From NCBI RefSeq assembly GCF_003334815.1, contig NZ_QOWO01000012.1: a DNA stretch of 64,000 nucleotides. One strand, 5' to 3'. The position numbers and the translations under genes are program-made. How positions within the stretch are numbered: position 1 is the stretch's first letter; each line of letters starts with the position of its first letter. The DNA is from Escherichia coli (GTDB lineage: Bacteria > Pseudomonadota > Gammaproteobacteria > Enterobacterales > Enterobacteriaceae). Below the pieces are notes generated by a model. It saw only the letters and a list, made by a program, of their open reading frames with translations. It had not been told where the DNA came from and did no database searches. Shown here one piece after another: positions 1-64,000 of the stretch.

Positions 1-62
1 TTTTTCGTCTTGCGACGTTAAGAATCCGTATCTTCGAGTGCCCACACAGATTGTCTGATAAA

Positions 63-75
63 TTGTTAAAGAGCA
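63..75 (-). promoter_or_regulatory. boxA antitermination element of rRNA operon leader
   Basis: Minus-strand sequence TGCTCTTTAACAA matches the rrn leader boxA consensus; lies downstream of the P1/P2 promoters on the minus strand. Confidence 0.7.
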
Positions 76-112
76 GTGCCGCTTCGCTTTTTCTCAGCGG
101 CGCGGGGTGTGC

Positions 113-140
113 ATAATACGCTTTCCCGCTACAGAGTCAA
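113..140 (-). promoter_or_regulatory. rrnB P2 promoter
   Basis: Minus strand reads TTGACT, 16-nt spacer, TATTAT; matches recalled rrnB P2 sequence. Confidence 0.7.
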
Positions 141-231
141 GCATTTATTTTTGCTTTCTCTGCCGGAGTTCTCAGGAGAACCCCGCTGACCCGGCGGCGT
201 GTTTGCCGTTGTTCCGTGTCAGTGGTGGCGC

Positions 232-285
232 ATTATAGGGAGTTATTCCGGCCTGACAAGAGGAAATTTAAAATAATTTTCTGAC
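232..285 (-). promoter_or_regulatory. rrnB P1 promoter with A/T-rich UP element
   Basis: Minus strand reads TTGTCA, 16-nt spacer, TATAAT, then GCGC discriminator; an A/T-rich UP element (260..285) lies immediately upstream; matches recalled rrnB P1. Confidence 0.8.
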
Positions 286-304
286 CGCGCAACATTCAAC
301 CAAA

Positions 305-1162
305 TCAGCCTAAAACTGCCAGTTTTTCGAGCGTTTCGAAGCCGTAACGCTGTAAAACGGGCAATAATTGTTCAGCTCCTGGCGTCATTGCCATACAAAA
401 GGCAATATTCGCATCGGCAGATTTTGCATCCGGGGCTTCATGTTCTAACAACCAGGCCGTTCGGCGAGCAATCGCTGCGCCAGAATCCACCAGCCGGGTT
501 CCCTCTGGCAGCACTTGTAACAGTTCTTCTTGTAGTAGAGGGAAATGGGTGCAACCCAATACAACGGTATCTGGCGGCTCTTTCATTCTTAACCACGGGC
601 GTAGGATACGTTTTAGTGCATCCAGAGAAACATCTTCGCCATGTAGCTTCGCTTCAGCCAACTCAACCATCTCTGCCGAGCCCAGCATTTCTATCTGGCA
701 TTCATTAGCGAAACGCGCGATCAGCTCATGAGTATAAGAACGTTTAACTGTTCCGCGGGTTGCCAGTAATCCGACAATGCCATTTGCCGTCAGACGTGCA
801 GCAGGTTTAATCGCCGGCACGACACCAACAACCGGGAAGTCGAACTTTTCGCGTAATGCAGGAAGTGAAACGGTACTGGCAGTGTTGCAAGCGACCACAG
901 CCAGCGCAAGGGGATAACGTTCTTGCACCGCGGTGACAATTGCCACCACTCGCTCAACAATAAACGCTTCGCTTTTTTCGCCATACGGGAAAGCGACGTT
1001 ATCGAAAGCATAAATGTAATGGAGATCCGGTAAGAGATGCCGGATCTCGTCATAGACCGACAACCCACCGACGCCGGAGTCAAACACCAGCACGGTGGGA
1101 CGTGGTTCAGAAGGTGTAGCTGCCAGACAAGGTGTATTCCCGTCCTGCAGTTTGGTAGCCAT
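305..1162 (-). CDS. murI: Glutamate racemase
   Basis: ORF 305..1174; translation is glutamate racemase (VFDSGVGG and GCTHFP motifs); start trimmed to the MATKLQ methionine; 5' end lies inside the btuB 3' end. Confidence 0.95.
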
Positions 1163-2951
1163 AGACTGTCTCATAATCTTTGTCGAACAGGTTGGCTATT
1201 TTACCACGAACTGTCAGGTGAGAGGTGACCGGATACGCAACCGCAAGATCCCACAAGCTCACACCGCCCATTTTAACGGTTTGATAAGGATAAGATGAGT
1301 AATCCTTATCATAGCGAGTGCCTAAATACTGATAAGTAATACCCCAGTCGAAGTCATACAACTGCCAGTCGAGCTGGTATTTCACCTGCTGTTTAGCACG
1401 GCGTAACAACGGCGTGTCGGTAATCGCATTGCGCGCATCGACATAATCATAACTCACAGTATGCGTCAGTGGTCCGGTATCAAAATTGGCGGTCGCCTCG
1501 ACGCCCTTAATCCGCGCTTTCCCTTCGTTGTAATATTTCAGGGTGTGATCATCATAATCGATCAAGTCACTGACATCGTTACGATATCCGGAAATACGCC
1601 AGTTCACCCCAGCGGTTAAGCCTTCAAACGCGCCTTCCCACTGTTTGCTTTTCTCCGGGTCCAGATTCGGATTTCCGTAGAAGCCATACAGTTGCCCCAG
1701 ATTTGGTGCCTTATAAGATGTCCCGTAGGAAGCAATGAAGCGATAACCTTCGATGAATTCCCAACCGGCGCTGGTTTGCCAGGTTCCATGACGACCAAAC
1801 TGTGAGTTATCGTCACTGCGTGCTGCGCCTTCAAAGGTAAAATCGCCGACTTGTTGCAGCCCGGTCAGATAGATGCCGGTATTACGTTGATCATATCCAT
1901 CCTCAACATAACCTGTACCCGGCGTCGTAGTCTGTTTCTGCCAGTCGACACCCGCACCAATACTACCGTGACCAACGATGACATTGTTTGCCCACTGGAC
2001 GGTGTATTGCTTCATCTCATCGAGCGTCGCCGACGAATCATAACGACCATAATGGGGATCGTAGTTGTAATCTTTGCTATGGCTATAGCTGGTAATGAGT
2101 TGTGATTTAATCAGTTCGCCGTTATAGCGCAGCCCGGCGTCCCAACTTTGGCTATAGAGTTTACGGGTATCGAGCAACGGTGAACCGGGAGAATAATACG
2201 CGTCATAATTGGTACGGTTATCATAGCCATAGCCGCGCACAAAGCCGCTCCAGGCATCAGTAAAGTTATGCTCCAGCGCGCCATAAAGCGTTTTACTTAA
2301 AAAACCATCGTTATCTGTCTGCGCTTGCGTTCCGGTATTACCATAGGCAACAACATCATAACCATGAGTATGGGCATAATCGCCCAACAGCGTTACCCGT
2401 GTCTTATCCCCCAGTTGTTGCTGCGTAGAGACATCATAGTTCTGATAACTATTGCTTCCCCACCCTGCTGAAATTTCCGTTCCGGGTTCATCGCGCGTCG
2501 TGATGATATTCACCACCCCGCCTATTGCATCGGAACCATAAACAGCGGAGCGCGGCCCACGGATATATTCAACACGCTGGACAAGCGCAATAGGGAACTG
2601 GCTAAGGTCGGCAGAACCACTCACCCCCGCCAGATTCAGGCGTACGCCATCAATTAACACCAACACATGACTGGCATTTGTACCGCGAATAAAAATAGAT
2701 GAGAGCTGACCTGAACCGCCGTTTTGGGTGATATCGACGCCCGGAAGACGGCGCAGCACATCATTGACCGAGGTCGACTGCCAGCGGTCGATATCCTGAC
2801 GGGTCACAACGGTGGTTGGTGCAAGCACAGTGCTGCGCGGCTGTTCAAAACGGTTAGCAGTAACGACGAGAGTATCCGGGCTGGTATCCTGTGCCCAAGC
2901 GGAAAATGCCGTGACGGAACACGCCGTCAGCAGCGAAGCTTTTTTAATCAT
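1107..2951 (-). CDS. btuB: TonB-dependent vitamin B12 outer-membrane receptor
   Basis: ORF 1107..2996; signal peptide [20 protein letters not shown], TonB box DTLVVTA, C-terminal aromatic residue; start trimmed to MIKK. Confidence 0.95.
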
Positions 2952-3191
2952 TGTAAAGCATCCACAATAGAAGAAGGATGCCGCAGGTTTCATCAATATT
3001 ACGCGATGATGAGAACCAGATGCGACGTTGGCCGGCAGGTCTTCGGGCTTGGAGGGGTATCTAAGATACTAAGAGATGATGACTTCCCACCGAATGGCAG
3101 TGTCCGCATAACGCAATCATCGCACCTTTCCTTACCGCTGCGCGTCAGCTCCAGATTCGCACTGGATTCCCTATTAACTCACAGGACCGGC
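2952..3191 (-). ncRNA. Adenosylcobalamin riboswitch (btuB 5' leader)
   Basis: About 240-nt leader upstream of btuB on the minus strand matching the recalled btuB leader (GCCGGTCCTGTGAGTTAATAGGGAATCCAGTGCGAATCTGGAGCTGACGCG...); element continues into the first btuB codons. Confidence 0.85.
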
Positions 3192-3319
3192 AAGTGGATG
3201 CTACAGGTTGTAACAAGTTACTGTCCAGACGTAGCTCACAAATAGGAATTCATCAAGATCTGGACATCTGATGAGCAATCCCTACAATCGCCGCGTACTT
3301 TAATTTTTCAGGATACATC

Positions 3320-4420
3320 ATGACCCCCGAACACCTTCCAACAGAACAGTATGAAGCGCAGTTAGCCGAAAAAGTGGTACGTTTGCAAAGTATGATGGCA
3401 CCGTTTTCTGACCTGGTTCCGGAAGTGTTTCGCTCGCCGGTCAGTCATTACCGGATGCGCGCGGAGTTCCGCATCTGGCACGATGGCGATGACCTGTATC
3501 ACATCATTTTCGATCAACAAACCAAAAGCCGCATCCGCGTGGATAGCTTCCCCGCCGCCAGTGAACTTATCAACCAGTTGATGACGGCGATGATTGCGGG
3601 TGTGCGTAATAATCCCGTTCTGCGCCACAAGTTGTTCCAGATTGATTACCTCACTACGCTGAGTAATCAGGCGGTGGTTTCCCTGCTATACCATAAGAAG
3701 CTGGATGATGAGTGGCGTCAGGAAGCGGAGGCCCTGCGCGATGCACTGCGCGCGCAGAATCTGAATGTGCATCTGATTGGTCGGGCAACGAAAACCAAAA
3801 TCGAGCTGGATCAGGATTACATCGATGAACGTCTGCCGGTCGCAGGGAAAGAGATGATCTACCGTCAGGTAGAAAACAGCTTTACCCAGCCGAACGCGGC
3901 GATGAATATTCAGATGCTGGAATGGGCGCTGGACGTAACCAAAGGCTCAAAAGGCGATTTACTGGAGCTGTACTGCGGCAACGGTAACTTTTCATTAGCG
4001 CTGGCGCGTAATTTTGATCGGGTATTAGCCACCGAAATCGCTAAGCCGTCGGTTGCTGCTGCGCAATACAACATCGCAGCTAACCATATTGATAACGTAC
4101 AAATTATTCGTATGGCGGCAGAAGAATTTACTCAGGCGATGAATGGTGTGCGCGAGTTTAACCGCCTGCAAGGGATCGACTTAAAGAGTTATCAGTGCGA
4201 AACCATTTTTGTCGACCCACCGCGCAGCGGTCTGGACAGTGAAACCGAGAAAATGGTGCAGGCGTATCCGCGTATTTTGTACATCTCCTGTAACCCGGAA
4301 ACGTTATGCAAGAATCTGGAAACATTAAGCCAGACGCACAAGGTCGAACGTCTGGCTCTGTTTGATCAGTTCCCCTACACGCACCATATGGAGTGCGGCG
4401 TATTACTGACCGCGAAGTAA
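3320..4420 (+). CDS. trmA: tRNA (uracil54-C5)-methyltransferase
   Basis: 366-aa ORF; SAM-dependent methyltransferase motifs ([20 protein letters not shown]); divergent from btuB. Confidence 0.95.
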
Positions 4421-4459
4421 AACCCATGCCGGATGCGCCAGCATCCGGCATAATACCGA

Positions 4460-4819
4460 TTACTCAGCAACTTCCTGCTTACGGTTACGCATCTTCGCGC
4501 CAATCCAGAACACCATAATGACGGAGAGTACTGCCGGGAAGAAGTTAGAGCCGATATCCGGATATTCCGCACGAACTACCGTGCTGTACAGCAGTACGCC
4601 GAGAATAAAACAGGCAGCTGCCAGACCCGGCAAGCCTACCGGCATAGTGCGATTAAGATAACGTTGATGCAGGCAGTAAACCGTCAGCACCAGGGAAATA
4701 ATCGGGAATACAGAAAATGGCACAATGGAGCTAAACAGCGCTGCGAAAGTACCATTAATCGATAAGCCAGCAACTAACGCCAGCAGCAGCGTACCTCTAT
4801 CTTGATTTGCTTGTTTCAT
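4460..4819 (-). CDS. yijD: Small inner-membrane protein YijD (DUF1422)
   Basis: 119-aa hydrophobic ORF; start codon overlaps fabR stop (TAATG). Confidence 0.85.
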
Positions 4820-5523
4820 TACTCGTCCTTCACATTTCCCGGAATAATTGCGGTTTTCTCTTGTTCACGGCGATACCAGTAATAAGCCCCTTTCGAAATC
4901 ATTCGCAGTTGCAGTACCAGTCGCTCTTCTAATTGCCGACGTTGTTCGACGCCGACGTCCAACGCCTCGGCACCCGCACTGAAGACAATTGTCACCATTG
5001 CTTCGGCTTGCGCTTCAGTAAACGCACGCGGCATATGGTTTTCGAGTTCCAGATAGTCCGCAAGTTCCGCAATGAAGTGCTGAATTTCACGCGCAACGGC
5101 GGCACGAAACGCAGCGGAGGTGCCGGAGCGTTCCCGCAATAATAACCGGAAGGCGTTAGGATTATTACCGATGAACTCCATAAATGTGGAGACCGAGGTG
5201 CGGATCACACTCCCGCCTTTGGCGATACGCTGACGCGCCTGGCGCATGAGTTGGCGTAGCATTAAACCGCTCTCATCAACCATGGTCAGACCCAGTTCGT
5301 CTACGTCGCGGAAATGCCGATAAAAAGAGGTGGGAGCAATGCCCGCTTCACGCGCCACTTCACGCAAACTCAGGCTGGCGAAGCTGCGTTCAGCACTTAA
5401 TTGGCTAAATGCGGCTTCCACCAGCGAACGGCGGGTTTTTTCTTTTTGTTGCGCTCTTACGCCCATCACGATGTCTGAATCCTTGCCAAAAGTACTGCTG
5501 GCACTATACCAGAGAATGAACAT
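4819..5523 (-). CDS. fabR: TetR-family repressor of unsaturated fatty-acid synthesis
   Basis: ORF 4819..5562; TetR-type helix-turn-helix near the N-terminus; start chosen at MFILWYS (an upstream in-frame ATG at 5562 is also possible). Confidence 0.88.
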
Positions 5524-5799
5524 ACTGGATTGCTCCAGTATTGTGAATGAACGGTAACGCAATAAAACATATTTACTGCAATTCTTTGGCCGGTTCTTTT
5601 ACGTACAGCGGAAACCTGCCGCTTAAACGGAGAGTATCGTCGATAAAAATCCAATAAAACGTCAGGGCAAAAGTAAGAAACAGACAAAGCAAAGGCCGCT
5701 CAGGATATAGCCAGATAAATGACGGGGATCAATTGGCTTACCCGCGATAAAATGTTACCATTCTGTTGCTTTTATGTATAAGAACAGGTAAGCCCTACC

Positions 5800-7200
5800 A
5801 TGCCACATTCCTACGATTACGATGCCATAGTAATAGGTTCCGGCCCCGGCGGCGAAGGCGCTGCAATGGGCCTGGTTAAGCAAGGTGCGCGCGTCGCAGT
5901 TATCGAGCGTTATCAAAATGTTGGCGGCGGTTGCACCCACTGGGGCACCATCCCGTCGAAAGCTCTCCGTCACGCCGTCAGCCGCATTATAGAATTCAAT
6001 CAAAACCCACTTTACAGCGACCATTCCCGACTGCTCCGCTCTTCTTTTGCCGATATCCTTAACCATGCCGATAACGTGATTAATCAACAAACGCGCATGC
6101 GTCAGGGATTTTACGAACGTAATCACTGTGAAATATTGCAGGGAAACGCTCGCTTTGTTGACGAGCATACGTTGGCGCTGGATTGCCCGGACGGCAGCGT
6201 TGAAACACTAACCGCTGAAAAATTTGTTATTGCCTGCGGCTCTCGTCCATATCATCCAACAGATGTTGATTTCACCCATCCACGCATTTACGACAGCGAC
6301 TCAATTCTCAGCATGCACCACGAACCGCGCCATGTACTTATCTATGGTGCTGGAGTGATCGGCTGTGAATATGCGTCGATCTTCCGCGGTATGGATGTAA
6401 AAGTGGATCTGATCAACACCCGCGATCGCCTGCTGGCATTTCTCGATCAAGAGATGTCAGATTCTCTCTCCTATCACTTCTGGAACAGTGGCGTAGTGAT
6501 TCGTCACAACGAAGAGTACGAGAAGATCGAAGGCTGTGACGATGGTGTGATCATGCATCTGAAGTCGGGTAAAAAACTGAAAGCTGACTGCCTGCTCTAT
6601 GCCAACGGTCGCACCGGTAATACCGATTCGCTGGCGTTACAGAACATTGGGCTAGAAACTGACAGCCGCGGACAGCTGAAGGTCAACAGCATGTATCAGA
6701 CCGCACAGCCACACGTTTACGCGGTGGGCGACGTGATTGGTTATCCGAGCCTGGCGTCGGCGGCCTATGACCAGGGGCGCATTGCCGCGCAGGCGCTGGT
6801 AAAAGGCGAAGCCACCGCACATCTGATTGAAGATATCCCTACCGGTATTTACACCATCCCGGAAATCAGCTCTGTGGGCAAAACCGAACAGCAGCTGACC
6901 GCAATGAAAGTGCCATATGAAGTGGGCCGCGCCCAGTTTAAACATCTGGCACGCGCACAAATCGTCGGCATGAACGTGGGCACGCTGAAAATTTTGTTCC
7001 ATCGGGAAACAAAAGAGATTCTGGGTATTCACTGCTTTGGCGAGCGCGCTGCCGAAATTATTCATATCGGTCAGGCGATTATGGAACAGAAAGGTGGCGG
7101 CAACACTATTGAGTACTTCGTCAACACCACCTTTAACTACCCGACGATGGCGGAAGCCTATCGGGTAGCTGCGTTAAACGGTTTAAACCGCCTGTTTTAA
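5800..7200 (+). CDS. sthA: Soluble pyridine nucleotide transhydrogenase
   Basis: 466-aa ORF; FAD-binding GSGPGG motif and flavoprotein disulfide reductase family architecture. Confidence 0.95.
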
Positions 7201-8100
7201 AACTTTATCGAAATGGCCATCCATTCTTGCGCGGATGGCCTCTGCCAGCTGCTCATAGCGGCTGCGCAGCGGTGAGCCAGGACGATAAACCAGGCCAATA
7301 GTGCGGCGTGGTTCCGGCTTAATGCACGGCAGATAAACAACCCCATCGCGTTTGCGCTCCGGCGGCACAGCCAGCGCTGGCAGTAAAGTGATCCCGCTAC
7401 CTGCCGCCACCATGTTGCGCAGAGTTTCCAGGCTGGTCGCGCGGAAGTGTGTATCTTCATCCGCCCCGGCTTCAAAACAGAAACCCATTGCCTGATCGCG
7501 CAAACAGTGACCATCTTCCAGCATCAGCAGTTTTTCCCCTGCCAGATCGGCCATCGGTACGCATTCGCGGTTCGCCCACGGGTGATCTTCATAGATAGCC
7601 AGCAACATTGGCTCATCAAACAACGGCACTTCAATGAATGCTTCGCTCTCTTTCACCAGCGCGAGGATCACGCAATCGAGTTTGCCGCTGTCCAGTTGCG
7701 CCAGTAACTGGTGGGTCTGTGCTTCATGCAGATACATTTCCAGCTTTGGAAAGGTCTGGTGCAGCATAGGGATAATATGCGGTAGCAGGTACGGTCCAAC
7801 TGTGGGAATCAAACCAATGTGCAGCGGTCCGGACATCGTCTCGCCCTGCTGGCTTGCCATCTCTTTAAGGACTTTCACCTCACGCAGCACGGTACGCGCC
7901 TGATCCACCAGCAGCATTCCCGCCTGGGTGAACAACACTTTACGGCTGGTCCGCTCCAGCAACATCACGCCCAGCTCATCTTCCAGCTTACGAATTTGCC
8001 CGCTAAGCGTCGGCTGGCTAACGTGGCAGGAATCTGCCGCACGCCGAAAATGGCGGTGTTCAGCCAATGCCACCAGGTACTCAAGATCACGAATATTCAT
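7183..8100 (-). CDS. oxyR: LysR-family hydrogen peroxide-sensing regulator
   Basis: ORF 7183..8130; start trimmed to [18 protein letters not shown]; contains redox cysteines in the [12 protein letters not shown] region; 3' end overlaps sthA convergently. Confidence 0.95.
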
Positions 8101-8119
8101 TATCCATCCTCCATCGCCA

Positions 8120-8170
8120 CGATAGTTCATGGCGATAGGTAGAATAGCAATGAACGATTATCCCTATCAA
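8120..8170. promoter_or_regulatory. OxyR binding region (oxyR/oxyS divergent promoters)
   Basis: Repeated ATAG elements (8122, 8135, 8144) and CTAT (8165), spaced as in OxyR operators, between oxyR start and oxyS. Confidence 0.6.
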
Positions 8171-8195
8171 GCATTCTGACTGATAATTGCTCACA

Positions 8196-8304
8196 GAAAC
8201 GGAGCGGCACCTCTTTTAACCCTTGAAGTCACTGCCCGTTTCGAGAGTTTCTCAACTCGAATAACTAAAGCCAACGTGAACTTTTGCGGATCTCCAGGAT
8301 CCGC
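8196..8304 (+). ncRNA. oxyS: OxyS small regulatory RNA
   Basis: Sequence GAAACGGAGCGGCACCTCTTTTAACCCTTGAAGTCACTGCCCGTTTCGAGAGTTTCTCAACTCGAATAACTAAAGCCAACGTGAACTTTTGCGGATCTCCAGGATCCGC matches recalled OxyS; divergent from oxyR; ends in a hairpin plus T8. Confidence 0.9.
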
Positions 8305-8312
8305 TTTTTTTT
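8286..8312 (+). terminator. Intrinsic terminator of oxyS
   Basis: Stem GCGGATC/GATCCGC followed by TTTTTTTT. Confidence 0.8.
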
Positions 8313-8315
8313 GCC

Positions 8316-8343
8316 ATAAAAAAGCCCGGCGATAAGCCAGGCT
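8316..8343 (-). terminator. Intrinsic terminator of argH (argCBH operon)
   Basis: Minus strand reads GCCTGGCTTATCGCCGGGC then TTTTTTAT, 24 nt past the argH stop. Confidence 0.7.
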
Positions 8344-8366
8344 CAAATTTATACATATAAATGTTC

Positions 8367-9740
8367 TTACCCTAACCGAGCCTGCGCAAAAGCAATCGCC
8401 TGCGCCACCTGCTGCGGTGAGACGCCGCCTTTTGCCGCACGCTTGTCGAGGCACGATTGCAGCGACAGAATCGGATAGACATCTTCGTCAATCACCTGAC
8501 TGAATTTCTGCAACTCACTGAGCGGCAGATCTTCCAGCGGTTTGCCCTGACGAATGGCTTCCACCACCGCTTCACCAACAATATGGTGCGCCTCGCGGAA
8601 CGGTACGCCTTTCGCCACCAGATAATCCGCCAGTTCGGTGGCGTTGGCGTAACCCTGCTGAGCCGCTTCCTGGCAACGTGGACGTTTCACCTGAATGCCG
8701 TCCAGCACCAGCGCCGCCATATGCAGGCAGTCCAGCCAGGTATCGAGCGCGTCGAACAGACCTTCTTTGTCTTCCTGCATATCTTTGTTGTAAGCCAGCG
8801 GCAAACCTTTCAGCGTCATCATCATGCCGGTTAACGCCCCCTGCACCCGGCCGCATTTACCGCGAATCAGCTCCAGCGCATCCGGGTTTTTCTTCTGCGG
8901 CATTAATGATGAACCGGAAGTCACGCGGTCAGAAAGCTCCACAAACCCCGCTTCGCCGGTGTTAAAGAAAATCAGATCTTCAGCAAAACGCGACAGATGC
9001 ACCATGCCGATAGCGGCAGCAGAAAGCAGTTCCAACACATGGTCACGGTCAGAAACGCTGTCGAGACTGTTACGGGTCGCCGAAGCAAAGCCCAGCCAGC
9101 CTGCTAACTGTTCACGGTCGATTTCATAGGCCGTTCCCGCCAGCGCGCCACAGCCTAGCGGGCTGACATCCAGACGCTTAAGCGCATCCTGCAAACGGCT
9201 TTCATCACGCGCCAGCATCTCAACATAGGCCAGGCACCAGTGCGCGAACGTCACCGGCTGGGCGCGTTGCAGGTGAGTGTAACCTGGCATTACCGCGTCC
9301 TGATTGTTTTGTGCGGTTTCCACCAGCGCCGATTGCAGCTGCCGGTTAGCCGTCAGTAACTCGCTAACGGTATCTTTGCACCACAGTTTCAGGTCAGTCG
9401 CTACCTGATCATTACGGCTACGCCCGGTATGCAGCTTTTTGCCTAACTGGCCCACTTTGTCGATCAGTTTGCCTTCCACCCAGCTATGGATATCTTCGGC
9501 GTCGCTTTCAAGGATTTGTTGTGGCCTGGCGCGAACATCTTCCAGCAACACGTTCAGCGCCTCTTCCAGTTGCGCCTGCTCTTCTGCGGTTAACACGCCT
9601 ACCGTGACCAGGGCTTTGGACCAGGCCACAGAGCCAACAATATCCTGCTCCGCCAGACGGTAATCAAAGCGCAGTGAGTCGTTGAATTGTTTGAACCGTT
9701 GATCTGCTGCCTGGGTAAAACGCCCGCCCCAAAGTGCCAT
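8367..9740 (-). CDS. argH: Argininosuccinate lyase
   Basis: 457-aa ORF; fumarate-lyase signature [12 protein letters not shown]. Confidence 0.97.
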
Positions 9741-9800
9741 AACTCTGTTTCCTTATTTTGAAATTCAATGCCGGAAAGCTGCGCCTCCGGCCAACAAAAC

Positions 9801-10577
9801 TTAAGCTAAAATCCGCGTACCCATCGGCATACCGTTAAACAGTGCCGGAAGCTGCTCCGCATGACGCCAGGAGGCGATATCTACCGGACGGCCCAGCGTG
9901 CGGGCCGCATCCAGCGCCGCGTTCACTTTCACTATCATGCCGTCAGTAATAATGCCCTGCTCAATCAGTTGTTCTGCTTTCGCGGCGGTCATTTCGGCAA
10001 TGCGTTGCCCTTTGCCGTCGAGAATGCCGCTGACGTCGGAGAGCAAAATCAGATCCGCGCCCAGCGTTGCCGCCAGCGCCGTTGCCGCCTGGTCGGCATT
10101 GACGTTCATCAGTTGCCCTTCGTCTGTTACGCCAATGGAGCTGACCACCGGCAGATAACCGTTCTCCAGCAAGGAGTTGATAAGCTTAGGCGAACCTGGC
10201 TGCGCCAGTCCAACATGACCTAACTCTTCATCAAGCTGGGTCACTTTGACGCTGTCGCCGTCACCGAGAAACAAACCTACGGCCGCAATCTGATGTTTCT
10301 TCGCCCATGCCAACAGGGTTTTATTTGCCGTTCCCGCCAGTGCTCCGGTGATAATGTCTATCTGATCAGCAGGCGTCACCCGCAGGCCGTTTTTCTTTTT
10401 CACCGGCAGATTCAGCCCTTTCATCAGCTCATCCACCACGCAACCGCCGCCGTGCACAATCACCAGCGGACGCTGATGTGACTCACGATAATTCACCAGT
10501 GCGCTAAACAGACGTTCCAGCGCCTCTTCACTATCCAGCAGTACGCCGCCCAGTTTGATAATTAATGGATTCATCAT
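9801..10577 (-). CDS. argB: Acetylglutamate kinase
   Basis: ORF 9801..10610; start trimmed to [11 protein letters not shown]; amino-acid kinase fold. Confidence 0.95.
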
Positions 10578-10584
10578 TGCACCC

Positions 10585-11589
10585 TTAAATAAGAGACTGC
10601 GTTTCCGCATAGCCGAAACGAATATTGGCGCACTGTACCGCTTGTGCCGCCGCGCCTTTCAGTAAGTTGTCTTCGGTCGCCACAATAATCAGATGCTCGC
10701 CCTGAACGGCAAACCCGATATCGCAAAATGGCAGCCCAACGACATTTTTCAGCGCCGGAACGCCTTTGTCATACAGCCGCACCAGCGGTTTATGGGCATA
10801 CGCCTGCTGTAACACTTGCGCGACTTGCGCCTGGGTCACACCCGATTTCAGGCGGCAGGTAATGGTTTCGAGAATGCCGCGCGGGAAATTGCCCAGATGT
10901 GGGGTGAAGATAACGTCAGCACCGAGGTGTGTGGCGATCTCTGGTTGATGGCGATGAGTAAAGACGCCATACGGTTGCAGGCTAACTTCACAAAAGCTGT
11001 TTGAAATGGCCGCTTTACGCCCTGCACCGCTCACGCCGCTGGTGGCGTTGATCACCGGCCACTGATTGAGGTCAAGAAGATCGGCATCAATCAACGGTTT
11101 CAGCGCCAGCTGTGCCGCCGTCGGATAACAGCCCGGCACCGCAATCAAATTCGCTTCTTTTAATTTATTACCGCACCACTCCGCCAGACCGTAGGCTGCC
11201 TGTTCCAACAGTTCCGGGTATTGATGGGTAAAGCCGTAATATTTTTCATAGAAGGTGGCGTCGTTAACACGAAACGCGCCGGAAAGGTCGAACACCACGC
11301 AGCCCGCTTCAAGAAACTGCGGCGCTAAATCGTGGCTAACTTCATGGGCGGTGGCGAGAAACACTACGTCCACCCCTGGGCTAAACTCGCTGATATCCGA
11401 CATCGGCTGCAACGGCAGATCAACGATGCCTTTTAGCTGCGGATGCAAATCGGAGATTAACTTTCCCGCATCATTGCTTTGCGCTGAAACAGTCAAAGCG
11501 GTTATGTTCATATGCGGATGGCGATTTACATAGGTCACTAGCTCTGCGCCAGCGTAGCCGCTGGCACCCACAATCAGCGTATTCAACAT
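10585..11589 (-). CDS. argC: N-acetyl-gamma-glutamyl-phosphate reductase
   Basis: 334-aa ORF; NAD(P)-binding N-terminus VGASGYAG and catalytic-cysteine region. Confidence 0.97.
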
Positions 11590-22857: not shown

Positions 22858-23937
22858 TTAATTAATTTCAAAATCCAAATCCAGGTCGTCTTCTTTTTCA
22901 TCAGTCGAAGACCCATTTTTACGCGCCAGACTTTTCAGCACGTTCACACAAACAGCCGTCACCACTGCTCCGACAGCCACTGCTGCGATATAACCCAGCT
23001 TGCCTTCAACCACCGGCAGCACAATCAGACCACCCCAGCCTGCATAGCACTGCGCACCGACCAGCGCCGCAGTTACTGCACCACAAACTGAACCGACCAT
23101 GATGGAAGGAATGACACGCAGCGGATCGGCAGCGGCGAAAGGAATCGCCCCTTCAGTAACGCCAACACAGCCCATCACCAGTGCCGCTTTGCCGGTTTCG
23201 CGCTCTTCTGCGGAGAAATTTTTACGACCAATCAGCGTCGCCAGCCCCATCCCCAGCGGCGGGATACAAATACCCACGGCAGCGATGGCCACCACGGTAT
23301 AAACACCCTGAGCAACGCAAATCAGCATGAAGGCATAGGCCACTTTGTTAACCGGACCGCCCATATCGAACGCCAGCATCAGACCCATGATCACCGCCAG
23401 CATAACAATGCTGCCCTGCTGCATCCCCTGAAGCCACTGAGTCAGGCTGTTGGTCAACGCCCCTACAGGCTCGCCCAAGCCCCACATCATGATGCCTGCG
23501 GTAATCAGTGTGCCGACGATAGGAATAATGAAGATAGGCATCACCGAGCGCAGAACTTTATGCACCGGAATTTTCTTCAGGTAATGCACCACGATGCCGC
23601 CGATAATCCCGGCGATCAGTGCACCAAAGAAGCCCGCACCAAAGCTGTTACCAACCCAGGCACCGATAGCGCACGGAGCCAGCGCAGAACGCTCTGCAAT
23701 GGAATAACCGATGTACGCTGCGAGGAAAGGCACCATCAGCGTCAAGCCCGCAACGCCGATATCAAACAGTTTTTTCAGATTTGGATCGGCTACGGCATCC
23801 GGCACTGCGCCTTTGCCATACAACATGACGGAAACCGCCAGCAAAATACCGCCCGATACCACGAAGGGAATCATGTGTGAAACGCCCGTCATTAAATGCT
23901 GACGGGTATTTTTCAGGATCTGCACCAACTCATTCAT
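22858..23937 (-). CDS. frwC: PTS fructose-like EIIC permease
   Basis: 359-aa polytopic membrane ORF of PTS EIIC fructose type. Confidence 0.9.
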   Translation of the reverse strand: MNELVQILKNTRQHLMTGVSHMIPFVVSGGILLAVSVMLYGKGAVPDAVADPNLKKLFDIGVAGLTLMVPFLAAYIGYSIAERSALAPCAIGAWVGNSFGAGFFGALIAGIIGGIVVHYLKKIPVHKVLRSVMPIFIIPIVGTLITAGIMMWGLGEPVGALTNSLTQWLQGMQQGSIVMLAVIMGLMLAFDMGGPVNKVAYAFMLICVAQGVYTVVAIAAVGICIPPLGMGLATLIGRKNFSAEERETGKAALVMGCVGVTEGAIPFAAADPLRVIPSIMVGSVCGAVTAALVGAQCYAGWGGLIVLPVVEGKLGYIAAVAVGAVVTAVCVNVLKSLARKNGSSTDEKEDDLDLDFEIN

Positions 23938-24245
23938 AAGCTGCTCCCGGGCTTGCGAAAGCCCATGTCCATATTTTTGATGGAGGAAACAATAGGCAAT
24001 CGCAGGCGGAGCAAACAGTGGATAAAAAGGCCATTTACTGGACTTTTGTAATATCAGTACAAAAATGCGATCCGCCTCATAACTTGCGATAAACCGGAAG
24101 CATGCCGCAAAACAGCGTCTTGTGAGACGCGTCGCAAATTGACGGTTACATTACATTTGTCCAGCTTTTGGCAGATTTGTCACATGGCAGGCCGTTGCCG
24201 TGCGCTCTTATCCTGTAAACAGAAAACCGTACCGGGAGAGAGGCA

Positions 24246-26747
24246 ATGGCCCTGATTGTGGAATTTATTTGTGAGCTACCTAACGGCGTACATGCGCGTC
24301 CGGCAAGCCACGTTGAAACGCTGTGTAATACTTTTTCATCACAAATTGAGTGGCATAACCTGCGCACTGACCGCAAGGGCAACGCCAAAAGCGCCCTTGC
24401 GCTGATTGGCACCGATACGCTGGCGGGCGATAACTGCCAGTTACTGATTTCCGGGGCCGACGAACAGGAAGCGCACCAGCGTTTAAGCCAATGGCTGCGC
24501 GATGAATTCCCCCACTGCGATGCGCCGCTGGCGGAAGTTAAATCTGACGAACTGGAACCACTGCCGGTTTCACTGACCAATCTGAATCCGCAAATTATCC
24601 GCGCCCGCACCGTGTGCAGCGGTAGTGCAGGCGGCATTCTGACGCCGATCTCTTCTTTAGATCTCAATGCGCTGGGTAATCTTCCCGCAGCCAAAGGCGT
24701 TGACGCCGAGCAATCCGCACTGGAAAACGGCCTGACGCTGGTACTGAAAAACATTGAGTTTCGTCTGCTGGATAGCGACGGTGCTACCAGCGCGATTCTG
24801 GAAGCTCACCGATCCCTGGCTGGCGATACTTCCCTGCGCGAACATTTACTGGCAGGCGTCAGCGCCGGATTAAGCTGCGCCGAAGCAATTGTTGCCAGCG
24901 CGAATCACTTTTGCGAAGAGTTTTCCCGTTCCAGCAGCAGCTACCTGCAAGAACGTGCCCTGGACGTACGCGACGTCTGCTTCCAGTTACTCCAGCAAAT
25001 CTACGGTGAGCAACGCTTCCCGGCACCGGGCAAACTGACGCAGCCCGCCATTTGTATGGCTGATGAACTGACCCCCAGCCAGTTCCTCGAACTGGATAAA
25101 AATCACCTCAAAGGATTGTTGCTCAAAAGCGGCGGCACCACCTCACATACGGTGATCCTTGCCCGTTCGTTCAACATTCCAACGCTGGTTGGTGTGGATA
25201 TTGATGCCCTTACTCCGTGGCAGCAACAAACGATTTATATCGACGGCAACGCCGGGGCGATTGTGGTTGAGCCAGGGGAAGCCGTAGCTCGTTATTATCA
25301 GCAAGAAGCCCGCGTACAGGACGCCCTGCGTGAGCAACAGCGTGTCTGGCTGACCCAACAAGCCCGTACCGCTGACGGTATCCGCATTGAAATTGCCGCT
25401 AACATCGCTCACTCCGTGGAAGCGCAGGCCGCATTCGGCAATGGTGCGGAAGGCGTTGGTTTGTTCCGCACTGAAATGCTCTATATGGATCGCACCAGCG
25501 CACCGGGCGAAAGCGAGTTGTACAACATTTTTTGTCAGGCGCTGGAATCCGCCAACGGACGCAGCATTATTGTGCGCACTATGGACATTGGCGGCGACAA
25601 ACCCGTTGATTATCTGAACATTCCCGCAGAGGCAAACCCGTTCCTCGGTTATCGCGCCGTGCGTATTTATGAAGAGTACGCGTCGTTGTTTACCACGCAG
25701 CTACGGTCGATCCTCCGCGCCTCCGCTCACGGCAGCCTGAAAATCATGATCCCGATGATCTCCTCAATGGAAGAGATCTTATGGGTGAAAGAAAAACTGG
25801 CGGAAGCCAAACAGCAACTACGTAACGAACACATTCCGTTTGATGAGAAAATCCAGCTCGGCATCATGCTGGAAGTGCCGTCGGTGATGTTCATCATCGA
25901 TCAATGCTGCGAAGAGATTGATTTCTTTAGTATTGGTAGTAATGACCTGACGCAGTATCTGCTGGCGGTGGATCGCGATAACGCTAAGGTTACTCGTCAC
26001 TACAACAGCCTGAATCCGGCATTCTTGCGGGCGCTCGATTACGCCGTGCAAGCGGTGCATCGCCAGGGCAAATGGATTGGTCTGTGCGGTGAGCTGGGAG
26101 CGAAAGGTTCCGTGCTGCCGTTGCTGGTCGGCTTAGGGCTGGATGAACTCAGCATGAGCGCACCATCAATTCCGGCGGCGAAAGCTCGGATGGCGCAACT
26201 TGATAGCCGTGAGTGCCGCAAGTTGCTCAACCAGGCAATGGCCTGCCGTACTTCGCTGGAAGTGGAACACCTGCTGGCGCAATTCCGCATGACCCAACAA
26301 GACGCACCGCTGGTCACCGCCGAGTGCATCACACTGGAAAGCGACTGGCGCAGCAAAGAAGAAGTGCTCAAAGGCATGACCGATAACCTGCTGCTGGCGA
26401 GCCGCTGCCGCTATCCGCGTAAACTGGAAGCCGACTTGTGGGCGCGCGAGGCCGTTTTCTCTACCGGTCTGGGCTTTAGTTTTGCCATTCCACACAGCAA
26501 ATCAGAACACATTGAGCAATCCACCATCAGCGTGGCGCGTCTGCAAGCGCCGGTGCGCTGGGGCGATGATGAAGCGCAATTCATCATTATGTTAACCCTG
26601 AACAAACACGCTGCGGGCGATCAGCATATGCGCATTTTCTCGCGCCTCGCTCGCCGCATCATGCACGAAGAATTCCGTAACGCGCTGGTTAACGCCGCCT
26701 CTGCCGACGCTATCGCCAGCCTGCTGCAACATGAACTGGAACTGTAA
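24246..26747 (+). CDS. ptsA: Multiphosphoryl transfer protein (HPr-like, Enzyme I-like and EIIA-like domains)
   Basis: 833-aa ORF; N-terminal HPr-like region with HARPA, central Enzyme I (PEP-utilising) domain, C-terminal EIIA-Fru-like domain. Confidence 0.93.
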
Positions 26748-26758
26748 AAGGAAACATC

Positions 26759-27421
26759 ATGGAACTGTATCTGGACACCGCTAACGTCGCAGAAGTCGAA
26801 CGTCTGGCACGCATATTCCCCATTGCCGGGGTGACAACTAACCCGAGCATTATCGCTGCCAGCAAGGAGTCCATATGGGAAGTGCTGCCGCGTCTGCAAA
26901 AAGCGATTGGTGATGAGGGCATTCTGTTTGCTCAGACCATGAGCCGCGACGCGCAGGGGATGGTGGAAGAAGCGAAGCGCCTGCGCGACGCTATTCCGGG
27001 TATTGTGGTGAAAATCCCGGTGACTTCCGAAGGTCTGGCAGCAATTAAAATACTGAAAAAAGAGGGTATTACTACACTTGGCACTGCTGTATATAGCGCC
27101 GCACAAGGGTTATTAGCCGCACTGGCAGGGGCAAAATACGTTGCTCCGTATGTTAACCGCGTAGATGCCCAGAGCGGAGACGGCATTCGTACGGTTCAGG
27201 AGCTGCAAACGCTGTTAGAAATGCACGCGCCAGAAAGCATGGTGCTGGCAGCCAGCTTTAAAACGCCGCGTCAGGCGCTGGACTGTTTACTGGCAGGATG
27301 TGAATCCATCACCCTGCCCTTAGATGTAGCGCAACAAATGCTCAACACCCCTGCGGTAGAGTCAGCTATAGAGAAGTTCGAACACGACTGGAATGCCGCA
27401 TTTGGCACTACTCATCTCTAA
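26759..27421 (+). CDS. fsaB: Fructose-6-phosphate aldolase 2
   Basis: 220-aa ORF; [10 protein letters not shown], transaldolase-like TIM barrel. Confidence 0.93.
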
Positions 27422-27431
27422 AGGAGCAATT

Positions 27432-28535
27432 ATGGACCGCATTATTCAATCACCGGGTAAATACATCCAGGGCGCTGATGTGATTAATCGTCTGGGCGAA
27501 TACCTGAAGCCGCTGGCAGAACGCTGGTTAGTGGTGGGTGACAAATTTGTTTTAGGTTTTGCTCAATCCACTGTCGAGAAAAGCTTTAAAGATGCTGGAC
27601 TGGTAGTAGAAATTGCGCCGTTTGGCGGTGAATGTTCGCAAAATGAGATCGACCGTCTGCGTGGCATCGCGGAGACTGCGCAGTGTGGCGCAATTCTCGG
27701 TATCGGTGGCGGAAAAACCCTCGATACTGCCAAAGCACTGGCACATTTCATGGGTGTTCCGGTAGCGATCGCACCGACTATCGCCTCTACCGATGCACCG
27801 TGCAGCGCATTGTCTGTTATCTACACCGATGAGGGTGAGTTTGACCGCTATCTGCTGTTGCCAAATAACCCGAATATGGTCATTGTCGACACCAAAATCG
27901 TCGCTGGCGCACCTGCACGTCTGTTAGCGGCGGGTATCGGCGATGCGCTGGCAACCTGGTTTGAAGCGCGTGCCTGCTCTCGTAGCGGCGCGACCACCAT
28001 GGCGGGCGGCAAGTGCACCCAGGCTGCGCTGGCACTGGCTGAACTGTGCTACAACACCCTGCTGGAAGAAGGCGAAAAAGCGATGCTTGCTGCCGAACAG
28101 CATGTAGTGACTCCGGCGCTGGAGCGCGTGATTGAAGCGAACACCTATTTGAGCGGTGTTGGTTTTGAAAGTGGTGGTCTGGCTGCGGCGCACGCAGTGC
28201 ATAACGGCCTGACCGCTATCCCGGACGCGCATCACTATTATCACGGTGAAAAAGTGGCATTCGGTACGCTGACGCAGCTGGTTCTGGAAAATGCGCCGGT
28301 GGAGGAAATCGAAACCGTAGCTGCCCTTAGCCATGCGGTAGGTTTGCCAATAACTCTCGCTCAACTGGATATTAAAGAAGATGTCCCGGCGAAAATGCGA
28401 ATTGTGGCAGAAGCGGCATGTGCAGAAGGTGAAACCATTCACAACATGCCTGGCGGCGCGACGCCAGATCAGGTTTACGCCGCTCTGCTGGTAGCCGACC
28501 AGTACGGTCAGCGTTTCCTGCAAGAGTGGGAATAA
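27432..28535 (+). CDS. gldA: Glycerol dehydrogenase
   Basis: ORF 27393..28535 trimmed to [14 protein letters not shown]; iron-containing alcohol dehydrogenase family ([12 protein letters not shown]). Confidence 0.95.
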
Positions 28536-28543
28536 CCTACTCC

Positions 28544-28569
28544 AAACTCCCGGCTTGTCCGGGAGTTTG
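28544..28569 (+). terminator. Putative terminator hairpin after gldA
   Basis: Stem CAAACTCCCGG / CCGGGAGTTTG with a 6-nt loop, 8 nt past the gldA stop; no strong T-run, so may be a stabiliser rather than a terminator. Confidence 0.5.
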
Positions 28570-28580
28570 AACGCAAAATT

Positions 28581-28679
28581 GCCTGATGCGCTACGCTTAT
28601 CAGGCCTACGCAATCTCTGCAATATATTGAATTTGCGTGCTTTTGTAGGCCGGATAAGGCGTTCACTCCGCATCCGGCA
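28581..28679. repeat. BIME (inverted REP pair)
   Basis: GCCTGATGCGCTACGCTTATCAGGCCTAC ... GTAGGCCGGATAAGGCGTTCACTCCGCATCCGGCA; near-identical to the copy after metJ. Confidence 0.85.
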
Positions 28680-28809
28680 CTCTGTGCCAGTAATCTGAAA
28701 CTCCCACGTTGTTCAGGAATTTTTTATCCGCTTCTGGACATTTTCTCTACAGAACAATCGTTAGCCCGGAAGGTCGAATCTGTGACTCTTATTTTCACGG
28801 ACGAACCAG

Positions 28810-29427
28810 ATGAAAGCTTCACTGGCGCTGCTCAGCCTGCTAACGGCATTTACCAGCCACTCCTTAAAATCTCCCGCCGTTCCACCAACCGTGGTACAAA
28901 TCCAGGCCAATACCAACCTTGCCATCGCAGACGGTGCCAGACAGCAAATTGGCAGCACGCTATTTTACGATCCGGCGTATGTGCAGCTTACTTATCCTGG
29001 CGGTGATGTTCCGCAAGAACGCGGTGTATGTTCCGATGTGGTGATCCGCGCATTGCGCAGCCAGAAGGTCGATTTGCAGAAACTGGTTCACGAAGATATG
29101 GCGAAGAATTTTGCTGAGTACCCGCAAAAATGGAAGTTAAAGCGCCCGGACAGCAACATCGATCACCGTCGGGTGCCTAATCTGGAAACCTGGTTTAGCC
29201 GCCATGATAAAACACGCCCCACCAGCAAGAACCCCAGTGACTATCAAGCGGGCGATATTGTCTCCTGGCGACTGGATAACGGGCTGGCACATATTGGGGT
29301 GGTTTCAGATGGCTTCGCCCGCGACGGTACGCCGCTGGTGATACATAACATTGGCGCAGGCGCGCAGGAAGAAGATGTGCTGTTTAACTGGCGGATGGTG
29401 GGGCATTATCGTTATTTTGTTAAATAA
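28810..29427 (+). CDS. yijF: DUF1287-family uncharacterised protein
   Basis: 205-aa ORF with N-terminal signal peptide (MKASLALLSLLTAFTSHS); recognised as YijF. Confidence 0.8.
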   Translation: MKASLALLSLLTAFTSHSLKSPAVPPTVVQIQANTNLAIADGARQQIGSTLFYDPAYVQLTYPGGDVPQERGVCSDVVIRALRSQKVDLQKLVHEDMAKNFAEYPQKWKLKRPDSNIDHRRVPNLETWFSRHDKTRPTSKNPSDYQAGDIVSWRLDNGLAHIGVVSDGFARDGTPLVIHNIGAGAQEEDVLFNWRMVGHYRYFVK

Positions 29428-29453
29428 GAGATCGCCCCACATGAAGAAAAAAT

Positions 29454-30359
29454 TCAGATCCTTTTTACACTGACGGCTTCTTTTTTCTTACGGCTCACCA
29501 GCGCCAGTGCCAGCACAATCAGCACAATACCGCTACCTTCAACGGCCCCCGGATTCTCGCCGAGCAGCCACCAGGAAAAGAGTACGCCGCAAACGGGAAC
29601 GGCCAGTGTGCTTAAGCTGGCAATACTGGCAGGCAAGTTTTTCAATACAAACAACCATAAGCTCCACGCCAGTGCCGTCGCCAGAATCGCACTGTAGGCC
29701 AGCGCCCAGAACACGGTGGGCTGCCAGTCAATTTCACGTTGCGGCACCAGTAAAGCGACCACACTCATCACCAGCGCCGCATACAGCATCTGCCAGGATG
29801 TTAACGACAATAAATCCACGCGCGGATGACGGGCATACAGACGTTTAGCAACAATCGCGCTCGCCCCCCAACTGACGCCGGAGAGGATTGCCAGCATGGC
29901 ACTTTTCATCGAAGAGAAATCGAGTTGCCACGGCTGCAACACCAAAAATAAGCCGAAAGCGGCAATCAGAATCGCGAAATATTGCCCACGTCGCAGGCGT
30001 TCACCGAGAAACAACGCGGCGAAAATCACCACCCAGAACGGCATGGTATAGCTCAGGATCGCCACCTTCCCCGCACCTCCGCTGACCAACGCCCACTGCG
30101 CCAGACCAACCATCCCGCAGGTTTGTAACAGGGCAATGGCTAAGGTGTATTTAAACGGTGTCGGGCGCATTCCGCGACCACGTAATAAAAGGACGATGAA
30201 TAAAACGAGAGCGCCGAAAATGCAGCGTAAGGCGGTAAAGTCGAAGGCACCGATGTAACTGGTGACTTGCTTCATGAAAATCCAGCTATAACTCCAGATA
30301 AGTGTGAGCACAACCAGGCCACTGATTGCCAGTGGGTTGCTCTTTCCTGCGGCAGACAT
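29454..30359 (-). CDS. yijE: EamA/DMT-family inner-membrane transporter
   Basis: ORF 29454..30392 trimmed to MSAAGKSN; ten predicted TM helices in a duplicated EamA arrangement. Confidence 0.85.
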
Positions 30360-30451
30360 GAGAGATCCAGTGTGTAGTTTTCGTTCGCCCACTATACGCT
30401 GGTAAAGAACGTTCAGCGACTGCCAGCAAGCAGCCGCTGAACGGGGTCAGA

Positions 30452-32686
<2,235 letters not shown>

Positions 32687-32960
32687 TTATAATTGAATTA
32701 ATCCACGGATGCGATAGTTGAGATCTTACATATTGTTGGTTAAAGAGATGTAGATCAAATTGATCTTAATTAAGCTTTTTTGATTATGTCCGAATTCGGA
32801 CAAATGCTTTATAAAAAAGGGTTTTAGCTTCATATCCTTCAAGTAATGAGGGAGAAAACAAGGCTGATAACCTTATTTTCCCGCCCTCATTTCGAGGCAG
32901 CATTTTGTGCTCTGTTTAAAATTTGTGATCACTGTGTGATTTTCACAAAAGCCACACTAT

Positions 32961-33854
<894 letters not shown>

Positions 33855-33908
33855 TTACCTCATCAATCGCTTGTAGTTATATGTTGTGTTGTGCACATCT
33901 ATCCGTTT

Positions 33909-33932
33909 AGACGTCCAGATGTAAAGATGAAG
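33909..33932. promoter_or_regulatory. Tandem met boxes (MetJ operator) of metF
   Basis: Tandem 8-bp units AGACGTCC AGATGTAA AGATGAAG resembling the AGACGTCT consensus, about 60 bp upstream of the metF start. Confidence 0.7.
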
Positions 33933-34199
33933 GAAAAGCCGAAGGGCGTCAACCGAAAAATGACCAATGATGGTGAGGAAAAATCAGGGAAGATGAAAAA
34001 ACTTCAGGATGGTAAGAAAAAGAAAATCCGGTATGCAAAGCAAACCGGACTGCAAATATAAACTAACCATGTACTTATTGCTTCTTGCCGGATTCGTCGT
34101 AAACGCTTAATCCGGCCTAATCCTATGATAATTCAATATATTTCATTAGAAACCATAAACCCGAAAACATGAGTACCGGGCATTATTAAATTTCTGAAA

Positions 34200-36632
34200 T
34201 TACAACAACTGTGCCAGCCGGTTGATATCCGACTGAATCGCCCCGGCGGTGACGTCGCGCCCAGCGCCAGGTCCGCGGATCACCAGAGGGTTATCGCGAT
34301 ACCAGCGGCTTTCGATGGCAAAGACGTTATCGCACGGCAGCAGTGATGCCAACGGATGATCTTCACGCACCGCTTCCACGCCTACACGCGCTTTACCGTT
34401 GGCATCGAAACGCGCCACGTAGCGCAGCACCAGCCCCATTTCGCGGGCCGCTTCCAGCCGTTGCACCATCTGCTCGTTCAGTTCATCGCCATTTTCAAAG
34501 AAATGGTCGATGCTGCCGCCTTCGCAATGAGCAGGCACCAGCGATTCCACACGTACCTGATCCGGTTCGATGTTGTAACCTGCTTCACGCGCCAGAATCA
34601 CCAGCTTGCGCATCACGTCTTTGCCAGAGAGATCGTCACGCGGGTCAGGTTCGGTTAAGCCCTGCTGCCACGCCTGATCCACCAGCTCGGTAAACGGCAC
34701 GCTACCGTCGAATTGCAGGAACAGCCAGGAGAGCGTGCCGGAGAAGATCCCGCTGATCGACAAAATAGTATCGCCGCTGTCGATCAGATCGCGCACGGTG
34801 TGGTTGATCGGCAAGCCCGCACCGACGGTGGCATTGTACAGCCAGTGACGCCCGGTTTTTTCGAAGGCGTCGTGGATCTGGCGATATTTATTGCTGTCGC
34901 TGGCTCCCGCCAGTTTGTTGGCGCTGATAACGTGGAAACCGTGGCTGGCGAAATCAAGATACTGATCAGCAAGCTGCTGGCTGGCGGTAACGTCCAGCAC
35001 CACTAAATCATCATACGGATGGGCGCGCATCCACAGGAACAACGACTCTTCATCCTGCTCAACCGCTTCATCGTTGAAGAAGGCTAACGCGCGGCTGGCG
35101 TCCAGCCCGTCATAGCTCAACAGGCTGCGGCGGCTGTCCACCACACCTGCCAGCACAAACTCAAAGCCGGTACGTGCCGAAAGCGTGCTCTGCTCACGGG
35201 CGAACAGTTCCAGCCAACGGGAACCGATATTGCCCTTACCGAACAATACCAGGCCGATGCGTTTTTCTGCGCGGAAGACGGACTGATGCAGCCCCTGAAT
35301 CAGGCTTTCGGTCGGGCCGGTGCGCAGTACTGCCACCAGGCTGATGCCGTCATCGGACTGCCAGGTAAATTCGACCGGCTGGCCTTTCAGTTGCTGCCAG
35401 AAGCGGTGGCAATGCAGCGGGTTACGGGTGACGCCTGCACCGACCATCGCCACCAGCGCCAGCCCCTGACGCAGGCGCAGTTCGCCAGGTAATCCCGCTT
35501 CGTCGAGGATTTTCAGCGCACTGTCGGCCACTTCTGAGGTGTAGCAAAATTGCAGCAACTGGCGATCGTTATGTACGCCAACCGCCAGCGGGCGTACCTG
35601 CGCGCGTTTCAGGATTTGGTCGATCTCTTTATGCGCCAGTTTGAAATCCTGACTGGCGGGCACCTGAAACTCAATCAAACAGACATCATCGTGGCTGGTG
35701 ACAATACGCGCACCAGTACCGGAGGCCAGCACGCGTTCAATGCGCGTGGAACCTTGATCCGGCGTGTAGCTACAGCGCAGTTGCAGGTCGATTTCGCTGC
35801 CAGAAACCGGCTGTAAAGTACGGGCGTGAAGAACGGGAGCCGCCAGGCGCGCCAGTTCGCTGGCCTCATCCAGACGCAGCAACGGCAGCAGGCAGGCATC
35901 TTTCACTTTACGCGGGTCGGCACTGTATACCCCGGCGACGTCGCTCCAGATGGTTACGCGAGAAACACCCGCCAGCGCACCGATTTGTGTCGCGGAATAG
36001 TCGGAACCGTTACGCCCCAGCAGCACCGTTTCACCGGCGTTGTTGCGGCTGATAAATCCGGTCACCACCAGACGTTTGCCCGGATGTTGCACCAGCAGCT
36101 GTTGCAGCAACGGGTAAGAAAGCCCTTCATCAACCTGCGGTTGTGCGGCGCGTTCAGCGCGTAAAAACTCGCGGGCATCAAGCCAGGCCGCTGGCAGCCC
36201 TTGTTGATTAAGTACCGCAGACATCAGACGTGCCGACCATACTTCCCCGTGGCCCACCACTTCCGCATACACTGCGTCGTTAATACCGCTGTCGAGCAGC
36301 GCCGCCAGGCGCTCAAGGTCGCTGACAAAAGCGCTAATGAGGCTATCGGCTTCTTCAGCGGGTAGCAGACCGCTAATCAGATCGCACTGATAGCGACGCA
36401 GCGTTTGTTGAACCTGATGCGCAGAGAGACGATCGGTCTGGCTTAGTTTCAACCAGTTAATCAACTGGTTAGTGGTGCTACCGGCGGCGGAAACCACCAT
36501 CATATCGTCAGGCTGAGAGTACTCCGCCATAATGCCCGCGACACGCAAATAACACTTCACATCAGCCAGACTACTGCCACCAAATTTATGCAGCTGACGA
36601 CCTTTCGCCCCTGCCTGCGCAATCACACTCAT
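34200..36632 (-). CDS. metL: Bifunctional aspartokinase II / homoserine dehydrogenase II
   Basis: 810-aa ORF; N-terminal aspartokinase and C-terminal homoserine dehydrogenase domains. Confidence 0.97.
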   Translation of the reverse strand: MSVIAQAGAKGRQLHKFGGSSLADVKCYLRVAGIMAEYSQPDDMMVVSAAGSTTNQLINWLKLSQTDRLSAHQVQQTLRRYQCDLISGLLPAEEADSLISAFVSDLERLAALLDSGINDAVYAEVVGHGEVWSARLMSAVLNQQGLPAAWLDAREFLRAERAAQPQVDEGLSYPLLQQLLVQHPGKRLVVTGFISRNNAGETVLLGRNGSDYSATQIGALAGVSRVTIWSDVAGVYSADPRKVKDACLLPLLRLDEASELARLAAPVLHARTLQPVSGSEIDLQLRCSYTPDQGSTRIERVLASGTGARIVTSHDDVCLIEFQVPASQDFKLAHKEIDQILKRAQVRPLAVGVHNDRQLLQFCYTSEVADSALKILDEAGLPGELRLRQGLALVAMVGAGVTRNPLHCHRFWQQLKGQPVEFTWQSDDGISLVAVLRTGPTESLIQGLHQSVFRAEKRIGLVLFGKGNIGSRWLELFAREQSTLSARTGFEFVLAGVVDSRRSLLSYDGLDASRALAFFNDEAVEQDEESLFLWMRAHPYDDLVVLDVTASQQLADQYLDFASHGFHVISANKLAGASDSNKYRQIHDAFEKTGRHWLYNATVGAGLPINHTVRDLIDSGDTILSISGIFSGTLSWLFLQFDGSVPFTELVDQAWQQGLTEPDPRDDLSGKDVMRKLVILAREAGYNIEPDQVRVESLVPAHCEGGSIDHFFENGDELNEQMVQRLEAAREMGLVLRYVARFDANGKARVGVEAVREDHPLASLLPCDNVFAIESRWYRDNPLVIRGPGAGRDVTAGAIQSDINRLAQLL

Positions 36633-36634
36633 TT

Positions 36635-51994: not shown

Positions 51995-52741
51995 ATGGCT
52001 GATTGGGTAACAGGCAAAGTCACTAAAGTGCAGAACTGGACCGACGCCCTGTTTAGTCTCACCGTTCACGCCCCCGTGCTTCCGTTTACCGCCGGGCAAT
52101 TTACCAAGCTTGGCCTTGAAATCGACGGCGAACGCGTCCAGCGCGCCTACTCCTATGTAAACTCGCCCGATAATCCCGATCTGGAGTTTTACCTGGTCAC
52201 CGTCCCCGATGGCAAATTAAGCCCACGACTGGCGGCACTGAAACCAGGCGATGAAGTGCAGGTGGTTAGCGAAGCGGCAGGATTCTTTGTGCTCGATGAA
52301 GTGCCGCACTGCGAAACGCTATGGATGCTGGCAACCGGTACAGCGATTGGCCCTTATTTATCGATTCTGCAACTAGGTAAAGATTTAGATCGCTTCAAAA
52401 ATCTGGTCCTGGTGCACGCCGCACGTTATGCCGCCGACTTAAGCTATTTGCCACTGATGCAGGAACTGGAAAAACGCTACGAAGGAAAACTGCGCATTCA
52501 GACGGTGGTCAGTCGGGAAACGGCAGCGGGGTCGCTCACCGGACGGATACCGGCATTAATTGAAAGTGGGGAACTGGAAAGCACGATTGGCCTGCCGATG
52601 AATAAAGAAACCAGCCATGTGATGCTGTGCGGCAATCCACAGATGGTGCGCGATACACAACAGTTGCTGAAAGAGACCCGGCAGATGACGAAACATTTAC
52701 GTCGCCGACCGGGCCATATGACAGCGGAGCATTACTGGTAA
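51995..52741 (+). CDS. fpr: Ferredoxin/flavodoxin-NADP+ reductase
   Basis: 248-aa ORF; FAD-binding RAYS motif and C-terminal aromatic residue. Confidence 0.95.
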   Translation: MADWVTGKVTKVQNWTDALFSLTVHAPVLPFTAGQFTKLGLEIDGERVQRAYSYVNSPDNPDLEFYLVTVPDGKLSPRLAALKPGDEVQVVSEAAGFFVLDEVPHCETLWMLATGTAIGPYLSILQLGKDLDRFKNLVLVHAARYAADLSYLPLMQELEKRYEGKLRIQTVVSRETAAGSLTGRIPALIESGELESTIGLPMNKETSHVMLCGNPQMVRDTQQLLKETRQMTKHLRRRPGHMTAEHYW

Positions 52742-52745
52742 GCGG

Positions 52746-53174
52746 TTACTTATCGATAAACGGCACGATGAGCAAATCCGCACTCATCTTATTGATCATC
52801 CCGCGATATGCCGGCATCAAACGGTTGATAAATGAGTGATGATGACCACAGACAAGGAGGTCGCACTGCTCTTTTTGCATAATTTCCAGCAGTGTTTCCG
52901 GCATTTCTCCGCGTTCAATACGCAGTTTTGTCTTCGGCCATTGAATATTTTTCGTCAGTTTATACAGCTTGTTATCCGACTTATTCTTCAACAATTGAAG
53001 AATATCTTCTGTTGCAGGGAAGTAGATACCCGGATACAACTCGCTTAAGCCATCATCAATATGAATTAACGTCAGGTGAGCGTCATTATGTCTGGCGAGC
53101 TCCAGGGCTTTATTCACCAGTAAGGCATCTTCTTCATTCCCGGAAATTGCCACGCCAATGTGTTTATAAGCCAT
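52746..53174 (-). CDS. uspD: Universal stress protein D
   Basis: 142-aa [19 protein letters not shown] of the UspA family. Confidence 0.9.
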
Positions 53175-53200
53175 GTTTAACTCCTTCTAAAGCAACTCCA

Positions 53201-53500
53201 TCAAGCTAACGAACGCAGTGATAACTCAAAAATAATCATCTCGGCCTGGCATGAGAAAGTGAAGGCCGCATCAAGCTCAACTTGCCCCTCCAGATCCTTA
53301 ATCTTATAGGCCACGCTGGCCCCTTCATCTGCAGAGGATGTAGCGGCGGCAAGCTCTTTCAGTTTGGTCATAAAAGACTCTGCTTCTTCGCGGGTGGCAA
53401 AAAAGCGCGAAAACTTACTGGTACAGTTGTCGTTATCAATCACCGTACCGATATCAATCGCACATCCTTTAGTACTGCATTTATCTACGACATCTTTCAT
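53201..53500 (-). CDS. yiiS: DUF406-family protein YiiS
   Basis: 99-aa [33 protein letters not shown]; recognised as conserved YiiS. Confidence 0.8.
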
Positions 53501-53711
53501 AGGGCACCTCTGTATATTCGCCTCTCTGTCGATTACGACTTAAGAATAATGCGCCGTTAAGGGAAGAACAAACAAGTAATGATCTTATGGATTACCATTT
53601 TTTTTGATATTGCTTAAGGTGAAGAGTTCAGAAGGATTTTCCGGGTATTGTCATTTGCATCGTGGAAATAACAATCCCGGAAAAAAATAGCAGTAAGAGA
53701 TATATTAAAGG

Positions 53712-54152
53712 TTAATTACTTGATTTATTGTCGGCTTTATACTTCACATCCTGAGTATCTTTACCATATTTATTTTCGCCTTGTGTGCCAACAAACGCAC
53801 CAAGATCGATAAGCATCATCACCAGAATCAACGTCGGGACAAAACGCCCCACCGCCCATTGCCAGACACCCGGTAAAATCGCCCAGTTACCCGCCAGCAG
53901 CATCCACGCCACAATCATCAGAAATGCCCATGCGCCGGAACGCCCGCGATCATGCAAGCGCTTAACAGTTACTGCCGCTGTTGGCCAGAGCAAGCACACA
54001 AGGCAAAACGCCGCGGTCTGAATATCGAGTAGATTCTTACCCGCCAGTGAGAAAAGCACCAGCATGCCTGCGAACCACAGGCCTATCCAAATCCAGAAAT
54101 CACGGCGTCCAATACGCCCTTTAAATGAGAATAACCATTGCTGTATGGTCAT
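53712..54152 (-). CDS. yiiR: DUF805-family inner-membrane protein YiiR
   Basis: 146-aa ORF with three to four predicted TM helices. Confidence 0.8.
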   Translation of the reverse strand: MTIQQWLFSFKGRIGRRDFWIWIGLWFAGMLVLFSLAGKNLLDIQTAAFCLVCLLWPTAAVTVKRLHDRGRSGAWAFLMIVAWMLLAGNWAILPGVWQWAVGRFVPTLILVMMLIDLGAFVGTQGENKYGKDTQDVKYKADNKSSN

Positions 54153-54252
54153 GTAAGTTCCTTGATGGTTGTCTTTTCCAGGATTCTACCCTTTTGACAA
54201 GGGCGACAGATATCGTTTTAATCGGAGCCAGTCATAACAAAAGGTACTGTCA

Positions 54253-54852
54253 ATGAAGCCAGGGTGTACGCTGTTTTTTCTCTTATGTTCTGCATTAACC
54301 GTTACAACAGCGGCGCATGCACAAACACCAGATACGGCAACGACCGCGCCTTATCTGCTGGCTGGAGCCCCTACTTTCGATCTCTCCATCAGCCAGTTTC
54401 GAGAAGACTTTAACAGCCAGAATCCCAGCCTGCCACTGAACGAATTTCGTGCCATCGACAGCAGTCCCGACAAAGCCAATCTCACTCGTGCTGCAAGTAA
54501 AATTAATGAGAACTTGTATGCTTCTACAGCGCTGGAGCGCGGTACCTTAAAAATCAAAAGCATTCAAATGACCTGGCTACCCATCCAGGGGCCAGAGCAA
54601 AAAGCCGCGAAAGCGAAAGCTCAGGAATACATGGCAGCGGTGATCCGCACACTCACCCCATTAATGACCAAAACACAAAGCCAGAAAAAACTGCAGTCGC
54701 TACTAACGGCGGGGAAAAACAAACGTTATTACACCGAGACAGAAGGTGCACTGCGTTATGTTGTCGCGGACAACGGCGAAAAGGGGCTGACCTTCGCTGT
54801 TGAACCGATTAAGCTGGCGCTATCTGAATCGCTTGAAGGTTTGAATAAATGA
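54253..54852 (+). CDS. yiiQ: DUF1454-family exported protein YiiQ
   Basis: 199-aa ORF with signal peptide MKPGCTLFFLLCSALTVTTAAHA. Confidence 0.8.
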   Translation: MKPGCTLFFLLCSALTVTTAAHAQTPDTATTAPYLLAGAPTFDLSISQFREDFNSQNPSLPLNEFRAIDSSPDKANLTRAASKINENLYASTALERGTLKIKSIQMTWLPIQGPEQKAAKAKAQEYMAAVIRTLTPLMTKTQSQKKLQSLLTAGKNKRYYTETEGALRYVVADNGEKGLTFAVEPIKLALSESLEGLNK

Positions 54853-54959
54853 CAAAAAGCAAAGCCTTTGTGCCGATGAATCTCTATACTGTTTCACAGA
54901 CCTGCTGCCCTGCGGGGCGGCCATCTTCCTTTATTCGCTTATAAGCGTGGAGAATTAAA

Positions 54960-55727
54960 ATGCGACATCCTTTAGTGATGGGTAACTGGAAACTGAACGG
55001 CAGCCGCCACATGGTTCACGAGCTGGTTTCTAACCTGCGTAAAGAGCTGGCAGGTGTTGCTGGCTGTGCGGTTGCAATCGCACCACCGGAAATGTATATC
55101 GATATGGCGAAGCGCGAAGCTGAAGGCAGCCACATCATGCTGGGTGCGCAAAACGTGGACCTGAACCTGTCCGGCGCATTCACCGGTGAAACCTCTGCTG
55201 CTATGCTGAAAGACATCGGCGCACAGTACATCATCATCGGTCACTCTGAACGTCGTACTTACCACAAAGAATCTGACGAACTGATCGCGAAAAAATTCGC
55301 GGTGCTGAAAGAGCAGGGCCTGACTCCGGTTCTGTGCATCGGTGAAACCGAAGCTGAAAATGAAGCGGGCAAAACTGAAGAAGTTTGCGCACGTCAGATC
55401 GACGCGGTACTGAAAACTCAGGGTGCTGCGGCATTCGAAGGTGCGGTTATCGCTTACGAACCTGTATGGGCAATCGGTACTGGCAAATCTGCAACTCCGG
55501 CTCAGGCACAGGCTGTTCACAAATTCATCCGTGACCACATCGCTAAAGTTGACGCTAACATCGCTGAACAAGTGATCATTCAGTACGGCGGCTCTGTAAA
55601 CGCGTCTAACGCTGCAGAACTGTTTGCTCAGCCGGATATCGACGGCGCGCTGGTTGGTGGTGCTTCTCTGAAAGCTGACGCCTTCGCAGTAATCGTTAAA
55701 GCTGCAGAAGCGGCTAAACAGGCTTAA
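54960..55727 (+). CDS. tpiA: Triosephosphate isomerase
   Basis: 255-aa ORF; catalytic motifs [15 protein letters not shown] and [11 protein letters not shown]. Confidence 0.98.
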
Positions 55728-55736
55728 GTCTGACAG

Positions 55737-55759
55737 GTGCCGGATTTCATATCCGGCAC
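55737..55759. terminator. Hairpin between convergent tpiA and cdh
   Basis: Stem GTGCCGGAT / ATCCGGCAC with loop TTCAT, followed by TTACTTTCCTT. Confidence 0.6.
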
Positions 55760-55781
55760 TTACTTTCCTTAACTCTTCGCC

Positions 55782-56537
55782 TTAACGCAAAATCTCACAC
55801 TGATGATCCTGAATTTCCTCGGCTGAAGCACGGTTAAGCGTCAGTAGATTTCGTTGTGTCGCCAGCAATACAAATGAGTTATCACTCTGCCGTACCATCG
55901 CCAGCCCGTAGCGTCCCATATGTTCCCGCGCCTCAGGTACTTCTTCTGCCAGCATCATAAATGGGCTGCGTTGTACCAGTTCGCTTTCCGTTACCCGACG
56001 CGCCAGGTATTCATGCCCGCGCAAACCACCTGGCAGTGGCAACCAGCGGCTGCTGATGTTCGCCAGATTGTTATCCAGCTGTTTGCGCACATCAGGACGA
56101 ATACAAGAGATATGAATATGAAAATGGTTTTGCGTACGCCCGGTGCGGGAGTTGATCGCCAAAGAAACCGCGCGATCGGGAACCGGCTGGCCGTATTTTT
56201 TGCTCATAAAATCACGCGCCTGCCAAGCCAACCAAAAGAAGTTCGGCGTTGAAGGATCGGTCAACAAAGGACTTTCAGTACCGTTAATACGATACGTTGG
56301 CATCAACAGATATTGCAGTGGGCCATTAAGATCTTTTAAAACCACGTATCCGGCATTGGGTTTGACTTCCGCACATGGCGAAGGATTTTGATTTTGCTGC
56401 TGATTGGGCAAACATTCCTCAAGGACAATCTTACGTAATGTATCCGACTCTTCACCGGTTAATTTCCAGTAACCAATACCGGCAGCCACAACGGCGATAA
56501 CTATCATCACCAAAAAAAGAAGACCCGCTTTTTTCAT
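55782..56537 (-). CDS. cdh: CDP-diacylglycerol pyrophosphatase
   Basis: ORF 55782..56729 trimmed to [20 protein letters not shown] (251 aa). Confidence 0.9.
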
Positions 56538-56643
56538 CTTTTTTTCCCTGTACCTCAAAGAGATGCAAGGGTAACGCAAAATCGTGACAAATAAAAAACC
56601 CGGTCGCGAGAAACCACCGGGTTTGATAATTATCCTGGGGAAA

Positions 56644-57633
56644 TCAGCGTTTGCTGATCTGATCGAACGTACCGCCGTTAGCAAAATGCTCTTTTTGCGC
56701 TTTCGTCCAGCCGCCGAACTCTTCATCAATGGTGAATAACTTCAGCTTTGGAAACGCATTTTCGTACTTTTTCGCCACCTCAGCGTCGCGCGGACGGTAG
56801 TAGTTTTTCGCGGCAATTTCCTGACCTTCTGGCGAGTAGAGATATTTCAGGTAGGCTTCCGCCACCTCTTTAGTACCTTTTTTCTCGACCACTTTATCGA
56901 CCACCGACACGGTTGGCTCTGCGAGGATAGACTCACTCGGCGTGACGATTTCGAATTTATCTTTCCCCAGTTCATTCGCTGCCAGCAGAGCTTCGTTTTC
57001 CCAGGCAATCAGTACATCGCCAATTCCGCGCTCGACAAAAGTGTTAGTGGAGCCACGCGCGCCAGAATCCAGAACTTCGACGTTTTTATACAGTGCCCGA
57101 ACAAAATCCTGTGCTTTTGCCTGATCGTTGTTGTTGTGATGCAGCGCGTAGCCCCAGGCTGCCAGGTAGTTCCAGCGCGCGCCACCAGAGCTTTTCGGAT
57201 TAGGCGTGATCACCGAAACACCCGGTTTAATCAGATCGTTCCAGTCATGGATCTGCTTCGGATTTCCCTTACGTACCAGGAAAACAATGGTGGAAGTGTA
57301 CGGTGCGGAGTTATCCGGCAGACGTTTGATCCACTCTTTATCAATCCGCCCGCGTTCCGCAATTGCGTCCACGTCATAGGCCAGAGCCAGCGTGACAACA
57401 TCAGCTTCAATACCGTTGATTACCGACGTCGCTTGTTTACCTGAGCCACCGTGTGACTGACGAATCACCACGTTATCACCAGTTTGCTGTTTCCAGTGGG
57501 CGCTGAATGCCTTGTTGTACTGTTCGTACAATTCGCGCGTTGGATCATATGAAACGTTAAGAAGCTGAATATCCTTTGCCATAACGCTGGTTGCCGCCAG
57601 CAAAAATGTTAACCCTACGCCCCACTTGTTCAT
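56644..57633 (-). CDS. sbp: Periplasmic sulfate-binding protein
   Basis: 329-aa ORF with signal peptide [19 protein letters not shown]; sulfate/thiosulfate ABC substrate-binding family. Confidence 0.95.
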
Positions 57634-57798
57634 CGCCCGACTCTCTTATGTTGTGTTGTGATGAGCAAAGCGTGCCAGAAGGTTAACCAAACATTAAAGA
57701 ATAAAAAAAGATTGGCTATAACTTGCGGGTATATGTTGAGGGATTAAAAAGGCGGAAGAAATCCGCCTCATATTGCTGACAAAGTGCGCTTTGTCCAT

Positions 57799-57897
57799 GC
57801 CGGATGCGGCGCGAACGCCTTATCCGGCCTACAAAAGTTTGCAAATTCAATAAATTGCAGAATTCATGTAGGCCTGATAAGCGAAGCGCATCAGGCA
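57799..57897. repeat. BIME (inverted REP pair)
   Basis: GCCGGATGCGGCGCGAACGCCTTATCCGGCCTACA ... GTAGGCCTGATAAGCGAAGCGCATCAGGCA. Confidence 0.85.
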
Positions 57898-57952
57898 TTT
57901 TTGCTTCTGTCATCGGTTTCAGGGTAAAGGAATCTGCCTTTTTCCGAAATCA

Positions 57953-58915
57953 TTAATACAGTTTTTTCGCGCAGTCCAGCCAGTCACCTTTGAACGGACG
58001 CTTCATGTTTTCGATAGCGTCGATGATGTCGTGGTGAACCAGCTGTTCGTTCTGGATACCTACACAACGACCGCCGTAACCTGCCAGCAGCAGATCGATA
58101 GCGTAAGCGCCCATACGGGAAGCCAGAATACGGTCGTAAGGCACCGGAGAACCACCGCGCTGGATGTGGCCCAGCACAGTTGCGCGGGTTTCACGACCGG
58201 TTTCTTTCTCGATGAAATGCGCCAGTTCGTCAACATCACACATATGTTCGGTAATCGCCACGATCGCGTGTTTTTTACCTTTCGCGATACCCGCTTTGAT
58301 TTCGTTTACCAGGTCTTCACGGCTGAATTCAACTTCCGGAACCACAACGAATTCACAGCCACCGGCAATGGCCGCAGCCAACGTCAGATCTCCACAATAA
58401 CGGCCCATCACTTCCACCACGGAAATACGCTGGTGAGAAGAAGAGGTGTCACGCAGACGGTCGATCGCTTCTACAACGGTGCTCAGCGCAGTGAAGAAAC
58501 CGATAGTGTAGTCAGTGCCTTTGATGTCGTTGTCGATAGTGCCCGGCAGACCGATGCACGGGAAGCCCATTTCGGTCAGACGCATTGCACCCATGTAGGA
58601 ACCGTCACCGCCGATAACCACCAGCGCGTCGATACCACGTTTTTTCAGGTTTTCGATAGCCACGGCGCGGATGTTCTCGTCGCGGAATTCCGGGAAACGC
58701 GCAGAACCGAGGAACGTACCGCCACGGTTGATCATGTCAGACACGCTGTAACGGTCTAGCTGTACCATACGGTCTTCATACAGACCCAGATAGCCGTCAT
58801 AAATACCCATTACTTCCAGACCTTCTGTCAGCGCAGAACGAACAACCCCGCGAATTGCGGCGTTCATGCCTGGCGCATCACCGCCGCTTGTCAACACACC
58901 GATTTTCTTAATCAT
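57953..58915 (-). CDS. pfkA: ATP-dependent 6-phosphofructokinase I
   Basis: ORF 57953..59011 trimmed to [23 protein letters not shown] (320 aa). Confidence 0.97.
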
Positions 58916-59095
58916 GACTACCTCTGAACTTTGGAATGCAAAATGAAATCTGTTGCCGGAAGTCTTCTTGCACATCGAAGTGATCCAACGAATGTGCAAA
59001 TAGTATAACAATCACTTCCTGCTGAATTGATTCAGGTCAGGCCAAATGGCGGTATTTTATACACAAAATGCGGGTCTGGCTCTCTTTTATACTGA

Positions 59096-59998
59096 TTATG
59101 AAAGCATAGACCGTTTACCCTCCCTGGGTACGACGGAACAGGGGTCCTGATGGATAATTACATCCGATCCCGGAAAACGCCGTAAAATAGCCTGCTCTAC
59201 CTGATCCGCCACCATATGTGCCTGAACCAAAGGCAGAGAGTCTTCCATTTCCAAATGAATCTGAATAAAGCGGGTCGGCCCTGACTGCCGCGTGCGAAGA
59301 TCGTGAGCGCCGCTAACACCCGGCCAGGAAGTCACGATATCAATAATTTCTTGCCGTTCCTCATCAGGCAATGCGCGATCCAGTAATGACTGTACCGCCT
59401 CATATCCCATGCGTAACGCGCTATATAAAATATAGATGCCGATTCCCAATGCAAACAGAGCATCGGCGCGATGCCAGCCGTACCAGGACAACCCCAGCGC
59501 CAGCAGAATTGCGCCGTTCATCATAACATCAGACTGGTAATGTAGCATATCAGCCCGCACCGCCTGGCTTTGCGTCCGCCGCACCACCCAACGCTGAAAC
59601 GAGACAAGGATAATCGTACAAATTAGCGCCACAATTGTCACGATAACCCCGACGCCTGGATCTGTCATCGGTGTTGGAGATATCAGATGTTGAATACCCG
59701 TCAAAAACAGGAATAGTGCCGAACCGGAGATAAACATACTTTGCGCCAGCGCCGCGAGGGACTCAGCTTTACCGTGACCAAACGAGTGATTATCGTCGGC
59801 AGGTTGCAGGGAATATCGCACCACCAATAAATTCGTCAACGACGCGCCGATATCCACCAGCGAATCCACCAGCGCGGCGAGAATACTCACCGACCCGGTA
59901 TACCACCATGCAAAAATTTTAATCAGCAATAGCAGCGAAGCCATCGCCGTCGCAGCAATCGCCGCCCGACTGACCAGCCGTCCATAAGATTGATTCAT
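59096..59998 (-). CDS. fieF: Cation diffusion facilitator Fe/Zn efflux transporter
   Basis: ORF 59096..60016 trimmed to [17 protein letters not shown] (300 aa); CDF family. Confidence 0.93.
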
Positions 59999-60079
59999 AA
60001 ATACTCCCGCTATCAACTGACGCTAGTATAACGGAAGCAAATCATCTGCAATGCATTAAGCAGCAGGCAAATTGAGGAT

Positions 60080-60146
60080 AAAAAAAACCCCCACAGCATG
60101 TGGGGGAAGACAGGGATGGTGTCTATGGCAAGGAAAACAGGGTTTA
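60080..60146 (-). ncRNA. cpxQ: cpxP 3'UTR with intrinsic terminator (CpxQ sRNA region)
   Basis: 67 nt between the cpxP stop and the end of the terminator (minus-strand stem from 60088..60106 followed by T8); CpxQ is known to be processed from the cpxP 3'UTR. Confidence 0.7.
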
Positions 60147-60647
60147 CTACTGGGAACGTGAGTTGCTACTACTCAATAGCTTCAACGATGAACTTTTTTG
60201 CCATTGCGTCACGTCACGCAACTGCTCCATTCGTTGTTGATGTTTCTCGTTTAAAACCGCTTGCTGCTCCGGCGTTAACAGGCGATACATTTGGTTGCGG
60301 ACTTTTGCCATCTCAACCTGACGAGCAATTTGCTCATTCGCCATTTTTTCTGCCTGTGCGCGCACAGCGTTTTCATCAAAATTTTCTGCGGTGACAAGGC
60401 GATGCATTGTCTCCAGTTCGCTAACATTAACAGGAGGCTGTTCGTGCCGGGCCTGTTGCATAAGATCTCGCATCTGCTGACGCTGATGTTCGGTTAAACT
60501 TATGCCGTCGAACATATGGCTCTGCGTACTGCGCTGCGTAAGTTCTTCACCCGGATGCCAGTTATCGCCTGAACCGACTTCAGCAGCGTGGCTTAATGAA
60601 CTGACTGCCAGCGTTGAGGCCATGACGGCAGCGGTAACTATGCGCAT
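60147..60647 (-). CDS. cpxP: Periplasmic adaptor/inhibitor of the Cpx envelope stress system
   Basis: ORF 60147..60650 trimmed to [21 protein letters not shown]; two LTxxQ motifs. Confidence 0.93.
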
Positions 60648-60726
60648 CATTTGCTCCCAAAATCTTTCTGTCGCGATTCAACGATAGAGAGTTTACGATT
60701 CAGGCTGCAAACATGCGTCAGGGGGT

Positions 60727-60741
60727 GTAAAACAACGTAAA
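60727..60741. promoter_or_regulatory. CpxR-P box in the cpxP / cpxRA divergent region
   Basis: Exact GTAAA-N5-GTAAA (GTAAAACAACGTAAA); a further inverted half-site GTTTAC at 60692..60697. Confidence 0.8.
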
Positions 60742-60796
60742 GTCATGGATTAGCGACGTCTGATGACGTAATTTCTGCCTCGGAGGTATTTAAACA

Positions 60797-61495
60797 ATGA
60801 ATAAAATCCTGTTAGTTGATGATGACCGAGAGCTGACTTCCCTATTAAAGGAGCTGCTCGAGATGGAAGGCTTCAACGTGATTGTTGCCCACGATGGGGA
60901 ACAGGCGCTTGATCTTCTGGACGACAGCATTGATTTACTTTTGCTTGACGTAATGATGCCGAAGAAAAATGGTATCGACACATTAAAAGCACTTCGCCAG
61001 ACACACCAGACGCCTGTCATTATGTTGACGGCGCGCGGCAGTGAACTTGATCGCGTTCTCGGCCTTGAGCTGGGCGCAGATGACTATCTCCCGAAACCGT
61101 TTAATGATCGTGAGCTGGTGGCACGTATTCGCGCGATCCTGCGCCGTTCGCACTGGAGCGAGCAACAGCAAAACAACGACAACGGTTCACCGACACTGGA
61201 AGTTGATGCCTTAGTGCTGAATCCAGGCCGTCAGGAAGCCAGCTTCGACGGGCAAACGCTGGAGTTAACCGGTACTGAGTTTACCCTGCTCTATTTGCTG
61301 GCACAGCATCTGGGTCAGGTGGTTTCCCGTGAACATTTAAGCCAGGAAGTGTTGGGCAAACGCCTGACGCCTTTCGACCGCGCTATTGATATGCACATTT
61401 CCAACCTGCGTCGTAAACTGCCGGATCGTAAAGATGGTCACCCGTGGTTTAAAACCTTGCGTGGTCGCGGCTATCTGATGGTTTCTGCTTCATGA
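60797..61495 (+). CDS. cpxR: OmpR-family response regulator CpxR
   Basis: 232-aa ORF; receiver domain (LLLDVMMP) plus winged-helix output domain. Confidence 0.97.
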   Translation: MNKILLVDDDRELTSLLKELLEMEGFNVIVAHDGEQALDLLDDSIDLLLLDVMMPKKNGIDTLKALRQTHQTPVIMLTARGSELDRVLGLELGADDYLPKPFNDRELVARIRAILRRSHWSEQQQNNDNGSPTLEVDALVLNPGRQEASFDGQTLELTGTEFTLLYLLAQHLGQVVSREHLSQEVLGKRLTPFDRAIDMHISNLRRKLPDRKDGHPWFKTLRGRGYLMVSAS

Positions 61496-62865
61496 TAGGC
61501 AGCTTAACCGCGCGCATCTTCGCCATCTTCTGGCTGACGCTGGCGCTGGTGTTGATGTTGGTTTTGATGTTACCCAAGCTCGATTCACGCCAGATGACCG
61601 AGCTTCTGGATAGCGAACAGCGTCAGGGGCTGATGATTGAGCAGCATGTCGAAGCGGAGCTGGCGAACGATCCGCCCAACGATTTAATGTGGTGGCGGCG
61701 TCTGTTCCGGGCGATTGATAAGTGGGCACCGCCAGGACAGCGTTTGTTATTGGTGACCACCGAAGGCCGCGTGATCGGCGCTGAACGCAGCGAAATGCAG
61801 ATCATTCGTAACTTTATTGGTCAGGCCGATAACGCCGATCATCCGCAGAAGAAAAAGTATGGCCGCGTGGAACTGGTCGGTCCGTTCTCCGTGCGTGATG
61901 GCGAAGATAATTACCAACTTTATCTGATTCGTCCGGCCAGCAGTTCTCAATCCGATTTCATTAACTTACTGTTTGACCGCCCGCTATTACTGCTGATTGT
62001 CACCATGTTGGTCAGTACGCCGCTGCTGTTGTGGTTGGCCTGGAGTCTGGCAAAACCGGCGCGTAAGCTGAAAAACGCTGCCGATGAAGTTGCCCAGGGA
62101 AACTTACGCCAGCACCCGGAACTGGAAGCGGGGCCACAGGAATTCCTTGCCGCAGGTGCCAGTTTTAACCAGATGGTCACCGCGCTGGAGCGCATGATGA
62201 CCTCTCAGCAGCGTCTGCTTTCTGATATCTCTCACGAGCTGCGCACCCCGCTGACGCGTCTGCAACTGGGTACGGCGTTACTGCGCCGTCGTAGCGGTGA
62301 AAGCAAGGAACTGGAGCGTATTGAAACCGAAGCGCAACGTCTGGACAGCATGATCAACGATCTGTTGGTGATGTCACGTAATCAGCAAAAAAACGCGCTG
62401 GTTAGCGAAACCATCAAAGCCAACCAGTTGTGGAGTGAAGTGCTGGATAACGCGGCGTTCGAAGCCGAGCAAATGGGCAAGTCGTTGACAGTTAACTTCC
62501 CGCCTGGGCCGTGGCCGCTGTACGGCAATCCGAACGCCCTGGAAAGTGCGCTGGAAAACATTGTTCGTAATGCTCTGCGTTATTCCCATACGAAGATTGA
62601 AGTGGGCTTTGCGGTAGATAAAGACGGTATCACCATTACGGTGGACGACGATGGTCCTGGCGTTAGCCCGGAAGATCGCGAACAGATTTTCCGTCCGTTC
62701 TATCGTACCGATGAAGCACGCGATCGTGAATCTGGCGGTACAGGTTTGGGGCTGGCGATTGTTGAAACCGCCATTCAGCAGCATCGTGGCTGGGTGAAGG
62801 CAGAAGACAGCCCGCTGGGCGGTTTACGGCTGGTGATTTGGTTGCCGCTGTATAAGCGGAGTTAA
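61492..62865 (+). CDS. cpxA: Sensor histidine kinase CpxA
   Basis: 457-aa ORF; two TM helices, HAMP, H-box SHELRTPLT, ATPase G-boxes; start overlaps the cpxR stop (ATGA). Confidence 0.97.
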   Translation: MIGSLTARIFAIFWLTLALVLMLVLMLPKLDSRQMTELLDSEQRQGLMIEQHVEAELANDPPNDLMWWRRLFRAIDKWAPPGQRLLLVTTEGRVIGAERSEMQIIRNFIGQADNADHPQKKKYGRVELVGPFSVRDGEDNYQLYLIRPASSSQSDFINLLFDRPLLLLIVTMLVSTPLLLWLAWSLAKPARKLKNAADEVAQGNLRQHPELEAGPQEFLAAGASFNQMVTALERMMTSQQRLLSDISHELRTPLTRLQLGTALLRRRSGESKELERIETEAQRLDSMINDLLVMSRNQQKNALVSETIKANQLWSEVLDNAAFEAEQMGKSLTVNFPPGPWPLYGNPNALESALENIVRNALRYSHTKIEVGFAVDKDGITITVDDDGPGVSPEDREQIFRPFYRTDEARDRESGGTGLGLAIVETAIQQHRGWVKAEDSPLGGLRLVIWLPLYKRS

Positions 62866-62880
62866 ACTTCGCATTTGCAG

Positions 62881-62961
62881 GCAGGATAAGGCGTTTACGC
62901 CGCATCCGGCATTTGAGCAGGATGCCTGATGCGACGCTGATAGCGTCTTATCAGGCCTACA
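62881..62961. repeat. BIME (inverted REP pair)
   Basis: GCAGGATAAGGCGTTTACGCCGCATCCGGCA ... GCCTGATGCGACGCTGATAGCGTCTTATCAGGCCTACA. Confidence 0.85.
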
Positions 62962-62970
62962 CTCCGGGGG

Positions 62971-64000: not shown

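Follow-up and report, generated by a model that had tools for sequence, protein, structure and literature searches.

A 64-kb stretch of Escherichia coli DNA almost certainly opens in the control region of the ribosomal RNA operon rrnB

The first 304 nucleotides of the Escherichia coli DNA analysed here (a stretch of 64,000 nucleotides, called the window throughout) raise the question whether the window begins inside the promoters and leader of a ribosomal RNA operon, which of the operons this would be, and whether the rRNA genes follow beyond the left edge. Among bacterial promoters rrnB P1 has probably been studied most intensively, and it serves as the model for UP elements, for activation by FIS and for control by ppGpp/DksA and by the initiating nucleotide. 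Its UP element is the contact site for the C-terminal domains of the RNA polymerase alpha subunits. The rrn leader is the model for ribosomal antitermination, with boxA, bound by NusB/NusE, as the nucleation site of the antitermination complex. The original prediction had read the left end of the window as rrnB promoter and leader on the minus strand, running out of the window, and this was borne out by sequence identity and genome context. With a probability of about 0.97, judged from the sequence, positions 1 to about 373 (minus strand) represent the complete rrnB control region together with the first 223 nt of the P1 transcript (rrsB-gltT-rrlB-rrfB), cut 70 nt before the 16S gene. We found no evidence contradicting this reading.

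Both promoters were recovered where they had been predicted, P1 with its UP element at 232..285 and P2 at 113..140, and the following elements could be assigned:

254..259, minus strand: -35 hexamer TTGTCA of rrnB P1 (consensus scan and match to published DNA)
232..237, minus strand: -10 hexamer TATAAT of rrnB P1 (consensus scan and match to published DNA)
263..283, minus strand: P1 UP element CAGAAAATTATTTTAAATTTC, -60 to -40 (exact match to published rrnBP1; definition from PMC7822876)
224..231, minus strand: GC-rich discriminator GCGCCACC, -8 to -1 (definition from PMC7822876 and sequence match)
223, minus strand: predicted P1 start, +1 A (statement in PMC7822876 and exact sequence match)
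113..140, minus strand: rrnB P2 core with -35 TTGACT at 135-140, a 16-bp spacer and -10 TATTAT at 113-118 (consensus scan)

The sigma-70 consensus scan found 4 promoter sites in 1..1500, where 1.4 were expected from shuffles; on the minus strand P1 has a spacer of 16 bp and matches 11 of the 12 consensus positions, while P2, recovered over the very span predicted, matches 10 of 12. The start of P2 would probably be a C near 105. A cryo-EM study gives the sequence of the non-template strand of its rrnBP1 DNA (PMC7822876), and the 71 native nt of this strand (-60 to +11) are identical, with no mismatch and 0 matches expected, to 283..213 on the minus strand. In the same work the UP element extends from -60 to -40 and the discriminator from -8 to -1, and P1 transcription starts at an A, 9 bp past the -10 element (PMC7822876). 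The AT-rich stretch that a P1 promoter of the rrn type requires is thus present at 263-283, both hexamers are in place, and GCGCCACC directly precedes the A at 223, which at the sequence level is the predicted start site. A transcript from this start would carry a leader of 292 nt ahead of mature 16S rRNA. Measured between the -10 hexamers, P1 and P2 lie 119 bp apart, the tandem spacing expected of rrn operons, in which the two promoters are about 120 bp apart (PMC4696680).

Upstream of P1, the original prediction had placed the FIS region over the last codons of murI. FIS sites I to III of rrnB P1 are centred at -71, -102 and -143, and the FIS consensus has five critical positions, GnnnRnnWnnYnnnC (PMC2885671). 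With +1 at 223 these centres fall on 294, 325 and 366, and candidate sites were found on each of them:

287..301, minus strand: predicted FIS site I, GGTTGAATGTTGCGC, centre -71 (5 of 5 critical and 10 of 11 consensus positions)
318..332, minus strand: predicted FIS site II, GCTCGAAAAACTGGC, centre -102 (5 of 5 critical and 10 of 11 consensus positions)
359..373, minus strand: predicted FIS site III, GAACAATTATTGCCC, centre -143 (5 of 5 critical and all 11 specified consensus positions)
305..1162, minus strand: murI (glutamate racemase), the upstream neighbour, with its stop codon TGA at 305-307 (open reading frame and annotation in an identical genome and in K-12)

No 15-mer between -200 and -61 other than these three agrees with the consensus at every one of the five critical positions, and each of the three coincides exactly with a published centre; across the window such matches occur at a background rate of 0.009 per position. 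As had been stated, murI runs from 305 onward, its reading frame ending at the TGA 307..305. The predicted overlap with murI holds for sites II and III, which lie within the last 23 codons of the gene, but not for site I, which is intergenic and occupies the gap that separates the stop codon of murI from the UP element. At its other end murI (annotated ATG at 1162) overlaps btuB (stop at 1107-1109) by 56 nt, 1107..1162 on the minus strand, as it does in K-12. No terminator-like site was predicted in 1..1500, the stretch from the murI stop to rrnB P1 included, so that transcripts of btuB-murI may read into the rrnB control region.

Downstream of P2 the leader can be numbered backwards from the 16S gene, leader position -n corresponding to window position n - 69. 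On this scale the following elements were located, of which only boxA had been part of the original prediction:

78..101, minus strand: boxB-like hairpin (GCCGCU...AGCGGC) between P2 and boxA (centroid fold, position and literature)
63..75, minus strand: boxA, TGCTCTTTAACAA, leader -144 to -132 (sequence search)
41..50, minus strand: boxC, TCTGTGTGGG, leader -119 to -110 (sequence; boxC from PMC10250234)
19..66, minus strand: leader strand of the 16S leader-trailer helix, which carries the RNase III site (computed duplex with trailer nt 1547-1594)
6..17, minus strand: hairpin hA (CGUC-GCAA-GACG), leader -86 to -75 (sequence; position of hA from PMC10250234)

The boxA sequence TGCTCTTTAACAA was found just where it had been expected, and it has a single match in the 64 kb even when one mismatch is allowed (0.05 expected by chance). 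Its T72 would be the U at -141, consistent with the published numbering of boxA (PMC10250234). According to the same study boxC is UCUGUGUGGG, and the elements follow P2 in the order boxB-boxA-boxC (PMC10250234), which is the order in which they stand here just after P2, with the reservation that the fold of boxB is weak. Its hairpin is the centroid structure, yet the fold by itself is not significant (z = -1.45 against shuffled sequence), and boxB is therefore called from its position and the literature. The boxC region overlaps the site cut by RNase III, and within the leader-trailer helix it is the pairing of leader -113 to -89 with trailer 1548-1570 that is critical (PMC10250234). An RNase III-dependent 5' end would be expected near 46, at -115 relative to mature 16S. 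With the trailer taken from an identical genome (L001), a duplex of leader 66..19 with trailer nt 1547-1594 was computed at -58 kcal/mol (z = -9; shuffled-trailer control with a mean of -22.7 and an SD of 3.9), and it coincides with this critical helix region. Helix hB and the start of 16S are already outside the window. The elements new to this analysis are accordingly boxB, boxC, the leader-trailer strand and hairpin hA.

The promoters and leader by themselves leave the choice between three operons. We aligned 1..420 (minus strand) to the 490 nt that precede each of the seven 16S genes of K-12 and obtained the following matches for the three relevant operons:

K-12 rrnB: 290/291 over 1..291 (differing at 122) and 129/129 over 292..420
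K-12 rrnA: 290/291 over 1..291 and 31/129 over 292..420
K-12 rrnC: 290/291 over 1..291 and 45/129 over 292..420

The alignment to annotated rrn promoters that had been proposed as a check thus gives 290/291 over 1..291 for each of them. From -68 of P1 through the leader, rrnA and rrnC are one base apart each from the window, just as rrnB is, and the base at 122 in the P2 spacer is that of K-12 rrnC and not that of K-12 rrnB. Upstream of -68 rrnA and rrnC are different, with unrelated sequence and other flanking genes (hemG for rrnA, yieP for rrnC). Past 291 the window follows the murI flank of rrnB without a mismatch, against 31/129 and 45/129 for rrnA and rrnC and at most 49/129 for any of the six other K-12 operons. 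It is thus the murI flank, from 292 on, that justifies the name rrnB, since promoters and leader do not separate it from rrnA and rrnC. The window moreover continues through murI, btuB, trmA and further genes in the order found in K-12, with 99.97% identity; a recombinant would carry hemG or yieP at the right, which is not so in the source. The context specific to rrnB, with murI and btuB upstream and, in identical genomes, a tRNA-Glu spacer and murB downstream, is complete. We consequently hold it to be extremely unlikely that these are the promoters and leader of another operon, rrnA or rrnC.

Compared with K-12 rrnB (NC_000913 4166286-4166658), the window shares element order, spacing, sequence and murI flank, with 419 of 420 positions identical in 1..420. 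The sole difference from MG1655 rrnB is position 122 within the P2 spacer, which on the minus strand is A here and G in MG1655. Among the K-12 operons the base is A in rrnC, D, E and H and G in rrnA, B and G, a pattern that is compatible with exchange between operons or with simple polymorphism. More specific proposals, namely that the G-to-A change is a trace of rrn gene conversion that slightly alters the strength of P2 and, separately, that the leader fragment matched by the Rfam family Ysr197 (see below) is a stable functional RNA, appear improbable to us.

With rrnB as the preferred reading, the rRNA genes are expected beyond the left edge, as had been claimed. Positions 1..304 are 100% identical to the rrnB locus in many E. 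coli genomes, and 1..1200 has a match in all 5426 complete E. coli genomes, with 100% identity in many. In HS30-1, one of the genomes without a mismatch over 1..1200, window position 1 corresponds to locus position 7200 and the 16S gene starts at 7270, which is 70 nt to the left; past 16S the gene order is tRNA-Glu, 23S, 5S and murB. The 16S gene lies 70 nt past the window edge in K-12 as well, where the murI-rrsB gap has the same 373 nt and the genes are annotated rrsB, gltT, rrlB and rrfB. The sequence left of position 1 would accordingly read TGAATACCAAGTCTCAAGAGTGAACACG and onward to a 16S gene that begins 70 nt outside the window. A left flank lacking a 16S gene within about 300 bp, which had been named as the observation that would speak against the original prediction, is not what identical and near-identical genomes have.

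This left flank is known from other genomes and not from the source itself, so that the source could in principle be a strain in which rrnB has been deleted or rearranged and a remnant of promoter and leader is left without rRNA genes following it. In 25 of the 5426 complete genomes, a query of 1001 nt spanning the junction of murI, promoters and 16S is nowhere covered to 80% or more at one place. In the other 5401 this junction is contiguous, the query being covered at one place to at least 80%, a level above that of a paralogous operon (at most about 74%) or of a locus without 16S (about 62%). The genomes identical over 1..1200 are, among the matches listed, all normal seven-copy strains, and in HS30-1, the single identical locus inspected, the 16S gene stands at its normal place. 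An orphan promoter without rRNA genes in the source is thus very unlikely. A different kind of alternative comes from Rfam, where family RF02849 (Ysr197, Yersinia sRNA 197) matches 53..306 on the minus strand over the full 254-nt model with E = 1e-19, as a free-standing small RNA gene might. At 81 bits the match falls far short of the gathering score of the family (167). Although the family is labelled a small RNA, its consensus takes in boxA, P2 in its entirety and the -10 hexamer of P1, and it reaches upstream of the P1 start. This consensus content implies that Ysr197 looks like the Yersinia rrn promoter and leader and that the match reflects conservation of this region. Searches of 1..304 against Rfam gave no match at gathering thresholds and, at a permissive threshold, nothing beyond this sub-threshold hit. 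Given its score and the promoter and leader content of its consensus, Ysr197 was rejected as a separate small RNA gene, a reading to which we attach next to no probability. Also rejected was a plus-strand open reading frame of 43 aa (107..238, GTG start) antisense to P1-P2, which is without annotation in K-12 and HS30-1 and very likely spurious.

As a whole the window is collinear with K-12 from 4166589 down to 4102467, in reverse orientation, at 99.97% identity. Around 12895..13121 it is 123 bp shorter than MG1655 in the ppc-argE intergenic repeats (K-12 4153346-4153693), a length difference that reflects the copy number of a repeat of about 100-120 bp; outside this repeat only 9 bases differ from MG1655 over the 64 kb. 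The 9 bases and the repeat difference suggest that the source is very closely related to K-12 without being MG1655 itself. Several other elements were noted along the window, namely a cobalamin riboswitch in the btuB leader (3017..3206, minus strand, 87 bits), the OxyS small RNA adjoining oxyR (8196..8305, plus strand, 139.5 bits) and, above the Rfam gathering threshold, a ribosomal-protein leader of L31 (rpmE; 39461..39513, minus strand) and a ClpQY (hslVU) promoter element (44125..44182, plus strand). A repeat of about 103 nt is present in two dispersed copies, 88% alike, at 28577..28679 and 38415..38516, and Rfam matches to ES036/CssrF and naRNA4/CssrE were obtained at 38440..38481 (minus strand), 57834..57875 (plus strand) and 62880..62957 (plus strand). 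These repeats and matches are probably REP-type intergenic repeat elements.

The elements of the rrnB control region are presumably active in the source strain. Following established work, three FIS dimers would bind at -143, -102 and -71, and the AT-rich UP element would recruit sigma-70 RNA polymerase to P1 via the alpha C-terminal domains. The 16-bp spacer, the GC-rich discriminator of 8 bp and the start 9 bp from the -10 element would make the P1 open complex short-lived; discriminator and unusual start distance are known to destabilise this complex and to render it sensitive to ATP and ppGpp/DksA (PMC7822876, PMC4696680). The short-lived complex would respond to ATP concentration and to ppGpp/DksA and would thereby place P1 under growth-rate and stringent control. 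Basal transcription would come from P2, which lies 119 bp downstream of P1 and for which this role has been described (PMC4696680). In the nascent leader, boxA would bind NusB/NusE (S10), which together with NusA, NusG, S4 and SuhB would form the Rho-resistant rrn antitermination complex with the polymerase. The boxC region would then pair with the trailer that follows 16S and form the leader-trailer helix, which would be needed for 30S assembly and be cut by RNase III; the helix of the boxC region has been found essential for 30S biogenesis (PMC10250234). The phage lambda nut sites resemble this system in that NusB/NusE bind a boxA RNA and make the polymerase resistant to termination (PMC10250234, PMC2800207). 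The rrn system differs from them in the order boxB-boxA-boxC, in working without N protein and with S4 and SuhB instead, and in its boxC, which unlike that of lambda nut is also part of the 16S processing helix.

The rrnB control region described here is textbook biology that is already known, and it is no discovery. Its value is that it anchors the window on the K-12 map and places the left edge within the rrnB leader, 70 nt before the 16S gene.

Follow-up and report, generated by a model that had tools for sequence, protein, structure and literature searches.

The 368-bp gap between btuB and trmA, at positions 2952..3319 of the window (that is, the whole 64,000-nucleotide stretch of Escherichia coli DNA that was analyzed), is confirmed as the textbook adenosylcobalamin (AdoCbl) riboswitch of btuB together with the back-to-back promoters of btuB and trmA, an arrangement which is long known and already annotated. 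It is almost certain that this is the E. coli K-12 btuB regulatory region, with an AdoCbl riboswitch that occludes the Shine-Dalgarno sequence and an independent trmA promoter. The analysis itself shows the sequence identity, the match to the aptamer model, the covarying helices, and where the promoters lie and how well they are conserved; ligand binding, occlusion of the Shine-Dalgarno sequence, involvement of Rho and the btuB transcription start are taken from the literature on the identical sequence. The riboswitch finding brings no new biology, and the locus is useful as a positive control only, in which element, leader and promoters were located from raw sequence.

The btuB-trmA locus and identification of the riboswitch

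RefSeq coordinates were converted to window coordinates as window = locus - 201. Both the RefSeq annotation and the translations place btuB on the minus strand and trmA on the plus strand, and the divergent 368-bp gap described by the sequence-only reading is exact. Over positions 2800..3500 the identity to E. coli K-12 MG1655 is 100%, and every complete E. coli genome of the collection (5426 of 5426) has this region, with at least 80% of the query covered in 5418. The locus shares with the K-12 btuB riboswitch its sequence, coordinates, 240-nt leader, B12 box and the hairpins P13 and P14, and shows no biological difference from it. Coordinates of all features are collected in the table below.

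Features of the btuB-trmA locus, in window coordinates. Leader positions are counted from the btuB transcription start and CDS positions from the btuB start codon.
Feature	Position	Strand	Details and source
btuB CDS	1107..2951	-	RefSeq and translation (BtuB signal peptide and TonB box)
Rho-dependent region	2742..2871	-	btuB CDS +81..+210; function from PMC11162775
CDS hairpin	2908..2934	-	btuB CDS +18..+44, followed by AUUUUCC
btuB start codon AUG	2949..2951	-	leader +241..+243
Hairpin P14	2957..2982	-	leader +210..+235; GGCAUCC/GGAUGCU; sequesters the Shine-Dalgarno sequence
Hairpin P13	2990..3012	-	leader +180..+202; stem UCAUCA/UGAUGA; loop CGCG at 3002..3005 (+187..+190)
Cobalamin riboswitch feature (RefSeq)	3016..3206	-	existing RefSeq annotation
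AdoCbl aptamer domain	3031..3191	-	leader +1..+161; Rfam/RefSeq and covariation
B12 box AAGCCCGAAGACCTGCC	3034..3050	-	leader +142..+158
L5 loop CGCG	3141..3144	-	leader +48..+51; proposed partner of L13 in a kissing loop
btuB sigma-70 promoter	3198..3227	-	-35 TGGACA 3227-3222, 18-bp spacer, -10 TAGCAT 3203-3198; 9/12
trmA sigma-70 promoter	3261..3296	+	-35 TGGACA 3261-3266, 16-bp spacer, -10 TACAAT 3283-3288; 10/12
Predicted trmA 5' UTR, with Shine-Dalgarno AGGA at 3310-3313	3297..3319	+	read from sequence; 75% conserved
trmA CDS	3320..4420	+	RefSeq and translation from 3320 (TrmA)

Two other open reading frames of the region were rejected as genes, and neither is annotated in RefSeq: a plus-strand frame of 173 amino acids at 2724..3245, which is antisense to the btuB CDS, and a TTG-extended form of the btuB frame at 1107..2996. 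At its other end, the btuB stop region is overlapped by the murI start region over 56-68 nt (window 1107-1174); RefSeq gives murI as 305..1162 and btuB as 1107..2951, and the mechanical murI reading frame extends to 1174. The overlap of these two genes is already known from E. coli.

A scan of the whole window with the covariance models of Rfam 15 clearly recovered the proposed riboswitch. The Cobalamin family (RF00174, clan CL00101) matched the minus strand at 3017..3206 with 87.0 bits against a gathering threshold of 31.5 (E = 4.2e-20), across model positions 1-189 of 189, and this is the sole cobalamin match in the 64 kb window. The match lies on the sense strand directly upstream of btuB, the gene for the TonB-dependent B12 receptor. 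As a membership test we used the B12-box consensus from the 3' side of the aptamer (rAGYCMGgAgaCCkGCc), and this consensus, RAGYCMGNAGACCKGCC, has a single match in the 64 kb window, at 3034..3050 on the minus strand, and none in 100 shuffles. Through the 2002 work of Nahvi et al., the btuB riboswitch reportedly became the first for which ligand binding was demonstrated. The published B12 box spans +138..+162 (PMC3050690). On the identical sequence, AdoCbl represses a btuB translational fusion by 97% (PMC11162775), and PMC9600662 quotes a KD of 89 nM for Cbl for the E. coli btuB aptamer.

For comparison, 53 loci were retrieved from species-level genomes by one degenerate DNA pattern, the back-translated TonB box of BtuB. 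Wherever the retrieved sequence extends far enough, trmA is the divergent neighbor of btuB, and in Enterobacteriaceae the trmA-btuB gap measures 348-377 bp. The leaders of Salmonella, Klebsiella, Buttiauxella, Edaphovirga, Vibrio and one metagenome-assembled genome (MAG) give cobalamin matches of 79-108 bits. An alignment of 47 distinct intergenic regions from Enterobacterales and Vibrio was made with MAFFT and fitted to no structure; its B12-box columns are invariant or nearly so.

The divergent promoters of btuB and trmA

A consensus promoter scan of 2850..3450 (601 bp) found two sites, compared with 0.7 expected in shuffled sequences. They are one sigma-70-like site per strand, and both lie within the 128 bp of 3192..3319, which bears out the prediction of back-to-back promoters in roughly 130 bp. 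The btuB start at 3191 is located 7 nt downstream of the -10 hexamer, in independent agreement with the published start, from which the btuB ATG is counted as about +241/242 (PMC3050690). Directly downstream of the trmA -10 hexamer comes a G+C-rich discriminator, CGCCGCG (3289-3295), which is 88% conserved, and the trmA start is predicted from the sequence at about 3295-3297. About 25 of the 128 bp would thus be trmA 5' UTR, which leaves the two core promoters in about 100 bp, start to start. The promoters do not overlap: 33 bp lie between their -35 hexamers, and the start sites are about 104 bp apart (3191 and the predicted 3295-3297).

All four hexamers are 96-100% identical to those of E. 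coli across the 47 taxa. Of these taxa, 40 have TGGACA as the btuB -35 and 46 have TAGCAT, with its two non-consensus bases, as the btuB -10; the trmA hexamers are 99% conserved, also in Vibrio. Conservation is 54% in the btuB spacer, 49% between the btuB -10 and +1, and 52% in the DNA between the two -35 hexamers.

With its near-consensus -10 hexamer TACAAT, 16-bp spacer and G+C-rich CGCCGCG, which are conserved across Enterobacterales, the trmA promoter may resemble stringent or growth-rate-regulated promoters such as rRNA P1. It is said to have been mapped, and compared with rRNA P1, by Gustafsson et al. in 1991 in J Bacteriol. A predicted and ChIP-positive AtoC target has been placed in the trmA-btuB intergenic region, TGAGCAATCCCTACAATCGC at 3272-3291 or GCGATTGTAGGGATTGCTCA on the other strand (PMC3118216); the predicted site overlaps the -10 hexamer and the spacer of the trmA promoter.

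The region also contains a perfect 8-nt inverted repeat, TGTCCAGA at 3222-3229 and TCTGGACA at 3259-3266, with 29 nt between its arms, each of which consists of one -35 hexamer plus 2 nt. Its conservation reaches from E. coli as far as Xenorhabdus and Edaphovirga. It could in principle be the paired site of a common regulator of trmA and btuB, in which case the promoters would not be independent. Conservation of the arms greatly exceeds that of the DNA between and around them and extends 1-3 nt past the hexamers, both of which speak for such a site, as does the AtoC site over the trmA -10. However, any two divergent promoters with identical -35 hexamers produce an inverted repeat by default, the analysis yielded no candidate regulator, and the distance between the -35 arms varies among genera (in Phytobacter massiliensis and UBA5654 the indels reach about 20 nt), so that a single dimeric operator is unlikely. 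We therefore hold a shared operator to be improbable and read the promoters as independent. Slightly less probable still is the broader idea that the -35 repeat and the invariant TAGCAT are constrained beyond recognition by RNA polymerase, for instance by a shared factor or by promoter competition that would couple trmA and btuB transcription; if this were true, tRNA modification (trmA) and B12 uptake (btuB) would be coupled at the level of transcription.

Leader architecture and expression platform

With the G of GCCGG at 3191 taken as +1 (window = 3192 - position), the leader comprises 240 nt and the start codon follows at +241..+243. The ATG position of +241 agrees within 1 nt with the +242 counted from the published start (PMC3050690). 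The estimate of a leader of about 240 nt filling most of the gap is therefore accurate, these 240 nt being 65% of the 368 bp.

The aptamer is closed by P1, in which GCCGGU (+1..+6) pairs with GCCGGC (+156..+161), from G1-C161 to U6-G156. When the Rfam P1 pairs are mapped on the sequence, they are canonical only from +1, and five of the six upstream of it (3192..3198) are non-canonical in E. coli, which rules out these upstream RF00174 pairs as RNA structure and shows that the database feature overshoots the transcript by 15 nt. The Rfam/RefSeq feature thus covers the btuB -10 hexamer with its surplus (3192-3206); at the other end it stops at 3016/3017, without the P13/P14 expression platform (2957..3012). 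This shift of the database riboswitch feature relative to the real transcript is a minor useful point.

Downstream of the aptamer, the CGCG loop of P13 (L13) is complementary to the CGCG of L5, and these pairs are maintained in 98.9% of cases, essentially without variation; the kissing contact is thus supported by conservation only and not by covariation. An L5-L13 kissing loop is a feature of the cobalamin riboswitch family (PMC9600662), and in the E. coli leader P13 forms part of a pseudoknot with the aptamer, with loss of regulation in the EP1 mutant (PMC11162775). The Shine-Dalgarno GGA is located in the 3' arm of P14 (+229..+231, window 2961..2963). Ribosome access to this GGA is controlled by P14, and AdoCbl repression is lost or reduced in the EP2 and EP3 mutants (PMC11162775).

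Structure prediction of the leader gave a divided answer. P13 and P14 are present in both the minimum free energy (MFE) and the centroid folds, but the aptamer core is absent from the MFE fold (-81.2 kcal/mol, z = -0.34), in which the 5' end pairs with the coding region. Unremarkable single-sequence folding is usual for riboswitches that depend on tertiary contacts and on their ligand. The single-sequence fold was discarded as a test, and the covariance model and covariation were used instead. The claim that the leader continues into the first btuB codons likewise stood in part: the riboswitch fold does not reach them, as it ends at +235 (2957), 5 nt before the AUG, but accessory elements are found inside the CDS.

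The first of these is a putative attenuator proposed earlier at CDS +18..+48 (PMC11162775). In the fold of the first 62 nt of the CDS, the hairpin at +18..+44 has 10 bp and -15.2 kcal/mol with z = 0.19, so it is thermodynamically not unusual, and the terminator scan did not call it. The second is the segment CDS +81..+210, reportedly required for termination by Rho once translation is blocked (PMC11162775). It contains 43 C and 33 G, compared with 437 C and 490 G in the whole btuB CDS, and the C/G ratio reaches 1.4-1.6 in 60-nt windows over CDS +61..+180 against 0.89 for the whole gene. Bicyclomycin and the Rho R66S substitution relieve repression in fusions with at least 210 nt of CDS, and OmrA/OmrB-Hfq pairing has been placed within the early btuB CDS (PMC11162775).

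The expression platform is translational and sequesters the Shine-Dalgarno sequence: P14 holds it directly upstream of the AUG, and the leader has no intrinsic terminator. A leader acting mainly by terminating transcription at an intrinsic terminator within the 5' UTR, which is how many cobalamin riboswitches of Gram-positive bacteria work, would account for the fall in btuB mRNA on addition of AdoCbl (PMC11162775) and for the hairpin followed by AUUUUCC at CDS +18..+51. However, the terminator scan found no intrinsic-terminator-like site on either strand of 2850..3450, and P14, the only strongly conserved hairpin downstream, contains the Shine-Dalgarno sequence; an intrinsic-terminator platform is therefore rejected as highly unlikely. 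Moreover, the drop in btuB mRNA results from the block of translation and depends on Rho within the CDS, and both effects disappear when P14 is mutated (PMC11162775). AdoCbl repression of translational fusions has also been reported to persist with unchanged read-through of transcription at the leader end. Firmicutes cobalamin riboswitches such as that of B. subtilis btuF resemble btuB in their aptamer core and in the logic of the L5-L13 kissing loop, but their platform is an intrinsic terminator (PMC9600662), whereas in E. coli btuB it is a Shine-Dalgarno-sequestering hairpin and Rho termination in the CDS is secondary.

Taken with the published experiments, these features support the following model of Shine-Dalgarno occlusion. 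A weak sigma-70 promoter (3227..3198, minus strand) starts the btuB mRNA at 3191, and its first 161 nt fold into the classical RF00174 aptamer and bind adenosylcobalamin. Binding would stabilize the proposed contact of aptamer loop L5 with the loop of P13, which in turn favors P14, so that the Shine-Dalgarno GGA is buried and 30S subunits are kept off. Rho then ends the untranslated btuB mRNA early, somewhere in the first 210 nt or so of the CDS, and the hairpin at CDS +18..+48 possibly adds to the shortening of the mRNA. A B12-replete cell consequently contains less of the BtuB outer-membrane transporter. Some 100 bp away, on the opposite strand, trmA is transcribed from its independent sigma-70 promoter (3261..3296) with the G+C-rich discriminator.

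Comparative evidence and further elements

Base pairs were counted on the 47-taxon alignment for the Rfam-derived pairs, P13, P14 and the kissing loop. Cells are paired in 87.5% of cases, against 36-47% with slid partners. Compensatory double changes occur in 16 pairs (75 cells), against 5-10 pairs in the slid controls, and the covariation score is 0.117 against 0.04-0.05; none of 500 shuffles reached the observed values. The double changes are found in P1, in P4 (helix 6), in P13 (helix 17), where three of the six pairs show them across taxa, and in other helices. All seven pairs of P14 (helix 18) are kept in 45-46 of 46 Enterobacterales sequences, and the support for this hairpin is conservation only. 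The peripheral helices 3, 9 and 11 are only 33-70% paired and several Rfam pairs of the P6 extension are non-canonical in E. coli, so that the alignment gives poor support for the fine structure of the P6 extension. That the leader DNA is conserved for protein sites or for the plus-strand frame 2724..3245, rather than for RNA structure, has next to no probability: GadX does footprint the 5' UTR DNA at +56..+81, +96..+105 and +123..+137 with about 50% repression (PMC3050690) and the 173-residue frame does span the region, but compensatory double substitutions are expected for RNA structure rather than for a protein site or a reading frame, the covariance-model score is far above threshold, the frame is antisense to btuB and unannotated, and GadX binding is compatible with the riboswitch as a further regulatory layer, hence is no alternative to it.

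The btuB leaders of Salmonella enterica and other enterobacteria share with that of E. coli the divergent trmA, the 348-377 bp gap, the invariant P14/Shine-Dalgarno hairpin and the promoter hexamers, and differ from it by indels in the peripheral P6 extension. The E. coli leader has an extra small hairpin, GUAUC-UUA-GAUAC at +123..+135, which is absent from many genera.

Three Xenorhabdus species (L026:3072-3304, L028:5892-6175 and L032:2880-3111) show a trmA-btuB gap of only about 200-250 bp, which keeps both promoters, with TGGACA-18-TAGCAT for btuB and the -35 and -10 hexamers of trmA. A cobalamin aptamer was searched for in the three gaps, with no Rfam match at the gathering threshold, nor any at E <= 1 in the L026 gap. 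These Xenorhabdus species thus seem to have lost the riboswitch but kept the divergent promoter pair; the preservation of the pair even there is a minor useful point. A GCTAAGTGCGTT-like short tandem repeat is present in the L028 leader. In the Enterobacteriaceae MAG UBA3516 (L021:2803-3325), an insertion of about 128 nt lies in the terminal loop of an aptamer hairpin, at the place corresponding to E. coli +88..+111 (GACACUGC...GGUGGGAAG), and the gap is extended to 490 bp; even so, Rfam scores this leader at 78.7 bits. The insertion (…CCCCAGGAGCTTACTGAAGTAAGTGACTGGGATGAGCGAG…) looks like a putative ERIC/IRU repeat element.

Further Rfam matches were found elsewhere in the window. The OxyS sRNA is located at 8196-8305 on the plus strand (RF00035, 139.5 bits, full length), which fits the oxyR-oxyS locus downstream of sthA. 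The naRNA4 family matches at 62880-62957 (plus strand, 78.6 bits), and ES036/CssrF at 57834-57875 (plus strand, 48.2 bits) and 38440-38481 (minus strand, 39.6 bits); these families presumably correspond to REP-type repeats. In addition, the ClpQY (hslVU) promoter element matches at 44125-44182 (plus strand, 63.6 bits), and the gammaproteobacterial L31 ribosomal-protein leader at 39461-39513 (minus strand, 60.1 bits).

Follow-up and report, generated by a model that had tools for sequence, protein, structure and literature searches.

This study revealed that five closely spaced gene junctions of Escherichia coli, fabR-yijD, cpxR-cpxA, pflD-pflC, pflC-frwD and metB-metL, are very probably ordinary, already annotated boundaries within operons, at which the two genes share one mRNA and translation of the downstream gene does not follow the same route in every pair. 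Among the pairs for which expression data are available, cpxR-cpxA alone fits coupling by termination and reinitiation, given the lack of a Shine-Dalgarno (SD) sequence before cpxA, the ratio of ribosome densities and the conservation of the ATGA overlap. The share of reinitiation at each junction is what we infer from the coordinates, the SD sequences, the conservation and the published densities described below. The junctions themselves are already known, as every E. coli annotation contains them and a published genome-wide table lists them.

Position and setting of the junctions

The window, which is the whole stretch of 64,000 nucleotides analysed here, is a K-12-like segment of the E. coli chromosome. 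It runs antiparallel to MG1655, spans about 4,102,467 to 4,166,589 of that genome and shows 99.97% identity to it, with 15 mismatches and one 123-nt deletion. All MG1655 gene models lying wholly within the window (56/56) correspond to ORFs that are intact and properly bounded by start and stop codons, and the first 25 kb of the window are identical in strain NCTC9038 and in several K-12 derivatives. The 123-nt deletion, which is the sole length difference from MG1655 across the 64 kb, is located in the argE-ppc intergenic region (12894-13121), a repetitive stretch that contains one repeat unit fewer than in MG1655.

A sequence-only reading of this DNA had proposed the five junctions as marks of translational coupling and as definitions of operon units. 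Its gene names, coordinates and distances proved exact to the base, both in the window and in comparison with the K-12 distances of Huber et al. 2023 (PMC10666635, supplementary file 3), which are -1 for fabR-yijD, -4 for cpxR-cpxA, -35 for pflD-pflC, +1 for pflC-frwD and +2 for metB-metL. The TAATG and ATGA motifs, the 35-nt overlap and the gaps of 2 nt and 1 nt could all be read directly in the sequence, and the five junctions are identical in the PGAP annotation of an unrelated E. coli strain. The features are listed below; SD sequences were scored as the energy of the duplex with the anti-SD of 16S rRNA, for which the window median is -6.1 kcal/mol.

4817..4821, minus strand: TAATG junction; the fabR TAA (4821..4819) shares one A with the yijD ATG (4819..4817), a 1-nt overlap
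4819..5523, minus strand: fabR CDS, K-12 model, 234 aa, mapped from MG1655
4460..4819, minus strand: yijD CDS, 119 aa, DUF1422 inner-membrane protein (NF008278 equivalog, 203 bits against a cut-off of 127)
4826..4830, minus strand: yijD SD AAGGA, 6 nt before the ATG, within the fabR tail (anti-SD duplex -5.4 kcal/mol)
4424..4453, minus strand: terminator-like hairpin just past the yijD stop (hairpin scan)
20175..20209, minus strand: out-of-frame pflD-pflC overlap, 35 nt (pflD end 20175, pflC start 20209)
20175..22472, minus strand: pflD CDS, 765 aa, mapped from MG1655
19331..20209, minus strand: pflC CDS, 292 aa (NF007483 matches residues 1-292 of 292, 627 bits against a cut-off of 326)
20217..20222, minus strand: pflC SD AAGGAG, within pflD, 7 nt before the ATG (anti-SD duplex -8.8 kcal/mol)
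18988..19329, minus strand: frwD CDS, 113 aa; base 19330 separates it from the pflC stop (19331)
36633..36634, minus strand: 2-nt spacer between the metB stop (36637..36635) and the metL ATG (36632..36630)
36635..37795, minus strand: metB CDS, 386 aa, mapped from MG1655
34200..36632, minus strand: metL CDS, 810 aa, mapped from MG1655
61492..61495, plus strand: ATGA junction, 4-nt overlap of the cpxA ATG (61492..61494) and the cpxR TGA (61493..61495)
60797..61495, plus strand: cpxR CDS, 232 aa, mapped from MG1655
61492..62865, plus strand: cpxA CDS, 457 aa, mapped from MG1655

By themselves, the strings TAATG and ATGA are uninformative, since they occur 130 and 530 times in the window (both strands), which is about the uniform expectation; the non-random part is their placement where two long ORFs meet. 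Distances between -8 and +6 were found for 4 of the 37 same-strand neighbour pairs, compared with about one if distances were evenly spread (P = 0.02). This share is below the 23.7% (707/2,987) found across the E. coli genome, and the window is, if anything, poor in such tight junctions. The distances -4 and -1 are the commonest for same-strand genes in E. coli and in 1,695 other genomes, and overlaps of more than 8 nt are rare in E. coli (PMC10666635). Stop and start codons overlap or nearly abut at fabR-yijD, cpxRA, metBL and pflC-frwD. The pair pflD-pflC had been counted with the start/stop overlaps, but its 35 nt constitute an out-of-frame coding overlap instead.

Further tight same-strand pairs, which were absent from the earlier list, are btuB-murI (-56), argC-argB (+7), hslV-hslU (+9), fsaB-gldA (+10), ptsA-fsaB (+11) and frwC-frwB (+14). 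No same-strand overlap in the window is longer than the 56 nt shared by btuB and murI (1107-1162, minus strand), and the SD of murI is nearly absent (-2.7 kcal/mol). The 3' ends overlap in two convergent pairs, namely sthA/oxyR (18 nt, 7183-7200) and yijO/frwD (14 nt, 18988-19001).

Shared transcripts and their extent

That each pair is carried on one mRNA is well supported by the scans, the literature and the similar mRNA levels of the three pairs with data. All five junctions lacked a terminator-like hairpin in a consensus scan, and a weak consensus scan of the gene strand over the ~300 nt before yijD, cpxA, pflC, frwD and metL gave no promoter-like site; the totals of promoter-like matches were at or below the expectation from shuffled sequences. 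Moreover, the distances leave no space for a terminator plus a promoter, which supports co-transcription. Published mRNA values (Burkhardt et al. 2017, PMC5318159) are 155.9 for fabR and 129.4 for yijD, 400.5 for metB and 358.2 for metL, and 204.6 for cpxR and 103.7 for cpxA. Both fabR-yijD and cpxRA are treated as operons in the literature, and the metBL operon is attributed to Greene and Smith (1984) by a paper that cites them.

Within fabR, Term-seq placed an RNA 3' end at about 4956 of the window (MG1655 4161634, + strand in MG1655), 137 nt upstream of yijD (Adams et al. 2021, PMC7815308). This end was seen under two conditions, does not depend on Rho and could be a processing site or partial termination inside the operon. 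It introduces some discontinuity into the RNA and, together with one promoter-like match within fabR (5190..5161) and the fact that translation is higher for yijD and metL than for the genes before them, it lends some weight to the idea that the downstream genes are mainly driven by promoters of their own within the upstream coding sequences, and that spacing says little about co-expression. We nevertheless consider this idea quite unlikely: the near-equal mRNA levels of fabR and yijD and of metB and metL indicate that the excess lies in translation efficiency rather than in RNA, the feature within fabR is a 3' end and not a 5' end, and both the promoter scan and the operon status of fabR-yijD, metBL and cpxRA argue against it. 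Carriage of each pair on one mRNA therefore remains the preferred reading, and the hairpin just past the yijD stop (4424..4453) is likely to represent the end of the fabR-yijD transcript, as judged from its sequence.

With regard to operon units, the junctions thus point to co-transcription of each pair, but they do not delimit operons, because frwC-frwB (+14) and frwB-pflD (+50) lie upstream of pflDC-frwD on the same strand. These two pairs may belong with pflDC-frwD. The 50-nt gap between frwB and pflD contains a GC-rich terminator-like hairpin, CCCGCTCGCAAGGGCGGG, with a T-rich tail (22514..22497, minus strand). This hairpin may split or attenuate a frwCB-pflDC-frwD transcript, and one unit or two are both possible.

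Routes of translation of the downstream genes

The published ribosome densities, which are a proxy for synthesis rate from a single study and are possibly biased for the membrane proteins YijD and CpxA, are 260.5 for cpxR and 21.4 for cpxA (downstream/upstream ratio 0.08), 93.7 for fabR and 212.2 for yijD (2.3), and 197.5 for metB and 351.6 for metL (1.8) (Burkhardt et al. 2017, PMC5318159; the pairs covered are fabR-yijD, metB-metL and cpxR-cpxA). Translation of the downstream gene stays at or below that of the upstream gene at cpxA/cpxR alone and exceeds it at yijD/fabR and metL/metB. The description of these pairs as translationally coupled accordingly fits cpxR-cpxA, where the SD is lacking and the ATGA is conserved, and does not fit yijD and metL, each of which has its own SD.

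No recognisable SD precedes cpxA (anti-SD duplex -2.5 kcal/mol). The 12-fold step-down in ribosome density from cpxR to cpxA is partly an RNA-level effect, since cpxA mRNA is about half of that of cpxR (2-fold of the 12-fold). In the mechanism that we propose, ribosomes terminating at the cpxR UGA would occasionally restart at the overlapping cpxA AUG and, without an SD, would produce little kinase per regulator. A literature search on translational coupling of cpxA, and a wider search on the cpxA/cpxR overlap, returned nothing relevant, and no nonsense-mutation experiment on any of the five junctions was found in a literature search.

In E. coli, a hairpin buries the cpxA AUG (-26.2 kcal/mol, z -2.3). 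RNAalifold found no consensus structure at the cpxR-cpxA junction in 118 species (among the matches listed); on that same alignment of listed matches the E. coli hairpin pairs have 79% pairing potential and a covariation of 0.112, against 0.115 in shuffles. With no consensus structure and no covariation beyond shuffles, the hairpin, which would be a textbook device for coupling, was rejected as evidence, because conserved Tyr-Leu and Met-Ile codons can explain the pairing.

The SD sequences of yijD and metL fall within the final part of the upstream gene; that of metL, AAGGGG, overlaps the last metB codons (-7.7 kcal/mol). Since the supply for reinitiation is limited to ribosomes that have completed the upstream gene, roughly half or more of the initiation on yijD and metL is independent and driven by the SD. 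Most initiation on these genes would thus occur by direct binding of 30S subunits to the shared mRNA, and reinitiation or ribosome-driven unfolding would contribute at most a part. The initiation region of yijD is unusually unstructured, with an MFE of -2.9 kcal/mol (z +2.56), and 200/200 shuffled sequences fold at least as well.

The start of fabR differs between annotations, being the ATG at 5523 in the K-12 record (234 aa) and 5469 in PGAP (216 aa), both on the minus strand. The FabR model NF008402 gives 414 bits against a cut-off of 151 and matches residues 19-224 of 234. As this match begins at residue 19 of the long FabR, the shorter protein of 216 aa is favoured.

For pflC and frwD, the latter with the SD GGGAGG (-10.9 kcal/mol), SD-driven initiation appears the most likely route, possibly aided by upstream ribosomes that open local structure. 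At pflC, direct SD-driven initiation is more likely than reinitiation because the latter requires a backward movement of the ribosome by 35 nt. The overlap would disappear if it were an annotation artefact and pflC truly started at the in-frame GTG at 20170..20168 (minus strand), 4 nt past the pflD TAA, which would make pflD-pflC a short-gap pair. The rarity in E. coli of overlaps longer than 8 nt speaks for such a start, but it is very improbable: the ATG at 20209 has a well-spaced AAGGAG whereas the GTG has no SD, 20209 is the start in the curated K-12 annotation as well as in PGAP, and the NCBIfam equivalog NF007483 aligns from residue 1. We therefore retain the start at 20209 and the 35-nt overlap.

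The broader alternative is that all of the listed pairs are coupled by termination and reinitiation and that the junctions by themselves define operon units. Their geometry does belong to a class for which experiments in E. coli have demonstrated reinitiation, both at -1 and, less efficiently, at +2 (PMC10666635). Moreover, cpxA fits this scheme well, and partial reinitiation at yijD, metL and frwD is compatible with it. As a general account it is nonetheless unlikely, since ribosome densities of 2.3 and 1.8 times the upstream value at yijD and metL are unreachable by reinitiation alone and every downstream gene except cpxA has its own SD. The long backward movement at the 35-nt overlap, the frwCB genes upstream of pflDC-frwD, and the evolutionary lability of the fabR-yijD distance (-1 to +99), with an overlap born from a frameshift (see below), also stand against it. 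A route that differs between pairs on shared mRNAs is thus preferred.

Conservation of the overlaps and comparison with known pairs

The cpxRA junction was surveyed in one genome per species by scanning for the CpxR C-terminal peptide WFKTLRGRGYLM, which yielded at least 120 loci and covers motif-bearing orthologues only. Among the matches listed, the -4 overlap is kept in 110 of the 111 Enterobacterales species loci with enough flanking DNA; these 110 comprise 107 with ATGA, one with GTGA at -4 and two Budvicia loci in which ATGA is followed by an extra Met codon. Part of the conservation of ATGA follows from the Met-Ile start of CpxA, which is itself conserved. Across the listed loci, the last four codons of cpxR and the early codons of cpxA vary, and no recognisable cpxA SD was found in any cpxRA locus among these matches.

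Proteus (L068, L120 and L123) is the exception to ATGA among the matches listed: it has a TTGA/GTGA relic and a new ATG 12 nt downstream. A new copy of ATGATAAAT is found 12 nt downstream of the old cpxA start, as if the junction had been duplicated. At another Enterobacterales locus (L138:12825-12904), cpxR ends early (…LMV, TAG) and the sequence beyond is unrelated to cpxA, which suggests that cpxRA is disrupted or rearranged there.

For YijD, a first search gave close relatives only, and divergent homologues were obtained by a search of a representative library. Of the 11 loci in which sufficient upstream DNA was present, 9 have a FabR-type gene (TetR_N + TetR_C_46) directly before yijD. 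The identity of YijD to the E. coli protein and the fabR-yijD gap are as follows:

L006: 43% identity, gap -1
Kosakonia: 79% identity, gap +3
Cronobacter: 78% identity, gap +10
Salmonella: 87% identity, gap +15
L005: 54% identity, gap +16
L013: 39% identity, gap +34
L011: 68% identity, gap +35
L008: 42% identity, gap +52
L010: 35% identity, gap +99

YijD variants of 123 residues were considered as N-terminal extensions, which was ruled out, as their N-termini match that of E. coli.

In a nucleotide alignment, the block GTGAAGGA(C/T)GA(G/A)..ATG, which comprises the SD, the spacer and the start, is conserved in all four genera compared (4/4: E. coli, Salmonella, Cronobacter and Kosakonia), and the position of the fabR stop shifts. 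The following difference was located in the same alignment:

4848..4849, minus strand: 1-nt deletion relative to Salmonella (GCA[C]AT)

The base is missing from E. coli fabR relative to Salmonella, Cronobacter and Kosakonia alike (L017, L018, L019). In Salmonella, fabR ends with GCA CAT CAT TCC GAA TAA, followed by 15 nt and then the yijD ATG. The E. coli end, one base short, reads GCA-ATT ATT CCG GGA AAT GTG AAG GAC GAG TAA. Owing to this 1-nt deletion in the E. coli lineage, the reading frame of fabR continues past the former stop as far as a TAA that was already present and shares a base with the yijD ATG. The AHHSE with which Salmonella FabR ends is replaced in E. coli by a frameshifted tail of ~10 residues, which lies beyond the NF008402 match (ending at residue 224/234). 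The 71-nt junction is fixed within E. coli: among 5,426 complete genomes, it is at least 99% identical in 4,941 and at least 95% identical in the other 484 that matched. As judged from these alignments, the TAATG overlap is a young, lineage-specific by-product of a shifted stop, and what is conserved is the adjacency of the genes and the SD of yijD.

Taken together, it is possible, although we propose it tentatively, that the cpxRA ATGA has been selected across Enterobacterales, with reinitiation fixing a low kinase:regulator ratio independently of transcription, and that the fabR-yijD TAATG is a neutral and recent by-product. Coupling by termination and reinitiation was reportedly described by Oppenheim and Yanofsky in 1980 for trpE-trpD and trpB-trpA. 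Reinitiation has since been shown experimentally for other E. coli pairs, at -1 and, less efficiently, at +2, with an efficiency that drops steeply with distance; hyfH-hyfI, ydbH-ynbE and menD-menH are among the pairs tested (PMC10666635). Like the known coupled pairs at -4 (ATGA) and -1 (TAATG/TGATG), cpxR-cpxA and fabR-yijD combine the stop/start geometry with same-strand genes on one mRNA, and cpxA further resembles such pairs in lacking an SD and in having a rate of synthesis that is a fraction of that of cpxR. In contrast, at yijD, with its conserved SD, and at metL, at +2 and with an SD, the downstream density is higher than the upstream one, which indicates that reinitiation is not the main route.

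The ompR-envZ operon is a known response regulator-histidine kinase operon with an ATGA overlap. As in operons of this type, the regulator is encoded ahead of the kinase in cpxRA, the two genes overlap by 4 nt, and the kinase is translated far less. Nothing in cpxRA is unusual for the type, and the addition made here is the census of the overlap (110 of 111 Enterobacterales species, among the matches listed). A further class consists of 203 E. coli operon pairs at about +9 to +12 nt with an intergenic SD (PMC10666635), whose members in the window are hslVU (+9), fsaB-gldA (+10) and ptsA-fsaB (+11). From their sequences, yijD, metL, pflC and frwD appear to resemble these pairs in SD-driven initiation on a polycistronic mRNA, whereas they differ from them in that the SD lies inside the upstream coding sequence and the gap is at most 2 nt.

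The additions to what was known are modest: a deeply conserved, SD-less ATGA in cpxRA can be set against a recent, frameshift-made TAATG in fabR-yijD, and strict coupling of yijD and metL is contradicted by the ribosome densities in the literature. Short overlaps are thus reliable indicators of co-transcription, but not of translational coupling or of equal output. Conservation of the junction across species separates cpxRA from fabR-yijD, the two cases that were compared in this way. If the tentative reading of selection at cpxRA and neutrality at fabR-yijD is true, an overlap alone would be a poor predictor of coupling and the conservation of the overlap a better one.

Follow-up and report, generated by a model that had tools for sequence, protein, structure and literature searches.

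The stretch of Escherichia coli chromosomal DNA considered here (64,000 nucleotides, referred to below as the window; all positions are counted from its first letter unless a genome version is named) contains a pair of convergent genes, sthA and oxyR, whose coding sequences meet tail to tail and share their final bases:

5800 to 7200, plus strand: coding sequence of sthA (udhA), specifying the Si-specific soluble NAD(P)+ transhydrogenase of 466 amino acids (open reading frame, NF003585 match, and RefSeq annotation).
7183 to 8100, minus strand: coding sequence of oxyR, specifying the LysR-type H2O2 sensor of 305 amino acids (open reading frame, NF008361 match, and RefSeq annotation).
7183 to 7200, both strands: the tail-to-tail, codon-aligned overlap of 18 bp, TTAAACCGCCTGTTTTAA (sequence, open reading frames, and RefSeq).

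The shared 18 bp read L-N-R-L-F-stop for sthA on the plus strand and L-K-Q-A-V-stop for oxyR on the minus strand, with a TTA leucine codon of either gene facing, as its reverse complement, the TAA stop codon of the other. A first-pass annotation, made from the sequence alone, had placed the last six codons of both genes on these same 18 bp; the sequence, the open reading frames, and RefSeq agree on this placement (the six codons being five sense codons plus the stop for each gene), and the RefSeq/PGAP annotation carries an identical sthA/oxyR overlap. SthA matches the NCBIfam equivalog profile NF003585 with 805.7 bits (residues 2-466 on profile positions 2-462 of 464), and OxyR matches the equivalog profile NF008361 with 632.9 bits (residues 1-305 of 305). 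Such full-length equivalog matches indicate that the C-termini of both proteins are real and do not represent run-on of an open reading frame. The locus thus has the makeup of a convergent overlapping gene pair, in that two bona fide coding sequences on opposite strands have 3' bases in common. At its other end, the mechanically derived oxyR open reading frame is longer than the annotated gene, with an in-frame upstream ATG at 8130 as compared with the annotated start at 8100. A 2.7-kb segment spanning the sthA/oxyR locus was found at 95% identity or more in all 5,426 of the 5,426 complete E. coli genomes. Separately, a BLAST comparison of ER1709 with the window revealed an indel of approximately 120 bp.

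The overlap is not new: it is annotated, one paper remarks on it explicitly, and several genome-wide maps include it. Partipilo and colleagues (J Biol Chem 2022, PMC9460512) noted that udhA and oxyR overlap at their 3' ends, counting 12 nt as opposed to the 18 bp present in both annotation and sequence (the two stop codons were presumably omitted from their count). They also observed that the arrangement is absent in Azotobacter vinelandii and Pseudomonas fluorescens, where the genes are not adjacent, and speculated that the overlap might mean transcriptional regulation between udhA and oxyR. Their work and ours consider the same locus and the same idea of a transcriptional link, but theirs compares three organisms and contains no transcript ends. 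The pair also appears in the output of ExcludonFinder (NAR 2025, PMC12288877), as one of 165 convergent pairs, with transcripts overlapping in at least 50% of 58 MG1655 transcriptomes. In our survey of the literature, we found no paper that tests regulation within the sthA/oxyR pair specifically. What is added here amounts to modest refinements: the ancestral state of the overlap and its variability, an OxyR tail dictated by the antisense strand, and a hairpin that compensatory changes preserve although it lies within the coding sequence of another gene.

To read the published maps at this locus, coordinates were converted between MG1655 genome positions (g) and window positions (w) as g = 4166590 - w for U00096.3, and as w = 4164613 - g2 for the p19 data, which are given on U00096.2. 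Placed on the window, the published data yield the following features:

7201 to 7245, plus strand: the sthA 3' UTR, antisense within oxyR codons 286-300, ending 45 nt past the stop codon.
7084 to 7182, minus strand: the oxyR 3' UTR of about 100 nt, antisense within sthA codons 429-461.
7135 to 7479, both strands: a p19-captured, RNase III-dependent dsRNA cluster, listed as "oxyR sthA, 3', Convergent" (Huang 2020, Table S1).
7451 to 7575, plus strand: a putative Rho-stopped zone of sthA-sense read-through inside oxyR, with a bicyclomycin peak at 7575 and a C-rich, G-poor segment at 7451-7550.
7081, minus strand: an oxyR-sense bicyclomycin-sensitive position inside sthA (Adams 2021, supplementary file 2).

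The strong primary 3' end of sthA (MG1655 4159345 on the minus strand, window 7245) was mapped by Term-seq and appears in at least two growth-condition tabs (Adams 2021, PMC7815308); the same end was recovered by an independent method (TRS 2023, PMC10687069). The primary 3' end of oxyR lies at 4159504-06 on the plus strand (window 7084-7086), with a 100-nt UTR listed (TRS 2023, PMC10687069). With ends at these positions, the two mature mRNAs have a complementary stretch of about 160 nt, and the 18-bp overlap falls midway. The first-pass annotation had reasoned that the two mRNAs would have complementary 3' ends, and that neither gene has room for an intrinsic terminator outside the coding sequence of its partner. 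The geometry does confine any element forming a 3' end to the partner's coding sequence, where both published ends lie; the expected complementarity is borne out by these ends, and the contrary outcome, in which both transcripts stop before the shared 18 bp, is contradicted by the same mapped positions. The antisense interaction that it had also envisaged is seen in vivo, in the form of the RNase III-dependent dsRNA cluster (U00096.2 4157134-4157478), which was detected in both exponential and stationary phase (Huang 2020, PMC7373196). The corresponding rows of that study (PMC7373196) cite Conway 2014 for a sthA terminator at 4157161 (window 7452) and for an operon overlap of 379 nt.

Published bicyclomycin data indicate that read-through increases upon Rho inhibition on both strands, as is expected of Rho-dependent terminators. 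The sthA-sense peak is at 4159015 on the minus strand (window 7575), with a Rho score of 5.8, and the oxyR-sense position is at 4159509 on the plus strand (window 7081), with a Rho score of 5.1 (Adams 2021 supplementary file 2, PMC7815308); these scores are calculated over 800-nt windows, so that they do not place the termination sites precisely. Base composition, taken as a possible signature of a rut site, shows a weak skew on the sthA-sense strand, where the C/G ratio reaches approximately 2 only at 7451-7550, the one hint of such a site in the sequence, and is 1.21 over 7201-7575, relative to a mean of 1.08 for the window; the ratio in the oxyR-sense 3' UTR is 1.08.

Folding of the RNA around the two mapped ends yields three hairpins, each of them written into the coding sequence of the partner gene because there is no intergenic DNA that could hold it:

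7215 to 7240, plus strand: the sthA 3'-end hairpin, GGCCATCC-N10-GGATGGCC, with an 8-bp stem and a variable loop, within oxyR codons 287-296.
7135 to 7170, minus strand: oxyR 3' UTR hairpin 1, with core arms CUACCCGA / UCGGGUAG, from the minimum-free-energy fold.
7090 to 7134, minus strand: oxyR 3' UTR hairpin 2, AAAGGUGGUG...CGCCACCUUU, from the fold, with CUGUUC leading up to the mapped 3' end.

At the RNA level, the sthA hairpin is GGCCAUCC-N10-GGAUGGCC, with 7215-7222 pairing with 7233-7240. The 50-nt stretch containing it has a predicted folding energy of -15.1 kcal/mol (z = -2.85), and the mapped end of sthA lies 5 nt beyond the stem, with a tail of UCUGC and no U tract (UCUGCCAG). The RNA of the oxyR 3' UTR (7188 to 7084 on the minus strand) folds into two hairpins at -36.9 kcal/mol (z = -4.15). 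Both sit inside sthA codons 431-457, and the mapped end of oxyR is located 4-6 nt beyond hairpin 2, with a tail of CUGUUC in E. coli and CUGCUC in most species.

A scan of representative genomes returned 80 Enterobacteriaceae species (relatives at 91% identity or more), 79 of which have both genes on one contig. The overlap measures 18 bp in 77 of these 79 loci, and is thus not a chance feature of one genome; in Enterobacter soli and Pluralibacter gergoviae (loci L011 and L075), the oxyR stop codon has become CAG and the overlap measures 27 bp. More distant loci were reached by way of more distant SthA proteins, with sampling within Enterobacterales. An 18-bp overlap is also found in Pantoea, Hafnia, Serratia, Edwardsiella, and Chimaeribacter, so that an overlap is kept in at least four families (Enterobacteriaceae, Erwiniaceae, Hafniaceae, and Yersiniaceae). 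The length is 27 bp in Erwinia and 9 bp in Musicola, as it is in Pectobacterium when the conserved frame is read. An apparent 43-bp overlap in Pectobacterium zantedeschiae was set aside, as oxyR is frameshifted in that assembly and the conserved frame gives 9 bp. Two Dickeya genomes have no overlap at all, with spacers of 49 bp and 116 bp separating the genes. In Dickeya dianthicola, 14 of the 18 positions of the ancestral 18-mer survive at the end of either gene, which shows that the junction was duplicated, and sthA has gained a canonical terminator consisting of a hairpin and a U tract. The distribution across these lineages indicates that the 18-bp overlap is ancestral in Enterobacterales, and at the same time that its length can change and that the overlap can be lost.

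Two properties of excludons, namely overlapping transcripts of neighboring genes (from published mapping) and RNase III-processed dsRNA (from the p19 cluster at 7135-7479), are found at this locus, and oxyR-sthA shares both with the convergent excludons for which Listeria provides the paradigm. The hallmark of an excludon, however, is mutually exclusive expression, whereas oxyR-sthA is known from transcript overlap and dsRNA, and the effects of rnc mutation are small: proteomics of rnc mutants gave ratios of 1.37-fold and 1.17-fold for SthA and of 1.26-fold and 0.67-fold for OxyR (PMC7373196). Overlapping convergent genes are also commonplace, given that two of the 10 annotated convergent pairs in the 64-kb window overlap. 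The second of these, frwD/yijO, shares the geometry of sthA/oxyR, with 14 bp in common (18988-19001); a third convergent pair, uspD/fpr, has its genes 4 bp apart, and both frwD/yijO and uspD/fpr are present in the ExcludonFinder list (PMC12288877).

If the locus did act as a functional excludon, the overlap would serve to couple the two genes negatively: on induction of sthA, its read-through RNA would pair with the last ~300 nt of the oxyR mRNA and OxyR would fall, with the reverse happening likewise, either because RNase III cuts the duplex or because the converging polymerases collide. Such an arrangement would be in keeping with the listing of oxyR-sthA among the 165 convergent excludons (again in at least 50% of the 58 MG1655 transcriptomes), with the presence of the dsRNA cluster in both growth phases, and with the retention of some overlap across Enterobacteriaceae, Erwiniaceae, Hafniaceae, and Yersiniaceae; the connection of H2O2 sensing to NADPH/NADH balance that it would make is a plausible one, suggested in PMC9460512 as well. 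We nevertheless consider it unlikely. The literature surveyed contains no demonstration of reciprocal expression, and SthA and OxyR proteins shift by no more than approximately 1.4-fold in rnc mutants, in a study whose authors found that RNase III cleavage and protein level were not generally related (PMC7373196). Furthermore, Dickeya has separated the genes and provided sthA with a canonical terminator, the length of the overlap ranges from 9 to 27 bp elsewhere, and the dominant mature end of sthA at 7245 spans only 45 nt of oxyR. The small proteomic changes in rnc mutants and the commonness of convergent overlap instead favor a tolerated compaction of the genome, with embedded and selected 3'-end structures, as the most likely account of the overlap. 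Any effect of antisense pairing is probably at most a small tuning of expression, as opposed to a dedicated switch; to a dedicated switch we would assign a small chance, at or slightly below that of the excludon just described. The persistence of the overlap in at least four families, together with the dsRNA, may leave room for a regulatory role that was missed by proteomics.

A separate issue is how the two transcripts acquire their ends. Both hairpins might be intrinsic, Rho-independent terminators that together constitute a split bidirectional terminator, in which case the transcripts would overlap only in the ~160 nt between their ends. The dominant, sharp Term-seq ends, which lie 5-6 nt past stable GC-rich stems on both strands, have the appearance expected from such terminators, and in E. 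coli the oxyR tail is partly U-rich around the end of the stem (UUUCUGUU). Other features of intrinsic termination, however, are missing at the junction. The stems are present, but a U tract is absent on both strands: the sthA stem runs directly into its tail (UCUGCCAG), and the oxyR tail takes the form CUGCUC in most species. A consensus scan for terminators and promoters over 5500-8500 returned none at the junction, its only strong terminators being those of oxyS and argH, and an Rfam search of 6800-8500 at E-values up to 1 matched only OxyS (RF00035, 8196-8305) and nothing at the junction. Nor do the structures amount to a bidirectional intrinsic terminator, as the hairpins are separate (7215-7240 and 7090-7134) and each is read through by the other transcript. 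Bicyclomycin-sensitive read-through, scored at 5.8 on one strand and 5.1 on the other, speaks against intrinsic termination as well, and on the sthA side the dsRNA (to 7479) and the Conway terminator (7452) both extend far past the sthA hairpin. We therefore judge termination at the hairpins themselves to be improbable.

Two known classes of 3' end provide points of comparison. Bidirectional intrinsic terminators between convergent genes were reportedly identified by SEnd-seq (Ju et al. 2019), and sthA/oxyR resembles them in being a pair of convergent genes with hairpins at its 3' ends. It differs in having, in place of one common hairpin between an A tract and a U tract, two hairpins with ends approximately 160 nt apart, each located beyond the other, without a U tract and with bicyclomycin-sensitive read-through. 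For Rho-dependent 3' ends, Dar and Sorek (2018) reportedly described trimming as far as a stem-loop that protects the RNA. The resemblance to ends of that class comprises a stable hairpin a few nucleotides before the end, the lack of a U tract, and bicyclomycin-sensitive read-through downstream; the difference is that the sthA/oxyR hairpins are embedded in the coding sequence of another gene, where they are doubly constrained and where residues of OxyR have been altered along with them.

We infer from the genome-wide tables that a route of Rho termination followed by trimming, modeled on that of Dar and Sorek, offers the most economical reading of the two ends. Transcription of each gene would continue past its own hairpin and into the partner gene, a step that fits the Conway terminator at 7452, the operon overlap of 379 nt, and the bicyclomycin peak at 7575. 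Rho would then halt polymerase on the untranslated RNA beyond the hairpin, and 3' exonucleases would degrade the RNA as far as the hairpin, leaving the mature mRNA protected by it.

The shared 18 bp belong to two proteins, and the changes observed among species suggest which of them is the more demanding. The C-terminal 15 residues of SthA are identical in every lineage examined and end in LNRLF. In OxyR, the residues immediately before the last five differ among lineages (HFDKV, YMGST, and VMAQQCNA, among others), and the protein ends in LKQAV wherever the 18-bp overlap occurs. Within Enterobacteriaceae, the changes inside the 18 bp are synonymous in SthA and alter OxyR (V305I, A304T, and Q303K/E), and the earlier oxyR stop codon of Musicola and Pectobacterium results from a synonymous change of sthA Leu465 (CTG to TTA). 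The invariance of SthA, taken together with the OxyR-altering changes, shows the tail of OxyR to be an antisense shadow of the SthA C-terminus; the 18 bp are held fixed mainly by the invariant LNRLF of SthA, with the LKQAV of OxyR tolerating substitutions. Although a tail that tolerates substitution, shortening, and extension might be taken as the sign of an annotation artefact, in which one of the proteins truly ends earlier and there is hence no coding overlap, this is almost certainly not so, as both proteins are followed by curated equivalog profiles through to the last position, the OxyR frame contains no earlier stop codon, the last 15 residues of SthA are invariant in all families examined, and the same gene ends recur in 77 of 79 species.

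A second layer of constraint is apparent in the hairpins. The stem of the sthA hairpin is able to pair in 97.6% of the alignment cells from 74 distinct sequences, while the loop varies freely. Compensatory double changes are found in three of the eight pairs, and none of 500 shuffles matched the observed number of doubly changed cells. One of the replacements, from A:U to G:C, occurs in 9-10 sequences and combines the OxyR substitution I289V with a synonymous change of Asp294; another, from G:C to A:U, occurs in two sequences and combines A288T with a synonymous change of Gly295; the third, from C:G to U:A, occurs in one sequence. These changes indicate that the sthA 3'-end hairpin is under selection and is kept by compensatory changes inside the oxyR coding sequence. 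A strand test based on G-U as against A-C combinations did not discriminate between the strands (97.6% versus 97.3% pairing); since the hairpin pairs equally well on either, sequence alone does not tell which transcript uses it.

The comparative evidence for the oxyR 3' UTR hairpins is of another kind. Of the cells of hairpin 1, 91-97% are able to pair in a set of 78 distinct sequences. A covariation test of the oxyR 3' UTR hairpins found no two-sided changes, with shuffles equaling the observed values. For hairpin 2, 99.6% of cells pair on the oxyR-sense strand versus 85.6% on the opposite strand, which means that all of its variation is wobble-compatible on the oxyR-sense strand. This wobble-compatible variation and strand asymmetry are supportive of hairpin 2 but not decisive, given that the fold was worked out on the E. 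coli sequence and that codon bias may contribute; the conservation of the oxyR hairpins could in part reflect codon bias in a well-conserved segment of the protein. Hairpin 2 has a weak predicted fold in both Dickeya genomes (-8.3 and -8.5 kcal/mol) and also in Musicola (-6.5 kcal/mol), where the overlap is 9 bp. The expectation that hairpin 2 would decay only where the genes separate is not borne out, as the Musicola fold is weak and its genes still overlap. The natural control that Dickeya might have offered is consequently confounded by phylogeny, and hairpin 2 is evidently not obligatory wherever the genes overlap.

Synonymous variation is reduced wherever the UTR of the partner gene lies on the other strand. 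Third-position entropy in sthA is 0.61 at 7084-7200 as compared with 1.03 elsewhere in the gene (p = 1e-6), and in oxyR it is 0.54 at 7201-7245 as compared with 0.95 elsewhere (p = 0.006); within the 18 bp the values are 0.04-0.26. No variation is seen at the four-fold degenerate sites of Ala288, Thr443, and Thr444, and very little at that of Gly295 (entropy 0.10).

Taken as a whole, the locus is likely to be what the preferred reading makes of it: an ancient and genuine overlap in which the 3'-end structures of each gene reside in the coding sequence of its partner, the ends arise through Rho and trimming, and the arrangement is tolerated as a form of compaction. A bolder proposal would treat the embedded ends and the overlap as a conserved post-transcriptional link from NAD(P)H balancing to peroxide sensing, in which, under strong transcription of sthA, its Rho-limited read-through across the last ~300 nt of oxyR, together with RNase III cleavage, would measurably lower OxyR. 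We hold this to be quite doubtful. Were it so, the state of the redox cofactors would set the gain of the OxyR response, and the OxyR-altering compensations would be a case in which the protein sequence of one gene is shaped by an RNA element of the gene next to it.

Engineering of this locus calls for caution. Deletions in oxyR, or cassettes inserted into it, remove the sthA 3'-end hairpin and the zone of Rho termination, and deletions within the last ~120 nt of sthA remove the structures of the oxyR 3' UTR; single-gene knockouts of sthA or oxyR may therefore disturb the partner gene. More generally, the locus provides a clear and well-sampled example of dual constraint, combining a protein tail dictated by the antisense strand with hairpins maintained in a foreign coding sequence. 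Should the antisense pairing turn out to be regulatory, it would connect peroxide sensing with NADPH/NADH balancing.

Two other convergent gene pairs in the window overlap or nearly meet. The genes yijO and frwD form its second convergent coding overlap, sharing 14 bp (18988-19001), and uspD and fpr converge across a gap of just 4 bp; the published list of convergent excludons in MG1655 contains both frwD/yijO and uspD/fpr (PMC12288877).

18150-19001, plus strand: yijO, convergent with frwD
ends at 18988, minus strand: frwD, convergent with yijO

In other genomes, two sthA-oxyR junctions have features of their own. The Dickeya dianthicola spacer is 116 bp long and AT-rich, carries several copies of a AAATCAATTGTTT-like motif, and has a tandem TTAAGCCGAC repeat adjoining the oxyR stop. 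The Pectobacterium zantedeschiae oxyR is frameshifted from approximately residue 255 on, so that it is a pseudogene unless the shift is an error of sequencing. At this locus the conserved oxyR frame terminates in ...YMENLSK followed by the stop, giving a 9-bp overlap with sthA.

L085:3908-4023: sthA-oxyR spacer, D. dianthicola
L087:3865-4809: frameshifted oxyR, P. zantedeschiae assembly

At the other end of oxyR, the mechanically called open reading frame begins at an upstream in-frame ATG, which adds window 8101-8130 (minus strand) and makes it 315 aa long; the family profile, from its position 1 on, fits the annotated start at 8100 (305 aa) instead. The OxyS small RNA is divergent from oxyR and has its canonical terminator at 8286-8304. 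In seven genera (Pantoea, Erwinia, Dickeya, Hafnia, Serratia, Edwardsiella, and Chimaeribacter), a gene of 243-244 aa fusing AhpC-TSA and Glutaredoxin domains is divergent from oxyR, and the equivalent position in E. coli holds oxyS followed directly by argH.

8196-8305, plus strand: OxyS small RNA (Rfam RF00035, 139.5 bits)
L083:4939-5670: peroxiredoxin-glutaredoxin fusion gene; equivalent position in L084-L086, L088-L090, and L094

Farther along, overlapping BLAST segments reveal an indel of approximately 120 bp distinguishing the window from E. coli ER1709 (window ~12894-13121), situated between ppc and argE in a locally repeated stretch.

Upstream of sthA, three E. coli genomes carry an IS481-family transposase between fabR and sthA, 18 bp from the sthA start, and the insertion probably alters the sthA promoter context.

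L002:692-1783: IS481-family transposase, E. coli IAL7255; also in genomes H2 and H3

In the window itself, the sthA 5' end coincides with a double-stranded RNA cluster captured by p19 (window ~5787-5990) and with a minus-strand antisense start site at approximately window 5820 (both from Huang 2020, Table S1, PMC7373196). Based on the cluster and this antisense start, the fabR 5' UTR apparently extends over the beginning of sthA; in that case sthA has antisense partners at both its 5' and 3' ends.

Follow-up and report, generated by a model that had tools for sequence, protein, structure and literature searches.

The standard 3' module of an Hfq-binding small RNA is a stem-loop followed by a U-tail, a module that the OxyS terminator also forms. 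For OxyS, OxyR-dependent induction by peroxide and binding to Hfq have been established on the K-12 sequence, identical to the one analysed here (literature cited in PMC8825220). The oxyS gene lies divergent from oxyR in the oxyR-argH intergenic region of E. coli and Salmonella (PMC8825220). According to Jose et al. 2022 (PMC8825220) it goes back, terminator included, to the 3' portion of a peroxidase gene that once lay beside oxyR, and the region that follows it towards argH varies between families. In that work oxyS with its terminator is treated as one of the small RNA genes derived from mRNA 3' ends; a hairpin on the argH side, and its conserved contact with the OxyS terminator, are not discussed there and are observations of the present analysis.

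A transcriptional terminator after argH was drawn as a prediction in a 2006 paper on argCBH, in which an expressed lacZ fusion was obtained between the argH stop codon and the predicted terminator (PMC1413537). The 3' end was mapped in 2018, when SMRT-Cappable-seq in M9 medium recorded a transcript from 4154882 to 4158272 (forward) with full cover of b3958, b3959 and b3960, i.e. argC, argB and argH (Yan et al. 2018, PMC6131387, Supplementary Data 1). OxyS and its terminator are textbook material, and the feature as a whole is already known and ordinary.

With canonical intrinsic terminators, both elements at this locus share a GC-rich stem of 7–9 bp, a short loop, a U-tract of 6–8 and a mapped 3' end within it; set against that class, only their closeness is notable, with 5 nt between the two U-tract templates and a spacing that is conserved across genera. 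The overlapping bidirectional terminators of SEnd-seq do not resemble intrinsic terminators and give overlapping 3' ends (Ju et al. 2019, as summarised in bioRxiv 10.1101/2022.10.23.513370). The likeness to this class lies in the convergent units, whose polymerases would here meet within a few base pairs; the difference is that here there are two separate canonical terminators with non-overlapping ends.

The window, i.e. the whole stretch of DNA that was analysed, is 64,000 nucleotides of an Escherichia coli contig (NZ_QOWO01000012.1). Positions 7090..9890 are base-for-base those of E. coli K-12 MG1655 (NC_000913.3 4156700-4159500, reverse complement, 2801 nt), so published K-12 coordinates can be transferred exactly. 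The OxyS locus is identical to that of the type member (RF00035; K-12 b4458). The features of the region are as follows.

7183..8100, minus strand: oxyR coding sequence, 305 aa (RefSeq annotation of 100%-identical genomes)
8101..8195, no strand: oxyR/oxyS divergent control region, 95 nt (sequence)
8196..8312, plus strand: OxyS small RNA gene, 117 nt in the K-12 annotation, b4458 (RF00035 and K-12 ncRNA 4158278..4158394)
8286..8304, plus strand: OxyS terminator hairpin (hairpin 1), 8 bp with a 3-nt loop (fold and conservation)
8305..8312, plus strand: T8 tract, the U-tail of OxyS (sequence; mapped 3' ends at 8310 and 8311)
8313..8317, no strand: linker GCCAT, 5 nt, separating the two U-tract templates (sequence)
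8318..8323, minus strand: U6 tract of the argCBH terminator, A6 on the plus strand (sequence; mapped 3' end at 8318)
8324..8344, minus strand: argCBH terminator hairpin (hairpin 2; fold, covariation, single copy in the window)
8345..8366, minus strand: argH 3' UTR, short and AT-rich, between stop codon and terminator (sequence; differs between genera)
8367..9740, minus strand: argH, argininosuccinate lyase, 457 aa, last gene of argCBH (ORF list and RefSeq annotation of identical genomes)

The region can be taken with high confidence as the 3' boundary of two convergent units, OxyS (OxyR-activated, plus strand) and argCBH (minus strand), each with its own terminator; termination in vivo would be Rho-independent on both sides. 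A polymerase on oxyS would make the 8-bp GC-rich hairpin at 8286..8304 and release within U8, and a polymerase leaving argH would make a hairpin of 7–9 bp at 8344..8322 and release within U6 at 8318. The second hairpin stands between argCBH transcription and both oxyS, which that transcription would otherwise cross antisense, and oxyR, which lies downstream in the sense direction.

The oxyR gene is oriented away from oxyS, as argH is. In the ORF list it spans 7183..8130, with an in-frame ATG upstream. A -10-like GATAAT can be read at 8182..8187, with the OxyS 5' end 8 nt further on, and a sequence scan gave minus-strand promoter-like hexamers at 8186..8141. A mechanical ORF at 8191..8454 (minus strand, 87 aa, GTG start), antisense to oxyS and extending across the two terminators, was not accepted as a gene, being an out-of-frame overlap of argH, unannotated in the genomes inspected, in a region that the RNA elements explain. 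On the other side of oxyR, sthA (plus strand, 5800..7200) and oxyR (minus strand, 7183..8100) converge with an 18-nt overlap. The Term-seq 3' end of sthA (K-12 4159345, window 7245) lies within the oxyR coding sequence, so this other boundary of oxyR is an overlapping one, unlike that of oxyS and argH. Elsewhere in the window, Rfam matches above the gathering score were a cobalamin riboswitch (btuB leader) at 3017..3206 (minus strand), an L31 ribosomal-protein leader, a ClpQY promoter element, naRNA4 (REP-derived RNA) and two ES036; the coordinates of the last five are, as listed, 39461..39513 (-), 44125..44182 (+), 62880..62957 (+), 57834..57875 (+) and 38440..38481 (-).

OxyS matched RF00035 in cmscan at 8196..8305 on the plus strand with 139.5 bits against a gathering score of 75 (E = 4.6e-29), over model positions 1-110 of 110; the start at 8196 given in a preliminary description of this DNA is exact. 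The gene lies divergent from oxyR within the oxyR-argH intergenic region, in an order that is the same in the 60 species loci described below. Its minimum-energy fold (8196..8312) has three stem-loops, the last of which (8286..8304) reads GCGGAUCU-CCA-GGAUCCGC and is followed by U8. The terminator stem, GCGGATCT/GGATCCGC, had 8 pairs in the terminator scan, 5 of them G-C, and is followed by T8 at 8305..8312; sequence and scan agree to the base with the hairpin and T8 run earlier placed at 8286..8312. The fold has -12.4 kcal/mol (z = -4.4), and none of 200 shuffles was as good. Entries in supplementary file 1 of Adams et al. 2021 (PMC7815308) include primary Term-seq 3' ends of OxyS at K-12 4158279 and 4158280, minus strand, in two conditions; by coordinate transfer they fall on the 7th and 6th T of T8 (window 8311 and 8310, respectively). 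The OxyS side thus has a GC-rich hairpin, a U-tract of at least 6 and an RNA 3' end in that U-tract. An Rfam search of 8050..8450 at permissive E-values for other RNA families left OxyS as the sole significant match. Six minus-strand matches at 8315..8416 (E = 0.28-0.92, far under gathering scores) were set aside as generic matches to terminator ends.

The argCBH terminator has the core GCCUGGC/GCCGGGC at 8342..8324 on the minus strand, followed by U6 at 8323..8318. On the plus strand the hairpin is GCCCGGC-GATAA-GCCAGGC (8324..8342), preceded by A6 at 8318..8323; read as minus-strand RNA it is GAGCCUGGC-UUAUC-GCCGGGCUU, then UUUUAUGGC. In the core 7-bp stem 8342..8336 pairs with 8330..8324 around a loop at 8335..8331, and two extra weak pairs (8344/8343 with 8322/8323) extend it to 8322..8344, giving the 9 pairs, 6 of them G-C, that were counted in the scan. 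A minus-strand terminator had been proposed for argH at 8316..8343, which is right within 1 nt. The terminator starts 22 nt beyond the argH stop codon; its fold has -16.0 kcal/mol (z = -4.5), a value equalled by 1 of 200 shuffles. The SMRT-Cappable-seq 3' end at K-12 4158272 is window 8318, the last U of U6, so that here too a GC-rich hairpin, a minus-strand U-tract of at least 6 and an RNA 3' end within it are found. No argH 3' end is among the Term-seq table entries listed for Adams 2021 (PMC7815308), and none was found in the TERMITe supplements.

The same data set records how well this terminator works. The row for argCBH gives 548 reads at the start site and 36 ending at the termination site; a further 26 end within 50 bp downstream and 18 further on, with a median read-through of 216 nt (PMC6131387). 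Ca. 22% of the full-length argCBH reads therefore extend more than 50 nt beyond the terminator, and the median read-through reaches ca. window 8102, across oxyS in antisense to the start of oxyR. In this one data set and one condition the argH terminator is real yet leaky – it attenuates rather than seals.

Between the two elements, the gap after T8, which ends at 8312, is 5 nt to the pure A6 at 8318, or 3 nt to the run ATAAAAAA at 8316; an earlier figure of about 4 bp is a fair one, the value being 3–5 bp according to how the A-run is delimited. The mapped 3' ends of OxyS (8310/8311) and argCBH (8318) are 6–7 nt apart and do not overlap, and the two RNAs therefore have no complementary sequence in common. 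Each hairpin is unidirectional, because neither has a T-run on its other side. The proposal of two opposing intrinsic terminators is thus borne out, with a hairpin and a U-tract for each and with folds and published 3' ends in agreement. The description of the pair as a compact convergent boundary holds for the distance between the ends; it does not hold for tightness in the argH-to-oxyS direction, given the reads that pass the site or end shortly beyond it. That leak is recorded from argH towards oxyS only and in one condition, and the reading of the region as a boundary is still supported. An 11-nt inverted repeat, GCTTTTTTTTG / CATAAAAAAGC (8303-8313 / 8315-8325, 91% complementary), bridges both terminators, where read-through RNA from either strand could fold into a third hairpin, rich in A-U pairs; the repeat is the automatic outcome of a T-run facing an A-run, and no function is attached to it.

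A loose scan found 7 terminator-like sequences in 4.5 kb, near the shuffle expectation of 5.0. A strict scan of the whole 64-kb window found 2 strong sites on the plus strand and 6 on the minus strand; it missed the argH terminator, whose maximal stem extension took two of the U's, and was used only as a background rate. Strong sites being so few in 64 kb, two opposed ones within 20 nt of each other are unexpected by chance. Because the loose scan is near chance, the case rests on the fold z-scores, the conservation across species with covariation, and the published 3' ends.

Conservation was assessed in 60 loci of Enterobacteriaceae, one per species, retrieved by an exact 21-nt core of OxyS. 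OxyS is flanked by oxyR, and in nearly all of the loci by argH too. The OxyS terminator hairpin is kept in all 60, in 22 distinct sequences. In 39 loci, from more than 12 genera, the unit is intact – hairpin 1, T7-11, GC(A/G)T, A5-8, hairpin 2 – among them loci of Citrobacter, Salmonella, Klebsiella, Raoultella, Enterobacter, Kosakonia, Pluralibacter, Lelliottia and others. In three (two of Franconibacter and C. koseri) the unit is kept with a longer or interrupted linker. In six loci of Enterobacter, Lelliottia and Leclercia the distal arm of hairpin 2 is replaced by an inserted repeat with its own minus-strand hairpin and U-run (GGCAAC-UUCG-GUUGCC-AUUUUGCUUUU). The second hairpin is absent in seven loci (three of Trabulsiella, Silvania confinis, two of Pseudocitrobacter, and E. 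albertii, where a degenerate remnant is left), and in five (three of Escherichia, two of Citrobacter) a gene islet stands directly after the T-run.

The linker is GCAT or GCGT in most other genera, and across genera hairpin 2 stays 4–6 nt from the OxyS T-run. The sequence from hairpin 2 to the argH stop codon is unconserved and ranges from ca. 20 to ca. 200 nt, with REP-type and other palindromic repeats filling it. Because this argH-side spacer is so variable, it is to the OxyS terminator, rather than to argH, that hairpin 2 stays attached. In two Citrobacter loci (L016, L049) it is still beside OxyS though the neighbour is a different minus-strand gene, not argH.

Several of the loci have features of their own. 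In the six with an inserted repeat (L012, L031, L032, L033, L059 and L061, from Enterobacter, Lelliottia, Leclercia and relatives), hairpin 2 is interrupted by a short repeat, AAAGCAAAATGGCAAC-CGAA-GTTGCCATTTT, that adds a hairpin of its own, flanked on either side by U-runs, and more copies of a palindromic repeat, CTCCCTCTCCC...GGGAGAGGG...GGGGTGAGGG, fill the space towards argH. In Trabulsiella (L018, L043, L057) an argH terminator is lacking, and 9 nt separate the argH stop codon from the OxyS T-run; the sole hairpin ahead of argH is the OxyS terminator read in reverse, and in that direction it has no U-tract.

Covariation of the second stem was measured on 32 distinct hairpin-2 sequences. 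In the MAFFT alignment of the whole unit the distal arm of hairpin 2 was out of register, and pairs were therefore counted from trimmed hairpins re-aligned in register, over the 7-pair stem. Standard pairs made up 99.1% of 217 cells, a percentage inflated by the selection of sequences with a folding dG of -8 kcal/mol or better. In the control in which the partner was slid by 1–3 columns, pairing fell to 23-61%. Both sides had changed in 4 of the 7 pairs, in 14 cells, and the covariation score was 0.337 against a shuffle mean of 0.218, with none of 500 shuffles as high. There were 25 cells with a G·U pair on the minus-strand RNA (an A·C mismatch on the plus strand) and 2 of the reverse kind. 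Mean stability was -12.4 kcal/mol as minus-strand RNA vs -10.0 as plus-strand RNA, the minus strand being the better in 23 of the 32. The double changes and the strand asymmetry are unaffected by the fold-based choice of sequences. The G·U asymmetry, with which the minus-strand stability agrees, shows that hairpin 2 has been selected as RNA transcribed from the argH side.

The joint between the two terminators also differs within E. coli. The OxyS side was matched in all 5426 complete E. coli genomes, and the K-12-type pair is present in 3553 of them (65.5%). For 1869 (34.4%) the match ends exactly at the last T of T8, and an islet of ca. 3 kb stands directly after it in place of hairpin 2 (16214..19314 in locus L004). 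The islet encodes an MFS transporter and a D-mannonate dehydratase, ManD, both on the minus strand, and also holds an AT-rich upstream region (30.5% GC) and REP elements before argH. No copy of hairpin 2 was found elsewhere in the islet haplotype, where the only matches had 5 mismatches; argH is followed by a different hairpin that has no U-run, then by REP. The MFS gene faces OxyS with a hairpin that has no U-tract, and no canonical terminator faces OxyS. The same manD-MFS islet is found in three other Escherichia species (L045, L046, L050). Because the K-12-type hairpin is also seen in other genera, the islet has probably replaced an ancestral paired arrangement.

Another insert was seen in C. 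braakii and C. amalonaticus (L021, L052), where a plus-strand gene stands at the joint, after T8-GCG, and has both a promoter region and, facing argH, a terminator of its own. Its product is a secreted protein of 727-815 aa in which a ricin-lectin domain occurs together with GH18 and CBM5/12; the lectin domain was the only one named by NCBIfam, the other two coming from Pfam. Insertions at this joint are recurrent. In total, a canonical minus-strand terminator facing OxyS is missing in 12 of the 60 species and in 34% of the E. coli genomes, so the argH-side terminator is dispensable.

A single bidirectional terminator of the SEnd-seq class – a shared stem-loop with overlapping ends, at which head-on collisions of polymerases drive termination – would account for the convergent gene pair, for the third inverted repeat that T8 and A6 make over the joint, and for the 26 argCBH reads that end within 50 bp past the mapped site, around the reverse of the OxyS hairpin. 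It is nevertheless disfavoured, and very improbable: no stem-loop is used both ways, the hairpins being distinct and having a U-tract on just one flank each; the mapped ends are separated by the gap given above; the central repeat follows automatically from its two runs; and the class, as summarised, is unlike intrinsic terminators, yet both elements here are canonical. Still less credible, to the point of being negligible, is the idea that the second hairpin was left behind by a mobile repeat (REP/BIME-type or similar) and plays no part in termination. Repeat elements do fill the same intergenic space in other species, but the hairpin is present in a single copy in the 64-kb window even when 3 mismatches are allowed, a minus-strand U-run is always next after it, its stem shows the covariation and the strand-specific G·U pairs of an RNA, and its U-tract holds a mapped RNA 3' end.

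What the second hairpin is kept for is a separate matter. In the reading of two opposed terminators, the argH-side one would keep argCBH transcription from crossing oxyS in antisense and from entering oxyR in sense, and this insulation of oxyS and oxyR is a plausible selective reason for hairpin 2 to stay beside OxyS. It is possible, though on balance doubtful, that the hairpin is kept mainly as an insulator of oxyS and oxyR and only secondarily as the argH terminator, stopping any transcription from that side and so preventing antisense transcription of oxyS, collisions of polymerases at the oxyS terminator and read-in to oxyR. Its constant distance from the OxyS T-run, set beside a highly variable spacer on the argH side, would fit such a role, as would the two Citrobacter loci in which it is kept next to OxyS with a non-argH neighbour, the position of oxyR downstream in the same orientation, and a median read-through that reaches the oxyR start. 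However, this is a refinement that does not exclude the main explanation; nearness to OxyS may just mean that insertions are tolerated on the argH side, inside the 3' UTR; and the hairpin is absent from 34% of E. coli genomes and several genera with no compensation seen. A further reading, speculative and rather unlikely, is that the pair is a conserved two-part insulator module of the oxyS-oxyR unit, whose loss would let neighbouring metabolic operons transcribe antisense to oxyS and into oxyR, with the joint as a preferred landing site for small islets.

Beyond annotation, the boundary of OxyS and argCBH matters little. The additions made here are modest: the conserved spacing of 4–6 nt, the selection of hairpin 2 on the minus strand, its documented leakiness, and the islet polymorphism at the joint. 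If the two-part module did exist, the islet-bearing E. coli (34%), Trabulsiella and others would couple sugar-acid or arginine metabolism to the peroxide response. The 3553 complete E. coli genomes with the pair and the 1869 with the islet are a natural with/without comparison, which could test the effect of convergent read-through on a small RNA gene.

Follow-up and report, generated by a model that had tools for sequence, protein, structure and literature searches.

REP/BIME elements have been on record since 1984 and account for ~1% of the E. coli genome, and those of the BIME-1 type reportedly also go by the names RIB or RIP elements, a usage attributed to Boccard and Prentki in 1993. In the published classification, a BIME-1 combines z1 and y in single copy with a conserved L linker that contains an IHF site, and a BIME-2 consists of z2 and y in tandem, with a copy number that varies between strains (Ton-Hoang et al., 2012, PMC3333891). 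BIMEs are substrates for cleavage and recombination by TnpA-REP (PMC3333891), and the Y REPs of BIME-2 show enriched cleavage by gyrase (PMC6379681). REPs have been described as dual elements that act both as stabilisers and as partly Rho-dependent attenuators, and expression favours the upstream gene across 146 tandem gene pairs that contain REPs (bioRxiv 10.64898/2026.03.23.713779).

The palindromes analysed here occur in the window, by which we mean the whole 64,000-nt stretch of E. coli DNA under study (contig NZ_QOWO01000012.1 of RefSeq assembly GCF_003334815.1), and are ordinary, already known REP/BIME repeats. The elements at gldA–yijF, metJ–yiiX, and pfkA–sbp show no essential difference from known BIME-1, with which they share inverted Z1 and Y REPs, GTAG/CTAC ends that face a long conserved linker, and a position at a gene 3′ end. 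Those at argE–ppc and cpxA–yiiM, and more loosely the one at eptC–yijO, resemble BIME-2/REP325-type clusters (naRNA4, RF02564) in their alternating Y and Z2-type REPs and short linkers. The elements also resemble REPIN/RAYT systems: they form inverted REP doublets, show polymorphism among strains, and are inserted in intergenic, hairpin-rich DNA. A further point of contact is IS621 (IS110 family, bridge-RNA recombinase), whose natural target ATCAGGCCTAC lies within Z1/Z2 REPs at 28599, 38437, 62950, and 57868–57878; the window holds the targets only and the element itself is absent from it, whereas in strain PM7 IS621 sits exactly at that target in the gldA–yijF Z1 REP, with the CT core duplicated.

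REP elements between argE and cpxA

The window is a K-12-like E. coli chromosome segment that runs from argE to cpxA. It is 99.97–99.98% identical to MG1655 in reverse orientation (murI/btuB to kdgT), such that, from x = 13369 onwards, position x of the window equals MG1655 position 4166467 − x, and a 1.6-kb query around the gldA–yijF site gave matches in 5,426 of 5,426 complete E. coli genomes, with 100% identity to K-12-type strains. The gene context of all sites was taken from the MG1655 gene table. Searching the window for the 14-nt REP core CTTATCMGGCCTAC with up to two mismatches returned 15 matches, compared to 0.41 expected from shuffles, and 14 of the 15 fall inside the six sites; a repeat finder grouped the sites into families of 35–39-nt units and inverted pairs. 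Because the MG1655 RefSeq feature table returned no repeat_region entries, we typed the REPs by sequence, using the three published E. coli sequences Y, Z1, and Z2 quoted in Durrant et al. (2024; PMC11208160). The Z1 REPs agreed with the published Z1 at 30/30 (gldA), 30/30 (metJ), and 28/30 (pfkA–sbp) positions, the Y REPs with the published Y at 31–34 of 35 positions across sites (33–34 of 35 at the BIME-1 sites), and the Z2 REP at cpxA–yiiM with the published Z2 at 34/37. Three REPs, two at argE–ppc and one at eptC–yijO, are divergent or hybrid and give no pure Z2 fit. REPs are defined as imperfect palindromes of 30–40 nt that have a conserved GTAG/CTAC tetranucleotide at one end; all 14 REPs fold as hairpins, and all end in CCTAC except for one that ends in CCTGC; the hairpins predicted at the REP sites are strong, with z from −4.4 to −5.0.

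The initial annotation had reported inverted REP palindromes at six intergenic sites, most of them between convergent or same-direction genes, and on these points it was accurate. The repeat families and inverted pairs recover all six, the match to published Y, Z1, and Z2 supports their identification as REP/BIME, and REPs in opposite orientations are found at each. All six sites are intergenic with the stop codon of a gene upstream. Five lie between same-direction genes (argE–ppc, 12897–13121; eptC–yijO, 17955–18038; gldA–yijF, 28580–28679; metJ–yiiX, 38418–38516; and, on the minus strand, pfkA–sbp, 57798–57897), one lies between convergent genes (cpxA–yiiM, 62876–62961), and none lies between divergent genes. 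The count of six was too low, as degenerate single Y-type REPs also occur at 34086–34121 (plus strand, in the metL–metF spacer; 30/35 to Y) and at 50756–50791 (minus strand; 27/35 to Y, with a repeat-family match of 71%). The placement of the copy at 57799–57897 after sbp was wrong: sbp is on the minus strand (56644–57633), and thus the element follows pfkA (minus strand, stop at 57953) and lies upstream of sbp, whose start is 165 nt further downstream.

From their sequences, the sites at argE–ppc, eptC–yijO, and cpxA–yiiM are best classed as BIME-2-like Y/Z2 pairs, clean at cpxA–yiiM and with divergent or hybrid Z2-like REPs at the other two. The argE–ppc site contains four REPs (Y, 12897–12932, minus; Z2-like, 12960–12998, plus; Y, 13020–13055, minus; Z2-like, 13083–13121, plus) in two 123-bp tandem units (TRF period of 123, 1.8 copies, 98% matches); it is like the BIME-2/REP325 type in being a strain-variable tandem and differs from it in its Z2-like REPs, which match Z2 at 28–29 of 37 positions and carry TCGGAT arms. 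At eptC–yijO, the left REP (17955–17993, plus) is a Z2/Y hybrid, of Z2 type at its centre and of Y type in its arms (33/37 to Z2 and 32/35 to Y), and a 10-nt linker separates it from a Y REP at 18003–18038 (minus). The cpxA–yiiM site pairs a Y REP (62876–62911, minus; 33/35) with the Z2 REP (62923–62961, plus) across an 11-nt linker, folds with z of −4.5 and −5.0 on the two strands, and matches the Rfam family RF02564 (naRNA4) over its full length, at 62880–62957 (plus), with 78.6 bits compared to a gathering score of 59.5. Unlike the clusters, the sites at eptC–yijO and cpxA–yiiM are single units here.

Three REPs start very close to a stop codon, 3 nt past that of argE (12894), 11 nt past that of cpxA (62865), and 3 nt past that of glpK (50753, the degenerate REP). 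These distances fall within the range of <16 nt for which work cited in PMC12306157 reports reduced translation, and by analogy the REPs within 15 nt of the stop may lower translation of argE, cpxA, and glpK. Downstream of the eptC REP pair, folding predicts a hairpin followed by a T-run at about 18075–18103, and a similar hairpin follows the pfkA copy (see below). A scanner for consensus promoters and terminators returned nothing at the five sites scanned (all but cpxA–yiiM), these fold-visible hairpin-plus-T-runs included, and the pfkA and eptC hairpins thus stand as fold-based readings of putative terminators.

The BIME-1 elements at gldA, metJ, and pfkA

Alignment showed that the elements at gldA–yijF, metJ–yiiX, and pfkA–sbp each consist of a Z1 REP, an L linker of ~35 nt, and an inverted Y REP, with one copy per locus, which by sequence makes them canonical BIME-1. 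An nhmmer profile built from these three copies and searched against five MG1655 regions that total 250 kb found five further full-length BIME-1 copies with scores of at least 91 bits, all other matches scoring at most 59 bits. The K-12 comparison set thus comprised eight copies from 314 kb. Three copies in the 64-kb window compared to five in the 250 kb sampled do not amount to a meaningful enrichment. The linker core GCAATWTATTGAATTTGC is identical in five of the eight K-12 copies and has one mismatch in two more. The IHF consensus is WATCAANNNNTTR, with nine specified positions; the strand opposite the linker core reads ATTCAATAWATTG, which we take to be an IHF-like site, as it agrees with eight of these nine positions. 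Conserved flank motifs, found in most copies from K-12 as well as from other Escherichia species, extend BIME-1 beyond 100 bp. The motif next to the Y REP measures ~30 nt (about TGAACAAAGCGCACTTTGTCAGCAATCTGA) and contains a small hairpin; that next to Z1 is shorter (about GATGAACAAACGCAAAAT). With the Rfam family RF02751 (ES036, CssrF), whose gathering threshold is 37.6 bits, the L linkers score 39.6 bits at metJ and 48.2 bits at pfkA, both above the threshold, and 34.8 bits at gldA, below it. The matches at metJ and pfkA–sbp are antisense in orientation to the upstream gene.

When one genome per bacterial species was scanned with an exact pattern, the Z1–L–Y architecture was restricted to Escherichia species and Pseudocitrobacter, barring four contigs from unrelated taxa (three of only 261–720 bp) that look like E. 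coli contamination. Because the pattern fixed 11 nt of the linker exactly, we left the cross-species copies out of the assessment of IHF-site conservation. Among the 28 cross-species copies with callable neighbours that we used to check orientation, 19 lie between convergent genes, whereas all three copies of the window lie between same-direction genes. An orientation bias was considered and rejected: 4/4 same-direction K-12 copies are Z1-first in the transcript, but the cross-species tandem cases split 4 to 4. The 62 cross-species stretches included a single ortholog of the gldA, metJ, or pfkA loci (L054, gldA–yijF of Escherichia sp. E1V33), and we therefore sought an outgroup by way of Salmonella MetJ.

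The gldA–yijF element spans 28571–28698 (plus strand) with its flanks and is made up of a left flank motif (28571–28579), the Z1 REP (28580–28611), an L linker (about 28610–28644) with the IHF-like sequence ATTCAATATATTG on the minus strand (8/9 specified positions of WATCAANNNNTTR), an inverted Y REP (28644–28679; 33/35), and a right flank motif shortened by an 11-nt deletion (28680–28698). As RNA, the whole element is predicted to fold with −41 kcal/mol (z = −4.6). Past the gldA stop (28535) but ahead of the BIME-1, and outside the repeat, lies a further hairpin, AAACTCCCGG-cttgt-CCGGGAGTTT (28543–28569, plus; −19.2 kcal/mol, z = −4.3), which alignment shows to be kept in strains with an alternative spacer.

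The pfkA–sbp element, delimited by inverted-repeat families and alignment, occupies 57770–57897 on the minus strand and comprises the Z1 REP (57897–57866), an L linker (about 57867–57833), a Y REP (57833–57798 in the minus-strand reading; 33/35), and a right flank motif with its small hairpin (57797–57770); it is found in essentially all E. coli genomes sampled. Downstream of it on the pfkA strand, a terminator-like hairpin, GAGGCGGA-tttct-TCCGCCTT, is followed by TTTAAT (57744–57769, minus), with a predicted fold of −21.2 kcal/mol over 63 nt (z = −4.3). The position of this hairpin with its T-run places the BIME-1 in the pfkA 3′UTR, before the putative pfkA terminator and the sbp promoter region.

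The metJ–yiiX copy differs from the other BIME-1 copies in lacking the left flank motif and in sitting in a terminator loop. Alignment with four BIME-less genomes defines an inserted segment of ~128 nt (38413–38540, plus) that consists of a 5-nt left stub from 38413, the Z1 REP (38418–38449), the L linker (about 38448–38481), an inverted Y REP (38481–38516; 34/35), and a right flank motif with its small hairpin (38517–38540). The insert separates the two arms of the ancestral metJ intrinsic terminator, AAAGAGCGGCGCGGAGT on the left (38396–38412, plus) and, on the right, the second arm with its U-tract, CCGCTTTTT (38546–38554, plus), which lies 18 nt upstream of the yiiX ATG (38573); the distance of 57 bp from the end of the Y REP (38516) to the yiiX start given in the initial annotation is right. 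In genomes that have no insert (O157:H7, an ExPEC strain, and a divergent lineage among them) the spacer is shorter by 124 bp, and the resulting 59 bp consist of a clean intrinsic terminator, GAAAAGAGCGGC..GCCGCUUUUUUC (−20.9 kcal/mol, z = −3.9; with its end 19 nt from the yiiX start codon), and the yiiX ribosome-binding region. In the minimum-free-energy fold of the window's metJ–yiiX spacer (−66.5 kcal/mol, z = −4.4), the outer terminator stem is retained and closes a multi-branch loop of four hairpins (Z1, L, Y, and flank). Salmonella metJ is followed by a compact terminator with no BIME, and on this comparison, which concerns terminator architecture alone as yiiX is not adjacent there, the empty metJ–yiiX state looks ancestral.

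Comparison with REP-less strains, proposed in the initial annotation as a check, revealed differences at several of the sites. Of the 5,426 complete E. coli genomes, 2,812 (52%) carry the left junction of the metJ–yiiX insert and 4,782 (88%) carry the gldA–yijF BIME-1 junction, with a different GC-rich palindromic repeat of ~180 bp in place of window positions 28571–28693 in genomes without the gldA copy. The argE–ppc unit number ranges from one to three (three in MG1655, two in the window, and one fitting a span of 678 bp seen elsewhere in E. coli, where spans of 628 and 738 bp also occur), the eptC–yijO REP pair is missing in a minority of genomes (−66 bp), and the cpxA–yiiM spacer is 65 or 150 bp longer in a few. 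Such variability in presence and copy number is what the literature reports for BIMEs (PMC3333891; bioRxiv 10.64898/2026.03.23.713779). [quoted passage not shown] No RAYT (TnpA-REP) gene was found in the window, and none is annotated in the corresponding MG1655 region; the RAYT of the E. coli genome lies elsewhere.

Alternative readings of the repeats and of their resemblance

It is very probable that the palindromes are canonical E. coli REPs organised as BIMEs, with BIME-1 at gldA–yijF, metJ–yiiX, and pfkA–sbp and BIME-2-like elements at argE–ppc, eptC–yijO, and cpxA–yiiM, with functions according to family, with the gldA and metJ copies alike only as family members, and with the metJ copy inserted in a terminator loop. 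Positions at gene 3′ ends and GC-rich hairpin folds would also suit unrelated Rho-independent terminators or chance inverted repeats, but 14 copies share a 14-nt core of which 0.41 matches are expected, REP-containing queries match a median of 20–39 places per genome in every one of the 5,426 E. coli genomes, no T-runs follow the REP hairpins, and separate terminator-like hairpins adjoin the REPs; refuted by the core-motif count and by the match to published Y, Z1, and Z2, this reading retains virtually no probability. The elements could instead be primarily small-RNA genes (of the naRNA4/CssrE or ES036/CssrF type) that act in trans, for example in nucleoid organisation with HU, as Rfam scores above gathering at cpxA–yiiM (naRNA4) and in the linkers at metJ and pfkA (ES036) and the nucleoid role proposed for naRNA4 (PMC4550694) might suggest. 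However, these two families effectively model the BIME-2 unit and the BIME-1 linker, so any copy would match; moreover, the gldA copy scores below the ES036 gathering score (34.8 compared to 37.6), no promoter-like sites flanked the elements at the five of six sites scanned, and the trans-acting role of naRNA4 is itself disputed (bioRxiv 10.64898/2026.03.23.713779). We consider a primary function as small-RNA genes very unlikely and retain the reading of the elements as canonical BIMEs.

Within that reading, the origin of the gldA copy and the transcriptional setting of the metJ copy each have an alternative. The gldA and metJ copies had been called nearly identical over ~100 bp and ascribed to recent copying. 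Recent duplication or gene conversion of one another would be compatible with copies that lie 9.8 kb apart in the same orientation, both with a 30/30 Z1 and a near-perfect Y REP, but their identity is 87% (13 differences in 100 columns), the exact median of the 21 pairs formed by the seven Z1-type K-12 copies to which the pairwise test was applied (range of 80–94%). The two are thus no more alike than any two family members, which refutes recent copying, and the pfkA–sbp copy is just as similar, at 88% to gldA (107 nt and 88% complementary in the repeat finder) and 86% to metJ. Among the copies sampled, the gldA copy is closest to that at rhlE–ybiA (94%) and also closer to those at uvrB–ybhK (90%) and yajD–tsx (90%), all three >3 Mb away, and four other copies are as close to the metJ copy. 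The differences are located in the flanks of the linker, the REPs follow the consensus of the family, the 11-nt right-flank deletion of the gldA copy is absent from the metJ copy, and the population frequencies differ (88% compared to 52%). Duplication of one copy from the other is therefore extremely improbable and, judged by alignment, the resemblance is that of two BIME-1 members without a special relationship. For yiiX, the initial annotation had left open whether the repeat is transcribed in the yiiX leader or sits ahead of a promoter; the former is supported by the terminator-loop insertion and the lack of a sigma-70-like site, and the latter is disfavoured. A BIME-1 upstream of an independent yiiX promoter would be a DNA-level feature only, outside the yiiX transcript. 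The about 56–57 nt up to the ATG could in principle accommodate a minimal promoter if its leader were very short, and our simple scan, which detected no site between 38517 and 38572, covered sigma-70-like sites only. In this interval, however, ~29 nt come from the insert and ~27 nt are ancestral and represent the terminator right arm, U-tract, and ribosome-binding region. The terminator fills the 59-bp spacer of BIME-less strains, which rules out a promoter at this position for the ancestral yiiX, and yiiX is a member of the MetJ iModulon and as such shows co-expression with the MetJ regulon (PMC11701608). Insertion in the terminator loop, the ~27 nt that remain, the absence of a sigma-70-like site, and the co-expression together favour a location in RNA; an independent promoter is unlikely, and the BIME-1 is most likely transcribed within the metJ(–yiiX) RNA.

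Probable roles and significance

By analogy with characterised REPs, the elements would be transcribed in the 3′UTR or intercistronic RNA of the upstream gene, where their hairpins may block 3′-to-5′ exonucleolytic decay of the upstream mRNA and may cause partial, partly Rho-dependent attenuation of read-through to the downstream gene. The role in mRNA 3′-end stabilisation suggested in the initial annotation agrees with published reports of mRNA stabilisation and partial termination by such elements in 3′UTRs (bioRxiv 10.64898/2026.03.23.713779; PMC3333891). At the DNA level, the L linkers of the BIME-1 copies would be expected to bind IHF, and the Y REPs of the BIME-2-like sites may be preferred gyrase sites.

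The general idea that expression is tuned by REP positions that differ from strain to strain has already been published. We found no published account of the metJ–yiiX terminator-loop case, and the sole mildly new item is this polymorphic BIME-1 insertion inside the metJ terminator loop. The BIME-1 probably entered the loop in one E. coli sublineage and thereby would have become part of the metJ(–yiiX) transcript. Otherwise, the analysis matters little beyond correct annotation; its useful outcomes are corrections to the subfamily assignment, to the gene context of the pfkA–sbp copy, and to the claim of recent copying, which is rejected. As a tentative proposal, which we regard as possible but rather doubtful, the metJ–yiiX BIME-1, lineage-specific and present in about half of genomes, could be a natural switch of metJ-to-yiiX read-through that couples yiiX to, or uncouples it from, the MetJ regulon depending on the strain. 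The filled and empty metJ–yiiX alleles constitute a natural experiment on the effect of a BIME-1 in a terminator loop on termination, mRNA stability, and downstream expression.

Variation at the gldA-yijF BIME-1

The BIME-1 in the gldA-yijF spacer is interrupted in strain PM7 (NZ_CP073996.1, locus L071) by a 1,277-bp copy of IS621, an element of the IS110 family with a bridge-RNA recombinase. The insertion lies within the Z1 REP, between the positions corresponding to window 28606 and 28607, exactly at the natural IS621 target ATCAGGCCTAC, and the CT core flanks both ends of the element. Copies of this target occur at four places in the window: 28599, 38437, 62950 and 57868-57878.

At this same position, the BIME-1 is replaced by another repeat, ~180 bp long, in ~12% of E. 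coli genomes (window 28571-28693 compared with positions 771-955 of the stretch from strain FDAARGOS_1291, L070). This alternative repeat is palindromic and GC-rich (it includes CCCTCACCCTAACCCTCTCCCCAAAGGGGAGAGGGG) and appears to resemble the 'boxC' repeats. MG1655 has a relative of it near glnP/glnH, with 85% identity over 73 nt (L067:47158-47230).

Other repeats and structured elements in the window

The argE-ppc spacer contains two 123-bp BIME-2 units in the window compared to three in MG1655, corresponding to the loss of exactly one unit (window 12897-13121 versus MG1655 4153099-4153695); the remainder of the 64-kb window differs from MG1655 by only ~15 substitutions. The argE-ppc spans of other E. 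coli genomes are compatible with one unit or with other arrangements.

Lesser REP-like features were also observed. A short perfect palindrome, GCCGGATGCGccAGCATCCGGC, occupies 4428-4449 in the trmA-yijD spacer, where the two genes converge; its arms are REP-like and the rest of a REP is missing, so that it could be either what is left of a REP or just a terminator hairpin acting in both directions. Degenerate single Y-type REPs are found in the metL-metF spacer (34086-34121) and immediately 3' of glpK (50756-50791), the latter followed by a strong hairpin (GTGCGGGGgcaaCCCCGCAC). Rfam matches to the btuB cobalamin riboswitch (3017-3206), the OxyS sRNA (8196-8305), the L31 (rpmE) leader (39461-39513) and the ClpQY (hslVU) promoter element (44125-44182) are as expected for this chromosomal region.

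In Salmonella enterica, metJ is followed on its 3' side by a 456-bp AT-rich spacer (L086:1519-1975), and the next gene is not yiiX but one for an arylsulfotransferase; Escherichia and Salmonella thus do not have the metJ-yiiX adjacency in common.

BIME-1 in other genomes

The one-genome-per-species scan also placed exact E. coli-type BIME-1 sequences on four contigs from other taxa (loci L010, L030, L044 and L064): contigs of 261-720 bp from assemblies assigned to Desulfosporosinus, Methylobacterium and Alkalicoccobacillus, and a 3.9 kb contig of a Collinsella MAG; contamination from E. coli is the most likely source of all of these.

BIME-1 has been described as single-copy at each locus (PMC3333891), whereas the lineage of Escherichia sp. 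MOD1-EC7003 carries BIME-1 units in tandem arrays (L052:231-1071; also L048, L049 and L050), with a 115-bp Y-L-Z1 unit present in 7.3 copies with 95% matches. The left and right flank motifs of BIME-1 share the direct repeat GAACAAAsGC, and the array junctions contain a short sequence that looks like a fusion of these two motifs.

What the first reader, a model, noticed from the sequence alone, without database searches (positions are those of the whole stretch)
28810..30359. Uncharacterised secreted DUF1287 protein and EamA transporter next to katG
yijF (signal peptide, DUF1287) and yijE (ten-helix EamA/DMT exporter) lie between the frw locus and katG. yijE is convergent with yijF and co-directional with katG just downstream of it. 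An exporter adjacent to an OxyR-regulated catalase is suggestive of a role in thiol or redox metabolite export, but that is inference from position alone.
Basis: inference. Interest (0 to 1): 0.3.

Follow-up and report, generated by a model that had tools for sequence, protein, structure and literature searches.

The report
Known E. coli yijF and yijE genes
These are two ordinary, already catalogued E. coli core genes: yijE, a membrane exporter already published as a cystine exporter and induced by peroxide, and yijF, a secreted enzyme-like protein with a cell-wall-hydrolase fold whose substrate is still unknown.

Summary
yijF is at 28810..29427 (+): 205 aa, signal peptide, DUF1287. yijE is at 29454..30359 (-): 301 aa, two EamA domains, ten hydrophobic segments. 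They are convergent, and yijE lies 92 bp downstream of katG on the same strand. All 5426 complete E. coli genomes carry the region.

The exporter is not uncharacterised. RefSeq names it "cystine transporter YijE". EcoCyc lists it as a cystine exporter (Yamamoto 2015). Published RNA-seq shows about 12-fold induction 10 min after H2O2, against about 31-fold for katG.

The positional argument is weak:
- No OxyR-like site lies upstream of yijE (best 9/20; the oxyS and katG sites score 16 and 14).
- A strong katG terminator hairpin and a conserved yijE -10 box (TATAGT) lie between the genes.
- katG is absent within 6 kb of yijE in about 37 of 55 usable orthologous loci.
- Salmonella keeps yijF and katG without yijE.

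About 3% read-through of the katG terminator would account for the peroxide induction. That is my inference.

YijF is predicted to be a periplasmic NlpC/P60-fold hydrolase with an invariant Cys74-His161-His179 triad. Its substrate is unknown.

Overall the finding is ordinary and of low interest.

The parts
28810..29427 (+). yijF coding sequence, 205 aa. DUF1287 protein, predicted periplasmic NlpC/P60-fold cysteine hydrolase.
28810..28863 (+). Predicted Sec signal peptide of YijF (MKASLALLSLLTAFTSHS, cleavage after Ser18). No lipobox cysteine.
   Evidence: Read from the sequence: Lys2, a hydrophobic core and small residues at -3 and -1. It is the only hydrophobic segment in the protein. All 26 aligned homologues have a hydrophobic N-terminus. 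Cleavage was not tested with a dedicated predictor.
29029..29031 (+). Codon of Cys74, the only cysteine in YijF and the predicted catalytic nucleophile.
   Evidence: Invariant in 26 homologues of 53-70% identity. Aligns with the catalytic Cys of MepS in hhalign. PMC10318531 lists DUF1287 among families with a CHH triad.
29290..29292 (+). Codon of His161 (motif HIGVV), the predicted catalytic histidine.
   Evidence: Invariant. Aligns with the HVGIY histidine of MepS.
29344..29346 (+). Codon of His179 (motif VIHNIG), the predicted third triad residue.
   Evidence: Invariant. The position corresponds to the third His of the NlpC/P60 Cys-His-His triad. This mapping is an inference, because the hhalign alignment ends before it.
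29454..30359 (-). yijE coding sequence, 301 aa. Ten-segment DMT/EamA-family transporter, published as a cystine exporter.
   Evidence: ORF. Two EamA domains. Ten hydrophobic segments. RefSeq name 'cystine transporter YijE'. EcoCyc table.
30391..30396 (-). Predicted -10 hexamer (TATAGT) of yijE's own promoter, 32 to 37 nt before the ATG, with no good -35.
   Evidence: GTATAGT, usually preceded by a further G, is conserved upstream of yijE in nearly all enterobacterial orthologous loci, whether the upstream gene is katG, metF or something else. The simple promoter scan did not call it because the -35 is poor.
30410..30443 (-). katG intrinsic-terminator hairpin (15 pairs, 4-nt loop), followed by a weak T tract, TTCTTT, at 30404..30409.
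   Evidence: Terminator scan. Inverted repeat I5. RNA fold of the 96-nt spacer: -37.8 kcal/mol, z=-4.5.
30452..32632 (-). katG (catalase-peroxidase HPI, 726 aa), the upstream neighbour.
   Evidence: ORF. RefSeq annotation.
32692..32728 (.). OxyR-consensus match in the katG promoter. It is the only OxyR-like site near this locus and served as a positive control.
   Evidence: 14 of 20 consensus positions, the third-best site in the 64-kb window.

Best explanation
The interval holds two independent, already annotated core genes of E. coli.

(1) yijE encodes an inner-membrane transporter of the drug/metabolite transporter (DMT) superfamily. It has two EamA repeats and ten hydrophobic segments. Published genetics implicates it in cystine (or cyst(e)ine) efflux. 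It most likely acts like its characterised relatives, as a secondary exporter that lowers the cytoplasmic load of a sulfur amino acid.

It has its own weak promoter (-10 TATAGT, no -35) just downstream of the katG terminator. It is induced about 12-fold by H2O2. I infer that this induction comes from partial read-through of the katG terminator when OxyR fires the katG promoter, from the cysteine surge that follows peroxide stress, or from both. It does not come from an OxyR site of its own.

(2) yijF encodes a Sec-exported periplasmic protein of family DUF1287. It adopts the NlpC/P60 papain-like fold and keeps an invariant Cys74-His161-His179 triad. It is most likely an active cysteine amidase or peptidase acting on a cell-envelope peptide such as a peptidoglycan stem peptide. 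The substrate is not known.

The two genes are not functionally coupled to each other. The link of yijE to katG is local to Escherichia and a few relatives.
For: Identity and ubiquity:
- 100% identity to RefSeq E. coli, present in 5426 of 5426 genomes, annotated as yijF 'DUF1287 domain-containing protein' and yijE 'cystine transporter YijE'.

YijE:
- Two EamA domains and ten hydrophobic segments. The two halves match each other weakly (26% identity, E=0.02).
- EcoCyc lists it as a 'Cystine exporter', citing Yamamoto 2015.
- H2O2 induction: logFC -3.59, p=4e-58, in a table where katG is -4.96, eamA -4.21 and fliY -2.12. A second study reports yijE up after H2O2.
- Own promoter: GTATAGT, usually preceded by a further G, is conserved about 30 nt before the ATG across genera with different upstream genes.

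Read-through:
- The hairpin at 30443..30410 is strong but has a poor T tract.
- From the logCPM values (katG 13.5, yijE 7.5) and the fold changes, about 3% read-through per base would account for the whole induction. This is my arithmetic and 68 data.
- The fold changes fall off along the direction of transcription: katG 31x, yijE 12x, yijF 2x, gldA 0.5x.

YijF:
- Pfam DUF1287. Invariant C74, H161 and H179.
- AlphaFold pLDDT 86.6. Top Foldseek hits are MepS/Spr and other NlpC/P60 proteins.
- hhalign maps C74 and H161 onto the MepS catalytic Cys and His.
- PMC10318531 places DUF1287 in the NlpC/P60-CHAP-amidase group with a CHH triad.

Independence of the genes:
- Salmonella has gldA-yijF-katG-metF without yijE.
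- Klebsiella has metF-yijE-gldA without katG or yijF. Several Citrobacter have katG-yijE without yijF.
Against: - As far as I recall the abstract, the cystine-exporter assignment rests on growth phenotypes and induction, not on transport assays. I could not read the primary paper.
- Imported cystine is reduced at once to cysteine, and the Imlay laboratory identified AlaE as the exporter that relieves cystine over-import. The true substrate of YijE may therefore not be cystine.
- The read-through model is arithmetic on one RNA-seq table. I do not know whether the library was strand-specific, and there is no oxyR mutant control.
- My OxyR scan is a consensus count with low power. The chance expectation for a 15/20 site in the window is about 0.6.
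- YijF activity is inferred only from fold and conservation. The Pfam NLPC_P60 model does not match YijF.
- Fusion partners of longer DUF1287 proteins gave no peptidoglycan-binding domain: FG-GAP repeats and a weak SH3_3 at E=0.16.
- Gene neighbourhoods of DUF1287 are variable.
Confidence: 0.72

Rival explanations
1. yijE is a direct member of the OxyR regulon, with its own OxyR binding site in the katG-yijE spacer.
For: yijE is induced about 12-fold by H2O2 at 10 min, together with classic OxyR targets. It sits next to katG.
Against: The best match to the OxyR consensus in 30360..30451 is 9 of 20. About 3% of all positions in the window reach that score, whereas the oxyR/oxyS and katG sites score 16 and 14. 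The 92-bp spacer is largely taken up by the katG terminator hairpin and the -10 box. Nothing upstream of the -10 box is conserved across genera.
Confidence: 0.08
2. YijE's physiological substrate is not cystine. It exports reduced cysteine, or another small metabolite, and the cystine phenotypes are indirect. It could act as a second exporter in a cysteine/cystine periplasmic shuttle like EamA(YdeD)-FliY.
For: Over-imported cystine is rapidly reduced to cysteine in the cytoplasm, and AlaE is the exporter shown to relieve it. The paralogue YdeD/EamA exports cysteine as periplasmic reducing equivalents against H2O2. eamA and yijE are both strongly H2O2-induced. YijE gives weak, below-cutoff matches to several amino-acid exporter models.
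Against: The curated databases name cystine. No transport data for any other substrate were found in the papers searched.
Confidence: 0.35
3. yijF and yijE form a functional pair. For example, YijF would process in the periplasm what YijE exports.
For: They are adjacent, with 26 bp between the stop codons, in Escherichia and Pseudocitrobacter. Both rise after H2O2, yijF only about 2-fold.
Against: They are convergent and so cannot be co-transcribed. Salmonella keeps yijF without yijE. Klebsiella, Kluyvera, most Citrobacter, Hafnia, Edwardsiella, Morganella and Aeromonas keep yijE without yijF nearby. None of the DUF1287 genes looked at in other phyla has an EamA neighbour.
Confidence: 0.04
4. 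YijF is a catalytically inactive binding protein, like the DUF1175 family of the same structural group, rather than an enzyme.
For: No activity has ever been shown. The Pfam NLPC_P60 model does not match. PMC10318531 notes an inactive peptidoglycan-binding family, DUF1175, in the same group.
Against: Cys74, His161 and His179 are invariant across 26 homologues of 53-70% identity drawn from several phyla. That is the pattern expected of an active triad.
Confidence: 0.15

Closest known systems
YijE of E. coli K-12 (cystine exporter; Yamamoto et al. 2015, Biosci Biotechnol Biochem 79:218)
   Same: It is this gene. The sequence is 100% identical to RefSeq WP_001271242.1, 'cystine transporter YijE', which EcoCyc lists as a cystine exporter.
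   Different: Nothing differs. The window is an ordinary E. coli chromosome.
EamA (YdeD), the O-acetylserine/cysteine exporter of the cysteine/cystine shuttle
   Same: Same Pfam family (EamA, PF00892) and the same ten-segment DMT architecture. Both are sulfur amino-acid exporters and both are strongly H2O2-induced.
   Different: YijE is not an orthologue. It scores 36 bits against NF008523, whose cutoff is 472. The substrate claimed for YijE is the disulfide cystine, not cysteine or O-acetylserine.
MepS (Spr) and other NlpC/P60 peptidoglycan endopeptidases
   Different: No significant sequence match exists: no Pfam NLPC_P60 hit, and hhalign gives probability 6% and E=0.006. YijF has a family-specific insertion of about 35 residues carrying the invariant NIDHRRVPN motif, and an invariant N-terminal D54/Y57/Y62-P-x-G-D66 segment. 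It is a soluble protein with a signal peptide, not a lipoprotein.
DUF1460 N-acetylmuramoyl-L-alanine amidase (BACUNI_02947; PDB 4h4j, 4q5k)
   Same: Papain-like fold with a Cys-His-His triad, in the same structural group in PMC10318531. Foldseek query-normalised TM 0.45 to 0.49.
   Different: A different Pfam family, with 9-11% identity in the structural alignment. Its amidase activity cannot be transferred to YijF.

Membership tests
DMT superfamily, EamA family (Pfam PF00892) | Two tandem EamA domains | tested here: met
   PF00892 matches residues 12-141 (E=8.5e-23) and 152-289 (E=1.6e-24).
DMT superfamily, EamA family (Pfam PF00892) | Ten transmembrane helices arising from an internal 5+5 duplication | tested here: met
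   Ten hydrophobic segments by Kyte-Doolittle hydropathy. The two halves align at 26% identity, E=0.02. No dedicated topology predictor was available.
EamA/YdeD O-acetylserine/cysteine exporter equivalog (NCBIfam NF008523) | Score above the curated cutoff of 472 bits | tested here: not met
   36.3 bits. YijE is a paralogue, not an orthologue. The scores against YedA, YddG and TIGR00950 are also below their cutoffs.
Cystine exporter YijE (RefSeq/EcoCyc) | Sequence identity to the characterised E. coli K-12 protein | tested here: met
   100% nucleotide identity to RefSeq genomes that annotate WP_001271242.1 as cystine transporter YijE.
Cystine exporter YijE (RefSeq/EcoCyc) | Demonstrated cystine efflux | not testable with these tools
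   Only the literature bears on this: the EcoCyc table citing Yamamoto 2015. The primary paper is not held.
OxyR regulon | OxyR binding motif (four ATAG-type elements, Toledano consensus) in the gene's own upstream region | tested here: not met
   Best 9 of 20 in 30360..30451, against 16 of 20 for oxyR/oxyS and 14 of 20 for katG in the same window.
OxyR regulon | Induction by H2O2 | tested here: met
   Published RNA-seq: logFC -3.59 (up in H2O2), p=4e-58. Also reported up in PMC12238033.
OxyR regulon | Dependence of that induction on oxyR | not testable with these tools
   No oxyR-mutant data for yijE were found in the papers searched.
DUF1287 (Pfam PF06940) | Full-length match to the family model | tested here: met
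   E=3.9e-74, model positions 2-163 of 163.
NlpC/P60-like papain-fold hydrolases (clan CA) | NlpC/P60 fold | tested here: met
NlpC/P60-like papain-fold hydrolases (clan CA) | Conserved Cys-His-(His/polar) catalytic triad | tested here: met
   C74, H161 and H179 are invariant in 26 homologues. C74 and H161 align with the MepS catalytic residues. The three-dimensional geometry of the triad was not measured.
NlpC/P60 family in the strict sense (Pfam PF00877) | Match to the PF00877 model | tested here: not met
   No PF00877 hit for YijF at E up to 10; only a weak CHAP hit at E=0.0027. A distant DUF1287 homologue gives PF00877 at E=0.62.
NlpC/P60-like papain-fold hydrolases (clan CA) | Hydrolase activity on a peptidoglycan peptide | not testable with these tools
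   No experimental report was found. PMC10318531 calls the family 'of unknown function'.

The most novel reading that the evidence does not exclude
In Escherichia, katG and yijE behave as a conditional OxyR-driven unit. When OxyR fires the katG promoter, a few per cent of transcripts pass the weak-T-tract terminator at 30410..30443 and raise yijE about 12-fold. A cyst(e)ine exporter is thereby coupled to catalase, and YijE becomes a second export arm of the periplasmic cysteine/cystine anti-peroxide shuttle alongside EamA. Separately, YijF would be the founding characterised member of a widespread family (about 3000 clusters at 50% identity) of periplasmic Cys-His-His hydrolases with a substrate different from that of the classic NlpC/P60 enzymes.
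Probability: 0.3. Interest if true: 0.35.

Novelty: already known. Interest (0 to 1): 0.13.

Why it matters
It matters little as a discovery.

Three small open points remain:
- How peroxide induces yijE when it has no OxyR site. Read-through from katG is a cheap hypothesis to test.
- Whether YijE really moves cystine rather than cysteine. This bears on models of cysteine homeostasis and on engineering cysteine production.
- What the DUF1287 hydrolase YijF acts on. The family is widespread (2976 representative clusters at E up to 0.001) and has no solved structure or known substrate.

Tried and rejected
- **OxyR site upstream of yijE:** scanned and rejected.
- **Sigma-70 consensus scan:** found no promoter for yijE. 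The -10 box emerged only from the cross-genus alignment.
- **Activator site upstream of the -10 box:** nothing conserved appeared in the alignment.
- **Conserved neighbours of yijE orthologues outside Escherichia:** none. Contexts differ in Aeromonas, Morganella, Edwardsiella/Hafnia and Citrobacter.
- **Conserved neighbours of DUF1287 genes:** none in six loci.
- **Domain fusions of long DUF1287 proteins:** FG-GAP repeats, a tandem DUF1287 and a non-significant SH3_3. Uninformative.
- **Sequence search of the PDB:** nothing for YijF, as a single sequence or as a profile (the FlgE hits at E about 0.06 are chance). Nothing for YijE either.
- **NCBIfam:** no model for YijF, and only below-cutoff paralogue models for YijE.
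- **Rfam:** no RNA family in or next to the interval.
- **Repeats in 28400..30600:** only the katG terminator hairpin is meaningful.
- **Primary papers:** Yamamoto 2015 and Korshunov 2020 are not held.
- **Literature on yijF:** nothing functional. [quoted passage not shown]

Full report
**Observation**

The window is an E. coli chromosome segment. The 1761 bases 28700..30460 are 100% identical to many RefSeq genomes. They are present in 5426 of 5426 complete E. coli genomes, in 5425 at 80% coverage or more.

- yijF: 28810..29427 (+), 205 aa.
- yijE: 29454..30359 (-), 301 aa.
- katG: 30452..32632 (-).

RefSeq annotates the order frwB-frwC / ptsA-fsaB-gldA-yijF / yijE-katG-metF. yijF and yijE are convergent, with 26 bp between their stop codons. 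yijE starts 92 bp after the katG stop codon on the same strand.

Pfam gives DUF1287 for YijF (E=3.9e-74) and two EamA domains for YijE. Hydropathy gives ten hydrophobic segments in YijE and one N-terminal hydrophobic segment in YijF. That segment has the shape of a Sec signal peptide, MKASLALLSLLTAFTSHS|LK, with no lipobox (and direct reading).

**yijE is already known**

RefSeq names the product "cystine transporter YijE". The EcoCyc 2017 paper lists yijE as a "Cystine exporter", citing Yamamoto et al. [quoted passage not shown] I could not read that paper. From memory of its abstract, the evidence is threefold: induction by cystine, suppression of cystine toxicity on overexpression, and hypersensitivity of the knockout. 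That is genetic evidence, not a transport assay.

YijE is a paralogue, not an orthologue, of the other E. coli DMT amino-acid exporters. Its NCBIfam scores against TIGR00950, YedA, EamA/YdeD and YddG are all far below the curated cutoffs. No solved structure is detectable by sequence.

(a) Peroxide induction. Table S1 of PMC9026346 compares control with H2O2 at 10 min. Negative logFC means higher in H2O2, as shown by the suf genes, oxyS, dps, grxA and trxC. The values are:

| gene | logFC | note |
|---|---|---|
| katG | -4.96 | logCPM 13.5 |
| yijE | -3.59 | p=4e-58, logCPM 7.5 |
| eamA | -4.21 | |
| fliY | -2.12 | |
| alaE | -0.80 | |
| yijF | -1.04 | |
| gldA | +0.91 | |

So yijE is induced about 12-fold. 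A second study also reports yijE up after H2O2.

(b) An OxyR motif. I counted matches to the 20 specified positions of the Toledano consensus at every position of the window.
- The oxyR/oxyS site at 8122..8158 scores 16 and ranks first. Rfam places OxyS at 8196..8305.
- The katG promoter site at 32692..32728 scores 14 and ranks third.
- The best site in the yijE spacer scores 9, a value that about 3% of all positions reach.

The scan has low power, but the positive controls behave correctly and the yijE spacer is at background.

**What lies between katG and yijE**

A 15-pair hairpin (30443..30410) follows the katG stop codon and is followed by TTCTTT. The 96-nt spacer folds at -37.8 kcal/mol with z=-4.5. 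This is the katG terminator, and its U tract is weak.

I aligned the upstream regions of 17 yijE orthologues. GTATAGT, usually preceded by a further G, sits about 30 nt before the ATG in nearly all Enterobacteriaceae, whether the upstream gene is katG, metF or an unrelated gene. In the window the TATAGT is at 30396..30391 on the - strand. So yijE has its own promoter. It has no recognisable -35, and no further upstream motif is conserved.

**A read-through explanation (inference)**

From the logCPM values and fold changes, the induced yijE signal per base is about 3.5% of the induced katG signal. About 3% read-through of the katG terminator would therefore account for the whole induction. The fold changes fall off along the direction of transcription: katG 31x, yijE 12x, yijF 2x, gldA 0.5x. 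If the library is not strand-specific, that decay is what read-through would produce.

Alternatively, or in addition, the yijE promoter may respond to the cysteine and cystine perturbation that follows H2O2. The same paper reports up-regulation of the cysteine regulon, and yijE is cystine-inducible.

**Synteny**

A scan of one genome per species returned 57 loci with YijE relatives, 55 of them close orthologues (73-100% identity) with usable flanks. I ran tblastn with the window's neighbouring proteins against them.
- metF-katG-yijE-gldA occurs in Escherichia, some Citrobacter, Pluralibacter, Yokenella and Pseudocitrobacter.
- Kluyvera has metF-yijE-katG, with the order swapped.
- Klebsiella and Intestinirhabdus have metF-yijE-gldA with no katG.
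- Other Citrobacter, Hafnia, Edwardsiella, Morganella and all Aeromonas have no katG within 6 kb. Their contexts are unrelated to one another.
- In total about 37 of the 55 usable loci have no katG within 6 kb.
- yijF is next to yijE only in Escherichia and Pseudocitrobacter.
- Salmonella has gldA-yijF-katG-metF with no yijE.

The three genes are therefore gained and lost independently at a variable spot. Adjacency to katG is not a conserved functional signal.

**yijF**

An exhaustive search of 50%-identity representatives returned 2976 at E up to 0.001.

In 26 homologues of 53-70% identity from several phyla, the following are invariant:
- the single cysteine, C74 (GVC-x-DV);
- G148-D149 (GDIVSW);
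- H161 (HIG);
- H179 (IHN).

This is the motif order of NlpC/P60 enzymes. The family also has its own invariants: D54, Y57, Y62-P-x-G-D66, and N-I-D-H-R-R-V-P-N at 116-124.

I checked my recalled MepS sequence against PDB 8xud. hhalign against it places C74 on the MepS catalytic Cys and H161 on its catalytic His, with a family-specific insertion of about 35 residues between them.

A 2023 classification of papain-like enzymes independently lists DUF1287 as a family of unknown function in the NlpC/P60-CHAP-amidase group, with a predicted CHH triad.

Sequence searches of the PDB found no solved relative. Gene neighbourhoods and domain fusions gave no clue to the substrate. I conclude that YijF is probably an active periplasmic cysteine amidase or peptidase acting on an envelope peptide, with the substrate unknown.

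**Caveat on the substrate of YijE**

Over-imported cystine is reduced at once to cysteine, and AlaE is the exporter shown to relieve that stress. The paralogue EamA/YdeD exports cysteine to the periplasm as an anti-peroxide reductant, with FliY-YecSC re-importing the cystine. YijE may therefore physiologically export cysteine or a related compound.

**Verdict**

The function and the peroxide response are already published; the OxyR-site and positional reasoning are not supported.
- Novelty: already known.
- Interest: low.

Noticed in passing
window 33866..33902 (upstream of metF, whose ATG is at 33851 on the - strand): This is the second-best match to the OxyR consensus in the whole window (15 of 20), between the oxyS site (16) and the katG site (14). 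A binomial estimate gives about 0.6 such sites per 64 kb by chance. metF is also absent from the stored, truncated part of the H2O2 differential-expression tables. It is probably a chance match.
   Followed up: partly
window 28545..28679 (gldA-yijF spacer): A gldA terminator hairpin (AAACTCCCGG-CTTGT-CCGGGAGTTT, about 28545..28569) is followed by two REP-type palindromic units, at 28581..28609 and 28645..28679. Together they look like an ordinary BIME. This was recognised by eye from the sequence and not tested further.
   Followed up: no
RefSeq hits H1-H4 (e.g. NZ_CP047010.1), at the position corresponding to window 29454..30359: In several pig and human E. coli isolates yijE is split by an IS1B insertion. 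The annotation shows 'cystine transporter YijE | IS1-like element | EamA family transporter'. yijE is therefore dispensable in nature.
   Followed up: no
protein clusters P0007, P0010, P0037, P0038: Many E. coli assemblies carry truncated YijF products of 129 to 167 aa, in clusters of 120 to 180 member sequences. This suggests recurrent disruption of yijF, or alternative start calls, in some lineages.
   Followed up: no
locus L001 1548..4048 (NZ_CP030240.1), corresponding to window 24246..26747: ptsA, annotated there as ptsP, is marked frameshifted in strain ER1709. In the window it is an intact 833-aa ORF.
   Followed up: no
loci L019, L020, L025, L051 (Kluyvera): The gene order is metF-yijE-katG-gldA, so yijE lies upstream of katG rather than downstream. 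This shows local rearrangement or independent insertion of katG at this spot.
   Followed up: partly
window 8196..8305, 3017..3206, 44125..44182, 39461..39513, 62880..62957, 57834..57875, 38440..38481: Rfam matches elsewhere in the window: OxyS sRNA, a cobalamin riboswitch, the ClpQY (hslVU) promoter element, an L31 leader, naRNA4 and two ES036 copies. All are expected for this part of the E. coli chromosome.
   Followed up: no
protein P0130 (998 aa, metagenomic): This DUF1287 homologue has two tandem DUF1287 domains followed by seven FG-GAP repeats. The architecture is unusual for this family and its meaning is unknown.
   Followed up: no

Follow-up and report, generated by a model that had tools for sequence, protein, structure and literature searches.

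The recognition sequence of phosphorylated CpxR (CpxR-P) is said to follow the consensus GTAAA-N5-GTAAA, reportedly defined by De Wulf et al. 2002, and the CpxQ sRNA of Salmonella and E. coli is reportedly the subject of Chao & Vogel 2016. In E. coli, massively parallel mutagenesis with a reporter footprint revealed a site at cpxRp where CpxR acts as an activator, and mass spectrometry identified the protein as CpxR. The divergent cpxR/cpxP promoter of Yersinia pseudotuberculosis contains a GTAAA-N5-GTAAA sequence ~55 nt ahead of cpxR that has been footprinted, and shuffling this box weakens the binding of CpxR~P and leaves cpxR poorly expressed (PMC3158067). Expression of cpxP is strictly CpxR-dependent (PMC9600279, Table 1): the mRNA rises 60-fold when NlpE is overproduced and drops to 0.03 when a strain with the NlpE plasmid lacks cpxR. 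A passage of PMC9753035 that cites Yamamoto & Ishihama 2006 assigns three CpxR-P sites to PcpxP, one of which extends to +5. The other end of cpxP gives rise to CpxQ, an Hfq-dependent, RNase E-processed RNA that spans almost the entire 3'UTR of the gene (PMC9438474, PMC6755755, PMC4817254), is ~60 nt long, varies less than the remainder of cpxP and represses nhaB, skp, agp, ydjN, fimA and cfa (PMC9438474, PMC6755755, PMC5736990, PMC4817254). The RNase E cleavage has been placed near the cpxP stop codon (PMC9438474). CpxR binding, the dependence of CpxQ on RNase E and Hfq, and its targets are thereby established by experiment in the literature.

How does the present locus compare with these systems? 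The window, by which we mean the whole stretch of 64,000 nucleotides of E. coli DNA that was analysed, contains what is almost certainly the canonical Cpx envelope-stress control locus of this species. In a sequence search with 901 bp from across the region, the identity to E. coli K-12 MG1655 is 100%, and every one of the 5,426 complete E. coli genomes in the search contains this query. The RefSeq record NC_000913.3 annotates cpxA, cpxR, cpxP, the ncRNA cpxQ (b4716), fieF and pfkA at matching positions, the window position being 4166467 minus the MG1655 position. In the ORF list, read over 59000..61800, cpxP, fieF and pfkA lie on the minus strand and cpxR and cpxA on the plus strand. The ORF list and RefSeq give the following genes:

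59096..59998, minus strand: fieF coding sequence, 300 aa
60147..60647, minus strand: cpxP coding sequence, 166 aa, with its TAG stop at 60147..60149
60797..61495, plus strand: cpxR coding sequence
61492..62865, plus strand: cpxA, after cpxR

All the coordinates of a preliminary description of this DNA check out against the ORF list, the scans and the RefSeq annotation. We compared the locus with 80 cpxP loci from other Enterobacteriaceae species, in which CpxP identity ranges from 71 to 100%, and per-column conservation was calculated on 78 non-redundant sequences from this set. In the alignment, the first base of an in-frame ATG three bases upstream of the cpxP start (60650) is common to only ~20% of the sequences. 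The intergenic region between cpxP and cpxR measures 149 bp and is conserved nearly throughout, except for about six positions at 60756..60761, a pattern that fits two overlapping promoter regions. Within it and at its borders we place the following features, the cpxP 5'UTR being derived from published PcpxP sequences mapped onto the window:

60648..60682, minus strand: cpxP 5'UTR, 35 nt, with +1 at the G of 60682
60690..60696, minus strand: GTAAA half-site (60696..60692) that overlaps the probable -10 hexamer of cpxP
60707..60721, plus strand: weaker box GCAAA-CATGC-GTCAG, three mismatches to the consensus, centred at -32 relative to the cpxP transcription start
60727..60741, plus strand: perfect CpxR box GTAAA-ACAAC-GTAAA, GTAAAACAACGTAAA, which reads TTTAC-N5-TTTAC on the cpxP strand
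60767..60772, plus strand: candidate cpxRA -10 hexamer CGTAAT, within the fully conserved block 60762..60787
60783..60787, plus strand: cpxR Shine-Dalgarno sequence GGAGG, in a fully conserved block

The preliminary description had located a perfect GTAAA-N5-GTAAA site at 60727..60741 between the divergent cpxP and cpxRA, and both position and match were confirmed. GTAAAACAACGTAAA is the sole perfect match within the 64-kb window. Dinucleotide shuffling yields a mean of 0.13 such matches, with at least one in 11 of 100 shuffles, and the expectation scaled from these shuffles to the 149-bp intergenic region alone is ~3e-4; it is the placement within this region that gives the box its meaning. 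The 15-mer, spacer included, is identical in all 80 of the 80 Enterobacteriaceae cpxP loci with upstream sequence. The centre of the box lies 52 bp upstream of the reported cpxP transcription start (-52), and 55 nt separate its end from the cpxR ATG. Table S10 of PMC9753035 gives the end of PcpxP as ...CTCTATC and that of PcpxP(+5) as ...CTCTATCGTTGA.

No strong sigma-70 site emerged from a consensus scan of 59900..60900, as would be expected where promoters need an activator. TAAACT (60695..60690, minus strand) is the likely -10 hexamer of cpxP, and we infer CGTAAT at 60767..60772 to be a candidate for that of cpxRA. A scan for further CpxR half-sites, as proposed in the preliminary description, yielded the weaker box at 60707..60721 and the GTAAA at 60696..60692, but neither is significant by sequence statistics. 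The weaker box is a candidate second CpxR-P site: its stretch is highly conserved in the alignment and it keeps a 10-bp phase with the perfect box, the plus-strand pentamers GCAAA, GTCAG, GTAAA and GTAAA starting at 60707, 60717, 60727 and 60737. About 0.95 boxes with up to three mismatches are expected per 149 bp, and GTAAA half-sites are over-represented in the whole window (161 against ~105 expected), so that weaker CpxR sites are not callable from sequence alone.

At the other end of cpxP, the 3'UTR divides as follows:

60146..60080, minus strand: cpxP 3'UTR, 67 nt, after the TAG stop
60146..60138, minus strand: first 9 nt of the 3'UTR, UAAACCCUG, preceding the annotated CpxQ 5' end (processing site)
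60137..60080, minus strand: CpxQ sRNA, b4716, 58 nt, RefSeq ncRNA
60137..60125, minus strand: CpxQ 5' single-stranded seed, from the fold
60124..60108, minus strand: CpxQ stem-loop 1 with a 5-bp stem, from the fold
60106..60088, minus strand: terminator hairpin with an 8-bp stem, six G-C pairs and a 3-nt loop, from the terminator scan and the fold
60087..60080, minus strand: U8 tail (T8 in the DNA), directly after the hairpin

By annotation and terminator scan, CpxQ occupies the 3' end of cpxP in the same orientation, and one terminator serves both. Since K-12 MG1655 is 100% identical here, the b4716 sequence is exactly that of 60080..60137. The 3'UTR length of 67 nt given in the preliminary description was borne out by the stop codon at 60147..60149, and so was its assignment to the CpxQ region, b4716 being the last 58 of the 67 nt. 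The span 60080..60146 named there differs from the annotated CpxQ only in adding the 9 nt upstream, which fall outside the sRNA. The terminator, described as a G5 stem with T8, is indeed strong and ends in T8, but its stem is longer than that, at 8 bp. The 58 nt of CpxQ fold with -17.4 kcal/mol (z = -2.8).

Conservation across 78 loci is ~100% exactly over CpxQ (60137..60080), while the last cpxP codons on one side and the spacer toward fieF on the other are variable. The stretch from CCTTGCC to CTTCCCC (60133..60103) is invariant in 41 distinct 3'UTR variants. Stem-loop 1 is without any variation and is thus uninformative on covariation. The terminator stem, CCCCCAC/GTGGGGG, changes by compensation to CCCCCTC/GAGGGGG, CCCCTCC/GGAGGGG and CCCCGCC/GGCGGGG; in the alignment count, three pairs and 21 cells are changed on both sides. 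The observed covariation score of the terminator was reached by 0 of 500 shuffles, and the partner-slide controls scored far lower.

The same DNA has a second role. In the E. coli search, an 81-nt CpxQ query was found in more places than there are genomes, and a 47-bp block (60123..60077) matches 62 phage records, mostly P2-like (Peduovirus). The block corresponds to one further feature:

60077..60123, minus strand: attB core of WPhi-type P2-like phages, 47 bp, comprising CpxQ nt 15-58 and 3 nt beyond

The WPhi integration site was reportedly described by the Haggard-Ljungquist group. In phage WPhi, the block sits between ogr and int, the interval in which P2-like phages carry attP, and 46 of the 47 positions of the WPhi attP core are identical to 60077..60123. 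In E. coli W, a WPhi lysogen, one junction reads cpxP-core-int and the other ogr-core-fieF, the core being duplicated as attL and attR; a second lysogen that we checked has the same attR. K-12 attB, W attL, W attR and WPhi attP align cleanly over a core of 47 bp, in which a single position differs. This position is the base in the terminator loop, a C at 60096 in K-12; the base is different, and nearly always A, in the phage, in E. coli W and in the remaining 41 distinct 3'UTR variants. At W attL, CpxQ is whole, because its 3' 44 nt come from the core. Of 5,426 complete E. coli genomes, 4,591 match a 201-nt query around the midpoint of the site without interruption, and in 835 (about 15%) the match is split; 786 genomes carry a WPhi-type core together with int. 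The interruptions are mostly WPhi-type prophages, and in one checked strain, GN02461, an IS200C element has entered the CpxQ U-tail, where IS sequence begins after T7. That WPhi integrates here was identified earlier, and L-413C shares the core (PMC3448106). In the literature that we searched, no paper was found that combines CpxQ with a prophage and an attachment site. Plasmid-borne mobile copies of CpxQ were also considered and rejected: the plasmid-labelled records in question hold whole chromosomal cpxA-cpxR-cpxP-fieF-pfkA segments. One plasmid-labelled record with such a segment is labelled Pseudomonas sp. A2.

Beyond the terminator lies fieF, whose ATG is at 59998; the distance of about 80 bp from the terminator given in the preliminary description was measured as 81 nt from the last terminator T. 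The spacer is variable apart from one conserved island:

60030..60025, minus strand: candidate fieF -10 hexamer TATACT, 70-89% conserved in an otherwise variable spacer

It is plausible that this hexamer is the -10 of fieF's own promoter, and a 'promoter of fieF' has been mentioned in the cpxP-fieF spacer (Grabowicz et al., PMC4817254).

Based on these observations and on the published experiments, we propose the following model for the working of the locus. Phosphorylated CpxR would bind the pair of pentamers at 60727..60741, a site about halfway between two promoters that face away from each other and depend on an activator. From there it would activate cpxP leftward, with +1 at 60682 and the centre of the box at about -52, and cpxRA rightward, the latter amounting to autoactivation. 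Further, weaker CpxR-P sites toward cpxP may add to the very strong induction of this gene. The cpxP mRNA would end at the strong intrinsic terminator (60106..60080), and a cut by RNase E 9 nt past the stop codon would, with Hfq, yield the 58-nt CpxQ (60137..60080), whose conserved single-stranded 5' region would repress mRNAs for envelope proteins, namely nhaB, skp, agp, ydjN, fimA and cfa. As CpxQ is released from the cpxP mRNA by RNase E, one transcript would yield both the protein arm and the RNA arm of the response. The model treats fieF, further downstream, as a gene apart that would be transcribed from a promoter of its own.

Could the box serve cpxP only, with cpxRA driven independently and no operator shared between them? 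Extra CpxR-P sites have been reported on the cpxP side only, and the promoter geometry on the cpxR side is deduced from sequence, both of which speak for this arrangement. We hold it to be very improbable, as the E. coli reporter study places a CpxR activator site, with binding confirmed by mass spectrometry, at cpxRp itself, the shuffling of the shared box in Yersinia results in poor cpxR expression, and the box scan finds no other good CpxR box between 60741 and 60797. Lowered cpxR-lacZ induction on mutating the box has, in substance, been reported for E. coli as well. The preliminary description had it that one operator can drive both promoters. The Yersinia footprint and mutation and the E. 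coli cpxRp data uphold the shared site, but the three CpxR-P sites reported at PcpxP add to the picture on that side; the shared-operator reading of the locus is supported, with the qualification that cpxP has further sites. For the other end of the gene, one may ask whether the 3'UTR is a terminator and nothing else, its extreme conservation stemming from termination, from phage attachment or from both rather than from an sRNA function. The 3' 44 nt of CpxQ do coincide with the WPhi-type attachment core, and repeated integration and excision could homogenise that stretch. Yet the 5' 14 nt (60137..60124), outside both the attachment core and the terminator, are equally invariant, and the part that does vary is the terminator stem itself, by compensatory change. 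When it is added that a stable, Hfq-bound regulatory RNA with defined targets has been demonstrated experimentally in the literature, this explanation becomes hardly tenable, and we read the 3'UTR as the source of CpxQ. Detection of the ~58-nt RNA is on record for K-12 and Salmonella.

The preliminary description had further suggested that fieF might be Cpx-dependent, which would make it part of the Cpx output, either by read-through of the cpxP terminator or by pairing of CpxQ with fieF mRNA. Both genes are read in one direction, the fieF ATG follows the cpxP terminator after only 81 nt, FieF is an inner-membrane protein, a class that CpxQ tends to target, and a passage of PMC12466345 reports selective sweeps in the fieF-cpxP intergenic region of iron(III)-selected E. 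coli B populations. Support for the suggestion came neither from the literature search, in which we found no report of Cpx control of fieF, nor from the duplex prediction for CpxQ and fieF, nor from the text of the CpxR regulon screen, where fieF is absent (PMC9600279). In that prediction, a crude duplex between the CpxQ seed and the region where fieF translation starts ranked 28 of 58 window genes and was no better than shuffles, and this pairing was rejected. Read-through would have to pass a strong terminator, an 8-bp stem followed by U8, and the -10-like element upstream of fieF is conserved, in keeping with the fieF promoter mentioned in the literature. In addition, 835 of 5,426 genomes carry a prophage of ~33 kb or an IS element between cpxP and fieF; the insertions that put ~33 kb between the two genes are natural experiments that argue against an obligatory transcriptional link. 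Membership of fieF in the Cpx output is, on balance, distinctly unlikely, and we favour a fieF gene that is transcribed separately.

What are the implications of an attachment site inside an sRNA gene? The overlap of CpxQ with the attachment core is itself solid. That it has functional consequences seems to us rather doubtful, and any regulatory consequence is speculation. Were there such consequences, lysogeny or the insertion of IS200 could alter the formation of the CpxQ 3' end or the loading of Hfq, insertion could uncouple fieF from any read-through from cpxP, transcripts could arise from the copy of CpxQ nt 15-58 that the phage carries, and phage traffic could add to the near-invariance of the core across the Enterobacteriaceae. 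Insertions are frequent in the CpxQ terminator region, and strain comparisons of CpxQ or fieF expression should allow for it. As for the locus itself, its anatomy, the CpxR box and CpxQ are already known and annotated, and there is no new biology in them; they do indicate that a reader with nothing but the sequence is able to recognise a textbook module made of a shared two-component-system operator and a 3'UTR-derived sRNA.

A search of 59900..60900 against Rfam 15 in E-value mode returned no family matching the sense strand of CpxQ. The family RF02628 (Hrs1) matches the strand antisense to cpxQ with 41.4 bits and E = 2.3e-6, below its gathering score of 56.4, and its consensus opens with A7 followed by a stem, that is, with a mirrored terminator. 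Matches to NsiR1 and anti-hemB in the same interval were dismissed as weak, terminator-like chance matches. In Erwinia amylovora, the hrs1 gene, listed at positions 130070..130143, encodes an Hfq-dependent RNA of 74 nt; it lies between cpxP and fieF and shares their strand, and its product has an intrinsic terminator and has been seen by Northern blot (PMC4070566). The RF02628 model thus appears, from the orientation of its consensus, to be a reverse-complemented CpxQ orthologue. Rfam appears to be without a correctly oriented CpxQ family, and automated annotation would miss CpxQ or assign it to the wrong strand.

Set beside the described systems, the box is a perfect match to the CpxR-P consensus GTAAA-N5-GTAAA at a known position in the divergent cpxP/cpxRA promoter region, and its distance to cpxR, 55 nt here, equals the ~55 nt of Yersinia pseudotuberculosis (PMC3158067). 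The sRNA is the same gene as the CpxQ of Salmonella and E. coli (Grabowicz et al. 2016), with the same origin in the cpxP 3'UTR, a Rho-independent terminator and a conserved 5' seed. Hrs1 (Zeng & Sundin 2014) resembles it in its dependence on Hfq, its place in the cpxP-fieF interval, its strand and its intrinsic terminator; it was classed as Erwinia-restricted in the original paper (PMC4070566), unlike CpxQ here, and is evidently the Erwinia orthologue of CpxQ, described two years earlier under another name. The DNA of the CpxQ 3' part doubles as the WPhi attB. Among other 3'UTR-derived, RNase E-processed sRNAs are SdhX, MicL, NarS and GlnZ (PMC9438474), which share with CpxQ the use of the parental mRNA promoter, a cleavage close to the stop codon and a terminator that serves as the Hfq-binding 3' end. 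CpxQ differs from these four in coming from a monocistronic mRNA and in having a protein partner in the same stress pathway.

For WPhi-type P2-like phages, the 3′ portion of the CpxQ sRNA also serves as attachment core, and in the phage genomes this core is flanked by ogr and int. The 47-bp block comprises CpxQ nucleotides 15-58 plus 3 nt, and its occurrences, together with the neighbouring spacer, are as follows.

Attachment core and adjoining spacer
60077..60123, - strand in the window: 47-bp attachment core
2501-2547 in each of two other sequence records (L082 and L083): the same core, which is also present in a third (L084)
59999..60079 in the window: fieF-cpxP spacer

What does integration mean for the sRNA? 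In E. coli W, a WPhi lysogen, attL and attR are both clean and an intact CpxQ is retained at attL. Among 5426 complete E. coli genomes the attachment site is interrupted in 835, and the WPhi-type core occurs together with int in 786. At least one of these interruptions is not a prophage: E. coli GN02461 harbours an IS200C (2613-3336 of its record, equivalent to about 60080 in the window) inserted within or directly after the CpxQ terminator U-tail. At this junction a run of T7 passes into IS sequence and ATCCTC picks up beyond the element, an allele that might change the CpxQ 3′ end.

The terminator loop of CpxQ also varies. K-12 has C at 60096 (AUGCUG), a base that is absent from the other 41 distinct 3′UTR variants in the alignment, nearly all of which have A (AUGAUG), as do E. 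coli W and phage WPhi. Across the 81-nt query, identity to K-12 reaches 99% or more in only 893 of 5426 E. coli genomes and, therefore, C is probably the minority allele. A 2025 study of E. coli B populations under iron(III) selection reported selective sweeps between fieF and cpxP, in their intergenic region (PMC12466345); the mutations, whose positions are not given in the text of that paper, could act on the promoter of fieF, on the terminator or on CpxQ.

Two PLSDB 'plasmid' entries, NZ_CP039131.1 and NZ_LN868945.1, contain the whole chromosomal yiiM-cpxA-cpxR-cpxP-fieF-pfkA segment, and one of them is labelled Pseudomonas sp. A2. Both look like chromosomal fragments or contamination misfiled as plasmids.

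Upstream of CpxQ, the cpxP reading frame has a second in-frame ATG (60648..60650) directly preceding the annotated start (MMRIV...). The first base of this upstream ATG is common to just ~20% of related species, a low conservation that supports 60647 as the true start. The preliminary description had recognized one perfect CpxR box and proposed a scan for further half-sites. On the + strand, GCAAA, GTCAG, GTAAA and GTAAA form four pentamers at 10-bp phase (60707..60741), and a - strand GTAAA (60692..60696) overlaps the probable -10 element of cpxP. The literature describes additional CpxR-P sites, for which these pentamers are candidates, but judged by sequence alone they are not significant. 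GTAAA occurs 161 times in the whole window versus ~105 expected from shuffles, none of which reached 161, and thus counting half-sites is unreliable in this genome.

Rfam matches above the gathering score, all already known in E. coli, were the following.

Rfam matches in the window
3017..3206, - strand: cobalamin riboswitch
8196..8305, + strand: OxyS
38440..38481, - strand: second ES036 element
39461..39513, - strand: L31 leader
44125..44182, + strand: ClpQY promoter element
57834..57875, + strand: ES036 element
62880..62957, + strand: naRNA4

Rfam 15 holds no CpxQ family. At 41.4 bits, short of its gathering score, RF02628, Hrs1 of Erwinia amylovora, matched 60080..60152 on the + strand, antisense to cpxQ; this Rfam model looks reverse-complemented. 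In E. amylovora, Hrs1 lies on the sense strand between cpxP and fieF (PMC4070566), and because of this position Hrs1 is evidently a CpxQ orthologue.
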